Source: Squalus acanthias
Taxonomy: Eukaryota
Assembly: GCA_030390025.1 (NCBI GenBank)
Contig: CM059436.1
Span: 41,850,001-41,914,000 of the forward strand
DNA: 64,000 nucleotides
Reading direction: 5' to 3'
The notes under the pieces are model-generated. The model was not told the origin of the DNA. It made no database searches and saw only the letters and a program-made list of their open reading frames with translations. Positions 1 to 64,000 of the stretch are shown here, piece by piece. Positions within the stretch are counted from its first letter, which is position 1, and each line of letters opens with the position of its first letter. A program made the position numbers and the translations under genes.

Positions 1-954
1 TACCAGTCGCAGGGCAGAGATGTAAACTTTCACCCCACCCATTATGTAGCACGCTATTACCTCCAAAGATAAAAGCAGTTTGAATCAAGTTTAGAGGTGG
101 AGAGGGAAGAAGTGTATAAATGGTCCAGTGAGAAATAAAGCAAAGATGCATTTCAGAAACTGCGGAGTAAATACACTTTGCAATTATGCCTATTGCGTAC
201 GATCCATCCCTTATTCCACTGCATCATATATTTGTCTCAGAATTCATTCCCAAGATTCAAATGTTGGTCTCTAATCTCTTCCATCTTTGCTCAAAATTGC
301 TTAGGTGAACAGGCCAATTTTAATTACTACAAAATGTATTTTAATGTAACTACTGAAAATAACAAAAATTTGCTCCACTATTCTGTGCCTAATATTAAAT
401 GTCTCAGTCGTTCCCTTTTTAATTTTTTGCAAAATCTTACTTTTACAATTACAGTTAATATTCTGTGTTACTAAATGTCAATGACAGGAGCATGGCACAT
501 TATATATTGATCATAAATATTAAGTTTTCCCATGAACCATAGGACACATTTTCCATCAGCTAATGAAAGGACAAAACACCATCAAAAACTTCCATAAATA
601 GGCCTTAGATGTATTTTATAACTGAAAAAAAGTTGTTTTCAATGAAAAATGACCTCAGGCACATTTAATAGATCTTAAACCATGCAATCAAAAGGCACTT
701 TTATATTAATAATGTGCCATTGCTGGTAGTCCCATGTGCCCGTCACCACCGATGGTGCACTAGAATATAAATTAAGTGAACTTTGTGCGTCACACTTCCA
801 CAGGTCTTGAGAGTGCCTGTCGAAAGTACAGAAAACTAACAGATGTTTCTATTTGCCCTCCAAGAGGAAGCAGCAGTGCACAGGTGCAGTAAAGAGGGGA
901 GGGCAGTGATTGGAGTTCACAGGTCTTCACCTGACCACTGCTCTCATGGACTTA

Positions 955-1060
955 CCCCCACCTACCCACCACAGCCACACCCCCACCCAACACCCCCCCC
1001 TCCCCCACCACAGCCACACCACCCCTCCCACCCCCCAACCCCATCCTACCACCACACACC
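955..1060. repeat. C/A-rich low-complexity tract
   Basis: Repeated CCCCACC / CCACCACAGCCACACC units. Confidence 0.8.
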
Positions 1061-2194
1061 AATATCAAAAAAAGAGCTTCAATAAGATTTTTATAGTACA
1101 GAGCCACTTCTAAAAGTAACTTTTGATTTTCACTGTCCCGTTAAAACCATCCCATTTACAGTGTTGAATGGTTTTGCCAGCAAAGGACGCAAAGAACATT
1201 GTTGCTACCAATCTGAGAATAGAGCTTCCGCAGAAACAGGTGAAAAATAAATGTGCTGGCACATGTAGAGTTTTAGTTCTTTTTGGGCTGAAACTTCCTC
1301 AATTTCTGGGGAGGAACAGTACAGTTAATGGTGAAACTACTTCACTAGTCATACAGGGAGGAGTGGAAGAAATTCACCCACTTAAGTTGGTGAAGGCCAT
1401 GGTTTTTTTTCTAGCCACCATTTCCTTCATGTTCAGCTGTATTGAAGTTTACGATGGCATTAATCTAAAGGCAGGACTTTGTTTTGCATCTTCAATGTTA
1501 AGTTGAAAATGATAAACTATCCCATTTACAGGGGCAAACTGAAGCTGAACTCATGGTTTAATTTGGCTTCCATTTGCTACTCAAAAGGGACTACAAGTCA
1601 GTATGTGGAATTTTTGGGCTTGATCTTGCGACCCAAGTGCAATATTTATCACTGCTGGTGGCAAGCCTATTATTTTAAATATGTAATTATTTTTACTGGT
1701 GATATTCAGACATTAACAAGGAGGAAATAAAGCTCACAGAAAAGGCATCATGTGCAGTGGCAGAGTGTGAACCAGAGGAATTTTTTTTTAGTAATTGTCA
1801 ATGGCAAATAGAGTCCTCCCTTGTTGAAAGCACAATTCCAGCTGTGTAAAGGAGCAGAAATTCCTTTTTTACCCCCAAAAAGCAAAAGATGAAGAGCAGT
1901 AATTCCACTACCTTGATTACTCAGTTCCACCCATATGGGCGAAGAATCTATTCCATCTGTATGGGCACCTTCAGGAAAATGGTCGCAACTGGCAGGCACT
2001 ATTATCAGCAGATCAAACCATTGAAAAATAGGACAGTAAAAGCGCTACCTGCTGGAAAATCCAGCTCTAGTTTGATTGAAATTTTTTTGAGGAAAAGTAT
2101 GCTCCTTTCTTTGGGGAAAAAAAAAGTAAAAAAAGGAACAAGGCAGTACATGTGAAAGATTATAGGGAAAAGATCGGATATGCAGGTAAAACGT

Positions 2195-2417
2195 CAGCTT
2201 AGCTCAGTAGTAGCACTATCACCTCAGAGTCAGCAGGTTGAGAGTTCAAGCCCTTTTCCAGGACTTGAGCACATAATCTAGACTGACACTTCAGTGCAGC
2301 AAGAGGGCGTGCTGGATTGTCGGAGGTGCCACTTCAAACGTAACTGATTGGCTACAAAGCACTTTGGGACGTCCTGAGGATGTGAAAGGTACTATATAAA
2401 TGCAAGTTCTTTCTTTA
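2195..2417 (+). mobile_element. tRNA-derived SINE (DeuSINE/SacSINE1-like), internally deleted
   Basis: A-box-like TAGCTCAGTAGTAG, B-box-like AGTTCAAGCCC, tail ...ACTTTGGGACGTCCTGAGG...TATATAAATGCAAGTTCTTTCTTT; homologous to the copy at 58130-58548. Confidence 0.8.
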
Positions 2418-3959
2418 TCCCACAGGTAATCTGCTGTATGAGTGGTGTTTAACCTAACCTATCCATTTGATCTCACTGCTCAGGGACACCTATGGTTTAA
2501 ATAGGGACATCTTTAGATCAATTAGGGGTTAATTGTTGAGGGAAGAAAAAAATATATGCACAGTATAAACTTGACCAAGAACTTGGTCATTATCACAAAT
2601 TCTATATTTTCTTTTGGACAATGAGGTTTTTCAATGCTCATGATAACTGCTCGATAATTGTGCTGTCAAAAAACATTTAATTACATTAATATTCACCACG
2701 GAGACTAACAATTATTTTCCCTGCCAGTTTGAGCTTTTATTGAAGTGATATTAATTTTTTGATAACCTTTTGTCAGCTTTCAAAATATGAAACATCTGCA
2801 AAAACAAAATAGGAATTTCTTACACTAAATGAGGAACCTCAGAAATAAGATAAGGGAGATGCTACTAAGTATTTGCTAATTCTCATTATTCTTAATAATA
2901 AAACATTAATAATTATAATCTTGGCACTTTGGTGCAGAAATGCTGTTGCAGTTCTCAAAGGGTTAACCAATTGACTTACAATTCCACACAGTTCAAAAAG
3001 AGTAATTATTTCAACCAGCAAAGTGACCATATTACTGTTGCACTCTGAGTAAACTGCAGTACTGCTAAAATATGGATATCACTCCGATGTGATAGGTTTG
3101 GTTTCCCAGCTAAGGTGGAACTTAATTGTTTTTTCTCATTTTAAAAAGTTGCATGGATAATAATAAAAAGAGGGGCAAAACCATACACATCAATTTACAG
3201 CTTACAATATACTAAGAGATTGGAAAATACTGGTAGCGGCAGAAGGCGGAGAAGAAAGACAGCAAGTGCCCAGGAATTAGTGCAATAATTCAATATTGCT
3301 TCTCTGTTAACTATGCAGCATTTTTAAAATTAGAAAAAGTTCAGTTTCACCTTAGATGGAAAAATAAACCCATCACATGGACCAATATCAACAATGTAGT
3401 TTATTAGGAATGTAACAGTAATTTTTTAGGTGAAAAAATACTCTGCAGGATTGTATAGTTTGCTTGAATGTTTAGTCATCAACAAGTAACAAAAGCAAAT
3501 CCTAACTCTGAAGAGGGAAATTATGCCTAAATGAGGAAAGTCTATGTTAAATTTATAAAAATGAACAAAAGCAATAACACTAAAATTGTTTCAGAATGTT
3601 CTTGTTAAGATTATTTCATATACAGTAGATTAAAAAAATTAGAATTTTAAGTTTTTGTAACTATCTTAAAAGCCTCTGGGGGAAAAAGGACAAACAGTTC
3701 AAATCAAGAAAGTAAAAATACAAATTAGGGTTAAATATACCAGAAGCAGAGGGAGGGTGCAGCTGCGACTGGACAGCCTTCACGTCCTCATTTGAATAAT
3801 GTGGCCTGAATCTGTCAGTTTATTCATCCTCCTTATGCTCAGTCTATGCTACATCAAAAACAAATTAAGTAGTAAATAGAAGACAATAGCCACCATTGTT
3901 TTTTTTTGTTGCAGTGGCTGTGGCAAGAAAGAGGGCAAAATCCTCCTTCTCTTGCTTAC

Positions 3960-4067
3960 CTTCACATCAGAGAAGAACATCTTCAGCATGTTGGAACTAG
4001 GGTACCGGGTGTAGAAGAACATCAGCTTGGCCTTTTTCAGGTGATTAGGCGACAGTCCCTCCTGTAT
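3960..4067 (-). CDS. PROX1: PROX1 coding exon 3 (108 nt, start of the atypical homeodomain)
   Basis: Reverse complement translates [36 protein letters not shown], preceded by ...CTCAC| and followed by donor AAG|GTAAGC. Phase 0 join to exon 2. Missed by the ORF track. Confidence 0.97.
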
Positions 4068-7003
4068 GTGAGATGCTGTTTGTCAAGGAAAATATACAAA
4101 GCAATTATGGAAAACAAGGCTGTTTGGAGAGGACAGGCCTGCAGAGCAACCCTTTAGTGATCAGGCAAATGAGTGAACAAACCGAAAAGAACATCAGCTG
4201 CCGATATTCAATGGTCGCACAAAATGCACTCATTCAATGTTAGGTTTATCCAACAAGAGGTGCGTGTTTTTTTTAAAAAAAACAAAATGCTTTTAAGAAG
4301 TGCACTTGTTCAGCATTAAGCAGAAAAGAACAGAAATATTGTACTGCCCAGTGATTTGTAATGATGGATAGAAGAACACTTACAATCACGAGCTCTACAT
4401 TGTCATTACTCCACTAATAAAGCTAATCATCAGCTCCAAGAAATGAAAACAACTATTATGTTGTAACAGAATAATTCACAACCTGCATTAAAATTTAACA
4501 AGTTAGATATAGATGCAAAAGAAATTCACAAAACAAAAAGGGTATTATTATAAAGTTAAAAATTAAACATCTTGACTCATAGCAGAGAACATTGTATGCC
4601 TAGAAACCTTACACAGAGAGGTTACTGGGTAGATCTGGAGATATCTGACCTATGCAAGGGTACTGAACCAAGATGTATCAAAGGTTAGTTTTCTGACAGT
4701 CAAAAAGTCCCCAGGGGCCAGCTGATCAATAAATTCTTTCTTACACTGATAAAGAATCCTATTTATCTGCAAATATTATTACCCTTCAGCTCTGTAGACA
4801 GAAGCTTCCTAAAATAGTTCCCAGGAGAAAGTTTAATGTGAGGCTAACCGTAACAATCTAGCAATTCTGATTTTCATTCAGCTTTCTTGGCACTCTTTTG
4901 TGTTTTGTGCGTTAGTATGGTTTGGGCACATCTGTGCTGCAGATCGCCCACCATTTCCTCCACAAATTAATGGCTTTATAATTTATCAGAAATGAAGATG
5001 CATGTGGAGAAAATCAATGTGGGCCCTGGAAGGTCAATTAAGGGGTCCTTTCCAGAAGTTATTCTAAAGGGTGTTCTTTTGAAGAGTATGTTTAAGAGCA
5101 AAAATGCTGTTAACTTCCACGGCTACACAAGTCATTATGAAAGGATCTACAAATTTATTTCAGAGGTGAAACCATTGTAAAAGGAGATCTTATCTGAGTG
5201 AACAAACTCTTTAGCAACTCCATCAAGCTGGTCCTTTGTGTTTCAGAGGCTTAATGATGGCAGAGATGATAACTCATGATTGACATGCTTCTTGTACCAA
5301 GAGGGAAGAGTTGAAAAACCTTCTGTGACCTCCATTAGACTGATAGGGAAGACTAAAAGAGCATTACACTCTCCACTGCCATCTGTCATAATGCATAAGT
5401 GAAATAACGATGGCAAATGAAAGGAAGTGCAGCAAGCTGTTCTGCAGTGGCACATGAATTGCAGAGTATTAAAAGAATCAATGCCTGCTTGCATTGTAGG
5501 GAATAACGGGAAGACTAGAAACAAACAAGACCTTCAAAATGTTTAAAGATGTGTGAACTAAATATTGCAAGGTAGACATTTCCATGTGGAAAACTGCTGA
5601 CCTGATGGGATTTCATTTTGAAGGGATTTTGAACTATATCCCAATTTAAATTTCTATTCAGGAATGCACTCTCTTACAATCTATTTGTCAATTTCAGTTC
5701 AAATTCATAAATTTTAAAACCAACTAGGTGATTTCTGCTGTGCTCAGTCCAGATGACTGAAGCAAAACCCCTGGAAAAAGGAGATTAGGGTAGAACTGAA
5801 TTGACAATTTTAGGAAGTAAATATAGAAATCCTAAACAATTGATATAAATTTAAATTTTACTATAAGCCTTGAAGAGCTTTAGTGGGAGCTTGATTTCAG
5901 CATGTATGCATTAGATATAAGTGGAATGTGCAGGCCAAGACCAGTATGGAACGTTTTTAATTTTTGAAGTTTAAAAAAAAATTAACTTATGAAATTATTG
6001 AGTGCAGTTCAGAATCAGTTTTCTAATGGACAGTTAGATGGATAAAATAATAATGGTTTATATACACGCCACTTAATTAAAGCATAAGAATTTACTTAAT
6101 TATAATTTGTCACTCTTTGTCTCTTTTACTGACTATTCCCTTTGACTTGGAAGGGTGAGACAATTCTAGTCAAAGGATCTCCACCTACACCAATGATATT
6201 CTTGGTCAACTCACCAGGTTGCACACAAGTCTGAATAGGGTCCTCCTCTTGCTGGTCCTTTTAAAATTGGTAATCTTGCCATACCCCACCACACCAAGCA
6301 ATGTCAGGGTACAACGTATGACCTTCTGGTTATGAATCCAATGTTCTAGTGATGTTATCAGGTTGCCCAAATTATTTTTCCAATCAAATATAGTGCATCC
6401 AAAAAAATCAGACATTAGCTGGTAAAACAAAAGCTCACGCATCTCTACTGGCAGAAAATAACTTAATGATCATTAATACTCAAATTATTTCAGATTTGCC
6501 AAAATGGTAAAATCCCATAAGATCAAGTGAGTTACACAAAGCAATCTTACAGGCTTGCATCTGTTATGCCAGAGGCACATTGGCAAACACAGATTATATT
6601 GTATTTGTCATGTTGGAAACCCCTTGAAGATACAAATAATAATGATAATTTTAAAAGGTGATAACCATCAGATTAATAAAGCTACTGTACTTTTATTCTA
6701 AAAAAAATAAACTAACTCAGGAGATGTATCACAATATTGAAAACAGTACTCACTTACTAAATAATTACAAACTTCACACTTTTCAGAATAAAAATATTCT
6801 AAAAACAATATATTCAAATAGAATGTGCTTACCATCGTTAGATGCCAATATTAAAACATAAGTGAGAAATTACTAATCACCTGCAACTCCTGGAGCATCT
6901 TTCAATCGGTATTTTGGTCAAGTAACCCACTTTGTGAACTAGTACAGGAGGACAATCTTTACCTAATGTTATGGTCCAGGTGCTTTAACAGAGCATTACA
7001 ACA

Positions 7004-7004
<1 letters not shown>

Positions 7005-7045
<41 letters not shown>

Positions 7046-7700
7046 GTATTTATATAGCGTCTTTAACATAGTAAAACGTTCCAAGGCACTTCACAGGAGT
7101 ATTTTAAGACAAAAATTTGACACCGAGCCACACAAGGAGAAATTAGGGCAGATGGCTTGGTCAAAGAGGTAGGTTTTAAGGAGTGTCTTAAAAGGAGGAA
7201 GGAGAGGTCGAGAGGAGGAAAGGTTTAGGGAGGGAATTCCAGAGCTTAGGGCCTAGGCAGCTGAAGGCACGGCCACCAATGGTTGAGCGATTATAATCAG
7301 GGATGCTCAAGATGGCAGAATTAGAGGAGCGCAGATATTTCTGGGGGGGGGGGGGCGTGGTTGTGGGGCTGGAGGAGATTACAGAGCTATCTGGAGGGGC
7401 GAGGCCATGGAGGGTGTTGAAAACAAGGATGAGAATTTTGAAATTGAGTTAGGACTCAGGCAGCCGAGTTTTGGATGACTTCAAGTTTACGGAGGGTAGA
7501 AAGTGGGAGGCCAGCCAGGAGTGCATTGGAATAGTCAAGTCTAGAGGTAACAAAGGCATGGATGAGGGTTTCAGCAGCAGATGAGCTGAGGCGGGGCGGA
7601 GATGGGCGATGTTACAGCGGTGGAAATAGGCGATCTTAGTGATGGTGCAGATGTGTGGTCGGAAGCTCATTTCAGGATCAAATATGACACCAAGGTTGCT
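7005..7700 (-). mobile_element. L2-type LINE 3' fragment with (GTT)n tail
   Basis: (AAC)n at 7005-7045, then the reverse complement of the L2 3' end also seen at 33905-34855 and 52625-53467. Confidence 0.85.
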
Positions 7701-7904
7701 ATAGTGGGTATCATCATAAAAACTGATTTAAGTTACTGTTCAAATATGCAATAATGAACAATTTATGAAAATTGACGCAGTCCATTTTGAAAATTTGATC
7801 ATAAGGAAAGAAGTATTTTAAAGTTCAAGCTTCACTTTGCTTTTATTTTACACAAACATTCAATTATTACGGTACTTTCCAGCTGTACACCATTTTTTAC
7901 ATTA

Positions 7905-7972
7905 ATTTATTCTTGGGAGGTGGGCAACACTGGCAAAGCAGTATTTATTGCTCATCCCTAATTGCTCTGAGG
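7905..7972 (-). mobile_element. 3' tail fragment of a second CR1-group LINE family ('family B')
   Basis: Reverse complement resembles GCAATTAGGAATGGGCAATAAATGCTGGCCTTGCCAGTGACGCCCAC at 62304-62350. Confidence 0.7.
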
Positions 7973-8538
7973 GGGTTAGTTAATTTATATTTTAGCCACA
8001 TCAAATATTGCGATGAAGAAATTTTCTTTAAATAGCATCTTCATGCAAATAATGTGTTTATCATTTTGATACAGTGAACTCCCGTAGTGACTAATCTGCT
8101 ATTGACCAGAGTGGTAAATTTAATATCTAAATGTCATGAGTTGATAGTATAGGGATATTTATTAACTAACTTGTTACAAGTCAATATAAACTAGGGAAAT
8201 TGTAGGTCTAAAACTCCGTTTATGGGTATTTCTAGAAATGGAGGGGTCATTTGAGGCTTCATCCTGTGATGGTTTGTAATAAAGCAATATCAAATAAATT
8301 TACGCTCCATGGAGTAAGTGGCATGGCTACATTGGCAAACCTTCAAATTATATGGCAATTCAAGATTATATTTTGGTAAAGTTTATTATGAAAATTTTCA
8401 GTTAATCTATTTCAACCTGCTAGACATTTGCAAATCCCATATTTGTTGATGAGAATCACACAAGTCAACAGATTAGGTGCCTCCAAATATCTTCATCTGA
8501 AGATCCCCATTATATCAGTCTTTAGACAGCGAACAAAA

Positions 8539-10285
8539 AGGCCGCGAATTCCCCTACCTCGGCGGGTCCGGTGTGGCCAGGTTCGGTGGCGGGTTGCGAC
8601 CCCACTGCTGGCTCCAGCCCGCTGTCCAAAGTGATCTTGCGTTGATTGGGCTTGTTAAGCCCGCCCAGCACGTTTCCCGGCCAATTGGAGGAAGCGGGTT
8701 TGATGACGTCACTTGATGACGCATCATGAGCCGGTTTCCTTAAAGGGACCATGTCCAAATTGGTTTTGACATTTGTTCTGTCAGTGTTCTACATCATTGA
8801 GGTGCTTCAAACACTGACAAGCACTGCACAGAGGGGCACGGCTGCACCCAGGCTCGCTCATGACTCCCTCCATATGCTTAGGGAGGTCCTCTTCCCTTCC
8901 CATGGTTGGAAGAGACCTCCCCAGGAGATCAACGCAGTCTGGTTGCACATTGCACAGGAAGACACAAGCAGGGATGTCGTTAGGAGGACCAGGCTGCAGT
9001 GGCGCAAATCTTTCAATGATCTCAGTAGATCACAAAATGTTACTGCAAAGCCACACTCAACCTCATCCTGCTGTGCCACTCATCACATACCCATCACTCT
9101 GCCTTCCCTACCCTACTCCTGCATATCCTTGCTCACACCAACTTACCTTGCACCTCCACCCATCCCTCTCCATCTACATGATCAGTTTCCTATCTCACTA
9201 CTCACCCCTCACACTCACCCTCATCCTAGTCCAATCATACCAACTAACAACACACAAGGGTAAGCACTGTGTGTTTTAGCCAATGTTCATGTGACGTTTT
9301 TGTTAATGTGCTGTCAAAAATTGAAATCTTTATTTTCAACACTTTGCGTTCTTGGACAGATTTATGTGCACCTTTGGAAGTGGCTTAGTGAGTTGCAGTG
9401 AATGGTGAGACAGAATGGTACCCCCCGCAATGGCGATGAGTGTGAAAGGAATGGCTTGGGCATTGTAGGGATGCTTTATGGTATTGGTGTGGGGTGGTGC
9501 CAATCTGGCGCATCATGTGGCAGCCAAGGTGTACAGCATCAAGTGAAGCAAATCTGGCCATGGTGAGGCCATCCCTGGCCTCCCAGGCAGCAATGTGGTC
9601 AGGTGCGGATGCCCTGTGTCCTGTGCAGCATCAGTTGATTGCGGAGAAGGTTGGTGTTGTTGGTGCTGCTGGTGTGCCTGGTGCTGCTGGTGTTGGGGCT
9701 GATCGTGGTGGGATTCTGAGGACCAAGGTGAAATAGTTTCAAGGGCACCGATGCTGATATAATAGATGGCAGGTGAAGTTGAGATGACAGAAGCGATCAG
9801 TCAATGGTGTTCCAATGAGGTGACACTGGATAGAGAGTTTACTCCAAAACACTTGCAACCTGCATACAGCTCAATCTGTCTTCCAAATGCAGTAAGCAAC
9901 AGCTTTTGACCTTGGAAAGTGAACAGCTATGAGATGGGAGCTTTTATAGCACATTTGCAGCTGTCAAGTAATGAGTTGATTTCATGCTAATACAACTCCC
10001 GACCTCCTTACCTGACGTGATCCCCGAGCAACATGGACCCCGTGGGCGACCTCGTAAAATTTAAAGGTGAGCTCAAAATAGTTTTTAAGTTGCTGTTAAC
10101 AAGGTCATAATTACCTAAATTGCCTCCCCCGCTGCTTGGTGTCAGGTCTGTTCAGCGCTGACTGACCCGACATCTGGGAAACTAGCGTAGCGGCGGGTTG
10201 ACAGCAGGTTTCCTACCCGCCGTCAAAAAAATTCTCACCCAACCCACCACCAAATGCACCCACTGACCCCCTGAAAAATTCCCCC
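8539..10285 (+). mobile_element. Degenerate PIF/Harbinger-type DNA transposon with Myb/SANT-like ORF remnant
   Basis: GC-rich block in an AT-rich intron. ORF 8751-9263 contains REVLFP...W..IA.......RT..QWRKSFNDL, typical of the Harbinger Myb/SANT accessory protein. TIRs are poorly preserved. Confidence 0.7.
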
Positions 10286-10463
10286 AAAGTGTCCAGCAAG
10301 CTTTGTCATTGAGTTCAGAAATGATCAACAAGAATTGCCAACATGGCACCAAGAGCAGGGAGCAGAAGTATAACCAAATGAAGTTACACCAAAATCTTTT
10401 TGAAAATAATTTTCACTGCCCTCTTGGATTCTCACTTAGATGAGAAATAACGCTGAAGATAGG

Positions 10464-11019
10464 CGAGTACATTTTAACCCCCCCCCTCAGTGGGAGTGGT
10501 GCAGGTAAATTGGGGGCGGGGGTCATGTCAAGTTCTTGCTAACCACCCCCCCCCCCACTTGCCATTACCTTTACTTACCTTAATTCAGGTACGGGAGGGC
10601 CGAGTCCTACTTTATATTAAAAAGTCATGGTTGGCACAACTGCATTATAACTTCTGAATTAGGAAAGCCGGCAGAGGGTCAACCCTGACAGCAGAACCAT
10701 GGCAGGAGACATGGAGTGGCCAGAAGAGACCAAGGTAAGTTTAGAAAAATCACTTATCTGCGGAATTCTTGTGGGCCAGGAGGAGAAGGAGTGCTGCTGC
10801 AGGCCCCGCAAGGAGTCCTCGGGCCTCCCTAGCCCTAGCCGTGCCTCTCCCTCCCAGCACCAGCGTCCTAGCCCCTGCCCAATGGTAATTTTATGCAAGG
10901 GATTGTTTCGAGGCCCCAGCATCCTCAGCCTTCCAACACAATTTTTGCTCCCACCCACCAGCCCTGACGTCACACCTGCTGAGATTCCTCCTGCCACGCA
11001 CCGAGTTAAAATCGACCCC
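10464..11019. mobile_element. MITE-like non-autonomous DNA element
   Basis: Ends ...ATTTTAAC / GTTAAAATCGACCCC, similar to the termini of 49773-50037; GC-rich interior. Confidence 0.55.
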
Positions 11020-11402
11020 AAGGTTTTTAGCATAATAAAGCCATGATTGCACTTATCTATACAGCAGCATTTTGTGTTTAAAATGTCTCTGACAGAAACG
11101 TCAAACATTTCTGTGTATCTCGGAGAAGCCTACGGCTTGAGTTCCTGGGGCCTCTAAATGCTATCACCCTTAGCAGAAGAAACTAACCAAGGTAGCAGAC
11201 AACCTGCATGTTTCTGTGCCTGTAATGCCCAGAATTTTTTAAATGATTGACAGCTAGTCTGACCATTCACAGAGTATGCTAAGTTTGTAATCACGGACTC
11301 ATCCTTCTTTACTGCCCATTGGTGGAAACATTTATGTTGACTGAGGATGACTTGGGAAGACAATAATTACCCCAAAAATCAACTGAATTTTTTTTTAAAC
11401 TT

Positions 11403-11905
11403 AAAAGATTAAACTAATTTTGAATCTTTCCTATGTTACCAAATATATCTGCAAAGTACTTAGTGTTATTAATAGATGACGGTTGAATAAACATAAAAAC
11501 ATCAAAATAACAAAGAATAAATGCTGAAGTTTTATCGGAGATTACATTTACACAGGAACTCAATTCAAGTTATTCCGTTCAACACATTGTTTATTTAGCA
11601 AATATCACATGTTACATGTGTGTCAAGTGAAACTGCACTTTGAAAAGTTTGTCATTATTCAATTTTTACATATAATTTGGAATGTACCTAACCGATTAGA
11701 ACAGCTGGATTTATTCTATTTGTGCTTCGGAGAGAGGACAGCAGCAGAAAGAAAAGACTGCACTACTATTCAAATTTGGAGGATGGTTCTAAATAAAAGT
11801 CATGAATTTAAATATGTTTATTCAACCGTCATCTATTAATAACACCAAGTACTGTGCAGATATATTTGGTAACATAGGAAAGATTCAAAATTACTTTAAT
11901 CTTTT
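11403..11905. repeat. Inverted repeat, 93-bp arms (11403-11495 / 11813-11905)
   Basis: Arms are reverse complements with 3 mismatches by manual alignment; spacer about 317 bp. Confidence 0.93.
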
Positions 11906-13089
11906 CTTAAGTTTTATATTTCTTGGCCCTCACTTTAAACAGATGGATCAGCGTGCCCATTTGCTATCCTAGGAAAAAGTTACTCTCTCCTCCATAAGAT
12001 ATACACAGACTCATTTATTTATGTAACTGTGCTGTGAGTGGGGAACAAATGTATTTATTTATATCTACCTGCAGTGGGTAAGGAAACCTCAGTATCTATT
12101 TTTCAGGAACAAAATCAAAAAACACACTTACTTCACCATTTCTGAACAGATTTCTTACAAACTTCTTTGCAAATCCTTTCAATGGAGGTGTGCAACCTTG
12201 CCCCACTCCAGCATCCTCTTGCAACAATGTATCCTCTGAGTGAGATCTGCTGGTATACTTCAATTATCTTTTAATCTTATTGCTGTACCTCTCTTTTACA
12301 ATCATTTAGAAAAAATGTATCATGTAAGAAAAACAAAACATTAACAAGTACTCTTTGGGCCAATTTTTAATTTTTGTGCCCAACTAGCATTTGCAGCAAA
12401 TAATTTAAGGGGTGATTCTGCAAATGCTCACTCCCGTAGTGAGCTCAGCTTGCTGGAATGCAGTTAAAGAATCAGGGCTACACAGTTTTAGCTCTGTCTT
12501 CAATTGCATTCCCTGAGAGTACTACTTCCCTGCTGGGAGCATGCATTCACCCTATAGCGCAAATATAGGATTTGCAGTCATTTAAAACTTAACTCTTTAA
12601 AAAAGTCTTGCATTTTGGAGGGACAGAGGCAGAAAAAAAACCTGAAGTAAATCAGTTCATCCGTGCACTAATAAATCCCGCTAGCTCTAATTATGACCAC
12701 ACTTTGTAAACATTGTCCTGCTCCATAATTTAAGGTAATATCTTTGCACAAATGTTTTCAAAAGTACTTTATTTTAATAATTAAATCTGGGGTGGAGAAA
12801 AATTGTTCGATTCTTACTTGTGCTATAGAGTCGTCGTTCATCTTAGGCATACCTGGTGCTCATTTCTAGGGGAAGTCTGGTTATAGTGTACAGAATATTG
12901 CAGCATAAAGCTACACAAGCTGGCTCTGCACTCCAGCATAAAGCATGAATCAACACGACATTAAAGCCAACACTAAATGGCTACATCAAATTAGGATTCC
13001 ACCTGTAACTTTTCTAATGCGAATCAGCAAGATCACCTTGCATATCTTACTGTGAGGAAAGACAGACCAAAACCAGCAATGCCAAAAGT

Positions 13090-13500
13090 GAGAGCTCCCA
13101 ATGACTCAGTCAGCGAATGCACCTCTGAGTGTGGTACTGAGCCGTGTGGCCGAGGGAAGCCCCAGATTTAATTCCGAGCCTCTCTTAAATTAGCTTATCT
13201 TAGTCGTGATGGCAGTTGGAGTGCCACAGTTGGCCTCAGTGCCCCAGGCTAGGAAAGGCTGAACACAACAATCAAGCAGGTGTCCCACTCTTGATCACTA
13301 CACAATGACTCTTGCTAGAAAGTACATGCAAGACTGTTAAGTGATGACAGGTTTGGGCTCTGCAATGATTCCTTCCCTTCATTGTCGAGTAACCTGCCAA
13401 TGCTCACTGCCTTAGCTCGCACAAGAAGAATGGTCACTTATTGGAGGGCTGTCAGTACCCACAGAACTGTACCTCAGCATGAATCATACATTTAGGAGAG
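13090..13500 (+). mobile_element. Old SINE-like dispersed repeat (unnamed family, copy 1)
   Basis: Homologous to the reverse complements of 35098-35466 and 41255-42500; degenerate tRNA-like head. Confidence 0.6.
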
Positions 13501-16315
13501 ATGGAGTGAAGAAAGTGAGCAAATGAACAGTCACTGAAGTGATACATACATGCATTAGTTATAATTTGTTTAAAATTTTTAGGAACTACAGGGTACATTT
13601 TTAAAAATACTTAACGGTCAGACAAAACAATTGGATTTATAAAGATAAATACAACAAATCTGTGGGTTCATTCTTTTGTCATTTTGTAAATATATCTTTA
13701 AATTTCACTGCACATTTCCCCAATCATATTAAGCTAACTGCACCTCTAAAGAAAATTCTATCATAGCATCTTTTATCAGGAGCTATTAAAACAACCTTAT
13801 CATTAGTACATTGTTAAAAAAACAAGCATATCATTAATACAATGTTAGGTAACTTATACTTTATGCAACTGATCTCGAACAGTAAATGCAAAAAGCATCC
13901 TAAATTCAAGGTACAGCAAATAGATGCCACTGCTACTCAAAATACTGTAAAGCAGAACTGATCAATTGGCTAATTTCCCTTTTAAGTGCTTATGCTGAAA
14001 GCAACTGTTCTCCCAAGAAAGCGCTAGCTGTTTCTAGGATACTTACACACGCACAATGACTCATGTTGGAATAGATTTGGTAAACATACAGCTGCACAGA
14101 ATGCAAGCACAGCCCATTCAAGGCCAGAAGAAATGAGCACAAATAAATATTAAGGAGGTAAGAAAACGTACAGCTCTGTCCCAGCAGCTCATGTGGCTCA
14201 CCTCATTCTTTCAGCTTCAGCTTTGTTAAGACAGATGACATTCAATTCTACATGTCATGCAAAATAGACAATAACTGCTGAAACTTGAGCCAGCTGCCAG
14301 GTGTAAAAAAAGAAAAGATGATAAATCCATAAATTAATGAAAGACATCTGCTCAGGAAAATAAAAGATCAGAGAAATACTGCACTGCAGCTGAACCTAAA
14401 GCAGTGTTCAAACACCACATGAGTTTGTGTGTAGTCTGCATACAGAGTTTTTACAAGGCAAATATGTAGTATTACCTGAGAGGCAGATGAGTCGTTATGT
14501 CAGTGTAGTACAATATAGAACTGTACAGTTGGATCAAAGACTGCAGCAGTGCAACTGGAATATTAATTACCATTTTCAATTCAGTATAGGAAATTAAAGA
14601 CTTTTTAAATCATACTTTAGTCGGGATAATAAAGCTTGCTTAAAAAATTATCAAAAGCTGCATATGCTTTAGAAATGTTACTGTAAGTATGATTGTTATG
14701 ATTCTTGCTACCAGAGAATTCGTATTACAAAATTTGTGATCAAAAAGATAAGTGCAACATTGGAGGTATAATTTCTAAATTCTGGTTTGTTCTAGTTATC
14801 ATATTTTGAGTAATTTCAAGTTATATGCAATGTAATCTTAGTTACTAGATTACTCTCAATTAAATACATTGGCAGTGGACCAATTATTAAACAACATTAG
14901 AACCCGATTACAGTTCTATTTTTTCTGCCCATCCCCATTTATTACTTGTCACAACTCAAGTTTCTATCCCTTATTCTATGATAGATCCATGGAGATTGAC
15001 GGTTCAGATATTTTAGCCTTGCATAATGCTTTAGCTCTGTTCCAATTTGCTGTATGCAAATTTTTTTGTATTCTACAAGGCTATTTTCTTGAGATGCAAA
15101 GAGGGTTCGTGACGTGGAAGATCATGGCTGGAATCTTGAGAACAACAGTTCAACTGTTTCCTTTATCATTGCAATAAAACTTGTGTCCAATTAATATGGT
15201 TTTATTCGCAACCCTGCAGAACATATTCACGATCAAATCTAAATTTACTCTATGAGATGCACCTTTACACAGTTGCAAATAAAGTATATTTCTCTTATAT
15301 GTTCACATTCTTTCCTTCTGCTTCATTAAGGACAGAGTTCTATACTTAGTGAAGAAGGTGTTGCCATTTTTTGCTTGTTACATAAGAGGACAATACAATT
15401 ATTACTACAGGAGCGAAATAAGGCTGCGCGCCCTCTGAATTAATTAAGCCGATCACCTCAAAATTCCTACAACATACACAAGTTTAATATACTGGTGGGG
15501 GAGGGCAATAAAAAAGGAGAAAGTCATTAATAAACAATACGGCTACATATTATGGATTTTGAATGTAACTGTCAGAATAAGGTAATAAATATATAATAGC
15601 AATCTTAAATATACATTTTTGCTACCTGTGAAATATGTAACTGGCTATTATATCCCGAAATACAACAGTGTGCTGCTAAGCAACAACAAATGGTGCAGTA
15701 TGTTACTGACTCCTGTCAACAAATCTTTGTAAGAGCAAAAATAGAAGCCCTATTACTTTGACAAAGTGATACGATAAAGCAAAAGGAAAAGCTATACAGA
15801 GAACTGGCTCTTTGACAGAGGGCGATTTGCAGCAAATAATCCAGCACAATTGTTATCATTCAAAAAAAGTGTTGAAAAGAAAATGTATACCCTTTTACCT
15901 AAAATATAGAAAAAAAGCAAGTACAGTAAATCTTGTGAAAGAAGTTCAGTTTAGCTGAGCCCACTCTGATCGTGCTCACAAGCTTTTAAAATCATTTGCT
16001 TTGTATATACAAGGACAAAAGATTTCTGTGTACAGCTGAACAGAGGTTAATCATGCATAGCAGGCAGCTGCACTGAACTTGCAGAACATTGGAGGGTGGG
16101 GGTGATGCACTTGTTGCATCTTCACCGTGTTTGGGTTATGCAAAAGCAGGTAATGATGGTACATAAAATGAATGCCTCAGGGATGTGGATTCCCTTCTGA
16201 AAGTTCAACTCACCATTCTAATAGGATACCAAGGCCACTAATTAGGTGAAAACTTGTACTCTGTCTAACTGCATACACCTATATTAGACACTAACAAATA
16301 ATCAGAAAAGGATAT

Positions 16316-18028
16316 TGTATTTCCAGAATATGGTGAAATGTCTGCCATATCCTGCAAGTCACCACACTCAGATTTAATGAGAGACAGAGAGAGACCTTCA
16401 GCTGTGCTGGATGGATGCATTGGTGAGCACGGACGATGGTTCATGTGGTGTGATGACACTTTGGTCCGCAGACAGGCAGTTTCCCTGGTCAAGTCTAAGG
16501 ACTCAGGAGATGACCTGTCTTTCCCAGAAACTGTGCTGGAGGCATTACCTAGAGAGCTCTGAAAGGAATAGGCCATAAGAGGGAGAGGCAGAGGGTGGCG
16601 GAAAGCAGGGGATGAAAATCCTGCTGCAGCTGAGAGCGGGGACTGATGAAGAGAGCTGTGGTGGCCACCCATAGAAGGGGTGGAGGCAGATTGTTCTGAT
16701 GAGTTTTTGCGTACTACTAGGGGCAGTGCTTCTGTCTGGTCTGAAGAATTAGATACATGCATGTTGGCAAAAGTGTTCAACGGGTTGGAAATGATGACAT
16801 CACCAAAGCACTGAAGCCGTTGATTAGTAGTATGGAAGTTGTGGTTTTCTCCATTCACAGCAAATCTTGCCTGTGGAATCTGGATAGGTGGGAAGACCTG
16901 AGGAAGCTGGTGGGAGGATTTAGAGAACATTTTGACTACAGAGTCCACTACTTGTGACATGGTGGAATTAAGTTCCTGTTTAAGAGTCTCAGCTAGCTGT
17001 TTCCCCTCAGCATGCAAGGTGGCCAGGCCTTGGCTTTTCCTTGAGTGGCCATCTCTCTTTAGTTTTTCATTTTCTGCTGCCATTTCCTGTTCCCTAATAA
17101 GAGCACGAGCACGATCAAGGAAGTGTCCTGGATCTAGGTCTGACATCTCATTGTCAGACCTGTCGTGTGCCCTAGTATCAGCGGTTTCTGATTGCATGCT
17201 GTCTTCCGACATGTTGCCATCTTCATCATTCTCAGAATCTGTACTGTCGTATATTTGGTAGAACTTTTCCTGGAGCTGGCGCAGTTGCTTTTGCATGTCT
17301 TCCAATTGCTGCTTCAATTGCCGTCGTTCTTCTCGCTTTTGCTCTTTCCGGGCTGTAACCAACTGTTGAAAACTCTGTTGCTGCTGTTGGGGAAGCTTCT
17401 GCTTACGTTTGTTTTCCCTATAGCTTTCTCTGGGACTCACAGGCTGCTGCACCCCATCTCGATCATTCTCTCCACCCCGCAATGCCACATTCGGTGAATG
17501 ACTCATGCCTCGAATTATGTTCTCAACTCGGGCGCGTTTGGCCCGTAGATGTTCATCGCAAAGCCGATCCACATCAAACTGGCTCATGCTGGGCCTGCTA
17601 AATGGCGACACGCATTCTTGGGCACTTTCCCTTGAAGAATTGCTGCAGGCATCCTCCTGATTTGCTTCTGAGCCTGTGCTGGAGAGACCACTGGCTTGCA
17701 AATTGAGTTCTGTGCTTCCATTCTTGGTCGCATTATTTTTCAGCAGCTGGGAAATTATGGTAGCTCCAGGAAAAGGCATCATGGCATCTTCATACGAGTT
17801 TGCCCTCTTCAACAGCTTGCGGAGCACATTTGATTTGTCCCCATCTGTATGTTGAACCACTGAGCACTCAATGTCCTGATCTGAACCGTGGGGATTCATG
17901 GCACTGAATAGCTTCACTTTCGCTTTAGTAAACACCGTAGATGTCCCTACAGTTCTCTTCACTCCAATGTCGACTCTTCGTCTTTTAGTATGTCTAGTTA
18001 AGAGGGCTATGCTGTCATGGTCAGGCAT
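16316..18028 (-). CDS. PROX1: PROX1 coding exon 2 (571 codons, N-terminal to the homeo-prospero domain)
   Basis: Translation MPDHDSIALLTRHTKRRRVDIGVKRTVG...LRKLLKRANSYEDAMMPFPGATIISQLL...DISPYSGNT is collinear with vertebrate PROX1, including the LRKLL and ISQLL nuclear-receptor boxes. True ATG is 18028-18026 (the ORF track starts at the preceding GTG). The exon ends at the U12 donor ACA|ATATCCTTTT. Confidence 0.98.
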
Positions 18029-18095
18029 CACTGGACTGTTATTGTGCCATCTTCAAAAGCTTGTCAGCTGGGCACAGCTCGAGAATCCCGGGACC
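18029..18095 (-). other. PROX1: PROX1 exon 2 5'UTR portion
   Basis: Acceptor TCCTTTTGTTCTATTGGCTAG|GGTCCCGGGATTCTC, 67 nt upstream of the ATG; resembles the mammalian exon 2 start as I recall it. Confidence 0.85.
18039..18050 (-). promoter_or_regulatory. Minimal upstream ORF (ATG GCA CAA TAA; M-A-Q-stop)
   Basis: AAGATGG strong Kozak context; stop lies 10 nt before the main ATG. Confidence 0.75.
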
Positions 18096-18491
18096 CTAGC
18101 CAATAGAACAAAAGGACTGATGAATCATTTTCTTTAATTTTTTCCAAATTTCCTGACCTCAATTCTGCATAAAGTAGAAATGCGCTGGTAGTGGGATTTA
18201 TGGCACATTACATTTATTACAATTCATTATGCACTCAGTATGAAATGAAACATTTTAAAATATTTCTGCTCCAATGCTTTAAGATGGATTAAGATTTTTT
18301 AAAAAGCAAAACTGCTTAAGCACCAGTAATATGATTCACCTGTACGAATGCCTAAAATTATACTGTTTATCTTAAAAGGGGGAAAAAAAAATAACCAAAA
18401 TACAATAACCTATTGATTAAATCAGACTTCAAAGTCTGAAAAAAATTCAAACAATCAGTCTGATTACAAAAAAACACTGATGTATTATATC

Positions 18492-18636
18492 ATATCTCTG
18501 TACTGTTACATACTGCATTATCATAGCCTTTGCCATTGAAAACTACAGTTTACTGAAAAGATTATATATCTCTGTACTGTTACATACTGCATTATCATAG
18601 CCTTTACCATTGAAAACTACAGTTTACTGAAAAGAT
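18492..18636. repeat. Tandem duplication, period 74 bp, 2 copies
   Basis: ATATCTCTGTACTGTTACATACTGC...TTTACTGAAAAGAT occurs twice with one substitution. Confidence 0.93.
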
Positions 18637-21600
18637 GTCCTGACATAAAATTTAAGTTTATTTTGTTCAAGTTTAATTTTTTTAATTTCTTTTCTATGCA
18701 CTCTTAACTACTGAACTTGTTAATTTACATCCATTTCTTCTACACTTCATTCCTAGAATGCCATGAAGATATGGCATTAGTGACTGCACAAAATGAAAGA
18801 CAGCAGAGCAAACCTAAATATAGGTTTAGGCCATCCATTTATTCTTTTTTTAACCCTATATATAGGTAACGGTTGGTGAAAGGTTATCTATCGCTGTGGT
18901 CGTAAGATATAGCTTCCTGTTTCACACCCTACAAAAAAAACAGAAGTGACAATGACGTGACTAAACATTTACATCAATTTGCAAATCTTATGGTAATATT
19001 TATCTGATCAAAGCTAAAAAGATATATATAAAACAATGAGACTTATGTACTGATCAAAGATATTTATTTGTTTTATAATTTAGTGAAAAATAATTTTCGG
19101 ATGCAAGTATGTGAGAATTCCTTTATATCCTCAATCTCATTAGAAAATGATCTAAAATGTTCAGCAACAGAGCAAGAAAACATCAAACAAAAGCGTGGGA
19201 AAGGAAGGGAATATATTTTCTTTTATGTCAGAGCCCCTGATTTCCCAAGAACAGAAACACAGCTAACATGTTTGCATCATTTCTCACATAAAGACAACCT
19301 AGATGTAATCCATGCCTGGTTAATGAGCACAGACATAACCCCATGGAAGTTTCAAGTGCTGGTCCTATTGAATATAGGGTTTAGGTTTTTAACCTACATA
19401 AACAACAAATCACAATATATTTTTCATGCTAGATTTATCCTATGTGAAACTTTTACATCAGCTGAAAGCGCACATCTCCACAATAGCATGACTGCTTGCC
19501 AAAGGCAGCATGCGGACATTTTGGAATTGCTCCCATCCCTTTCAGTTCACCTGTAAAAACATCTACATATTCCCCAAGACCACAGCTGTGACAATCATTA
19601 GAGAATCACGGTCTACCTAAGCAACTGTTCGCTTTCAGTGTGCAAATACATTTGTAAATGTCCATCTCAAGATTTTTTTTTAATCAGCCCACTTACCTGC
19701 GGAAAGATTTGATATTTAAGCTTGCAATTTGTCAGTCTCCTGAACGCATTGCTCATAATTAATATAAAATAGAACAAAACATAATTCTTCGGACGACACA
19801 GCCATCAGAACTTACCACTGCTGGTTAATCTGCATCTCGTGGAAGTTGCTGACCACTGAAAGTATAAACATTTAACCAGCTAAGTATGTTTCCAGAGTTA
19901 CAATATCAAAAATAGTAATGTTCTACACTGTTTAAATGCCTTCCAGTGGACTTAATTTAATTTTAAAGACCTCAACAGTAAATTGCCTTCAAAAATGTAG
20001 TTTTCTCATTCCATCCAGTTTCTTAAAAAACAGAATTCCTTTAGTAGTTAAAGATGCAGAATAAATTTTAAACCTCTTTAACAAATATTTTGGTAGGTCA
20101 TTATACAAGATATTTAACTTGTTCTCCAAAAATATAAAATTATATACCAACCCTTAAAAAGTCAGTGCTTCATGCGGGGAGCGGGGGGCGGGCGGGGAGG
20201 GGGGGACAACAGAGTTGTTGTGTTGTAAACATTTAGACATGAATGGCTTCTAATTATTCTCTTGGTAGGCAAATAAAAATGGATGCACAGTCTTTAGCTC
20301 ATTAGCACCTGGAAGACATACATTTTCAACAATTCTATTCCTTGGGAATAAAGTGGTCTGGTTACCTGAAGCAAGCACAAAATTCCAGTACATGCTTCTA
20401 GTCACCTGCAGATTGGGGCATAACATTTTGTGGTAAATCAGTTATGTGTTTATTAAGCTTCAGTTGCAATAAAGACAGCAGTTGTTGTTTAGCCTTCTGG
20501 TGGGGGGAGGGGAAGAATGGGGAGGGGAAGAATGGAGAAACTGATTCAAGTGGCTGTTGTAGGCTCTAAATTGATTAACAAGACTGTGTGTGGGTGGAAA
20601 AATAATTGAAGAATGACAACACTCTTAAAAGGAACTATAGTTTTACGATTCTAAAAAGTCTCAATTTCATCATGGAAAAATATATAGACACTTTCTAAAA
20701 GTGTAGTTTTGCATTAATATAAAAACATTCCCAATTTTATAATTTTCCAGGTCCCATCTACAAGTATATTATGTGAGAGACACATTGTTAATATCTTGAC
20801 ATTTTAAGTATCCAATAATTCTCAAGTCCTTTCTGCCTTTCTACTGAAACATCATAAATCAAAACACGCTTACTGAAGCTAAATCTATGACTGTAGGGAT
20901 GTGTTGTCTTTTTAGTTTTCCTCTCTACAGCTGAACCAAGTACATAATATTCTGCACACCTGCAATGTAACATACACTGCACGGTATCTAATCCAGTGTA
21001 CACGCAATTCTGTGCAAAAGATTCCGCACTTGAGAAAAATAACTTGAATAATCACAGATGTTTGACAGCATTATCTTTTAAAAAACTTTATAGCCACTAT
21101 AAATGTAGGCTCCTAATCTATGCCAGGTAACAACCCAGTTTTGCTTTTACTGATATAGACAGGGGCTATAAAATATGGGAAGGATTAAATAAATGCCATT
21201 TACTTTGAAGCAGTTTCAAAAGTCGAATTGACATTTAAGAAAATTAAAGAAACACTTTATGGAGGCTGATAGATGTGGGAAAAGATGCTGTTACCTAGAA
21301 CTCCATTGTTACAACACAGCTGTTACTTTGAATCATTTCAAGAGAACCAAAGTTGCAAATGTATCTTTAAAATATTTCCAAGCCAACAATTTTCCTGAAG
21401 TTCTTTGTGGGTTTTTTTTTGAGCAGTTGGAAAGCTACAAAACGTGTTTCTACAGACCTGTGGTTAGCTTAGCCCTGTGTGTACGGCACAATTGACAGAT
21501 TAATTCAATACATTTAAACGGGTGCTTTGTCAAGTGATCTGATGAAAACGAGCGTTATGTAGACTGTATATTGTTCCATATTACAGGTTTTTTTTTTACA

Positions 21601-23278
21601 ACGCAGACAGACATTTAAACAACAAAGGGCGACACCGTCTTTTTTTAAAGTTTACTCCCGGGTGGCCGGGATCTAATTTGATCCATCGTGATTTCCCATC
21701 AGATCTGGTGGCAGGCTGAACTCTCTTTCTCAAGACGGACACGGAGTGCTGCTGCTCCCGTGTAACACGAAGCTGCACCTGCCTGTCTGACACAGCGCAC
21801 CTGTCCGCCACTGCCCATGCGCAGTCTCTGCCTCATGCCAACCCCATTCAACACCTTTCACCATCAGCAACGCTCGCCTTTTAAAAACAAGCTGTCTTGA
21901 AGTGCTTACCAGCCGGGGCCGGGGCCGGAGCCGGGAAGAGAGCCTTTAGGAAAACATTAGCAAAGCGAGCCTTCCGTTGGTGTGCCTGGGCTACGGGGCA
22001 TCCAGCAGCTGGCTGGGTAAACATCAATATCAGGAACAATGTACAAGACTAGCAGGGATGCCAGCCACTTTGAATTGTCTGTAAACAATTAAAGGCAATT
22101 CTAAAGAGGTCACAGCTGAGCAGAACAAACCCAGATCTCCACCAACCTCAAACTAAAGGCGGCAATACGCAAGTATTGGGGAGTGACGCGTACTGGGCAG
22201 TTTTTCGGGCTTAGTGTTACAGAATGACGTTTTGAACCAGCAAGAACTGTTTTGGGGGTTCATTTAATCAGGCCACGAAACTGCATTTCCAAGATTCGTG
22301 ATGCTGCAGAAACCACTTTCTGAAAGTTGATTTTACTTTCTCGACCGGGCCACTTCTTTTCCCTAACTCGTCTCCAAGTAATCTACAACACGCTTGCATT
22401 TAAATCAAAATGCGTCTTCCCCACAAATACTATCGCTCCAACTGTTCAAACGCAGCAGTTGCAATTTTGCTTTCTGTTAATCACTCCTTGTCAACGCAGC
22501 CCCGACCATTCGATCTGACAGCGCACCTCCACGCTTAACACATTGAGAGCAGTGCCAGAGTTTCATTACGCTATTGCTACGATCGCACACAGATCAAGAT
22601 CCAACACACTGAGATTCGGCGAATTTTAAGAGCAGAATTGTAAATGGGTACAAAGGGGGAATTGTTGACAAAGGACACCTTGTGACGACAACTTCTTTGT
22701 CCATGTCTGACCATCAATACAGCCAGCAAGGGAGGGGAGGGGAGGGGAGAGGGGGAGGCAAAGACTGGAGCCAGTGTGATCCTCTGTATACTTTAAAAAG
22801 CCTTCATTTAATCACTGCCCCTATCAAAGTTTTAATGAAACCCAGGCGTGAACACAATGCAAGGCGAATCCAACGACACAATAGCACATTTGCAAAATAA
22901 ATAATATCCCAAAAGAAAGCAAACCGAAACCAACACATCTGCACCAGGTCAATATAAAAAAGGAAGTATCCATGCAAATCAAAAGCAAATCCGTTGCATG
23001 ACGAGACACGAAATACCTAGGATACAATACTTCACAAAAGACAAAGAGGCAGCAGATGATGGGACAAAAGAGTACAATGCAATATTTGGAAAACAAGCAG
23101 CGTATTGTGTACAAAACAAAAAGGGGTTAGAAATACTTTTCTGCTCCTCCTTCTCTCTTTCCAAAATACATTTTTTTTTAAAAAGCCCCTCTGAAGGGAA
23201 TAGGAACTAGCTGCAAGCAAGCGTTTAAAGTTTCTGAAGGACGTAGAAAAAAGGTAAGTAAGGGACAAGGTTACTTAC

Positions 23279-23470
23279 TGTGTTGTAGTATTAGTAGCCA
23301 GCGAGGAGGAAAGCTTGCTGCTTGTAGGAGGGAGGGAGAGAGAGAGAGAGAAGGGGAAAGATGGTGAGGATATTGTATACCTCCAGGAGGCAGGGCTTCG
23401 CGCCGCTCTCCTCTCTCTGATTGTTAATTCTGCGCGAGCCGCTGAAGATACACTTCAAGACGCGAGGAAG
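23279..23470 (-). other. PROX1: Probable non-coding PROX1 exon 1 (5' end uncertain)
   Basis: Donor ACA|GTAAGTAA at 23278, directly downstream of the CpG-rich promoter; CT-rich leader sequence. Confidence 0.55.
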
Positions 23471-23700
23471 GAAACAGGAAGAACGCGCGTCATAGTCTTT
23501 GTGACGTCACCTGGTCGAACCAATCGCGACCGCGAACGCTGCCGTCCAATGAGAAAAGACTTGGCGGTCGGCTTCAAAAATATTCCCTTCCAACCAATCG
23601 GCGCGAGGACTGGGGAATCGTGTCACGTGCTCCAGGGATTGGGCTTTTTCTCCCCCCCCCCCTTTCGTTCAGCAATTGCCAACTTTGGCTCGAGACGCTG
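23400..23700. promoter_or_regulatory. CpG-rich PROX1 promoter
   Basis: Dense CpG/CGCG; CRE palindrome GTGACGTCAC 23501-23510; CCAAT at 23520, 23546, 23594 and ATTGG at 23638; E-box GTCACGTG 23622-23629; tandem GGAA motifs 23465-23480. Confidence 0.8.
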
Positions 23701-26700
23701 TGCAGCACATTGCAATAAACTGATTTCTTTCTATAAAAAGCTTTTCGATTGTCATATTTTCCCCGTGTTCGACTCGCACTCTTTGTCAACTTCAGATGAA
23801 AAGAACATAGCAGCTTTTTTTATTTCCCCAAAAATATGTAGTATAGGCTTGGGAAAAAAACCTGCTCACAAAATGACAGCAGAGCAAAAACAATCTATTT
23901 GTGTGTGGACAATAGGCATTAGAGGGGACTGTTGACGGACAAGCCAAAGTAGCGTTGGAAAAAGATGCGCAATCAATATTCGGACAGCTTCCGGACTCTC
24001 GGGGACCCTAATCTCTGGTAGGGAAAGTTGAAAGTGAAGAGAAACAAAGTGCTGCAAGGGGTTAACACCGAATATAGGAGGTGTCACTGCTTCCAAACTG
24101 AAATCTAAATTGGGTGGTTAAAGCTACAAGTGAGTTTTATGGGACGGTAACACCGAAAGTGGAGGACCAGTGAAAATAACAGAAAGGATAGGTAACTTTT
24201 TGCGGTATACGTTCTGAAATCTGTGCATACAAATAAAATAGTTATGGACTTATAGTGATATCATCCTGTTAAATCATTGTCTTTGTTCTGGTTGTTAATT
24301 TTCCTTATTTAAAAAAAAGGAATCCACAAAGCACACACAAATGTTCGCATTATGTTAGTTATTTGTCAAGACACGATGACACTTTTCTAGTCGTGAGCCC
24401 TTGATACTGGTACTTTTATGGTGGTGGGTGACGATTACAGTTAACCTACAAGTTACTTTCTGCCTCGCTTGTATATTAATCATTGTTATGATTAAATCAC
24501 GAATTTGTTATTTACAGTGTAATTTGATAACATTAACCGTCGTGACAATAAACTGCGACGTATCTTCTGACAACAAATCAAAGACTTTGTAGACTTTCTA
24601 CCATACGAATACGTATTTGGCCCGTGGATAGTGTAGTGATCGAGAGAGAGAGAAAATAACCGAATGATACAGGTTATATCGCAGGTGCCAAATAAGATTA
24701 CTTCGAGTGAAGTATATACAACGTTCTTTGAAGTTATGGTAACAACTTGCATATAATGACGAAACATCTCAACACAAATGTTTTCTTTTGCTTGAAGTCC
24801 TATTAGGTTTAAAAGGAATCAAAATTAATTCTTGACACTGCTGTGTGTCACACTTTACACTGAGAAATATTTTCAATCACAGCCTTTATAAACACAAGTG
24901 GGATAGGGTTTTTATGCCACTCCCTATTCCAGACCTGTCAAATATCAATCTTTAGGAGTGACAATTATTCATTCTATTTTGACAAATGTCGCTGTTAAAA
25001 AGGAATACAGCTCCATGTGTTTAAATGGTTTTTCGATGTGAGCCAATGCCATTGATCTTAATTGTTAGGATCAGAATTCAACTTTAACGCCTGTCAATCG
25101 CTTATGATCTACCTTTCTGTGCAGAACAAAGCTGAGGTTTTTTTTTGGTCGATCTACCTAATGCTGGAATTCAGAACAATGAAATAAGCTTGAATGAAAA
25201 TTAGCAGAGTTTCTAATTACTAAATTTAAAAACCTTCTTAGAAGTCCTGGAGATAAAAGTCATACCAACTTATGAAGTGGTGGAAAGTAACTTTACCAGG
25301 CTCGTCTGATGATTGCAGCTTTCTTGTTCGTCAGGTTATTTGGACACCTTTGCGTATAATATAACTTGCCTTAAACATAAGAAAGCAACGTGTCAGTTGT
25401 TAATGTCAACCCCAACCTTTGTATGCCGCAAAAGCGATGGATCTTCAAATCCGGTTGGCTCCGTCTATTGTGTCATGCCATCCAAAAGCATTAATCTGAT
25501 CGAATAACCATTTACCAAATTGAAATAATCAAGAAAAGAATAACATGAAATAAATATCATCTAAATAAACAACTTTTGTTTGCTTCAAAATAATGTTCAT
25601 GCTGAATGCATTTTTGGACACGTTAAGATTATTGAGGTTCTAATTGCTTCTAATGTGGATTTGTTCAAAGCGCTCAGCCTGTTTAGTATGTGGGGAGTCT
25701 CATCACATTTGGTTAGAACATTTCATCTTTTTATATTAGATGACCATAGAGATCATGTCACTGCAGTTATGTCAATCAGGCAAACATATTAGCGATTAAT
25801 GTATTTCAGGATTAGTTTGGCACCAGTTACACGTATTGTTCAAAATTATAATGGAACAGCTTTTAATTTTAATTGCAGTTTTAAAATCCAGGTTATGGTT
25901 ACACAAATTTTTACTGGCTAAAAACAGGATAAATGCCTGGATATATGCACGACTAAATTATTATGATATAAATTAAAAGGAAATGGCAAATGATACGTTG
26001 AAATCAAAAGCACGAACTCCACCCTGTCCACTGTTTAATTCTATGTGGAAGATGTAGAGGCAAGCAACTTGAAGGTAAGGTTTGTGAACCAGTTGCTAAA
26101 TAACGTGCCTTATTAGGGGGAGCGGCTATCTTTTAACTCGTACTTGGATTTATTGCGATGGAAGTAGCGCTAAATGTGACTTATTAAAGTGTTGTTTTAA
26201 ATATATATAGAGGGGAGACGTGCATATTATAAGTAGATTACTAATCTAAAATCACGAGACAGACCAACTTTGGTGCACTTTAAGCGGCACACTGTAAAAG
26301 TGTATTCAGCTACTAACTCCAAAATGTTTGGACATATGGAATATACTTTAGGATATTGTATCGCTGTTGTTAATTGCGAAACCATTTCACGAGTGTAAAA
26401 GTCTTGTCGTAATTAAGATTATGTCTCTCCCAGGTTCATAGTCGGCTACTGCCACTCCGGTGTTTTAGGAATTCTGTGTCCATGCATTTCTAAGAGTAAT
26501 ATTCAATGACTGCGCCTATTATAATCAGTATCTTCCAGTTTAGAGATGCAGGTTTATCCACTTGGGATTTTACAATACCCTACAGGTGTCACTTGAAAGT
26601 CGCACACTGCATTTTTATAGCTATTGCTTTCATTTTGTTCATATACATTGTATTTCTTCTCGATAACTGATTTAAAATAACCCCGAAGCACTTCAGCAGC

Positions 26701-28473
26701 TCTCCCTTCTTCTGACTGTAATACTGTAATCGGTTATGAAATGGCCAGTTGAGATCTAGATGTTGAAAACATCCCATGCTATGTATTTATCAGATGTTCG
26801 CTGGTCACATTGAAGGTTACTTTACACAATTAAAAAAAAACATTCCTTGACAGAAAACTTAAAAAAACATGTTGCATGGAGCTTGGGTATGGGGCGTGAA
26901 TCAGGAGACAGCTACAATCATGTCTTGCATGGTCTTGTTTTGTAGGCCTTCTGCTTATGGATCGTAACCTATGCGCAATTACCAGAAAACATCCCGGATT
27001 GAATTCGTACTGCTTGCAAATGTGAGTTACCTGACTACCTCACGATCTCTTACTGACTCCTGTGTAAAGACGCGTTTGTTCTCCCAACACAACAACTTCG
27101 CAAAACCAAAAGGTACTCACTTTGGTTGCGAGGGTAATTTAAGGAACGTTTGGATTCTTAGTCGATGCAGGTTTGCGATGGCGTGACCCAGTCTATCAAA
27201 ATATAACCTACTCAAACAAAATTAATACTTTAATTTGTGAATGTTTTCCTGCTTATATCCCACCTATAGATGTTCCTCATTGCTATGCAATATTGTCATT
27301 ATTCAAGACCAGCTCTTGTAGAATTTAAGTATAATTCTCTCAGTGTTGTAAAAGTGATAAAGATGGCTGATACAGTAAATAGAAGTGTCATTAGTGAAGC
27401 AGGGAGGTATCTTCTGAAATTGGGAAACTGCTTTATTCTGAATTTAGCCCTGGCCTGAGTGCACTTCCTTGTGACGATAGCCACATAAAGTAGAAGCAGT
27501 TTCCATTCCCCAGGGATTACATCTCTAAGTCCAATGAGTGCAATATTCCTCTTCCCCCATAAAAAGTTAATAAATAGTTGGACACTCTGCTCTCACTCCT
27601 AGTCCAGGCATGGGAATGGACGAGAAAGATAATGGAAAATAATTGGGAAATGAGAAAGTAACTACTAATGTGAAGACAGTAAGGCAGTGCAACTAATTTT
27701 ACTTGTTTCAACCTATAAACACACAGATATAATGTTTTTAGTACATTTTGGAAGTGGATGAATAAAAATGTTGTCTTTTAAAAATACTGAGAAAATTGGA
27801 TGAGCATTTATTTTTAATAAAGGATAGTCTCACCCACTCGAGGTAGTGTGGAACTCCATACTTTGACCTCACTTGTTCTATGCATAGAGTTTTTTTTTTA
27901 CCAGCATCAGTGTAGCAGTATAGAACCCAATGCCAATTCTTGACCTCAGTAACACCCTCCAGTTCTGTGATGTGCTATTGCCACCAACATATGGTCCAGT
28001 ACAGTGAGCGGTTGTTCGGTTAATGCTTTGATGAGTCTAAGGTAATGAGCTGTCAAGGCATGCAGTCTACTGCATACCTCCAATCTGAGGCACCTGCCTT
28101 CATTATGACTTCCGAATAATGTGCCCGCACTATACCATTTTTCTCATCAAGATCAGCCTCAACAGTTCTCTTTTCTTGCGCTACTTCAAAGACCCTTTCA
28201 TTAGTCATTCTTCTGTCCAACTAATTTTAGCATATGTCCGTAACATCATAACTTAAATATCTCCAGTCTTCTTTGTTTAGCATTGAAGGCCTAATTTTCA
28301 CATCTGTACTAAGGTGCTGACCACAGATAGCACTTAAAGATTCTATTTATTACCAACTTGATTTTTACAGTTGCACAGAAGTTGTGTTCGTTTTGCAACT
28401 GCTGCAGTACCTCTGTTTAACTTATTTGTTACTTTGGCAAGCTCATGTCATTAGATTACCCACAAACTCTTTT

Positions 28474-29350
28474 GTGGACTACTGTGTTCAGTTTTGGGCA
28501 CTGCATCTCAAGAAGGATCTATTAGCCTTGGAGAGGGTGCAGCGCAGATTGACGAGAATGATACTGGGGCATAGAGGGTTAAATTATGAGGACAGGTTGC
28601 ACAAACCTTAAAATTGAGCACAAGATATAGGCCGACACTCCAGTGCAGTACTGTTGGAGGTGCCATCTTTTGGATGAGATGTTAAACCGAAGCCCCATCT
28701 TCCCTCTCAGGTGGACGTAAAAGATCCCATGGCACTATTTCGAAGAAGAGCAGGGGAGTTCCCTCAACCAACATCACTAAAACAGATGATCTGGTCATTA
28801 TCTCATTGCTGTTTGTGGGATCTTGCTTTGCACAAATTGGCTGCCATGTTTCCTACATTACAAAAGTGACTACACTTCAAAAGTACTTCATTGGTTGAAA
28901 AGTTCTTTGGGACGTCCTGAGGTTGTGAAAGGCACTATATAAATGCAAGTCTTTCTTTTTTTCTTTTTGTATTCCCTTGAGTATATAAGATTGAGGGGTG
29001 ATCTGTTCAAGGTGTTTAAAATTATAACAGCATTTGAAAGGGTAGATATGGATAAACTATTTCCTCTGGTGGGGGAATCAAGAACAAAGGGGCATTATCT
29101 TAAAATTAGAGCTAGGGCTTTCAGCCATGAAATCAGAAATTATTTTTCACACAAAGGTCAGTAGAAATCCAGAACTCTCTCCCCATAAGGATGTGCATGC
29201 TGGGATAATTGTAGCTTTCAAGACTGAGATCAATAGATTTTTGTTAGGTAAGGGTATCAAGGGATATGGAGCAAAAGCGGGAAAATATAACGGAGGTGCA
29301 GATCAGCCATTATTTAATTATCCAATCTACTCCTGTTCCTATGTTCCTAT
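28474..29350 (+). mobile_element. CR1 LINE 3' fragment, interrupted by a SINE
   Basis: Translates DYCVQFW..L.KD..ALERVQRR, then LYSLE..RLRGDL..VFKI; ends in a TCCTATGT-type tail. Confidence 0.88.
28612..28965 (+). mobile_element. DeuSINE-like SINE (5' truncated) nested in CR1
   Basis: Body GATGTTAAACCGA...CCCTCTCAGGTGGACGTAAAAGATCCCATGGCACTATTT and tail ATAAATGCAAGTCTTTC. Confidence 0.85.
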
Positions 29351-29404
29351 TTCATCCACTTGCTCTATTTCCATATTATTCATTCTGATGTCATTTTGGT
29401 GATT

Positions 29405-29825
29405 ACTTGCTCATATTGCTTAGAACAGAGAAGTCTAAGAGGAGATTTAATAGAAGTGTTTAAAATCATGAAGGGTTTAAATAGAATAAATAAAGAGAAA
29501 CTGTTTCCAATGGCTGAAAGGTTGATAACCAGAGGGCACAAATTTAAGGTGATTAGCAAAAGAACCAGAGGTGCCGTGAGGAAAAACTTTTTTACGCAAC
29601 GAGTGGTTAGGATTTGGAATGCACTGCCTGATAGGTTGGTGGATACAGATTCAATAGTAGCCTTCAAAAGGTAATTGGATAAATACTTGAAGGAGAAAAA
29701 AATGCAGGGATATGGGGAAAGAGCGGGGGAGTGGGACTAACTGGATTGCTCTTCGAAGGAGCTGGTGCAGACTCGATGGACCAAATGGCCTCCTTCTGTG
29801 CTGTACTATTCTATGATTCTGTGAT
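29405..29825 (+). mobile_element. CR1 LINE 3' fragment
   Basis: LEQRSLRGDLIEVFKIMKG...TRGH...FFTQRVVRIWNALP; tail TTCTATGATTCTGTGA. Confidence 0.88.
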
Positions 29826-30280
29826 AATGTTCACTCTGAAGTCCATTTCCTTTGTACTGCAGTTACCAATCTCAGACTGGTAGTTGCAGAATGGATTCCA
29901 GTTCGGCAGTACCCTGTTTACACTGCCTTGCAGGAATTCCATTTCACTGGCCCAGGAGAGAACTCTGCACAGGAACTAACCATGCGTAGGCACAGTTCTT
30001 CATCCAGTAATCAAAATTTAAATGTTTTAAGATTAAAGACAATCCTTGTACTGTTAGCATTTAAATTATATCAGCTGGTCTAAAAAGTCTTCAGGGCATA
30101 CAATAGACCCTCTGAATACATTGTAAAGTAGTTTGATAAGGCACTGATTTACACTCCATGTGGTGTCAAACCAATATGACTCCCAAGACCATCCCGCCAG
30201 AGAATCTCACAACATTTCTCTCCGTGGTCAGGTGAGACCCTGATTCTGCAAGCTTAGGAACTCTCATTTGTATCTGCACT

Positions 30281-30660
30281 CATAGGAACATAGGAACAAG
30301 AGTAGACTATTCACCTCCTCGAGCCCGTTCTGCCATTCAATTAGATCATGGCTGATCTGTATCTTAACTCCATCCACTTGCTTTGGTTCCGTAACCCTTA
30401 ATACCCTTGCCTAATAAAAATCTATCAATCTCAGTTTTGAAATTTTCAATTGACCTAGCCTCAACAGCTATTTGGGTGAGAGAGTTCCATATTTCTACTA
30501 CCCTTTGTGTGAAGAAGTGCTTCCTGACATCACCCCTGAATGGCCTAGCTCTAATTTTAAGGTTTTGCCCCCTTGTTCTGGACTCTCCCACCAGAAGAAA
30601 TAGCTTTTCTCTATCTACCCTATCGACTCCTTTAATCATCTTAAATGCCTCAATTAGATA
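30281..30660 (-). mobile_element. CR1 LINE 3' fragment
   Basis: ORF 30364-30639 (ESRTRG...FFTQRVVEIWNSL); CATAGGAA tail repeats. Confidence 0.88.
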
Positions 30661-30789
30661 ATCAGCACTATGTCATTGTATGAAGTATATAAATAAAATA
30701 TATATACTAGTTCAAATATTCATATCTTAACTAACTTCAATGCAGGGCTGAAGTGCTGTCAGGGGATATTTTATCATTTTGTCTTTATA

Positions 30790-30930
30790 TAGCAAATTGG
30801 CTGCCGTGTTACCTACATTACCACAGTGACTACACTTCAAAAGTACTTCATTGGCTGTAAAGCACTTTGGGATGCCCTGAGGTCGTGAAAGGCGCTATAT
30901 AAATGCAAGTCTTTCTTTTCTTTTTTTCTT
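30790..30930 (+). mobile_element. SINE 3' fragment
   Basis: Matches the 3' part of the SINE at 28612-28965. Confidence 0.8.
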
Positions 30931-33299
30931 TTTGTACATTACACACATGAATTTGAACAGATTTGTTTTAAAGAATGGAAATGTAATCTATTTTCTCTAG
31001 GTGGGATTCTGAATAAACTTTTTTGAACAACATTGCTACATTTCTGAGAGCTTTGGCCCATTTGTAGATTAATTTTAAATTGCACTACAGGGACTTCAAT
31101 TTAGATGTAAAGAAAGTTTGAATTACACAACAAACAATGAAATGATTTCTCCTGACTAAGTTAGAAGATTGTTTTAAAAAAGAGATACAAAATACTTGTA
31201 TTGACTTTCTTTTAACTGTCACTGTAGTTAGATGGAATATTTGAAGAAATATAGTTAGGATTGACGTACACTTAATAACAGCTGGTTTATTAATTCGCAT
31301 TGAAATAACTGGTGAGGCGGTTCAATTATATCATTAAATTAAATTATACAATTATAAACTACTCTTGCTCTGAAAGTGCAAGCTCGGTTGTTCTGAATGT
31401 TGTGCAACACATCAAAGTTTTTATAGGTATAGGAGGACGTGGCTTTTCGCAAATGAATGTTATGGAGTGGGTAATAGAAACAAAATGCTCCCGTAGTCTA
31501 TTCCTTTCTTCCAAATTGAGGATATTTCGAGTTAATAGATTGCGAGACACTAAGTTCTATATAAATCCCGGTTATTGTGCCTGAGCACTAAGTGTTGCGG
31601 AGCAGATAAATGAACTAATCGAATCCAGTTAACTCTGATGTGTTTACGGTTTAAGCACGCATACATAGCAATGCTGAAGGAAAAAGATAAACTGAATTTT
31701 CATTTACTCTCACAAATTCGTTTATTAACTGAGGGATTATTCATTTTCTGCTTTGACAGATTCATTTCTTTTCTTCCTCCATTTTCATTCTTTAAACTCT
31801 CAGTCTCTTTTTTACCCACTTTTTGAAATACACTGTAACTTTCAGTGTCTTTCTTATTGCTCCAATCTGACCATGTTTTTTGTCTCTAACTTTCCTACTT
31901 GGATTTTCCTATTCAGTTATAAATTGCCAAAGTAAATACAATGTTGATTGGAAGGCGATTGCAACAGTTTCCAAGATGGAAGTAAATAACAATTCTCTCT
32001 GAGGTCACTAGGGCTATAATGATTATTTTATATTCATTTTTAGCGCTAGTCTCTTTCCAAAACAGGTGTCTCCATTCTTGGCACTTATTTTTGAAACGCG
32101 ACGAATAATCTTGCATCAACCCCAGAGGCGCAATTCTGAGTAAATGGAAAAACACACCAAAACATTAAAGGAACAATCGCTTCGAAAAGGAAGGCGCTGA
32201 TGAGGTGTAGAGGAAACCTGTTTATTAACATTGGACACCTCTTATCACAGACTGCACACAGGACGTTCCAGATGGATCACCCGTACAATAATTCATATTT
32301 TTGTAACAATATTGTGTAGTGCCACCCGTTCATGTGGCTTTCAGATTACTAGCAGCACGATTCTGAGGTTACAGATTACGTTTGTTATTTGCCCGCACTG
32401 TAATCTGAAAGGCAACGCTACTTCATTTGAAACTCCAGAGGGAGTTGGAAAACACGTGCTGCTTTTGGCAGGAGCGAGTTATCAAAACAATGTGGATTCT
32501 GACGTTCCGCAGCTTCAAGATCAGGCGACCTTTCGTGCCAAAGTGCGGATCGGACAAATGCATATTTTAAATGGTCGGTTAATCCTTTTTTCCGTTGTTG
32601 GTGATTTCAACATATCGTGAAATCCGCCAATTATTTATTTCATTAATTCAGTGCCCTACTTGAATGCAATTGCACGGTTTATTCCCCGCAATGACATTAC
32701 AGGGTTCATCATTATTTTTCTGGAATGTTTGAAGACTTTGCAAGTGATTTGTTTAAAATTGTACTTAAATCGTGCTGTCCTACTATCGTTTGAATATAAT
32801 TGAAAACGTTTTATTAATTAATTTTACATTTTCTAGGTCATGTTTAGGGGTCAAACAGAAACCATTGTCACAGTATTTTGGCTTTTGGTTATGTCACATG
32901 CTCTAATGTGATTTTCCTCAATTTTAGGTAGAATAAAATTTCCACTAGACCATCGTTTAGGCTATAAGCCACCAAATCAATTTAGTAACCAGTAAATAGA
33001 TATGTGAGCAATAATAATGACACACTGCAGATTTACAGTAGTTGTGGACCTAACTATTCCAACTCAGAGGATGAAAAGTTGTATCTACTGCATTAAACTT
33101 CAATGTGAGCTGGAGCATAAAGTCCCTAAAACCTATATGGTGCTTTCTGCAGACAGTCCAAAGAGTTGATGGTTTCAGATAGATGACTAAATCAGAACAT
33201 GATAAACTGAGATATATTTTACAATTTGACACAGACAAAGGAAATTTAAATATGCATGTCATACCCTCAAAAAGAGCTGTAAATCAAACATATATTGAA

Positions 33300-33650
33300 A
33301 CAACAACAACTTGCATTTAAATAGTAGTGTCTTTAATGTAGAAAAATAATCCGAAGGCACTTTAGAGAGGCATAAGGAAAAAATAAACGGTGAGTCAAAG
33401 AAGGAAATATTAGGAGGGGTGACCAAAAGCTTGGTTGAAGATGGGTTTTAAAGCGGGCCTTAAAGGAGGATAGGTGGTGGGAGGTTTAGGGAAAGAATTC
33501 TAGACCACGGCAACTGAAGGCATGGTCACCATTAGTGGATGAAGGGAGGAAGCAATGCATAAAAGGGTTTCCAGCAGCAGATAGGCTGAGGTAGGGACAG
33601 AAGCGGGTGTTGTTATGAAGATGGAAGTAGTCTTTGCAATGGAGAGGATT
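33300..33650 (-). mobile_element. L2-type LINE 3' fragment (degenerate)
   Basis: AACAACAACTTGCATTTAAATAG start; similar to 7005-7700. Confidence 0.75.
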
Positions 33651-34127
33651 AAAAAAATATTGTCCAGCTTTTCCTAATTGCTTGCCGAGCAGGGAAAGCT
33701 GTAAGAGAATTTTTAAAATTTCACAAGAGCTCTAAGCAACTAGGAAATGTAAAACAAAACCTGAATTCTACAACTCAGCAACCACCGTGCACCACCCAGA
33801 GTGCACATCATTCGTGCCACTCTGTGCTTCCATAAAAAAAATTCACACCATAAAATTAAAAAATGGAATAGTTCACAAAAAATGAAGGAAAGGCAGATTT
33901 GAATTCATGTAGCCCATATTATCTCCATCACAAAGACCGTCTACTTCCACCTCCATAATATCTCTCTTGTCCATTCCTGCCTCAGCCAATCTGCTGCTGC
34001 AAATCCTCATCCATGCTTTTGTTATCTCCATAGTGGTCATGATGCGGAGATGCCGGTGTTGGACTGGGGTGGACAAAAATGAGAAGTCGCACAACACCAG
34101 GTTATAGTCCAACAGTTTTATTTGAAA

Positions 34128-34168
34128 TCACAAGCTTTCGGAGCTTTCGTGGCCCCTTCGTCAGGTGA
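34128..34168 (-). ncRNA. Minimal type I hammerhead ribozyme motif (mirror copy)
   Basis: Identical to 34184-34224 on the opposite strand. Confidence 0.72.
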
Positions 34169-34183
34169 AGGGGCCACGAAACT

Positions 34184-34224
34184 TCACCTGACGAAGGGGC
34201 CACGAAAGCTCCGAAAGCTTGTGA
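34184..34224 (+). ncRNA. Minimal type I hammerhead ribozyme motif
   Basis: TCAC-CTGACGA-A-GGGGC(CACGAAA)GCTCC-GAAA-GC-TT-GTGA: stem I TCAC/GTGA, CUGANGA and GAAA core, 5-bp stem II, palindromic AGCT stem III. Confidence 0.72.
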
Positions 34225-35097
34225 TTTCAAATAAAACTGTTGGACTATAACCTGGTGTTGTGCGACTTCTCATTTTTGTTATCTCCAGCCTTGATTATTC
34301 CAATGCTCTCCTGGCCTGCCTCCCAACTTCCACCCTCCATAAACTTGAGTTCATCCAAAACTCTACTGCATGTATCCTAACTTGTACCAAGTTCCATTCA
34401 CCCATCACCCCTGTGCTCACTGACCTACATTGGTTACCTGTCCACCAACACCTCAATTTTAAAATTCTTATCTTCGTCTTCAAATCCCTCCACTGCCTTG
34501 CCCTCCCTATCTCGGTAACCTCCTCCAGCCCTACAATGCTCCAAGAACCCTGTGTTACTCCAACTCTGGCCTTTTATGCATCTCCCATTTCCATTGCTCC
34601 ACCATTGGTAGTCGTGCCTCCAGCCGTCTAGGCCCTAAGTTCTGGAATTCTCTCCCGAAACCTCTCTGCCTCTCCACCCCTCTCTCTGCTCCTTTAAGAT
34701 GCTCCTTAAGACCTACCTCTTTGACCAAGCTTTTAGTCACCTGTCCTAATATCTCCTTCTTTGGCTCAGTGTCACCATGTGTTAGATTACACTCCTGTGA
34801 AATGCTTTGGGATGTTTTACTACGTCAAAGGTGCTATATAAATGCAAGTTGTTGTGGTGAAGGGAAATAATTCTGCGTTTATGTTTGAAACTAATCTTAT
34901 TTCTAGTCGTATTAATTGATGGGTTTGGCTTTATTGTAGGAATGGCTTGAGACTGGAGTGTGAGGTATGGAAAGTGTTAAACTTTGCATTTTGTTTGAAT
35001 TTTGAAACAAAAAAACAATGCCATCACCCTGGTGTGATATCTTTGTATCTTGGTGGAGTTGGGTGACAGACAAGTTTCCCACATTCTCCTGAAGGCA

Positions 35098-35466
35098 GTT
35101 ACTCATGCTGGAGTGCAATTCTGTAAGTGCCGGCAACTTTCCAAGATGTCAGCCAAGGGTCCATTCTTTATTTGTGAGCCCATGTCATGAATGTCAGGAG
35201 GCTATTCTATCACTGATTACATCGCAGGCAAGCCCAATTCTGTCCTTATCCAACTCCCATTTTCTAGAAGATTGTAGTGGATACTGATCAGAACTGGGAT
35301 CTTTCTTTTTTCTGCACTCCCTAGTTTGGGGTCACTGAAGCTGATTGAAATACTCTGGCTGAAATCATTTAACTCAGCACAGACTTTACATCAAAACTGG
35401 AACCTTCCTATTCTGTATGGCTCAGCAGAAAACCATGCAATGCATTTATCCAATGAGCTCTTGGGA
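35098..35466 (-). mobile_element. Old SINE-like dispersed repeat (copy 2)
   Basis: Shares ACTCATGCTGGAGT and TCTGTATGGCTCA blocks with 41255-42500. Confidence 0.6.
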
Positions 35467-35654
35467 CTGCTGCCACTGAAGCTAGTTGTACACATATTAC
35501 AGTTGCGTGGAACTGAAATGCTGAATGTATGTGAGCATGTTTAGCATTGCCCACTCGTTACCATCAAATAGTGCAGGCAGTTTTGGGAATATATAATAAT
35601 TATTTTATATCAATTTACAATGAAGTTTATAATTTAGTTTACAATGAAGTTTCA

Positions 35655-37195
35655 GATTGGCTAAGTGACAGCACTCTCGCCACTGAATCAAAAGATTGTG
35701 GGGGCTTATTATTTGTGATGCAGGCAAGGCCACATTTATTTCCCACTTAGTTGCCCTGAGAATGTGCGGTGAACTTCTTATGGTGATGGTGCTCCCATGA
35801 CAGTGTTAGTTAGAGATTTCCAGTATATTTACCAAGTGATAAAGAAGGAACGGCAATATATGTCCAAGTCAGGATGGTGTGCGAGTTGGTGTTCCCATGA
35901 CATTGCTGTTCTTATCCTTCTCTGTGGTAGAAGTTGCAGGAAGATGCTGTTGAAGTAACCTTGGTGAGTTGCTGCAGTGCATCCTGTAGATCATACATGC
36001 TGCAGCCACAATGTGCTCGTGCTGAAGTGGTAAATATTGAGTCCAATGGCATTGGGGCTGATCAAGTGGACTGCTCTATCCTGATGTTGAGATTCTCGAG
36101 TTTTGCTGCAGTTGCACCCATCCAAGTGAGTGGCAAGTATTCCATCACTCTCTTGATTTGAGTTTCGTAGATGGTGAATAGGCGTTGAGGGGTCAAGAGG
36201 TGAGCATTAGTCTCAGAGTACCCAGCCTCTGCCCTGCTCTTGTAGTCACAGTGTTTATATGGCTGGTATAGTTAAGCTTCTGGTCAGTATTGACTTCCAA
36301 GGTGTTGATGGTGGAGGACTTGATGCTGTTGAAAGTCAGGGGACTATACCTTGGTTTTCTCTTGTTGGATATGGTCATTATCTGCCACTAAGGTTGCATG
36401 AATTTTATCTGCCACTTGTCAACTTAAGCCTAGATGTTATCCAGGTGCTGTTGTAGATTGGCATGAGCTGCTTCATGATCGGAAGAGATGTGAATGGAAA
36501 TTAACATTATGGAATCATCGGTGAGCAGCCCCACTCTTGACCTTATGAAAGTCATTGATGAAACAGTTGAGGAAGGTTGGGTCAAGGATGCTTCCCTGAG
36601 GATATCCTGCAGCTATGCCATGGGGCTGCGATGATTGGTTTTCAATAACCACAACCATCTTCCTTTGTGTCATGTATGACTTCTGCCACTGGAGGGTTTG
36701 CCTTTTGAACCATATTAATCTCAATTTTGCTTGGGTCACTCAGTGCCATACTCAGTTGAATGCTGCCTTGATATCAAGGGCAGCGACACTCACCTTCCCA
36801 CTGACATTTTTGTGTCCATGTCCATTATTGACTTGAAAACATAATCTAGATTGATGCTTCAGGGCAGTACTGAGGGAGTGCTGCTCTTTTGGAGGTACCA
36901 TTTTTTGGATCAAATGTTGAACCAGGCCCCTGCCAACTCTGTTTTGGTGGACATAAAATATCCAATGGCACTATTCAAAGAAGAGCAGGAAGTTTTTCTG
37001 GTGTCCTGCCAACATTACTTCCTCAACCAATACCACCAAAACAGATTAACGGGTCATTTATTTCGTTTGATGTTTGTGGGGCTTTGTGCACAAATTGGCT
37101 GCTGCCAAAAATATTTAATTGGCTGTGTTGCACTTTGGGATGTTCTGAGGATGCAGAAGTGCTGCAAAATATAAGTTTGTTCTTTCTTTTTCTGT
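35655..37195 (+). mobile_element. DeuSINE-like SINE split by a LINE insertion (head about 35655-35702, body about 36828-37195)
   Basis: Head GGCTAAGTGACAGCACTCTCGCCACTGAATCAAAAGATTGTGGG; body resumes at ACTTGAAAACATAATCTAG...GCAGTACTGAGGGAGTGCTGC. Confidence 0.7.
35705..36815 (-). mobile_element. CR1-group LINE family B, degenerate RT/3' fragment
   Basis: Fragments AGYPQGSILDPTFLNCFINDF and TRAGQRLG are homologous to 60770-62376. Confidence 0.85.
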
Positions 37196-39179
37196 AAGTG
37201 CTGTCAATGTCTCTCTACATGGACATACAGCCATTTTATTAGGGCAATAGCAGATGATGAGTAGTCTCTACTGTTAAGTTAAAAAGGTGAGTTTTTTTAA
37301 GCATCATTGGCAATCTTTTGGAAGAAAGGGCCAGTTTCAAACAGTGTATTCTGCCAATCCCTGGTAGTCTAGTGCCAGAACCCTGAAAGTGTAATGAGGA
37401 AACGGATAGCTGGAGGAATGGCAGTGGCCCATCTATTGAAATTGTGCACTCTACTCAGAATGGTAGTGGATTTTTATTATCATAGGCTAATCTGCTTTCC
37501 AACACTAGAGCTGTTTCATCTACATTAATCAGAACTAATAAATACTAACAGTATTTTGAGTTTCGCAGATTGATTCTATCATTCAGTCCCACTAAAGCTG
37601 TGTCTGAACACAGTCGGAATTAATGCAAATCTGTCTTTTCGGTGCATAAACATTTTATAATAAATATTGATTATTTTAGGCCTAGTGTGGTAAACTCTTG
37701 AACAGGAGATTCCAGGAATGCATTATATTTCTCAAAACTAAACAATGAGGGCATTATTACACTCCCAAGGCCATTTTTGCAACAGAATTCCAAAAGGTAG
37801 CTTCATAGTCCAAAAACAGCAGCTAGTGTTTATTTTACTATAACCTTGGACTTAAAATTGAAACAAAATAGAAAACCTTTTGCAGTGTGGTGGTGAAATT
37901 TGTTAAAACCTCTGTTCTGATCCATGAAGTGGTAGGATGTGCCTTTGTATGCTCCACACACTGAATTCCTAACTATTTTGCTGCTGTGGGTGTTGTGTTG
38001 GGAGGGGGGCGGGGGTTGGGGGTCGGGGGGCGGTGAGCAGGGTTGGGTCAAGTCTTTTTTAGTTTGATAAAATAATGGGATGCAGCTGGAGGCAAAGATT
38101 GGCTTACTGGGATCTCAATGGGGCAACAGATTGCCATTGTCCATGGTTAAATCCATATTTGAATTTGTGCATATGAGCGACAGAGTTCCAGGTGACAACA
38201 CTATGTGGGACTGAGATCTATAGGCAGGATAAACAGTGCTTGAAGCTTTGCTGCTGGCACCTGTGGTGGGTTCTGGAATAGGTAAAGACTTCTGAGATGC
38301 AGCATTCCTTGCTCCGAACAATAATACTGTGGTTTGACTTAAGTGCAAGAAGATTTTGCAGAAGACTGATAGCTCAGACATATCACTCCAGTGTAGGAGA
38401 GCACAGACTGTCATGGAGTAGGCAATCAAGTTTACTCATTTGAATGGCTTTGAATTGTACTAAATGCAGGAGCAAAAGAGTGAAAATAAGAAAGCACCTC
38501 CTAGTGACTGGCTTCAGAACATCAAAGGTGAAGGCCTTGGAAGCATATTATGTGCTATTTTGTCTGTGGATGGTGAATGGCACAGTTAGAATCAAGGGGA
38601 AGAAAGAAAACATTAAAGGTGGAGATGTGACCTCAAATAAAAAAAGTTCTACTCATTTTGTGTCAGCTACACTATAATATATTTTACCAAATGATTTTCC
38701 AGATTTTGAATTTTTTCCTTATTGTGTATTTTTATTTTAAAATTCATTTTATCTCTCTCATTGACCTTTCTCCTCACCCTTCAAAAGCTCTGCATCATGT
38801 CTCCCTTATTCATTTATTCTACCACTTTTGTATTGATATAATAGCTTTGGATTGATTTCAAGGCGAACGTGGGAGTATTTTTCTGACTATCAAGTGCACT
38901 AAATCTAAGGTGTGAGACCTCTTCAGAAGGCTGTCTCATATGTTTTAGTTCCCAAAGAATGCATTATAAATCCAGCCTCAGATCTATCACCCCTCAATTT
39001 CCTTGCATGCCTCTTTCTTAGCCACCCTTCTCCACCTCACCTACCAGAAAATCCCCCCCCCCCCCCCCACATGCTTCCTACCTGAATCTGTTCTGGAATT
39101 TTTAAAAAATATATAATTTTCTTCTTTCTTCCCCTCTCCCCCATATTGCTGTATGAAGTGGCTTTGGTTAATCTTCATA

Positions 39180-39315
39180 GAAGGTCCCACAAACAACAAT
39201 GAGATAGATGAATAGTTAATCAGTTTTGGTGATGTTGAGAAATGAATGTTAGCCAGGACACTGGGAGAACTTCCATTGCATTTTTTTAATGTCCACTTTA
39301 AGTTTATCATCTCAT
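39180..39315 (-). mobile_element. SINE central-domain fragment
   Basis: TCCCACAAACAACAATGAGATA...GCCAGGACACTGGGAGAACT resembles 58268-58356. Confidence 0.65.
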
Positions 39316-41341
39316 GGGATAGAAGAGATCATCCCACCCTTACAACATGTGGTTCTGTACGTCAATGAGAGATTCAACAGTAGTTCTGAATTATAGAGCA
39401 ATCAACCCAATATGGAAGGATTCCCAGAGATGGAGTGAAGGGGATTTTCATAGGATCAGGAAGGTTGTTCAAATGGGGAAGGAGTAGCTAACAGTTTTTG
39501 TATGTATATGACTCAAAGTAATTCACCTAGGTCCCACTTTTTTTTAGTGATTTCTCTAAACTTTAAACATGTATGCATAGGCGTCAGAAGAAAACGAGAA
39601 ACTACTTGTATGAAGATTCACGCTAGAATTGTTTTGTGAGTTGTGTTTTCTGTTCTTTTTTAATTTCAAAATTATAATAAAATCCTGCTACATCAGAAAA
39701 AGTCCTGTTTTCTAGTTATTCTTTTATTAAACAACCCTCAAATACTCATTTAAGAGTATCTTAGTTATAATTAGTATTTGTAGGATCTGTAAACTTTGTT
39801 ATTGGCTAGAATAATAAATTCAGAAGTAATTTTACTGATCTTCTAAAGAGATGCTCTTTTTTCATAAAATGGCAAGGGCTTGTTGTTAAATTGTGTTAAA
39901 CTTTCACCCAAGGAATTTTTATTGGGCCTTCAGACCTTGTTTTATTCAAAATGTAATTTTCTTGTACAGTTATTCCTCCTAAGGATACTTTCTTTTTTCT
40001 TTAAAAAAAAGTAATTTAAATTGGGGAATCAAATCTGCCAATGCAACAGGTCTGAATTCCTTTCATCCTGTCTCTAGGTTAGCTGGACTATTAGGCAATT
40101 ATTGCTGGACCACAAATTGCCTGGAGAATGAGATAAGGAAGCACATTCTGACTCTTTTGTCATACCTCAGAACCTGAGGGTAGAGACAGTATTACTATTG
40201 CATTGATCATCTATCCCTACAGAATTCTACAGTTTTAAGATGGCAATCGTTGGAGGAGTGGACGGTCAGTGACATGTATGGAAGTTATTTTCTGTTTGAG
40301 TCAGGTGTTGAAAATTACATTTTTTCTTTGCTTTTGTTAAAATAATTAATCATTTTTGATCTGGAGAGGAAACAGGCTCAGCATTTACACTGCATCATGC
40401 CAATTTTTTTTCTTTAATCAGAATTCTGGCACATTAATGTGAATGTACAGCAAAAATTGGTTCAAATTCAATAACTAATATTTATTTATCGGCATAAACT
40501 GGTGCTTTACAGTGCCAGAAGTAAATCAGAATGGCATCTTCAGAGACAGTATATCATTGTCTATATCTTTGATATTTTGTCTCCACTAGTACAGCACTCT
40601 CTTTTGCCATGATTTGTTGGTGTACACATACAATTTTTGCTTCGGGTTTCATTGGGATATGTGATTAACGAATGAACAGAACTGGTAGTGTTGTAATGTT
40701 AATGACCAGGCTCATTCCAGTTGCATGTACAAGATCCAGAGGAAGAAGAAGGGAGGTTTTACAATTTGGGTCTGTGATATGTAGAACATTTTGTATTGTA
40801 AATGATTGAAACTGTTCTTTTCCCCAAGTGAAACTGATCACTTAACTCACAAGTGACAGCTGTTGAGTCAGTTAAAAGGTCAGCCTCACCAGTAGAAGTC
40901 GGCCATGGAGGGAGCATTCATGCCACAACCTGTCAGACTGTTAATCAGCCTGTGAATCCTTCCACTACTTCACACTATTCTCCAAGGGAAGAGTGTGATG
41001 ATACAAAAACAACCACCAGCGGAAGTAAAATTACATCCAACCAATTACTGTGCACTGTTCTATTTAATGAAACATTTGGAGAAGTAAACTGTCAGGTATA
41101 TTTTTGAAAAATTGAAAATTGAGAATACACGTGTGCAATGTTGTGAGTTGGCTGCTATCGATATGCAGAGTGATTCAGTGCAACAGAAGTGGTGCTCCCG
41201 AATACTTTGACGGTGACATCTTCACTTTTTTTCACAATTCTTGTCATGAAGTGGTGACTCATGCTGGAGTATGATTCCATAGCTACTGGCAGTCCTCTGG
41301 CACCGCGTCCAAGTGGCTGTTTCTCATGTGTGAGCATAGAT

Positions 41342-42183
41342 TAGGGTTCCCAACCTTCCAGAAATGACCGGGAGCTTCCTGGAACCGGGGGTTCCTATCG
41401 CGAGCACTGCCTCCAGCAGCCCGGGAGATGAACAACTTAAACTTCACATGGCAGTGCGCCCCCATGAAAAATAGACACATGCAGTACCGAAAATAATGAC
41501 TCACTGTTAGCCTGGCGTCGGGAGTCAAAACGAGGTTAAACCATATTAATCACGGGGGTGGGGGGGGGGGGGAAGAGGGGCTTGAAATCGTGGGGGGCCT
41601 AAAATCATGGGGGGGGCAGAAATCGCCTGGGGGCTCAAGAGTTGGGGAGAGATGGGGAATGGGGGCTGGGGGGGGGGGGAGAGATGGAGACTGGCGGCAT
41701 GAGGGAAGAGCTGAAGAGAATGGTTTCTCCTTTTCCCTGCCCTCGGTTTCCCCACTTCGCCTGCTCATGGGTGGCCTCCTGGTTCTTGGAACTTCTCACA
41801 CAACAGCTGCTGGCATGAAACCACAAATAAAGATGCTCAACTACAGGGGACCCAACCTTTATACGGTAAATCCAATAAGATTTGTAGACGTCATGTGGCC
41901 CGATGTCATGTGATCCGATGTCATAAGAACATAAGAAATAGGAGCAGGAGTAGGCCATACGGTCCCTCGAGCCTGCTCCATCATTCAATAAGATCATGGC
42001 TGATCATCGACCACAATTCCACTTTCCCATCCGATCTCCATATCCCTTGATTCCCCTAGAGTCCAAAACATCCATGTGATCTGATGTTATGTGATCTAAT
42101 GTCACATGGTCAGATGTCATGTGGTCAGAACATCATGTGATCAAACCCCCCAGGCATGCCTCCAACCAGAGTTGGCAACCCAA
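41342..42183. mobile_element. Non-autonomous hAT (Tip100-like) DNA transposon
   Basis: TIRs TAGGGTTCCCAAC / GTTGGCAACCCAA; perfect 8-bp TSD GCATAGAT (41334-41341, 42184-42191). Confidence 0.9.
41922..42072 (-). mobile_element. CR1 3' end nested in the hAT element
   Basis: ATAAGAACATAAGAAATAGGAGCAGGAGTAGGCCAT is identical to the start of 60029-64000. Confidence 0.85.
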
Positions 42184-43815
42184 GCATAGATGGTGAGTGT
42201 CAACGTGCTAGTCAGTCTTAGGGGGTATCACAGTTGAGCACATTACTGCCTTTGCCTTCTATCTGTACCCAGATACTTTTCAGCAAGAGTTTCTGGAAAG
42301 GGATCAAGAACAGAACTTTGGTTGATTTATTTTCCCTCCCCTTCCTAGCCTGTAACACTGAGACCAATATTAATGTCCCACTATTTCCTCTGCTGAAATC
42401 AGCTGACAGCACAGCCCAAAGATTGATCTTGGGATTGTTCTGGTCTGTATGGCTCAATATCACACCACACAGTACAGTTATCTAGTGAGTCATCAGAGGG
42501 GTCCTGGCATGTTCATTTAATTCTTTTGAAAGCAGAGACTGTAATGGAAAGAGGTAGATCTGAAGAATTGCTGTGGAGAATGTAAGGAAGATGGCTTTGG
42601 AATAAGTTTTTGGAGCCTGACTCTTTCATGGTTGGCTGTTTGTAGCCTTATGATATGAAGAAGGCATTCAGCAGTGGCAGAGATGTTACTTGGAAATACT
42701 TTTTCAGAAATGTGAAAATGAAGAGAGGGAAATATGATCCTGGTTTTATCAAGAGATTAGGACCAGAAAATTCTCATTACTGGGCAAAAGTTACTAGCAA
42801 GTGTGGGTTTTTTCCTTTGCTCATTTTGTACTTTTATTTAGATATATAGGCCTGTACTATTCCAAGACTTGACAGGTAGCTAAACAAACTTATTCCAGGC
42901 CACTCTTGAACCAGTTGTTAATGAGTGTGTGGAAGCAGAGTGGGTTGACTTGCCCTTGGATTTTTCTCCTCCCCTCTGTAGAATTGGGATTACCTCTATT
43001 TGGCACCTTCAGCAATAACCAGATTAAGATTGAGAGAAAAAAAATGGGAAGTTGAGACTAGAAATTCCATTTAACTCAATAGGAGGGAGCTTAATATTTA
43101 CCTAATAGTCTGACTAGTGTTTGTACTCTGCAACTTTGCCAATAGTTTGCAACTCTTTCAGGTTACTACAGTAGACCTTTGGTTGTCTTTATCAAATCAT
43201 ATATACAGTATCTTGCCAACAGATGTGGGGAAAGTAGGTATTTCAGCTGCTAGCATACCAATCACTGTGGAGAGCAATGAATAGGAACAAGGAAATTGAG
43301 AAGAAGAGTTTGGAGAGGAAATTAATGTATGGAAAGTGTTAGTATGTGGCGTGAAGAATGGTGATGGGATGAGTAACCTCAGGCTTATTGTTTTGTTTAA
43401 TTTTTTTGTCAAGACTATTTACCCCATCCCTCTCAATGAAGGGTGTACACCCTCTGTATTCTTCAAGATCTGTGTCTGCTAGTCACTCGCCTCTGCTGCT
43501 GACAGAGTGGACATCCTCTTTCTAGACCTTCTCCAGTGTCCCCCTTTACTATCTGCTGGCAAGTATGTGCTAGTTACCAGCAGTGATACTCCCATTATTC
43601 TTTTCTGTTCCTTTTCTTCTGCACAGGGGGAGTGGGTGGAGCGGGGAATCAAACCTATTATCTTCCACGATGCTACACGTTAGCACTGCAGTACACCACC
43701 CTGTTCAGGGTTGTTGCTGAATATGAAGCTCATTGATTCCAGCTAATCAAACTGTTGGCCTGATAGGTTGATTAGAAAGCGTGTCATCTTGGAGTTTGTG
43801 GTGGACAGAGGCAGT

Positions 43816-44407
43816 GGCCTAGAAATTGATTCATACTGGCAGGCTGGTGTGAACTAGTCACAGGCAGCAATCACTGCGCCGAAACGGGTAGGCCCAAGGT
43901 ACACCCAATATTGGGCCTCGGCCCTCACTTCAATGAGACCGGCAGGCTGCAGACACTTGCTGGGTGCCCCCACGCAGCTCGCCAATGAATCGGCATCGAA
44001 TTTCAGATGGTTGAGTCACCAGAAGTGGCCCTCAGGTAGGTCCTGTGAGGTGGCGAGGTGATCAAGAGGGGACCAAACGGGAGCCGGCAACAGGTAAGCA
44101 TTTCTTAACAAAGTTCCCTGTTTTGATGGCGGCTGCATGTAGACCACATTTTCTTGAAATCAGCCAGCCCAGTTCAATTTTGCGAAGAGAGCCTCAAGCC
44201 GCCTTTCGGCCTGCTATTTGCATATGCAAAGGGTCTAACGCTTGTTTCAGGCGCGGGCCCAGGATGCCTCTTTTTCTGCCTTTACCAATATGGCGGGCAG
44301 CGCACCTCTGGTGCGATATGCGCACGCTCCCTGCCACCCCCATGTTGGACACGTTGGCGTCTATTTTACAGGTGTAAAATAGGTGCCATGCCAACCAATT
44401 TCAAGCC
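43816..44407. mobile_element. Harbinger-type MITE
   Basis: TIRs GGCCTAGAAATTG / CAATTTCAAGCC; flanks AGT / AAT. Confidence 0.7.
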
Positions 44408-45811
44408 AATGTGTCTGAAAGGTAGGGGTAAACAAACCATGCTCAGCAAAATGTTAATTAATAATAGTTATGAGTCCTTTTATGCAGAAACTGCCATATT
44501 CATTTTTTTCATAATTCACTTGTCTTTAATGTCAAATTATTATTCAATGGCTTTAAAGGCATTAGTATTTAAAATCAATGGATCTTTGAAAATAGTTCCA
44601 TATAAATTAGTAATCACATTAAGGGTTGTTTTTTCTGCAATTATGTGATAATTTGTAAATAATTTGTTTTTCAAGAAATTATAGCGCTCTCGAATAAAGC
44701 ATTTTACTGGCTGTTTTTCTTTAACATAATTTTGACAGACATGCAGATAATTACTAGCTGATAACATGTCCTGATCTGTGATATGATCTATTTAAGATGT
44801 CTCAAATCCTAGGACAAGACTAATGTCTAAAAGACTAAAAATATTATATAAATACTTCTATATACATTCTAACCTTTTTATCATATAACAAGACTGTTGT
44901 TTCTTTTGATAATTGGATATTTATGTGTTGATCAGTATATTTCTAATTCTTTCAAAGCTATGATATATGATACTGCAGGTGGATGCATACAGTAATTTAA
45001 GGGCAACAATCTACAAATATGAGTGCTACCATTTAATAAGATTCTGTTCAATATTTATATGACAACGTGTTTTAGCTGCACTTTATTGTAATTTTTTTGA
45101 ATAAAGTTTCATTAAATATACTTACTAAGGTTGAATGTAAACCTACAGAGAATACAATATACCTACATTCACAGCTTATCACGTTATAAAAAGGGATACA
45201 TGCAGGGGGAATGGAATTAGCAATAATTTTAAATCTCTTCTATGTACACAGTAAATTGGCTCTCTGCATGGTGGCGTCAATTGCCCTGATTATTATAGGA
45301 AGCGATTATTACAGCATATGGCTCTGAGCGTGAACAAAACAAATGCAATGACTTCAGTCTTGGAGAGAAGCAAAGCAAAAAATGGATTTTTGTTAATGTG
45401 TTTGTGCAGACTTCCTTTTACTGATAACCAGGGATCTTTGACCTATGCAGGATATAATCCCAAAATTTGTAATCATGTGAGCGAGATCCTATATGGGTGT
45501 GGAATCAAATTAATTTCAAACCATGTTTCATGATAGTGTCAGAAATAGTCATCTACTTTATAGTAGTGAGTCCAGTATTTCCACTTTTTAATGGAGAGGA
45601 CAATTAAACCAAATCAAAACAAAATACCAGAGAACATAGTTTCACTTACAGACTAAATGGAGTAGGTAAGGTGCAACACTTATACACAGATCTTTATGAT
45701 ATAGGCTTCTTACAGCCTCTTACAGTGTAAAGCAGGAATTGATACTATCGAAAGAACTGCATACAATGGGTTTAAATGCTACTGAACATGATCAATATAA
45801 TATACAATAAT

Positions 45812-46521
45812 GGCCCTGAATTTCCGATTGGAAGCTTCCTGCAGGCAGATGCCTCCGATCAAAAAAAATTCTACGAACCTACCTGCTGGTTCCGTAGATA
45901 CCGAGGCTTCCGATCCTGGGCCTCTCCTCTTCGAAATGCGCAGAGGCCCATGTATCCCAGAGGCGCATGCGGTTCACAAGCGCCCCTGGGACCACGTGGG
46001 CCAGCCCAAACAATGGAAGAAGGGAATCCCCCTTCATAGTTTTGACAGTTCCATATGTACAGAACTGTCAAAAGTATGAATGGGGATAACTGCAAAAATG
46101 CACCAACACATTGAAATAAATAAAGAAAAATCATTACATATATAAAATTAATTAAAATGGCATTTAATGCAATTATGTTAAACAAAAATGTAATTTTATG
46201 AATTTTTTTAAATAGGTTTTAACAGGGCTTAATATAACCTTACTTTATTGGACAGGGTTTTTATTTTATAAGTGAGTGATAAAATCTTATTCTTCTATTT
46301 TTTTAAACTTTTATGCTGGTAAAAGCAGGCCTTACGCCTGCTTTTACCAGGCATAAGAATTCTATGGCCTTTCAGCGGGCGGAAGTTGTGCAAAAAGCGC
46401 AACTCTTCACCCGCACAGGCACTTTTCTTAGGCATGCGGATGCCTAAACCCGGAACTTGCGTGGCCCCTATGGGCGCGTACACACCTCGTACGCACCCGT
46501 GGCGGTCGGAAATTCTGGGCA
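45812..46521. mobile_element. Harbinger-type MITE
   Basis: TIRs GGCCCTGAATTTCC / GGAAATTCTGGGCA; 3-bp TSD AAT on both sides. Confidence 0.8.
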
Positions 46522-46559
46522 AATGTTTCAATGTGAAATGAGGGCATATACATGGGGAA

Positions 46560-46750
46560 AATGTGGGCATCAGGATTCTTCATATCAACACATGGCATTT
46601 ATAGGAGGGAAGGTTTTCATTCAGTTATTATTCAGGTGATATCTGACCACAGAACCATCATCATGCATATCAGTGGCCATTATTCAGGAAGTAGTCATGA
46701 TGCTTTCATTGTGTGCCAATCCACAGTGCTCGCATTACCTGATAGAGAAC
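46560..46750 (+). pseudogene. PIF/Harbinger (HARBI1-like) DDE transposase fragment
   Basis: YRREGFHSVIIQVISDHRTIIMHISGHYSGSSHDAFI matches the family motif NRKGFHS.NVQ...D.........YPGS.HD.FI. Confidence 0.75.
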
Positions 46751-46799
46751 ATTGAGTGGATCACTGTTAGAATATCTATGACTGCCAACCCACTGACAA

Positions 46800-47105
46800 A
46801 TCCTTAAACAGCAGAAGAGCACCTCATTCTAGGTGTCTCATCATCTGTTTGCTGTCCCTCGGTTGCCACCTCCACCATCAAAAGTGTGCCTTGCAGTTGG
46901 CAATTGTTGTGAACAATGCTTGAAATGTTACCTCCCAGAGAGTGTGGCAGTTCCCAACTTAGGTTTGTACCATGTTTAATGGGCCCCACATGACTACAGT
47001 GGTTCAAGAAAAAGGCTCACCACCAACTCTCAAAGGCAATTAAGGATGAGCAATAAATGCTGGCTTTGCTAGAGATGCCCGTATCCCAAGAATGAATAAT
47101 AAAAA
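46800..47105 (+). mobile_element. LINE family B 3' end
   Basis: GGTTCAAGAA..GGCTCACCACC...GCAATAAATGCTGGC...GAATAATAAAAA as at 62270-62376. Confidence 0.75.
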
Positions 47106-47595
47106 CAAATTTAAATATGTCAATGTATTGTTTACAATAATACTGAAAATCTTGTGTATTAAATAGACAGTTGGGTTGAACAACTACTTTGAATAGAGGC
47201 AATGCAAAATAAGTGATGTATCCATCTTTGGTCCTTTTTATTTACTGATTTTGTTGTCACTATCTCCTCTAATCAGAACTAGAACTCTAACAGCTTCTCC
47301 AACACTGAAGCTGCCTCTAATTAGTATGGTTTGTCATTTTCTGCCAAACACTTCTTTTCTTCTAAGTGATTCTTAACTTCCTATAAATTCCAAGTTCATC
47401 CAGTACTTTAACATTGCTTCCACATCAGAGAGGATTTATTAGCATCACTTTTGTATTGCTAGACAGGATAAAGAAAACACTCTGTTCCATCACAATCTTT
47501 CTTGTCTTTTTCTATTACTACTACTAAGGTCACTAACCTTATGAATTTTCCCTTTCTTATTCCCCCAAAGCTCTAAATATGCCCTATAACACACT

Positions 47596-49728
47596 GGCCT
47601 GGAAATTCGATAAGGCCCGAAAACGGGCGGTGGCAATGCGGGGCGAGATTTGATCGCACCCGTAAAATAAATCGCAGGCAGTACGTTATTTTGGTGCTGT
47701 TGATTTGAATGATTTCAGCGCACAGCCCAGTGACGAACGCGGTGCTTCAGGCTGTGCGCTCAGCGGGAGGCCCAATGTCACATCACTGTAGCATCCCTGG
47801 AGCGAGGCTGCCTTTTCTTAAAGCAAGGCTGTCATTTCTGAAAAAAATTAAAAAACATTCAAAAATAGGCAGCCTCTAGCCCGTAAAGCTCAACTGCCTT
47901 CTGAAAAAAACCCATTAAAAATCATTCCAAACTAGGCAGGCTTCAGCTCTTAAAGCTGAACTGCCTTCTGCATGTAAAAAAAATGGTAAAAGTGCTTTAG
48001 CACTAACACAAATAGCTCAACAGGCCAGAAAAAGGGCACCCAGCGTCCCGCATGCAGCACTCCAGCTTTGTGTAGGGGATCAACACTGGAAGAGAGGTCC
48101 TCTACCCACAGGGGGCCAGGAGGCCCTCCAGAAAGAAAGATGTGAGGCCAGATCACTGAGGCCGTCACTGCCAGCAGTGTCGCCCGCACCACCTGGCCCA
48201 AAGAAGTTTCATGACCTCAGACGAGTGGTCAAGGTCAGTGAATGCATCTTCAAAAGCCGTCTCCTACCAACTGCATCAATAGCCTCACACACTGCTCAAT
48301 GCACGATCTCCCGCCGCCCCCCCATCCCTCACCTACCAACAATCTCTACCAAACACAAGGCTCGCCTCACATTCCTAGCTTCACCTCACCCCTTGGAGGA
48401 CATGGCGCTGGCCATTCTTGGCAGGGGCATGACTGAGCCCTTGGCCAGCGGCGGGCTAAAAGAATACAAGATGCCGGTATCCTCATACGTTATCCTCCTT
48501 CTCACATCCCACTTGCCCCTGATCCCACAATAACTTCTGATGTAAGCATGCAGCTCTTGCTTTCCTGCCCTCCCCTCACCACAACTTTACACTTGTGCCT
48601 TCCTCATTTCAGGCACCTAAGAAATCCAGCCTGCCCAGCCAGTGGTTGACCAAGAAGAAGGAGAAGAGAGTGAAGAAGAAGAAACACTGTCACTCGATTT
48701 GACACCCCCAGCTATCAGCTCCTCGAGGTCATCCTGCAAGGCCCTCTGCAGTCTCCCCCACTGAAAGTCAGCAGCCTTCCACCAGCCATGCTGCAACCAC
48801 TGGGGTAGCACTGCATGACATCACTAGGATAGGCAAAGGCTGAAGCAAGACACTCATTAAGAGAATGTACAAGGGTGATGAGTTGATTTTTTGATGTAAT
48901 AGTGGATGCATATATGGATAAAGTTGGATTGGAAAGTTGGCTTTGTGGTGGCTTTTATTTCAGCATTGTGGCCTAGAGGACACTGTGATGGTCAATAACA
49001 GAGGGAAGCTAAGTTGTGGGACAAATGTTGAAAGGGGAATTGGGGTTGTGGTCACTGGTACCGCAGGCAGATGATTCGATCCCGGATATCCTGACCAGAA
49101 AGGGGCTGTCTGGGTTGCCTACTTGCTTCCACTTCTTCCTCTTTTGCTTCTTCCTCTTCCATCTGCAAGCAGCTTATCCCCTTTGCTGCCTCTGCTTCAT
49201 CTCCATGTCATGCTGCAGCCCAAGGGGGACTGCAACTAGAGCCCCCCAGGACTGTGAGCAAGTGGTCTTCTCAAAGGTCTTCCTTTAACATCCAAAGCCT
49301 TGCAAACACCCAGCAGCACTCCCTGCACACTCTAACAGCTTTTTAAATGTATTGCACCTAGCCACTACTTCAATAAATATTTTTTAAAAGTCCAAAAGCT
49401 GACATCGAAACTTACCTGAAATATGTGTGTGTCCCTTTAAGAAGCACTGACATTGTCTCTGTACAACTGTTCTTCCGTGCGTGGTTAGAAGAGGGCGCTA
49501 TGGCATGCGGCGATGTCCAAAATCGCAGTCGTGCGTCAAATCAGGCGTTGCACACCGATTGACATCACAATCTGCACATTTGCATTTGGAGATGCAAGTG
49601 CAGGCAATAGCAGCGCTGCTGACCTTTCCAAAAGGTCAGCCGCTGTGTCCCGCACCGGAAGCGAGGCGGCTGCCATTTTCTCAGGAAAACCGCTGTTAAC
49701 GGCAGGTGCTAAGGGGAATTTCTAGGCC
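47596..49728 (+). mobile_element. Non-autonomous Harbinger element with pseudogenised Myb/SANT gene
   Basis: TIRs GGCCTGGAAATTC / GAATTTCTAGGCC, TSD ACT/ACT; broken frames REVLYPQG...ITEAVTASSV...KKFHDLRRVVK at about 48090-48235. Confidence 0.85.
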
Positions 49729-49772
49729 ACTATTTCTCCTCCCTGTATCCTCTTTATTGAAATTGACTCATT

Positions 49773-50037
49773 GGGGGCGATTTTAACCCTACACGCTCAG
49801 CGGAAACCTGGCGGGTGGGCAGTTAAAATCGCCCTGGCTCGTACTTGCCCGAAAGCCGCCATGATCACAACATCTGCAATTTTAACCTGCTCTCCAGAGC
49901 AGGCAGCAAGGACATGCGCCCGAAGCCAACAGGGTCCTTTACATATACATGTTGCGGCCCGATGACATCATTGAGACCCGACTGTAATTATAACTCAGGC
50001 TTGAGTGGGGAATCCACCTGGAGTTAAAATCAGGGCT
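49773..50037. mobile_element. MITE-like element
   Basis: GGGGGCGATTTTAAC at left, GTTAAAATCAGGGC at right, plus an internal GTTAAAATCGCCC at about 49822. Confidence 0.6.
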
Positions 50038-52624
50038 AATGCCATTTCCTACTCTAATTCATGCATTCCCAGGGCTTCGAAATGGTGCTAATCACATCCT
50101 ATAAGAATCCTCGCCTTCACAGAAGCACTCTTGCCTCTCTCTTCTACTTTGATAAAGACATCCTTCTTCCTTCCTCTTCCTTTCAGAGGCAGACATACCC
50201 CCTCGTTGGAGGCATTCTTCCTCTCTCCTCCCCATTCACAAAGACGCTGTTTCCCCTCCCATTGCATTCAGAGGTGTGCTTTCTCCCTGATGCACTCCTT
50301 ACTGTTTGTTTAGGCTCCAGCTCTCACCTTATGCTGTTGCTTTACTCTGGGAGTGGATTATCTGCATGTGATGTAGACAGGAGTTCGTGATCTGGCAAAA
50401 ACTATTGCAAGGTCATGAAATCCCACCCACAGCGCAAGGCACAAAATCCATTCCTGGAACAGAGCACAGTATCAGGCCGGTGCCGGAGGAGGAATGGTAT
50501 TGAAGAATGTATTAAAGACTGGAGTGGCAGTGACCCGTCTGACAACTGTTTGTCAGGCTCAGAGATCGTGTCTCATTGGTTCACAACCACTGCTCTAGAG
50601 TATGCAGTAAAACAGTAAAAATGATGGAATTGCAATAGCATCGATGAACTGCAAGATGAATAACATCATCTTAAACCCTTACCGTGTTCTCCTGTTGTAC
50701 CACACTATCAACTGTGCTATCCAATGTTTAATGGAAGTACAAAATAGATCTGACTTGTTCAGATAATGCATTAAATGCAGCTTAATTAAATTGAATCCCT
50801 ATTAACTACATCATTGTAAACAAGGTTATGCTTAAATTATTCTCAATGTATTCATACACACATTCCCTGATACAATTTGTGCAACACTCTGGACTAACTC
50901 CACTGAGTCATTCGTTTTAAAGCAAAAACAGAGGTGGAAATAAGAATGAAGAGATGTGATTACATTTTATTTCACATAATTAAATAAACCAGATTAAATG
51001 ATCTAAATTTATTCATCTAAAATCTAATTTTTGAGATAAAGCAGATAAATGTGACCATGTGATATCTAGTTTTTATTGCAGTGTGATGATGTGATTGGCA
51101 ATACTTCCACTTCGCTGATTATTACCATAAATCTGATGTATTCCTGGACCTTTCAGTACAATTGTCACAGTTATGACCTTTTGTGTAAAATTGCAGTAAT
51201 AAATGAGATGCCTCTATTAAGAGTCCAACAAAACCTGACACTCTGAGGAAAGAATTGCTCTGGTTATTATGTGCAGTGACATTGTAAATATATTAAAAAA
51301 ATAATGTTTACAATACACCTCCATTTAAAAGAAATGATTTTGTGTAGAATATATTTGCATATAAAGGAACAGATATTCTGGATCAAAATGGTCCTATGAA
51401 GTTTCTGGTTCCTATGCACTAACATTTCTGAAATTTATTTAAAGTTAAAATGTCCTTATGTGACATAATAAGATTGAAGCACCTTTCATGCTTTTAATAA
51501 TCCAACAAAATTAAATTGTGCTGTCTATTTAAGAACTATGGATATCTCTCTGAGCATCCCTTTGTATTTGGAAGTTATGTACGAGGAGGAAGTTTAAAGG
51601 TGCATTTGCACTTTAGGCAGTCAATTATGATTTATCCTTGCACTGCGACCCTTGTTTACTGAGCCAGACAAGCATACCTGGACATGTCTGGAGAAACCTA
51701 CATAATAGAAATTACAATTCCAGAGGGAGGCCATCACAGAAGTGTGTACACTCCAGAAGCCAGGCTTGGAAACCATTTCCAGGGCAGGAATTGCTCTGCC
51801 AGTAACTGTCAAAGTAACTACTTTTATACCACTGTGTCCTACCAAGAAACAGGAGGAGATATATTGTCAAATCTCTCAATCTGCAGTGCAGAGTTTATTA
51901 TGCAGGCCACAGATGCCTTATTTGACAGGCCAGTCAATTCATCTATTTCCCATGAAAAACAATAGAAAGGGGCTGTCCTGAAATTGCACCATCTGGCTGG
52001 ATTCCCCAAACTGCACGGTATCATTCATCGCACCTAAGTGGCCATAAGGGCCCCTATCCTCTTCATGAACAGGTAGAGATTCCAATCAATGTATGCGCAG
52101 CTAGTCTGTGACCATAGGTACAGAATAATGCCTGCTTGCAGTTACCATGATACATTATTTTTATACCAATCCACAGTGAGATCATTATTTAACAGGCCAT
52201 AAAGATTGGATGCCAGGGAATCAAGGCTATGTCATTATCCCATTGAGGCACTCAAGGGCAAGAAATGAAGAGCAATATGATGAGGTGCACACTGATAATA
52301 AGATTCTTGATGGGGCAGATTATTGCCACCCTGAAGCAAAAATTAAGATACCTAAACAAACGGGGTGAGTGCTGAAGTTCCACCAAGCTGTCCAAATTAT
52401 TGTAGTTTGCTTTGCATTGCACAGATTTGTCCTGAAAGAAAGCCTTGTCATGGAACAGGCAAGGGAAGGCAGGCAACAGTGACCAGAGGCAGAAGACTTG
52501 TTTGCACAAGGAACTAGTCACTCAGCAGCAGTCATAAAGAAGACTGTAATAAGGACACACCCTGAAACAACCAATGTACAACGTTCATCTGCACATGTGC
52601 CCAATAACCTTACCTGCAAGAATC

Positions 52625-53467
52625 ACCTGCAATGGCTTCTCTTCCCACTCCTGCATCGTTACGATCTATCCTTGGCACCTCCTATTTCTCATCTACATGC
52701 TGCCACTCGACGACATCATCTGAAAACACAGCGTCAGTTTCCACATGTACGCCGACGACACCAAGCTCTACCTCACCACCACTTCTCTCGACCCCGCCAG
52801 GTTCTCTAAATTGTCAGATTGCTTGTCCGACATCCAGTGCTAGATGAGCAGAAATTTTCTCCAATATATATTGGGAAGACCGAAGCCATTGTTTTTGATC
52901 CCCGCCACAAACTCCTTTCCTAGCCACCGACTCCATCTCTCTCCCTAGCATCTGTTTGAGGCTGAACCAGACTGTTGGCAATCTTGGTGTCATATTTGAC
53001 CCTGAAATGAGCTTCTGACCATATATCCGTGCCATAACTAAGACCGCCTATTTCCACCTCCATAACATCGCCCGTCTCCACCCTTGCCTCCAGCTCATCT
53101 GCTGCTGAAACCTTCATCCATGCCTTTGTTACCTCTAGACTTGACTATTCCAATGCACTCCTGGCTGGCCTCCCACGTTCTACTAAACGTAAACTTGAGG
53201 TCATCCAAAACTTGGCTGCCCGTGTCCTAACTCGCACCAAGTCCCGTTCACCCATCGCCCCTGTACTCGCTGACCTACATTGGCTCCTGGTTAAGCAAAG
53301 CCTCAATTTTAAAATTCTCATCCTTGTTTCCAAATCCCTCCATGGCCTCGCCCCCTCCCTATCTCTGTAATCTTCTCCAGCCCCACAACCCCCCAAGATA
53401 TCTGCGCTCCTCTAATTCTGCCCTCTTGAGCATATAAAGGTGCTATATAAATACAAGTTGTTGTTGC
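52625..53467 (+). mobile_element. L2-type LINE RT/3' fragment
   Basis: Contains YADDTKLY (52748-52771) and a GTTGTTGTT tail; stops and an internal deletion. Confidence 0.88.
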
Positions 53468-53539
53468 AACCGAATAAAATATCACCTTCATGAATAAATC
53501 ATCATTTCTCCCCAACTATCTTAATTTGTCTCATAGGAA

Positions 53540-53720
53540 AAGGACATATTCCAGTAACCTGCTCACTGAAGTGCAGTTTGGGTTCCGCCAGGACCCCACT
53601 TGGCTCCAGACCTCATTACAGCCTTGGTCCAAATATGGACAAAAGAGCTGAATTCCAAAAGTGAGATGAGAGTGACTGCCCTTGACATCAAGGCAGCATT
53701 TGACTGAGTGTGGCACCAAA
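53540..53720 (+). mobile_element. LINE family B RT fragment
   Basis: Homologous to 61100-61243 (...WTKELNS..E.RVTALDIKAAFD). Confidence 0.8.
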
Positions 53721-53939
53721 CTGACCTCCAATCCTCATCCAGGGTGCAGCACCAATCTTTTATAGGCCTATCAGACTTCTGCAAAACTTTGAAGAAGCAG
53801 AAATGAAGCATACAGTACATCAAATGTCCCATGATCCAGGGAGCCACTGTAAATTACAATTCTCTGACTTAACTGTAAGTGTACAGTCCCATGTTCTACG
53901 CTGAAAATACTTTTTGTTTATCCCTCATTTTTACTCTTC

Positions 53940-54260
53940 CTTAGGTTCTCCTCACTACCAATGGTGGCAGTGCAAAGTTCCAGCAAGAAGCTTGCCCTGA
54001 CTTCTTAATTGCCTTTGTTTCACTTGGATCAGATTTATCCTAATGGTGGCCTGTCCTTTGATGCTTGAGATCAGCCTCATGGCTCTTCTCTTCATCACTT
54101 CTAGGGCTTGAATGTCTTCTGTGTGTTTCAGTGAACAAAACTGAACAGAGTGCATAAAGTGTAGTCTGAGCAGAGAACTGTATTATTTTAGTGCAACATC
54201 CGTTGACTTAGACTACTATATAGTTCAGCATTCTATTTACTTTGTTGATTTCTGTTTGGC
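53940..54260 (-). mobile_element. Old CR1 fragment
   Basis: VQFCS....EDIQALEVMKRRAMRLI in ORF 53955-54155. Confidence 0.6.
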
Positions 54261-54261
54261 G

Positions 54262-54603
54262 ACAACAACAACAACTTTGATTTGCATCGTGCCTTTAACG
54301 TTGTAAAACGTCCCAAGGCGCTTCACAGGAGCGTTATCAGATAAAATTTGACACCGAGGCACATAAAGAGATATTAGGGCAGGTGACCAAAAGCTTGGTC
54401 AAAGAGGTAGGTTTTAAGGAATGACTTACAGGAGAAGAGAGAGGTGAGAATACCAGAGAGGTTTAGGCAGTGAATTCCAGAGCTTAGGACCATGGCAGCT
54501 GAAGGCACGGCCACCAATGGTGGAGTGAAGGAAATTGGGGATGCGCAAGAGGCCAGAATTAGAGGAGCGCAGAGATCTTGGAGGGTTGTAGGGCTGGAGG
54601 AGG
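54262..54603 (-). mobile_element. L2-type LINE 3' fragment
   Basis: (AAC)n tail then sequence similar to 7045-7380. Confidence 0.85.
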
Positions 54604-54686
54604 TGAGTGGATATGTTAAGTGCCGAGTGTACTAATTCCCCCTTTCAACTTCCTCATTTGATAGTACAGCACTATTCATAGTCTGT

Positions 54687-55205
54687 GGGGCCAATTTTTA
54701 ACTCACCAAAATCAGCATTAACGTGGTGGTAATGGCCTCAAAATGGAGTCAGAAGACTTAACACCCCATTGACGACGATGCTCTGGCTGCCGCTAATTTT
54801 ACAGGGACCAACCACTGGGCAGCCAAAGTATGACGTGCATAGGACCCCGATTGCCAGAACTGGTCGGAGTGTGAGTCCTGCACTCTCTGACCAGTTTTAC
54901 TGGTGAAACATGCAAGGTGGTTCCGAAAATATAAGTTATAAATTACTGACCAATTAATGCTCCTCCGGCCCCCTTGTGACTGTGATCCACCCCCCGCCCC
55001 AGGACTTACCCTGCTGCCAGCCAGTCACCCGTCAGGCTGGCCAATATTGCACTGTCCCATTTCCAGTGAGCTGCATCAGTACGTCTGTTTGGGGTGGGCA
55101 GCTCGCCAGTTCGATTGAAATGAGGCCTGGGCCTCAAAATGACTCCAGCTTACTTGCTCACGGAACGGGTATACAGTTGGCCACCCAAAAATTAAAAACT
55201 ACCCG
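54687..55205. mobile_element. MITE-like element
   Basis: GGGGCCAATTTTTAA / TTAAAAACTACCCG ends flanked by TGT on both sides; GC-rich interior. Confidence 0.5.
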
Positions 55206-58129
55206 TGTGTCCCATTTGTTTCTTTGTACGTGAAAAGCTTTATACTTGTGCATATCTGATTTTGTTTGGGACTGGTCTGCTCATTTACATATTCTACCCA
55301 CCTCATTTTGAAGATCTTTTGGCGGCCCTTTCAGATTTGACCGCCTGCTAGCTTAGTGTCATCTTTGAATACGACCAGTTTGCATGACCTTCTGAATCCA
55401 AGTTGTTTATGTAAATTAGAAATGTTAGCGGCCCCAACATTCATCACCGAAGCACACCACTCAGAATTTTATCTTAGTAAGCCTTTTTAAATTTTGGTCT
55501 ATGGGTTGGCTCACAGAAGAGCAATATCCGTGTGCCAGCTGCTTGAATTTGCATTGTTAAAACTGGCTCCCTTATCCTGATCTACAGATCTGCAGTTGAA
55601 ATAAAGGAGCTGAAATAAGGTGTCACTCCTCTGCAATTCGAACTGCAGAAGCCTCAAATGTAAAAGCACTTATTAAGAGGTGATGGGACAGTTCACTCTT
55701 TACTAACATTAAAAATATAATCAGGATTTGATTGTACATGAACGGTTCTCTGTGCATGTATTTATGTGTGCCTATGCAGACTCTTTCTCCAAACTCAAGC
55801 CTCATGTTAGCAGGATAGTAAAACTTGGTCTTGCTCACTTGCACCACTGTCAAACTGAATTAAATTAAATCATCCAGAATAATGCAAATTACAAGCAGCT
55901 TTATACTGTGAATTAACTCTATTGGGAACGGAGCTAAGTTTAGCAACAGTCACTTCATTTAGGATCTTTGATGGCCATTGAGGAGAAATTTTCATCTCAT
56001 CAGTTGATTTAAAGTCAAATCCCAGAGGTGAAGGGACTGTCCTAGCCCACTATCATAGAATCACTTGTCACATAGTTTAGATTTGTTAAATTTTCCATCT
56101 GACTGCTATAAAAGATCAGATTTCCTTTAGCATATTCCAGGGATGGAAACAGCCCAGAAAGTTTATTGTATAGTTGTGAAAGTTAACTGTTAGTCCTGTG
56201 TGACAGTTTGACATCTGGACTACTGAGAATTCAAGCTGTGGAAATATTTAGACTTTCATTATTTGCTACATTGAAATGGGGAAAGTTCAGTGTTACAATT
56301 TGCTTTATGTGGCTAGGCATTTCCATCTCTGAACACAGATGTTTCATTTGTCCTCTATTTTTTTTTAACGGTTTCTTACACTTTTTGAAAAATCCTTACA
56401 CTTTTTATATTCTGAGTGCACTTGCGAGAAAGTTGCTTGTTTTTATCTTTTTGTGCAAATTAAAGATGACATGCCATTAATCATCCACTGTCTTTTTGAG
56501 GGTTTTCCAGATATAGCTTAAGTGGGCAGTACACATAATAACATAATTATGGGTAATAAAATGACGCAGCAGCAGGCGCTCAGCTCTTAACTCCTTTGTT
56601 TTCCATTCACACCCACGATGATCCGCAGCTATATTTAGGTATTTTTTTACACAATACATATTATCATGGGCTTTAGTGTATTTGGTACATGTTAAAAGAA
56701 GTGCAATTCTCAATTGCAATGGTAAAAATAAGACTGCTAGTTGGGAGATTTATTAGTGGCAATGTAAGTTCAAGTCTACAAACCTGCACATTTTTTGAAT
56801 GCATTAGTATTTTTAAGCTGAGTATTTTATGTTATATTTAAAATTGACAATATATGTGTTAGGACATTATTCTAAAATTGAACACATCTGAAGCTATCAA
56901 TTCAGTTTGTCCTCAATGCCGTGCCTCCAAAATGTAGATGTTTTGCGCTTGCACAAATTCTTCTCCCATTGTTGGCACTAGCAGCCTGTAACAGCACCCA
57001 AGAAGCTTTTGGCACAGAATCTCACTGTAACTCCATGGAACCAGGTCGAAGGGTTGTGCTGGACAGATTTTAGGCTCAGTCTGCACTCCTAATGGCTTTT
57101 GGTAGAAAACCAAATAAGTTGCACTTTATGAGACCTTGTAGATCGTGGAACGTGTGTGAACAGGATATTTTTTAAAACAGGTTTACTTCAAATTAGACTC
57201 CAGTAATAGCAGGACTAGAATCTATACAACTCTGTTTTTTGTTTGTTAGTGAAAGCTTGTGAGGAATAAATGGATATGTGCATTGTCTGCATCCTGTACG
57301 TGTTCTTTCCAGGTAGAGTTCTTGAAGTGACAAACATGTGCTATATACTTGCACAACAAAAGTGTACTTAAGATTCATTGAACTGCAAGGAGACAAATAT
57401 AGTTACAGTTGTGTTTGCATTGAGAAAAGAGGTGGATTATTCAGACACAGTTGCTGGAGAAATTTCTGCTCCTTCATTTCTCTAGGTTAACTGTTTAACA
57501 AAGCAGAATTTTAAACTTACTATTCAGAAGTAATTTAGCACTTAAAAGGTCAAATTCAGTCATTTTTGAACTTTGAGTTGGAATACACTTTGAATATTTT
57601 AAACAAAGACATTAGAGCATATATTGGTAAATTTTTTGTAAGTTATTTCTTTTCCCCATTTCTCCTTTTGAAGTTGCACCAGGTGAACCAGTACCATGCC
57701 ATTCTGCGGTGTTCTATATTGCATTTTTATAGTGGACAGAATATTGTTCCTACTGTTTGTAGCACCACCATGGTCTCACTAAGTTATGTCTGGTATTAAA
57801 CTTCAAAGTAGCTATTTTATTCTGTTGGTGTATTCCAGAGCCCCATCTAATAGTATGACACGTTATTGAAGCGAATGGGGAGGATCGACATAAGTCGGAA
57901 AAACAAAGGTAAAAAAGTTTTCAGATTGAAGTAAACAAGACAGTGAGAACCTGAGAAACACAGATTAACTGACTAAATTTACTGACTCAGGAGGGGATTG
58001 AAAAGGTTGTACAGAGGTGAGTAATATGGTCACCATCATTGGCACTGGGAAGGAATCATTGGACTTCAATATGTCTCTCATTTCTTTATACAGATTATTC
58101 AGCACCTGAATTTAAACCTACAATTATAC

Positions 58130-58548
58130 AAAGAAAAACTTGCATTTACATAGTGCCTTTCACGACCTCAGGATGTCCCAAAGCTCTTTACAGCCAATGA
58201 AGTACTTTTGAAGTGTAGTCGCTGTTGTAATGTAGGAAACATGGCAGCCAATTTATACACATCAAGATCCCACAAACAGCAATGTGATATATGATAATCT
58301 GTTTTAGCGATGTTGGTTGAGGGATAAATATTGGCCAAGACACTGGGGAGAACTCCCCATCTCTTCTTCGAAACAGTGCCATGGGATCGTTTACATCCAT
58401 CTGAGAGGGCAGTCGGGGCCTCGGTTTAACGTCTCGTCTGAAAGACGACACCTCTGACAGTGCAGCACTCCCTCAGTACTGCACGATGGTGTCAGACAAC
58501 CTTCTGACTCAGAGGCGAGAGTGCTACCACTGAGCCACAGCTTACACC
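58130..58548 (-). mobile_element. Near full-length DeuSINE/SacSINE1-like SINE
   Basis: Reverse complement starts GCTGTGGCTCAGTGGTAGCACTCTCGCCTCTGAGTCAGAAGGTTG and ends TATGTAAATGCAAGTTTTTC. Confidence 0.88.
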
Positions 58549-60028
58549 CTTAACCATCAGAACTGATTAAGGAGTTTATAGTGCCTCTAGACCCTGAGAC
58601 TGCGTCCCTTTCTACTGTACGTATCATGCCCTGTGATCCAGAGTACTTTAGTTGTTGTGGATTTTGCAATGTGTCTGTGACAATTGGCTTTAATGTGCTG
58701 CACCCTCGCAGGATAGTCTTGGATTGCTCCTTTTTTTCATACCCTAGTGGGCTGTAAACCAGAGGCCTAAAGATGCACAGAACAGTGGGACTCCTGAGAT
58801 CCTAAAGTAAGAGAGATGTGGGCAGCAAACTGTCCATAAGTATCACTGGTTTACACTTAAACCAAGGAATAGTAGGTTAAATCATTGATTTTGTGTGTGT
58901 GTAGTGGGAGGTGGGGGCCGGAGGTAACCCTATCAAGTTTTTCTGTGCTGCAGAAACCCCAGGAATAGATAGTTAGTGAAGTGGCATCTGTGATGTGTAT
59001 ACCTGCATAGAGCCTGATTTGCCTTAGTGCCAAGCCATAAAAAGGTCTTAGGCTTAGACTAAACCTGAATTCTGTCACGAGACAGTGCTGTGACTAATTA
59101 GCATGAACAAAGAATGGAATAAATTTTCCTTGTTTTGCTGCATTAGTTTATCACTGGTTTATCACAACTGAACAAGTTTGACTTAAGCGTTTATTACTCT
59201 TTTCAGTGACACATGAATGTTCTAGAAACAACTGCAGAGCTTAAAAAATTCTTGCTATTCCCCTTCTATATTTTTGCACACTGTACATTAGTATTGCAGG
59301 AATTTTTACACATATCCCTGGGGACAAATTAAAGCACTGCTGTAATAAATCAGGGGAGGACCACCATTAGGGCACCATCCACCTTGCCTTCCCGCCCGCT
59401 TTAACTGTTAAATAAATCATAACATCCTGTTAATAGTAATGTCGGTAAGGATGAATAAGTAATTCCAAATGGTGGCCAAATTACAAGTGTGTCTTGCTTC
59501 CAAGTTTTTGTTTGTAACAAGTAACAACTCTAGACTTTTGATAAATGAGGTCTTTAAGGATAACGTTTTCCATTCTGACTACTCCCTGCTAATGTGGAAA
59601 GGGCAGAGGAATAGGAAATTAACAGATGAATGGGCTGGATATGCCATTCATCTGTTTGAACCATTCAACCTCTTTCCAGCTTCATGTAACCGTGTGCTTG
59701 CTCATAATTTTGTTTTGACTATTTTGACAGCCATTCTGTATAGAATAGTGTCTTATCGGGTGTAATTGTCATAGTCAAATTAAACTTTATTGAGGAAATA
59801 CAAAAAAACATGGTCTGCACACTATTGCCATTTCTAACTTCCTTTATTCATTTGTGTGAAACAGATTAATTCTACAATTTATTTCTGTCAACTATAGGAA
59901 AAGTCTAGCAATAATGAATACAGAATATTAGTGTGAGTCTAACCAAAAGCAGTGCAGTGTGCTATTCAACAACAACTTGCATTCATATGGCACCTTTAAC
60001 TTCGTAAAGATGCTTGACAGGAGTTTTA

Positions 60029-63000
60029 TAAGAACATAAGAAATAGGAGCAGGAGTAGGCCATTCGGCCCTTTGAGTCTGCTCCGCCATTCAATAAGATC
60101 ATGACTGATCTTCTATCTCATCTCCACTTTCCTGAACTATCCCCATATCCCTTGATTCCCTTAATAGTCAAAAATCTATCGATCTCTGTCTTGAATATAC
60201 TAAACGACTGAGCCTCCACAGCCCTCTGGGGTAGAGAATTCCAAAGATTCACCACCCTCTGAGTGAAGAAATTTCTCCTCATCTCAGTCCTAAATGGTCG
60301 ACCCCTTATTCTGAGACTGTGACCCCTGGTTCGAGACTCCCCAGCCAGGGGAAACATCCTCCCTGCATCTACCCTGTCAAGCCCTGTAAGAATTTTGTAT
60401 GTTTCAATGAGATCACCTCTCATTCTTCTAAACTCTAGAGAATATAGGCCTAGTCTACTCAATCTGTCCTCATAGGACAATCCCCCCCCCATCCCAGGAA
60501 CCAGTCTGGTAAACCTTCGTTGCACTCCCTCTATGGCAAATATATCCTTCCTTAGGTAAGGAGACCAAAACTGTACACAATACTCCAGGTGTGGTCTCAC
60601 CAGGGCCCTATATAATTGCAGTAAGACATCTTTACTCTTATACTCAAATCCTCTTGTAATAAAGGCCGACATACCATTTGCTTTCCTAATTGCTTGCTGT
60701 ACCTGCATGCTAACTTTCAGTGATTCATGTACAAGGACACCCAGGTCCCTCTGAACACCAACATTTCCCCACTATCACAGAAGCCAGTCTTCAGCCAATT
60801 CAATTCACTCCACGTGATATCAAGAAACGGCTGAGCGCACTGGATACAGCAAAGGCTATGGGCCCCAACAACATCCGGCTATGTGTTCCAGAACTAGCCA
60901 TGCCTCTAGCCAAGCTGTTCCAGTACAGCTACAACACTGGCATCTATCCGACAATGTGAAAACTGCCCAGGTATGTCCTGTCCACAAAAAGCAGACAAAG
61001 CCAATCCGGCCAATTACCGCCCCATCAGTCCACTCTCAATCATCAGCAAAGTGATGGAAGGTGTCATCGACAGTGCTATCAAGCAGCACTTACTCACCAA
61101 TAACCTGCTCACTGATTTCCAGTTTGGGGTCCGCCCAAATCACTCAGCTCCTGACCTCATTACAACCTTCATCCAAACATGGACAAAGGAGCTGAATTCC
61201 AGAGGTGAGGTGAGAGTGACTACCCTAGACATCAAGGCAGCATCAAGGAGCCCGAGTAAAACTGAAGTCAATGGGAATCGGGGGGAAAACTCTCCACTGG
61301 CTGGAGTCATACCTAGCACAAAGGAAGATGGTTGTAGTGGTTGATGGTCAATCATCACAGCCCCAGGACATCGCTGCAGGAGTTCCTCAGGGCAGTGTCC
61401 TAGGCCCAACCATCTTCAGCTGCTTCATCAATGACCTTCCCTCTAACATAAGGTGAGAAATGGGGATGTTCGCTGATGACTGTACAGTGTTCAGTGCCAT
61501 TTACAACTCCTCAGATAATGAAGCAGTCCATGCCCGCATGCAACAAAACCTGGACAACGTTCAGGCTTGGGCTGATAAGTGGCAGGTAACATTTGCGCCA
61601 CAGAAGTGCCAGGCAATGACTATCTCCAACAAGCGAGAGTCTAACCACCGCCCCTTGACATTCAACAGCATTACCATCACCGAATCCCCCACCATCAACA
61701 TCCTGGGGGGTCACCATTGACCAGAAACTTAACTGGACCAGCCACATAAATACTGTGGCAACAAGAGCAGGTCAGAGGCTAGGTATTCTGCGGCGAGTGT
61801 CTCACCTCCTGACTCCCCAAAGCCTTTCCACCATCTACAAGGCACAAGTCAGGAGTGTGATGGAATACTCGCCACTTGCCTGGATGAGTGCAGCTCCAAC
61901 AACACTCAAGAAGCTCAATACCATCCAGGACAAAGCAGCCCGCTTGATTTGCACCCTATCCACCACCTTAAACATTCACTCCCTCCACCACCGGCGTACC
62001 GTGGCTGCAGTGTGTATCATCTACAAGATGCACTGCAGCAACTCGCCAAGGCTTCTTCGGCAGCACCTCCCAAACTCGCGACCTCTTCCACCTAGAAGGA
62101 CAAGGGCAGCAGGCGCATGGGAACACCACCACCTCCAAGTTCCCCTCCAAGTCACACACCATCCTGACTTGGAAATATATCACCGATCCTTCATCGTCGC
62201 TGGGTTATAATCCTGGAACTCCCTACCTAACAGCACTGTGGGAGTACCTTCTCCACACGGACTGCAGCGGTTCAAGAAGGTGGCTCACCACCACCTCTCA
62301 AAGGCAATTAGGAATGGGCAATAAATGCTGGCCTTGCCAGTGACGCCCACATCCCATAAACGAATAATAAAAAAAAAATCTCTCACCATTTAAAAAATAC
62401 TCTGCTTTTCTATTTTTCCTACCAAAGTGGATAACTTCACATTTCTCCACATTATATTCCATTTGCCATGTTCTTGCCCACTCACTTAGCCTGTCTATAT
62501 CCCCTTGAAGCCTCCTTGCATCCTCCTCACAACTTACATTCCCACCCAGCTTTGTATCATCAGCAAACTTGGATATATTACATTTGGTCCCCTCAACCAA
62601 ATCATTGATTTAGATTGTGAATAGCTGAGGCCCAAGCACTGACCCTTGTGGTACCCCACTAGTTACAGCCTGCCAACCCGAAAATGACCTGTTTATTCCT
62701 ACTCTGTTTTCTGTCCCTTAACCAATCCTCAATCCATGCTAGTATATTACCCCCAATCCCATGAGCCCTCATTTTGTTTAATAACCTCTTGTGTGGCACC
62801 TTATCGAATGCCTTCTGAAAATCCAAATACATCACATCCACTGGTTCCCCCTTATCTATTCTGCTAGTTACAACCTCAAAAAACTCCAACAGATTTGTCA
62901 AACATGATTTCCCTTTCATAAATCCATGTTGACGACCCAATCCTATTATTATTTTCTAAGTGCCCTGTTCCGACGTCCTTAATAATAGATTCTAGCAATT

Positions 63001-64000
63001 TCCCTACTACTGATGTCAGGCTAACTGGTCTGTAGTTCCCTGTTTTCTCTTTCCCTCCTTTCTTAAATAGTGGGGTTACATTTGCTACCTTCCAATTGGC
63101 AGGAACCATTCTGGAATCTATTGAATTTTGGAAAATGACAACCAATGCATCCACTATCTCTATAGCCAACTCTTTCAAAACCCTAGGATGTAGGCCATCA
63201 GGTCCAGGGGATTTATCGGCTTTCCGTCCCATTAATTTCTCCAGTACTACATTTTTACTAATACTAATACTAGATCCTTGGTTGTCCACTATTTCCGTGA
63301 AGTTTTTTGTATCTTCTTCTGTGAAGACAGACACAAAGTATTTGTTTAATTTCTCTGCCATTTCCTTATTTCCCATTATAATTTCTCCTGTGTCAGCCTG
63401 TAAGGGACCCACATTTACTTTTGGTAATCTTTTCCCTTTTACATACCAAGAGAAGCTTTTACAGTCTGTTTTTATGTCTCTTGCTAGTTTACTCTCATAT
63501 TCTATTTTCCCTTTCTTGATCAATTTCTTGGTCCTCCTTTGCTGAATTCTAAAAACCTCCCAATCCTCAGACTTACTACTCTTTTTGGCAGCATTATAAG
63601 CCTCTTCCTTTTATCTAATACTATCTTTAAGTTCTCTTGTTAGCCACGGTTGGATCACTTTTCCTGTGGGATTTTGTGCCTTAAAGGAATGTATATTTGT
63701 TGTAAATTATGTATTAATTCTTTAAATGCTAGCCATTGCTCGCTCACTGTCATACCTTTTAATGTAGTTTCCCAAACAACCTTAGCCAACTCGCCCCTCA
63801 TAACTACGTAGTTTGCTTTGTTTAGATTTAAAACCCTAGTTTTGGATTTAACTAAGTCACTTTCAAAAATATTATGGTCACTCTTCCCTAAAGGCCCCTT
63901 TACCACAAGGTTATTAATTAACCCTTTCTCGTTGCACAATACTAGATTTAAAATAACCTGTTCCCTAGTTGGTTCCTCAACATGCTGATCTAGAAAACTA
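60029..64000 (-). mobile_element. CR1 LINE ORF2 (RT) pseudogene, interrupted by another LINE; continues beyond the window
   Basis: Frames with NYRPVSLTSVVGK, QHGFMKGKSCLTNL, YLDFQKAFDKVPH, KFADDTKL, RPHLEYCVQFWSP; frameshifts present; 3' tail at 60029. Confidence 0.95.
60770..62376 (+). mobile_element. CR1-group LINE family B, 5'-truncated, nested antisense in CR1
   Basis: NYRPISPLS, GVPQGSVLGP, MFADD and YKAQVRSVMEY motifs; A-rich tail. Host CR1 joins across it as ...AACATTTCCC|AATCTCTCACC. Confidence 0.93.

Follow-up and report, generated by a model that had tools for sequence, protein, structure and literature searches.

The locus and its surroundings

The window, by which we mean the whole 64-kb stretch of DNA analysed, contains the large coding exon of PROX1 and, upstream of this gene, a palindromic insert that splits an old LINE-derived repeat. 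The principal features are as follows.

16265..18028, minus strand: large coding exon of PROX1, given for context (protein matches; ORF 16265–18052, minus)
33922..34860, plus strand: old host repeat corresponding to the 3' part of a LINE and split in two by the insert (paralogues 70–83% identical)
34017..34030, plus strand: left target-site duplication, 14 bp (single in two paralogous host-repeat copies)
34031..34072, minus strand: one-sided 42-nt tail with which the longer copy ends on its 3' side; its sense strand is AC-rich and finishes with ATG ACC ACT A (other family copies end at 34029–34039 at unrelated flanks)
34073..34170, minus strand: left arm, a 98-nt pseudo-LTR (pLTR) end with its sense on this strand (inverted-repeat search)
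34128..34168, minus strand: left-arm minimal type I hammerhead, mirror of 34184–34224, predicted cut between 34132 and 34131 (descriptor)
34145..34181, no strand assigned: small junction hairpin with 15-bp arms and a 7-nt loop, including a CTTC/GAAG stem that could prime a snap-back (sequence and fold)
34171..34181, plus strand: 11-nt spacer, a templated copy of the 5' strand of stem II plus loop II
34182..34279, plus strand: right arm, a 98-nt pseudo-LTR end with its sense on this strand, the last 6 nt common to the target duplicate (microhomology)
34184..34224, plus strand: right-arm minimal type I hammerhead (descriptor)
34184–34187 with 34221–34224, plus strand: stem I
34188–34194, plus strand: core CUGACGA, followed by an unpaired A at 34195
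34196–34200 with 34208–34212, plus strand: stem II, with one G-U pair
34213–34216, plus strand: GAAA; palindromic AGCU at 34216–34219; predicted cut after U34220 (CUU)
34274..34287, plus strand: right target-site duplication

The PROX1 product is most similar to two shark prox1a proteins (98–99%), with rays, skates and chimaera at 92–96%, which identifies the host as a shark; its ATG at 18028 (minus) lies 16.0 kb from the insert. By eye, a promoter-like stretch of PROX1 can be recognised at 23270–23620 (minus), where CCAAT-type motifs occur several times alongside a CRE-like TGACGTCA and a sequence resembling a splice donor. A preliminary description of this DNA had placed the insert about 10.5 kb upstream of PROX1; the upstream position holds, and the distance would fit these promoter-like motifs at about 23.3–23.6 kb, as judged by eye.

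The host repeat, which from its peptide we take to be an L2, has no match in Pfam. Its paralogues in the window, 70–83% identical, lie at 7033–7645, 53032–53433, 54265–54604 and 33300–33645.

Geometry of the insert

An inverted-repeat search of the 64-kb window returned two arms of 98 bp each (34073–34170 and 34182–34279) with 0 mismatches, which together with the 11-nt spacer GGGCCACGAAA at 34171–34181 form a palindrome of 207 bp. The runner-up among perfect inverted repeats of the window, with spacers of up to 30 nt allowed, has arms of just 15 bp; it occupies 46316–46350, with 5 nt between its arms, within a GC-richer stretch. No second copy of the insert was found in the window. The insert is bounded by the 14-bp direct repeat TTTTGTTATCTCCA (34017–34030 and 34274–34287), and because this stretch is present once in two paralogous host-repeat copies of the window, it can be regarded as a true target duplication. 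The right duplicate begins with TTTTGT, which is also the final 6 nt of the right arm, and a 42-nt extension (34031–34072) separates the left duplicate from the left arm, in the left copy only; the preliminary description covered these bases by its coordinates and left them undescribed.

The spacer completes GAAGGGGCCACGAAA (34167–34181), the reverse complement of 34145–34159. Within a span of 250 nt, an 11-nt match would arise by chance with a probability of about 1e-4. The earlier proposal that the spacer completes a copy of the ribozyme's own sequence and arose by template switching is supported. The window search likewise confirmed the exact 98-bp arms, the 11-nt spacer, the 14-bp target duplication and one minimal hammerhead per strand, and the paralogues bear out that the target was an old repeat, duplicated at the insertion site, all as first described.

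A minimal hammerhead in each arm

The minimal-hammerhead descriptor has two matches in the window, at 34188 (plus) and 34164 (minus), one per arm, against a background of 1 match in 20 shuffled windows. In isolation, stems I and II are predicted to form with probabilities of 0.81–0.94. All traits given for minimal hammerheads of Penelope-like elements (PLEs) in the available portions of PMC4209133 are present: the core boxes, the G10.1-C11.1 pair, an additional base that separates positions 9 and 10.1, and a palindromic stem III; the triplet follows the NUH rule (PMC2238771, available portion). The assignment of a PLE-type minimal type I hammerhead to each arm is supported.

The likeness to the motifs in the available text of PMC4209133 extends to the exact form of the boxes (CUGANGA and GAAA), the unpaired state of the base between 9 and 10.1, the 4-bp stem I and the occurrence of opposite-strand pairs; minimal hammerheads on opposite strands are described there at distances of 100–700 bp. 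Stem II differs, having 5 bp with a G-U pair here and 7–8 bp in the Schistosoma families of that paper, and the triplet here is CUU. CUU obeys the NUH rule, although GUC is the best triplet reported in the accessible part of PMC2238771. The extra A after CUGACGA had been described as non-optimal, a view that we do not share: since the PLE traits in the sections available of PMC4209133 are all present, and this base is a conserved one among them, it is a hallmark of the family and no flaw. Sharks are unnamed in the available text and in one supplement of PMC4209133; another of its supplements might list shark motifs.

The Rfam comparison proposed at the outset did not recover the motif. There were 0 matches at the gathering threshold; relaxing the cut-off to an E value of 10 gave 9 matches, with no hammerhead among them. 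Matches to miRNA families fell below the gathering score; they reflect the hairpin and were rejected.

In public shark sequencing runs, the loose-end consensus of the family retains CTGACGA-A together with a compensated, still paired stem II in X1 (19 contigs) and X5 (11 contigs). CTGAGGA-A occurs in the loose ends of X22 (4 contigs), and an altered core is seen in others (12 contigs in X1 and 3 in X20).

The layout resembles the footprint of PLE insertion

The insert combines an inverted, 5'-truncated head-to-head copy, a target-site duplication, a hammerhead inside the pLTR and a one-sided tail, which at 42 nt (48 nt if the 6 nt in common belong to the target) is slightly above the published 30–40 bp. 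This combination is the published footprint of endonuclease-bearing (EN+) PLEs. The available text of PMC8557442 describes PLE insertions with an inverted 5'-truncated copy adjoining the element and a 30–40 bp tail at one end, and that of PMC3846280 describes inverted pLTRs, a 31-bp tail, target duplications of 8–10 bp and small palindromes at the inverted junction that were taken as self-priming. The idea of a special non-autonomous element gives way to a routine footprint. No RT or GIY-YIG frame is attached to the insert here, so that it is by its layout and its hammerhead motif that we assign it to the PLEs.

The closest published layout is that of Pen2/Pen2a of Adineta vaga (PMC3846280, with a scheme in Fig. 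2 of PMC8557442, each as far as available), which shares the head-to-head inverted copy, the single-sided tail, the target duplication and a small palindrome at the inverted junction. In Pen2/Pen2a the tail also reaches the ORF start, and we infer the same here: the ATG ACC ACT A of the shark tail is likely to represent the first codons of the element's ORF, which would fit a pLTR plus tail reaching the ORF start as in PMC3846280. The shark insert differs in having no ORF between its repeats, arms of only 98 nt, a tail of 42 nt rather than 30–40, and a duplication of 14 bp rather than 8–10.

Another comparison is offered by Poseidon PAc of Anolis carolinensis (Frangieh et al. 2024, PMC11167929). 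In the portions available, PAc resembles the insert in having two copy ends a tail-length apart, copy ends in an AC-rich stretch about 100–140 nt beyond the hammerhead, an uncleaved hammerhead kept in both arms, and an AT-rich target. The PAc ORF begins at stem II, whereas the shark insert has no ATG there, and the short arm of the shark insert has a 6-nt microhomology with the target, whereas initiation without homology to the target is described in the accessible text of Frangieh et al. Non-LTR retrozymes (bioRxiv 10.64898/2026.07.22.740005, available portions) are also ORF-less and PLE-derived and carry a type I hammerhead; they are head-to-tail tandems of at least two units, each with a hammerhead, allowing dimer cleavage, whereas the two units here face each other head-to-head and each strand has a single ribozyme.

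Pattern scans for the family end next to an ORF gave 0 matches in metagenome, viral and prokaryote collections, in which shark DNA was not found. A looser 20-mer matched three bacterial-type loci (59–73% GC) over only 20–23 nt, and these were ruled out as chance.

An abundant shark family

The shark family to which this element belongs has a very large number of copies. A 951-bp stretch comprising the insert and the host repeat together is matched by 38,931 contigs in one DNA run of the best-matching organism and by 30,696 in another, and the summed contig depth is highest over the tail and the outer arm. Contigs that bear the tail stop at 34029–34039 against unrelated flanks, and pieces of the tail were found in two further organisms. 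Among the 15 joints listed (of 316), 14 connect left-arm with right-arm coordinates at other positions. Three of these arm-to-arm joints have only 2–9 letters between; for the remainder the intervening letters are given as not known, and some of them may reflect a divergent stem II instead of a different truncation. The spacer itself is crossed by one contig in X1 (depth 5.8), with 3 letters missing (34177–34180), and by none in X5; the X1 contig may come from a different copy that carries a comparable snap-back patch.

No contig among those listed bridges the junctions of this locus. The left-flank contig of X1 ends at 34029, and the left junction is unbridged by the listed pieces in four of four runs. 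A joint from 34030 to 34296 is present in X1 and X5, with sides of merely 25 and 21 letters within a high-copy repeat. Neither observation points to an empty or a filled allele. Two runs guessed to be RNA yielded family pieces only and are uninformative on this locus. X1 and X5 also contain joints of 33939/33946 to 34039/34040, in which a piece of the host LINE is joined to the element tail at other positions. These could be family insertions into other copies of the same LINE, and may be chance because the LINE is abundant.

Formation of the two halves

We propose, with a probability of about 0.62, that the insert is a dead, extremely 5'-truncated stub of an abundant shark PLE, with two head-to-head hammerhead-bearing ends, each produced by extending one of the two nicked target strands on element RNA. 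On the element, 42 nt separate the two outward-facing 3' ends. The copies share their stopping point, CTTC, which lies 2 nt before stem I, and CTTC is likewise found ahead of stem I elsewhere in the family (a loose end of 4 contigs, agreement 0.9). This common stop base (CUUC in the RNA) suggests that an uncleaved template RNA had its 5' end there; this RNA would not have been cleaved by the ribozyme, since both arms retain sequence 5' of the predicted cut.

According to this proposal, the target strands would be nicked in a stagger, 14 nt apart. The left 3' end would start at the end of the tail and copy 140 nt; the right one would start 42 nt further in, aided by 6-nt pairing (ACAAAA with UUUUGU). 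The left cDNA end would fold back on its own CTTC/GAAG stem and be extended by 11 nt; the minimum-energy DNA fold of this end pairs GAAG with CTTC, and extension from that fold yields exactly the spacer. Repair would then join the two halves. Microhomology is absent from the final join, between spacer and right arm, under two-sided priming and a single fold-back alike, so this last join would need end-joining. Experimental precedent comes from the purified Anolis PLE protein, which in vitro cuts each of the two strands and extends them on uncleaved RNA, beginning at two sites that delimit the tail (PMC11167929, in the text available).

As a tentative generalization that we put forward with less than even confidence, PLE mirror halves could arise by priming of both nicks on uncleaved RNA that begins at a fixed base immediately ahead of the hammerhead. 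The finished cDNA end would then snap back by means of a native CUUC/GAAG hairpin, which overlaps the ribozyme core, and so seal the two halves.

A single priming event could produce the same PLE stub and is a less probable route, for which we would allow perhaps one chance in several. The cDNA would run from the tail to the 5' end of the RNA, make an 11-nt snap-back as a false start, re-prime, copy itself into the mirror arm and be captured through the TTTTGT microhomology. In its favour, the arms are identical, the 11-nt patch shows that the cDNA end is able to self-prime, the short arm ends exactly in the 6-nt target match, and Arkhipova et al. took junction palindromes as self-priming (PMC3846280, available portion). 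However, no pairing supports a second priming at 34170 once the patch had been made, and the near-constant tail length across PLE families better fits two fixed RNA starts (PMC11167929, as far as available). One locus cannot tell two-sided priming from a single fold-back, which explains the sequence almost as well. The same is true of the version first suggested, in which the other cDNA jumps back to loop II: it gives the same letters and is indistinguishable at one locus.

Two-sided priming of a truncated PLE can also be set against a distinct palindromic mini-element, non-autonomous and retrozyme- or MITE-like, copied as a 250-bp unit. The insert is ORF-less, with a target duplication and perfect terminal symmetry, and retrozymes do stem from PLE ends (bioRxiv 10.64898/2026.07.22.740005, in part). 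However, the retrozymes of that preprint's available text are head-to-tail arrays, the window holds a single copy, and a unit copied whole is at odds with a spacer covered by just the one incomplete contig in X1, none in X5, and other copies that join their arms at many other positions. We consider this reading very unlikely.

Predicted folding and possible function

On either strand the antisense arm would be transcribed first, and each transcript holds one sense ribozyme. In predicted folds of the whole insert, the ribozyme stems have probabilities of 0.000 on both strands, and the same value was obtained in six of six nascent prefixes. When the ribozyme fold is forced, the energy is −149.6 kcal/mol versus −204.7 kcal/mol for the hairpin, a cost of 55 kcal/mol. 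Since the lone ribozyme comes after its own perfect complement and faces this predicted penalty, RNA crossing the insert is unlikely to be cleaved, and the motifs appear to be silenced by their own hairpin. They would be passengers, with read-through RNA taking the 98-bp hairpin fold instead, so that any transcription of the locus would give a long dsRNA hairpin. The fold computation bears out the preliminary description where it foresaw competition between hairpin and ribozyme, and speaks against its suggestion that the insert could cleave any lncRNA crossing it, the ribozyme being sequestered in both directions. The computed dimer (−18.1 kcal/mol, versus −19.0 kcal/mol for two monomers) points to no thermodynamic drive to dimerize.

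It is improbable that the insert has a function here, whether by cleavage or dsRNA formation in a PROX1-upstream transcript or by altering PROX1 regulation, and we rank this with the mini-element. The core and stems are intact when isolated, the perfect hairpin would reach −205 kcal/mol if transcribed, and a promoter-like region is about 10.5 kb away. Against this, the insert sits in an old repeat, is one member of a very large family and has its ribozyme sequestered in both directions. Furthermore, minimal hammerheads of metazoans show no activity as monomers and little as dimers (PMC4209133; review PMC6765202; portions available of both), and the Anolis hammerhead cleaved only with the element's protein present (PMC11167929, available text).

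Least probable of all is an assembly or library artefact by fold-back chimerism, which would suit the 100% identical arms and the junctions unbridged among the public contigs listed, but a read fold-back yields neither a one-sided tail, nor a clean 14-bp host duplication, nor unbroken host sequence on either side.

Age and significance

The insert is younger than the host repeat. Zero differences in 98 positions bound the divergence of the arms at 3.1% (95%), and the arms of a palindrome may homogenise each other. At 7e-10 mutations per base per generation, a rate measured in another shark (PMC10587355, available portion), this bound corresponds to an upper age of about 22 million generations. 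That the insertion is "very recent", as had been suggested, does not follow from identical arms in so slowly mutating a lineage.

Both the layout (since 2013) and the hammerhead motif are already published. A 19-mer of the arm was not found in the literature searched, nor were the shark family and the two-sided PLE priming model, in a search that covered few subscription papers. As one stub of a very abundant shark family in a published layout, the single locus matters little. It is a clean data point, however, since arms that stop at one base before the ribozyme, together with a templated snap-back spacer, bear on how the inverted ends of PLEs form. If the fixed-start and snap-back reading were true across shark copies, genome data alone would settle the formation of inverted pLTRs, and the ribozyme would not define the end of the integrated RNA. 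For PROX1, the perfect 98-bp hairpin nearby would be of consequence only at a locus that is transcribed or polymorphic.

Other repeats in the window

Two old copies of the host LINE, at 33300–33645 and 33922–34860, are inverted around the insertion site with 70–74% identity, and the young palindrome thus lies within a loose, older inverted pair. Elsewhere, 60118–63610 consists of nested LINE fragments on both strands, including a frame at 60910–61341 (plus) that matches Pfam RVT_1 with an E value of 7.6e-08.
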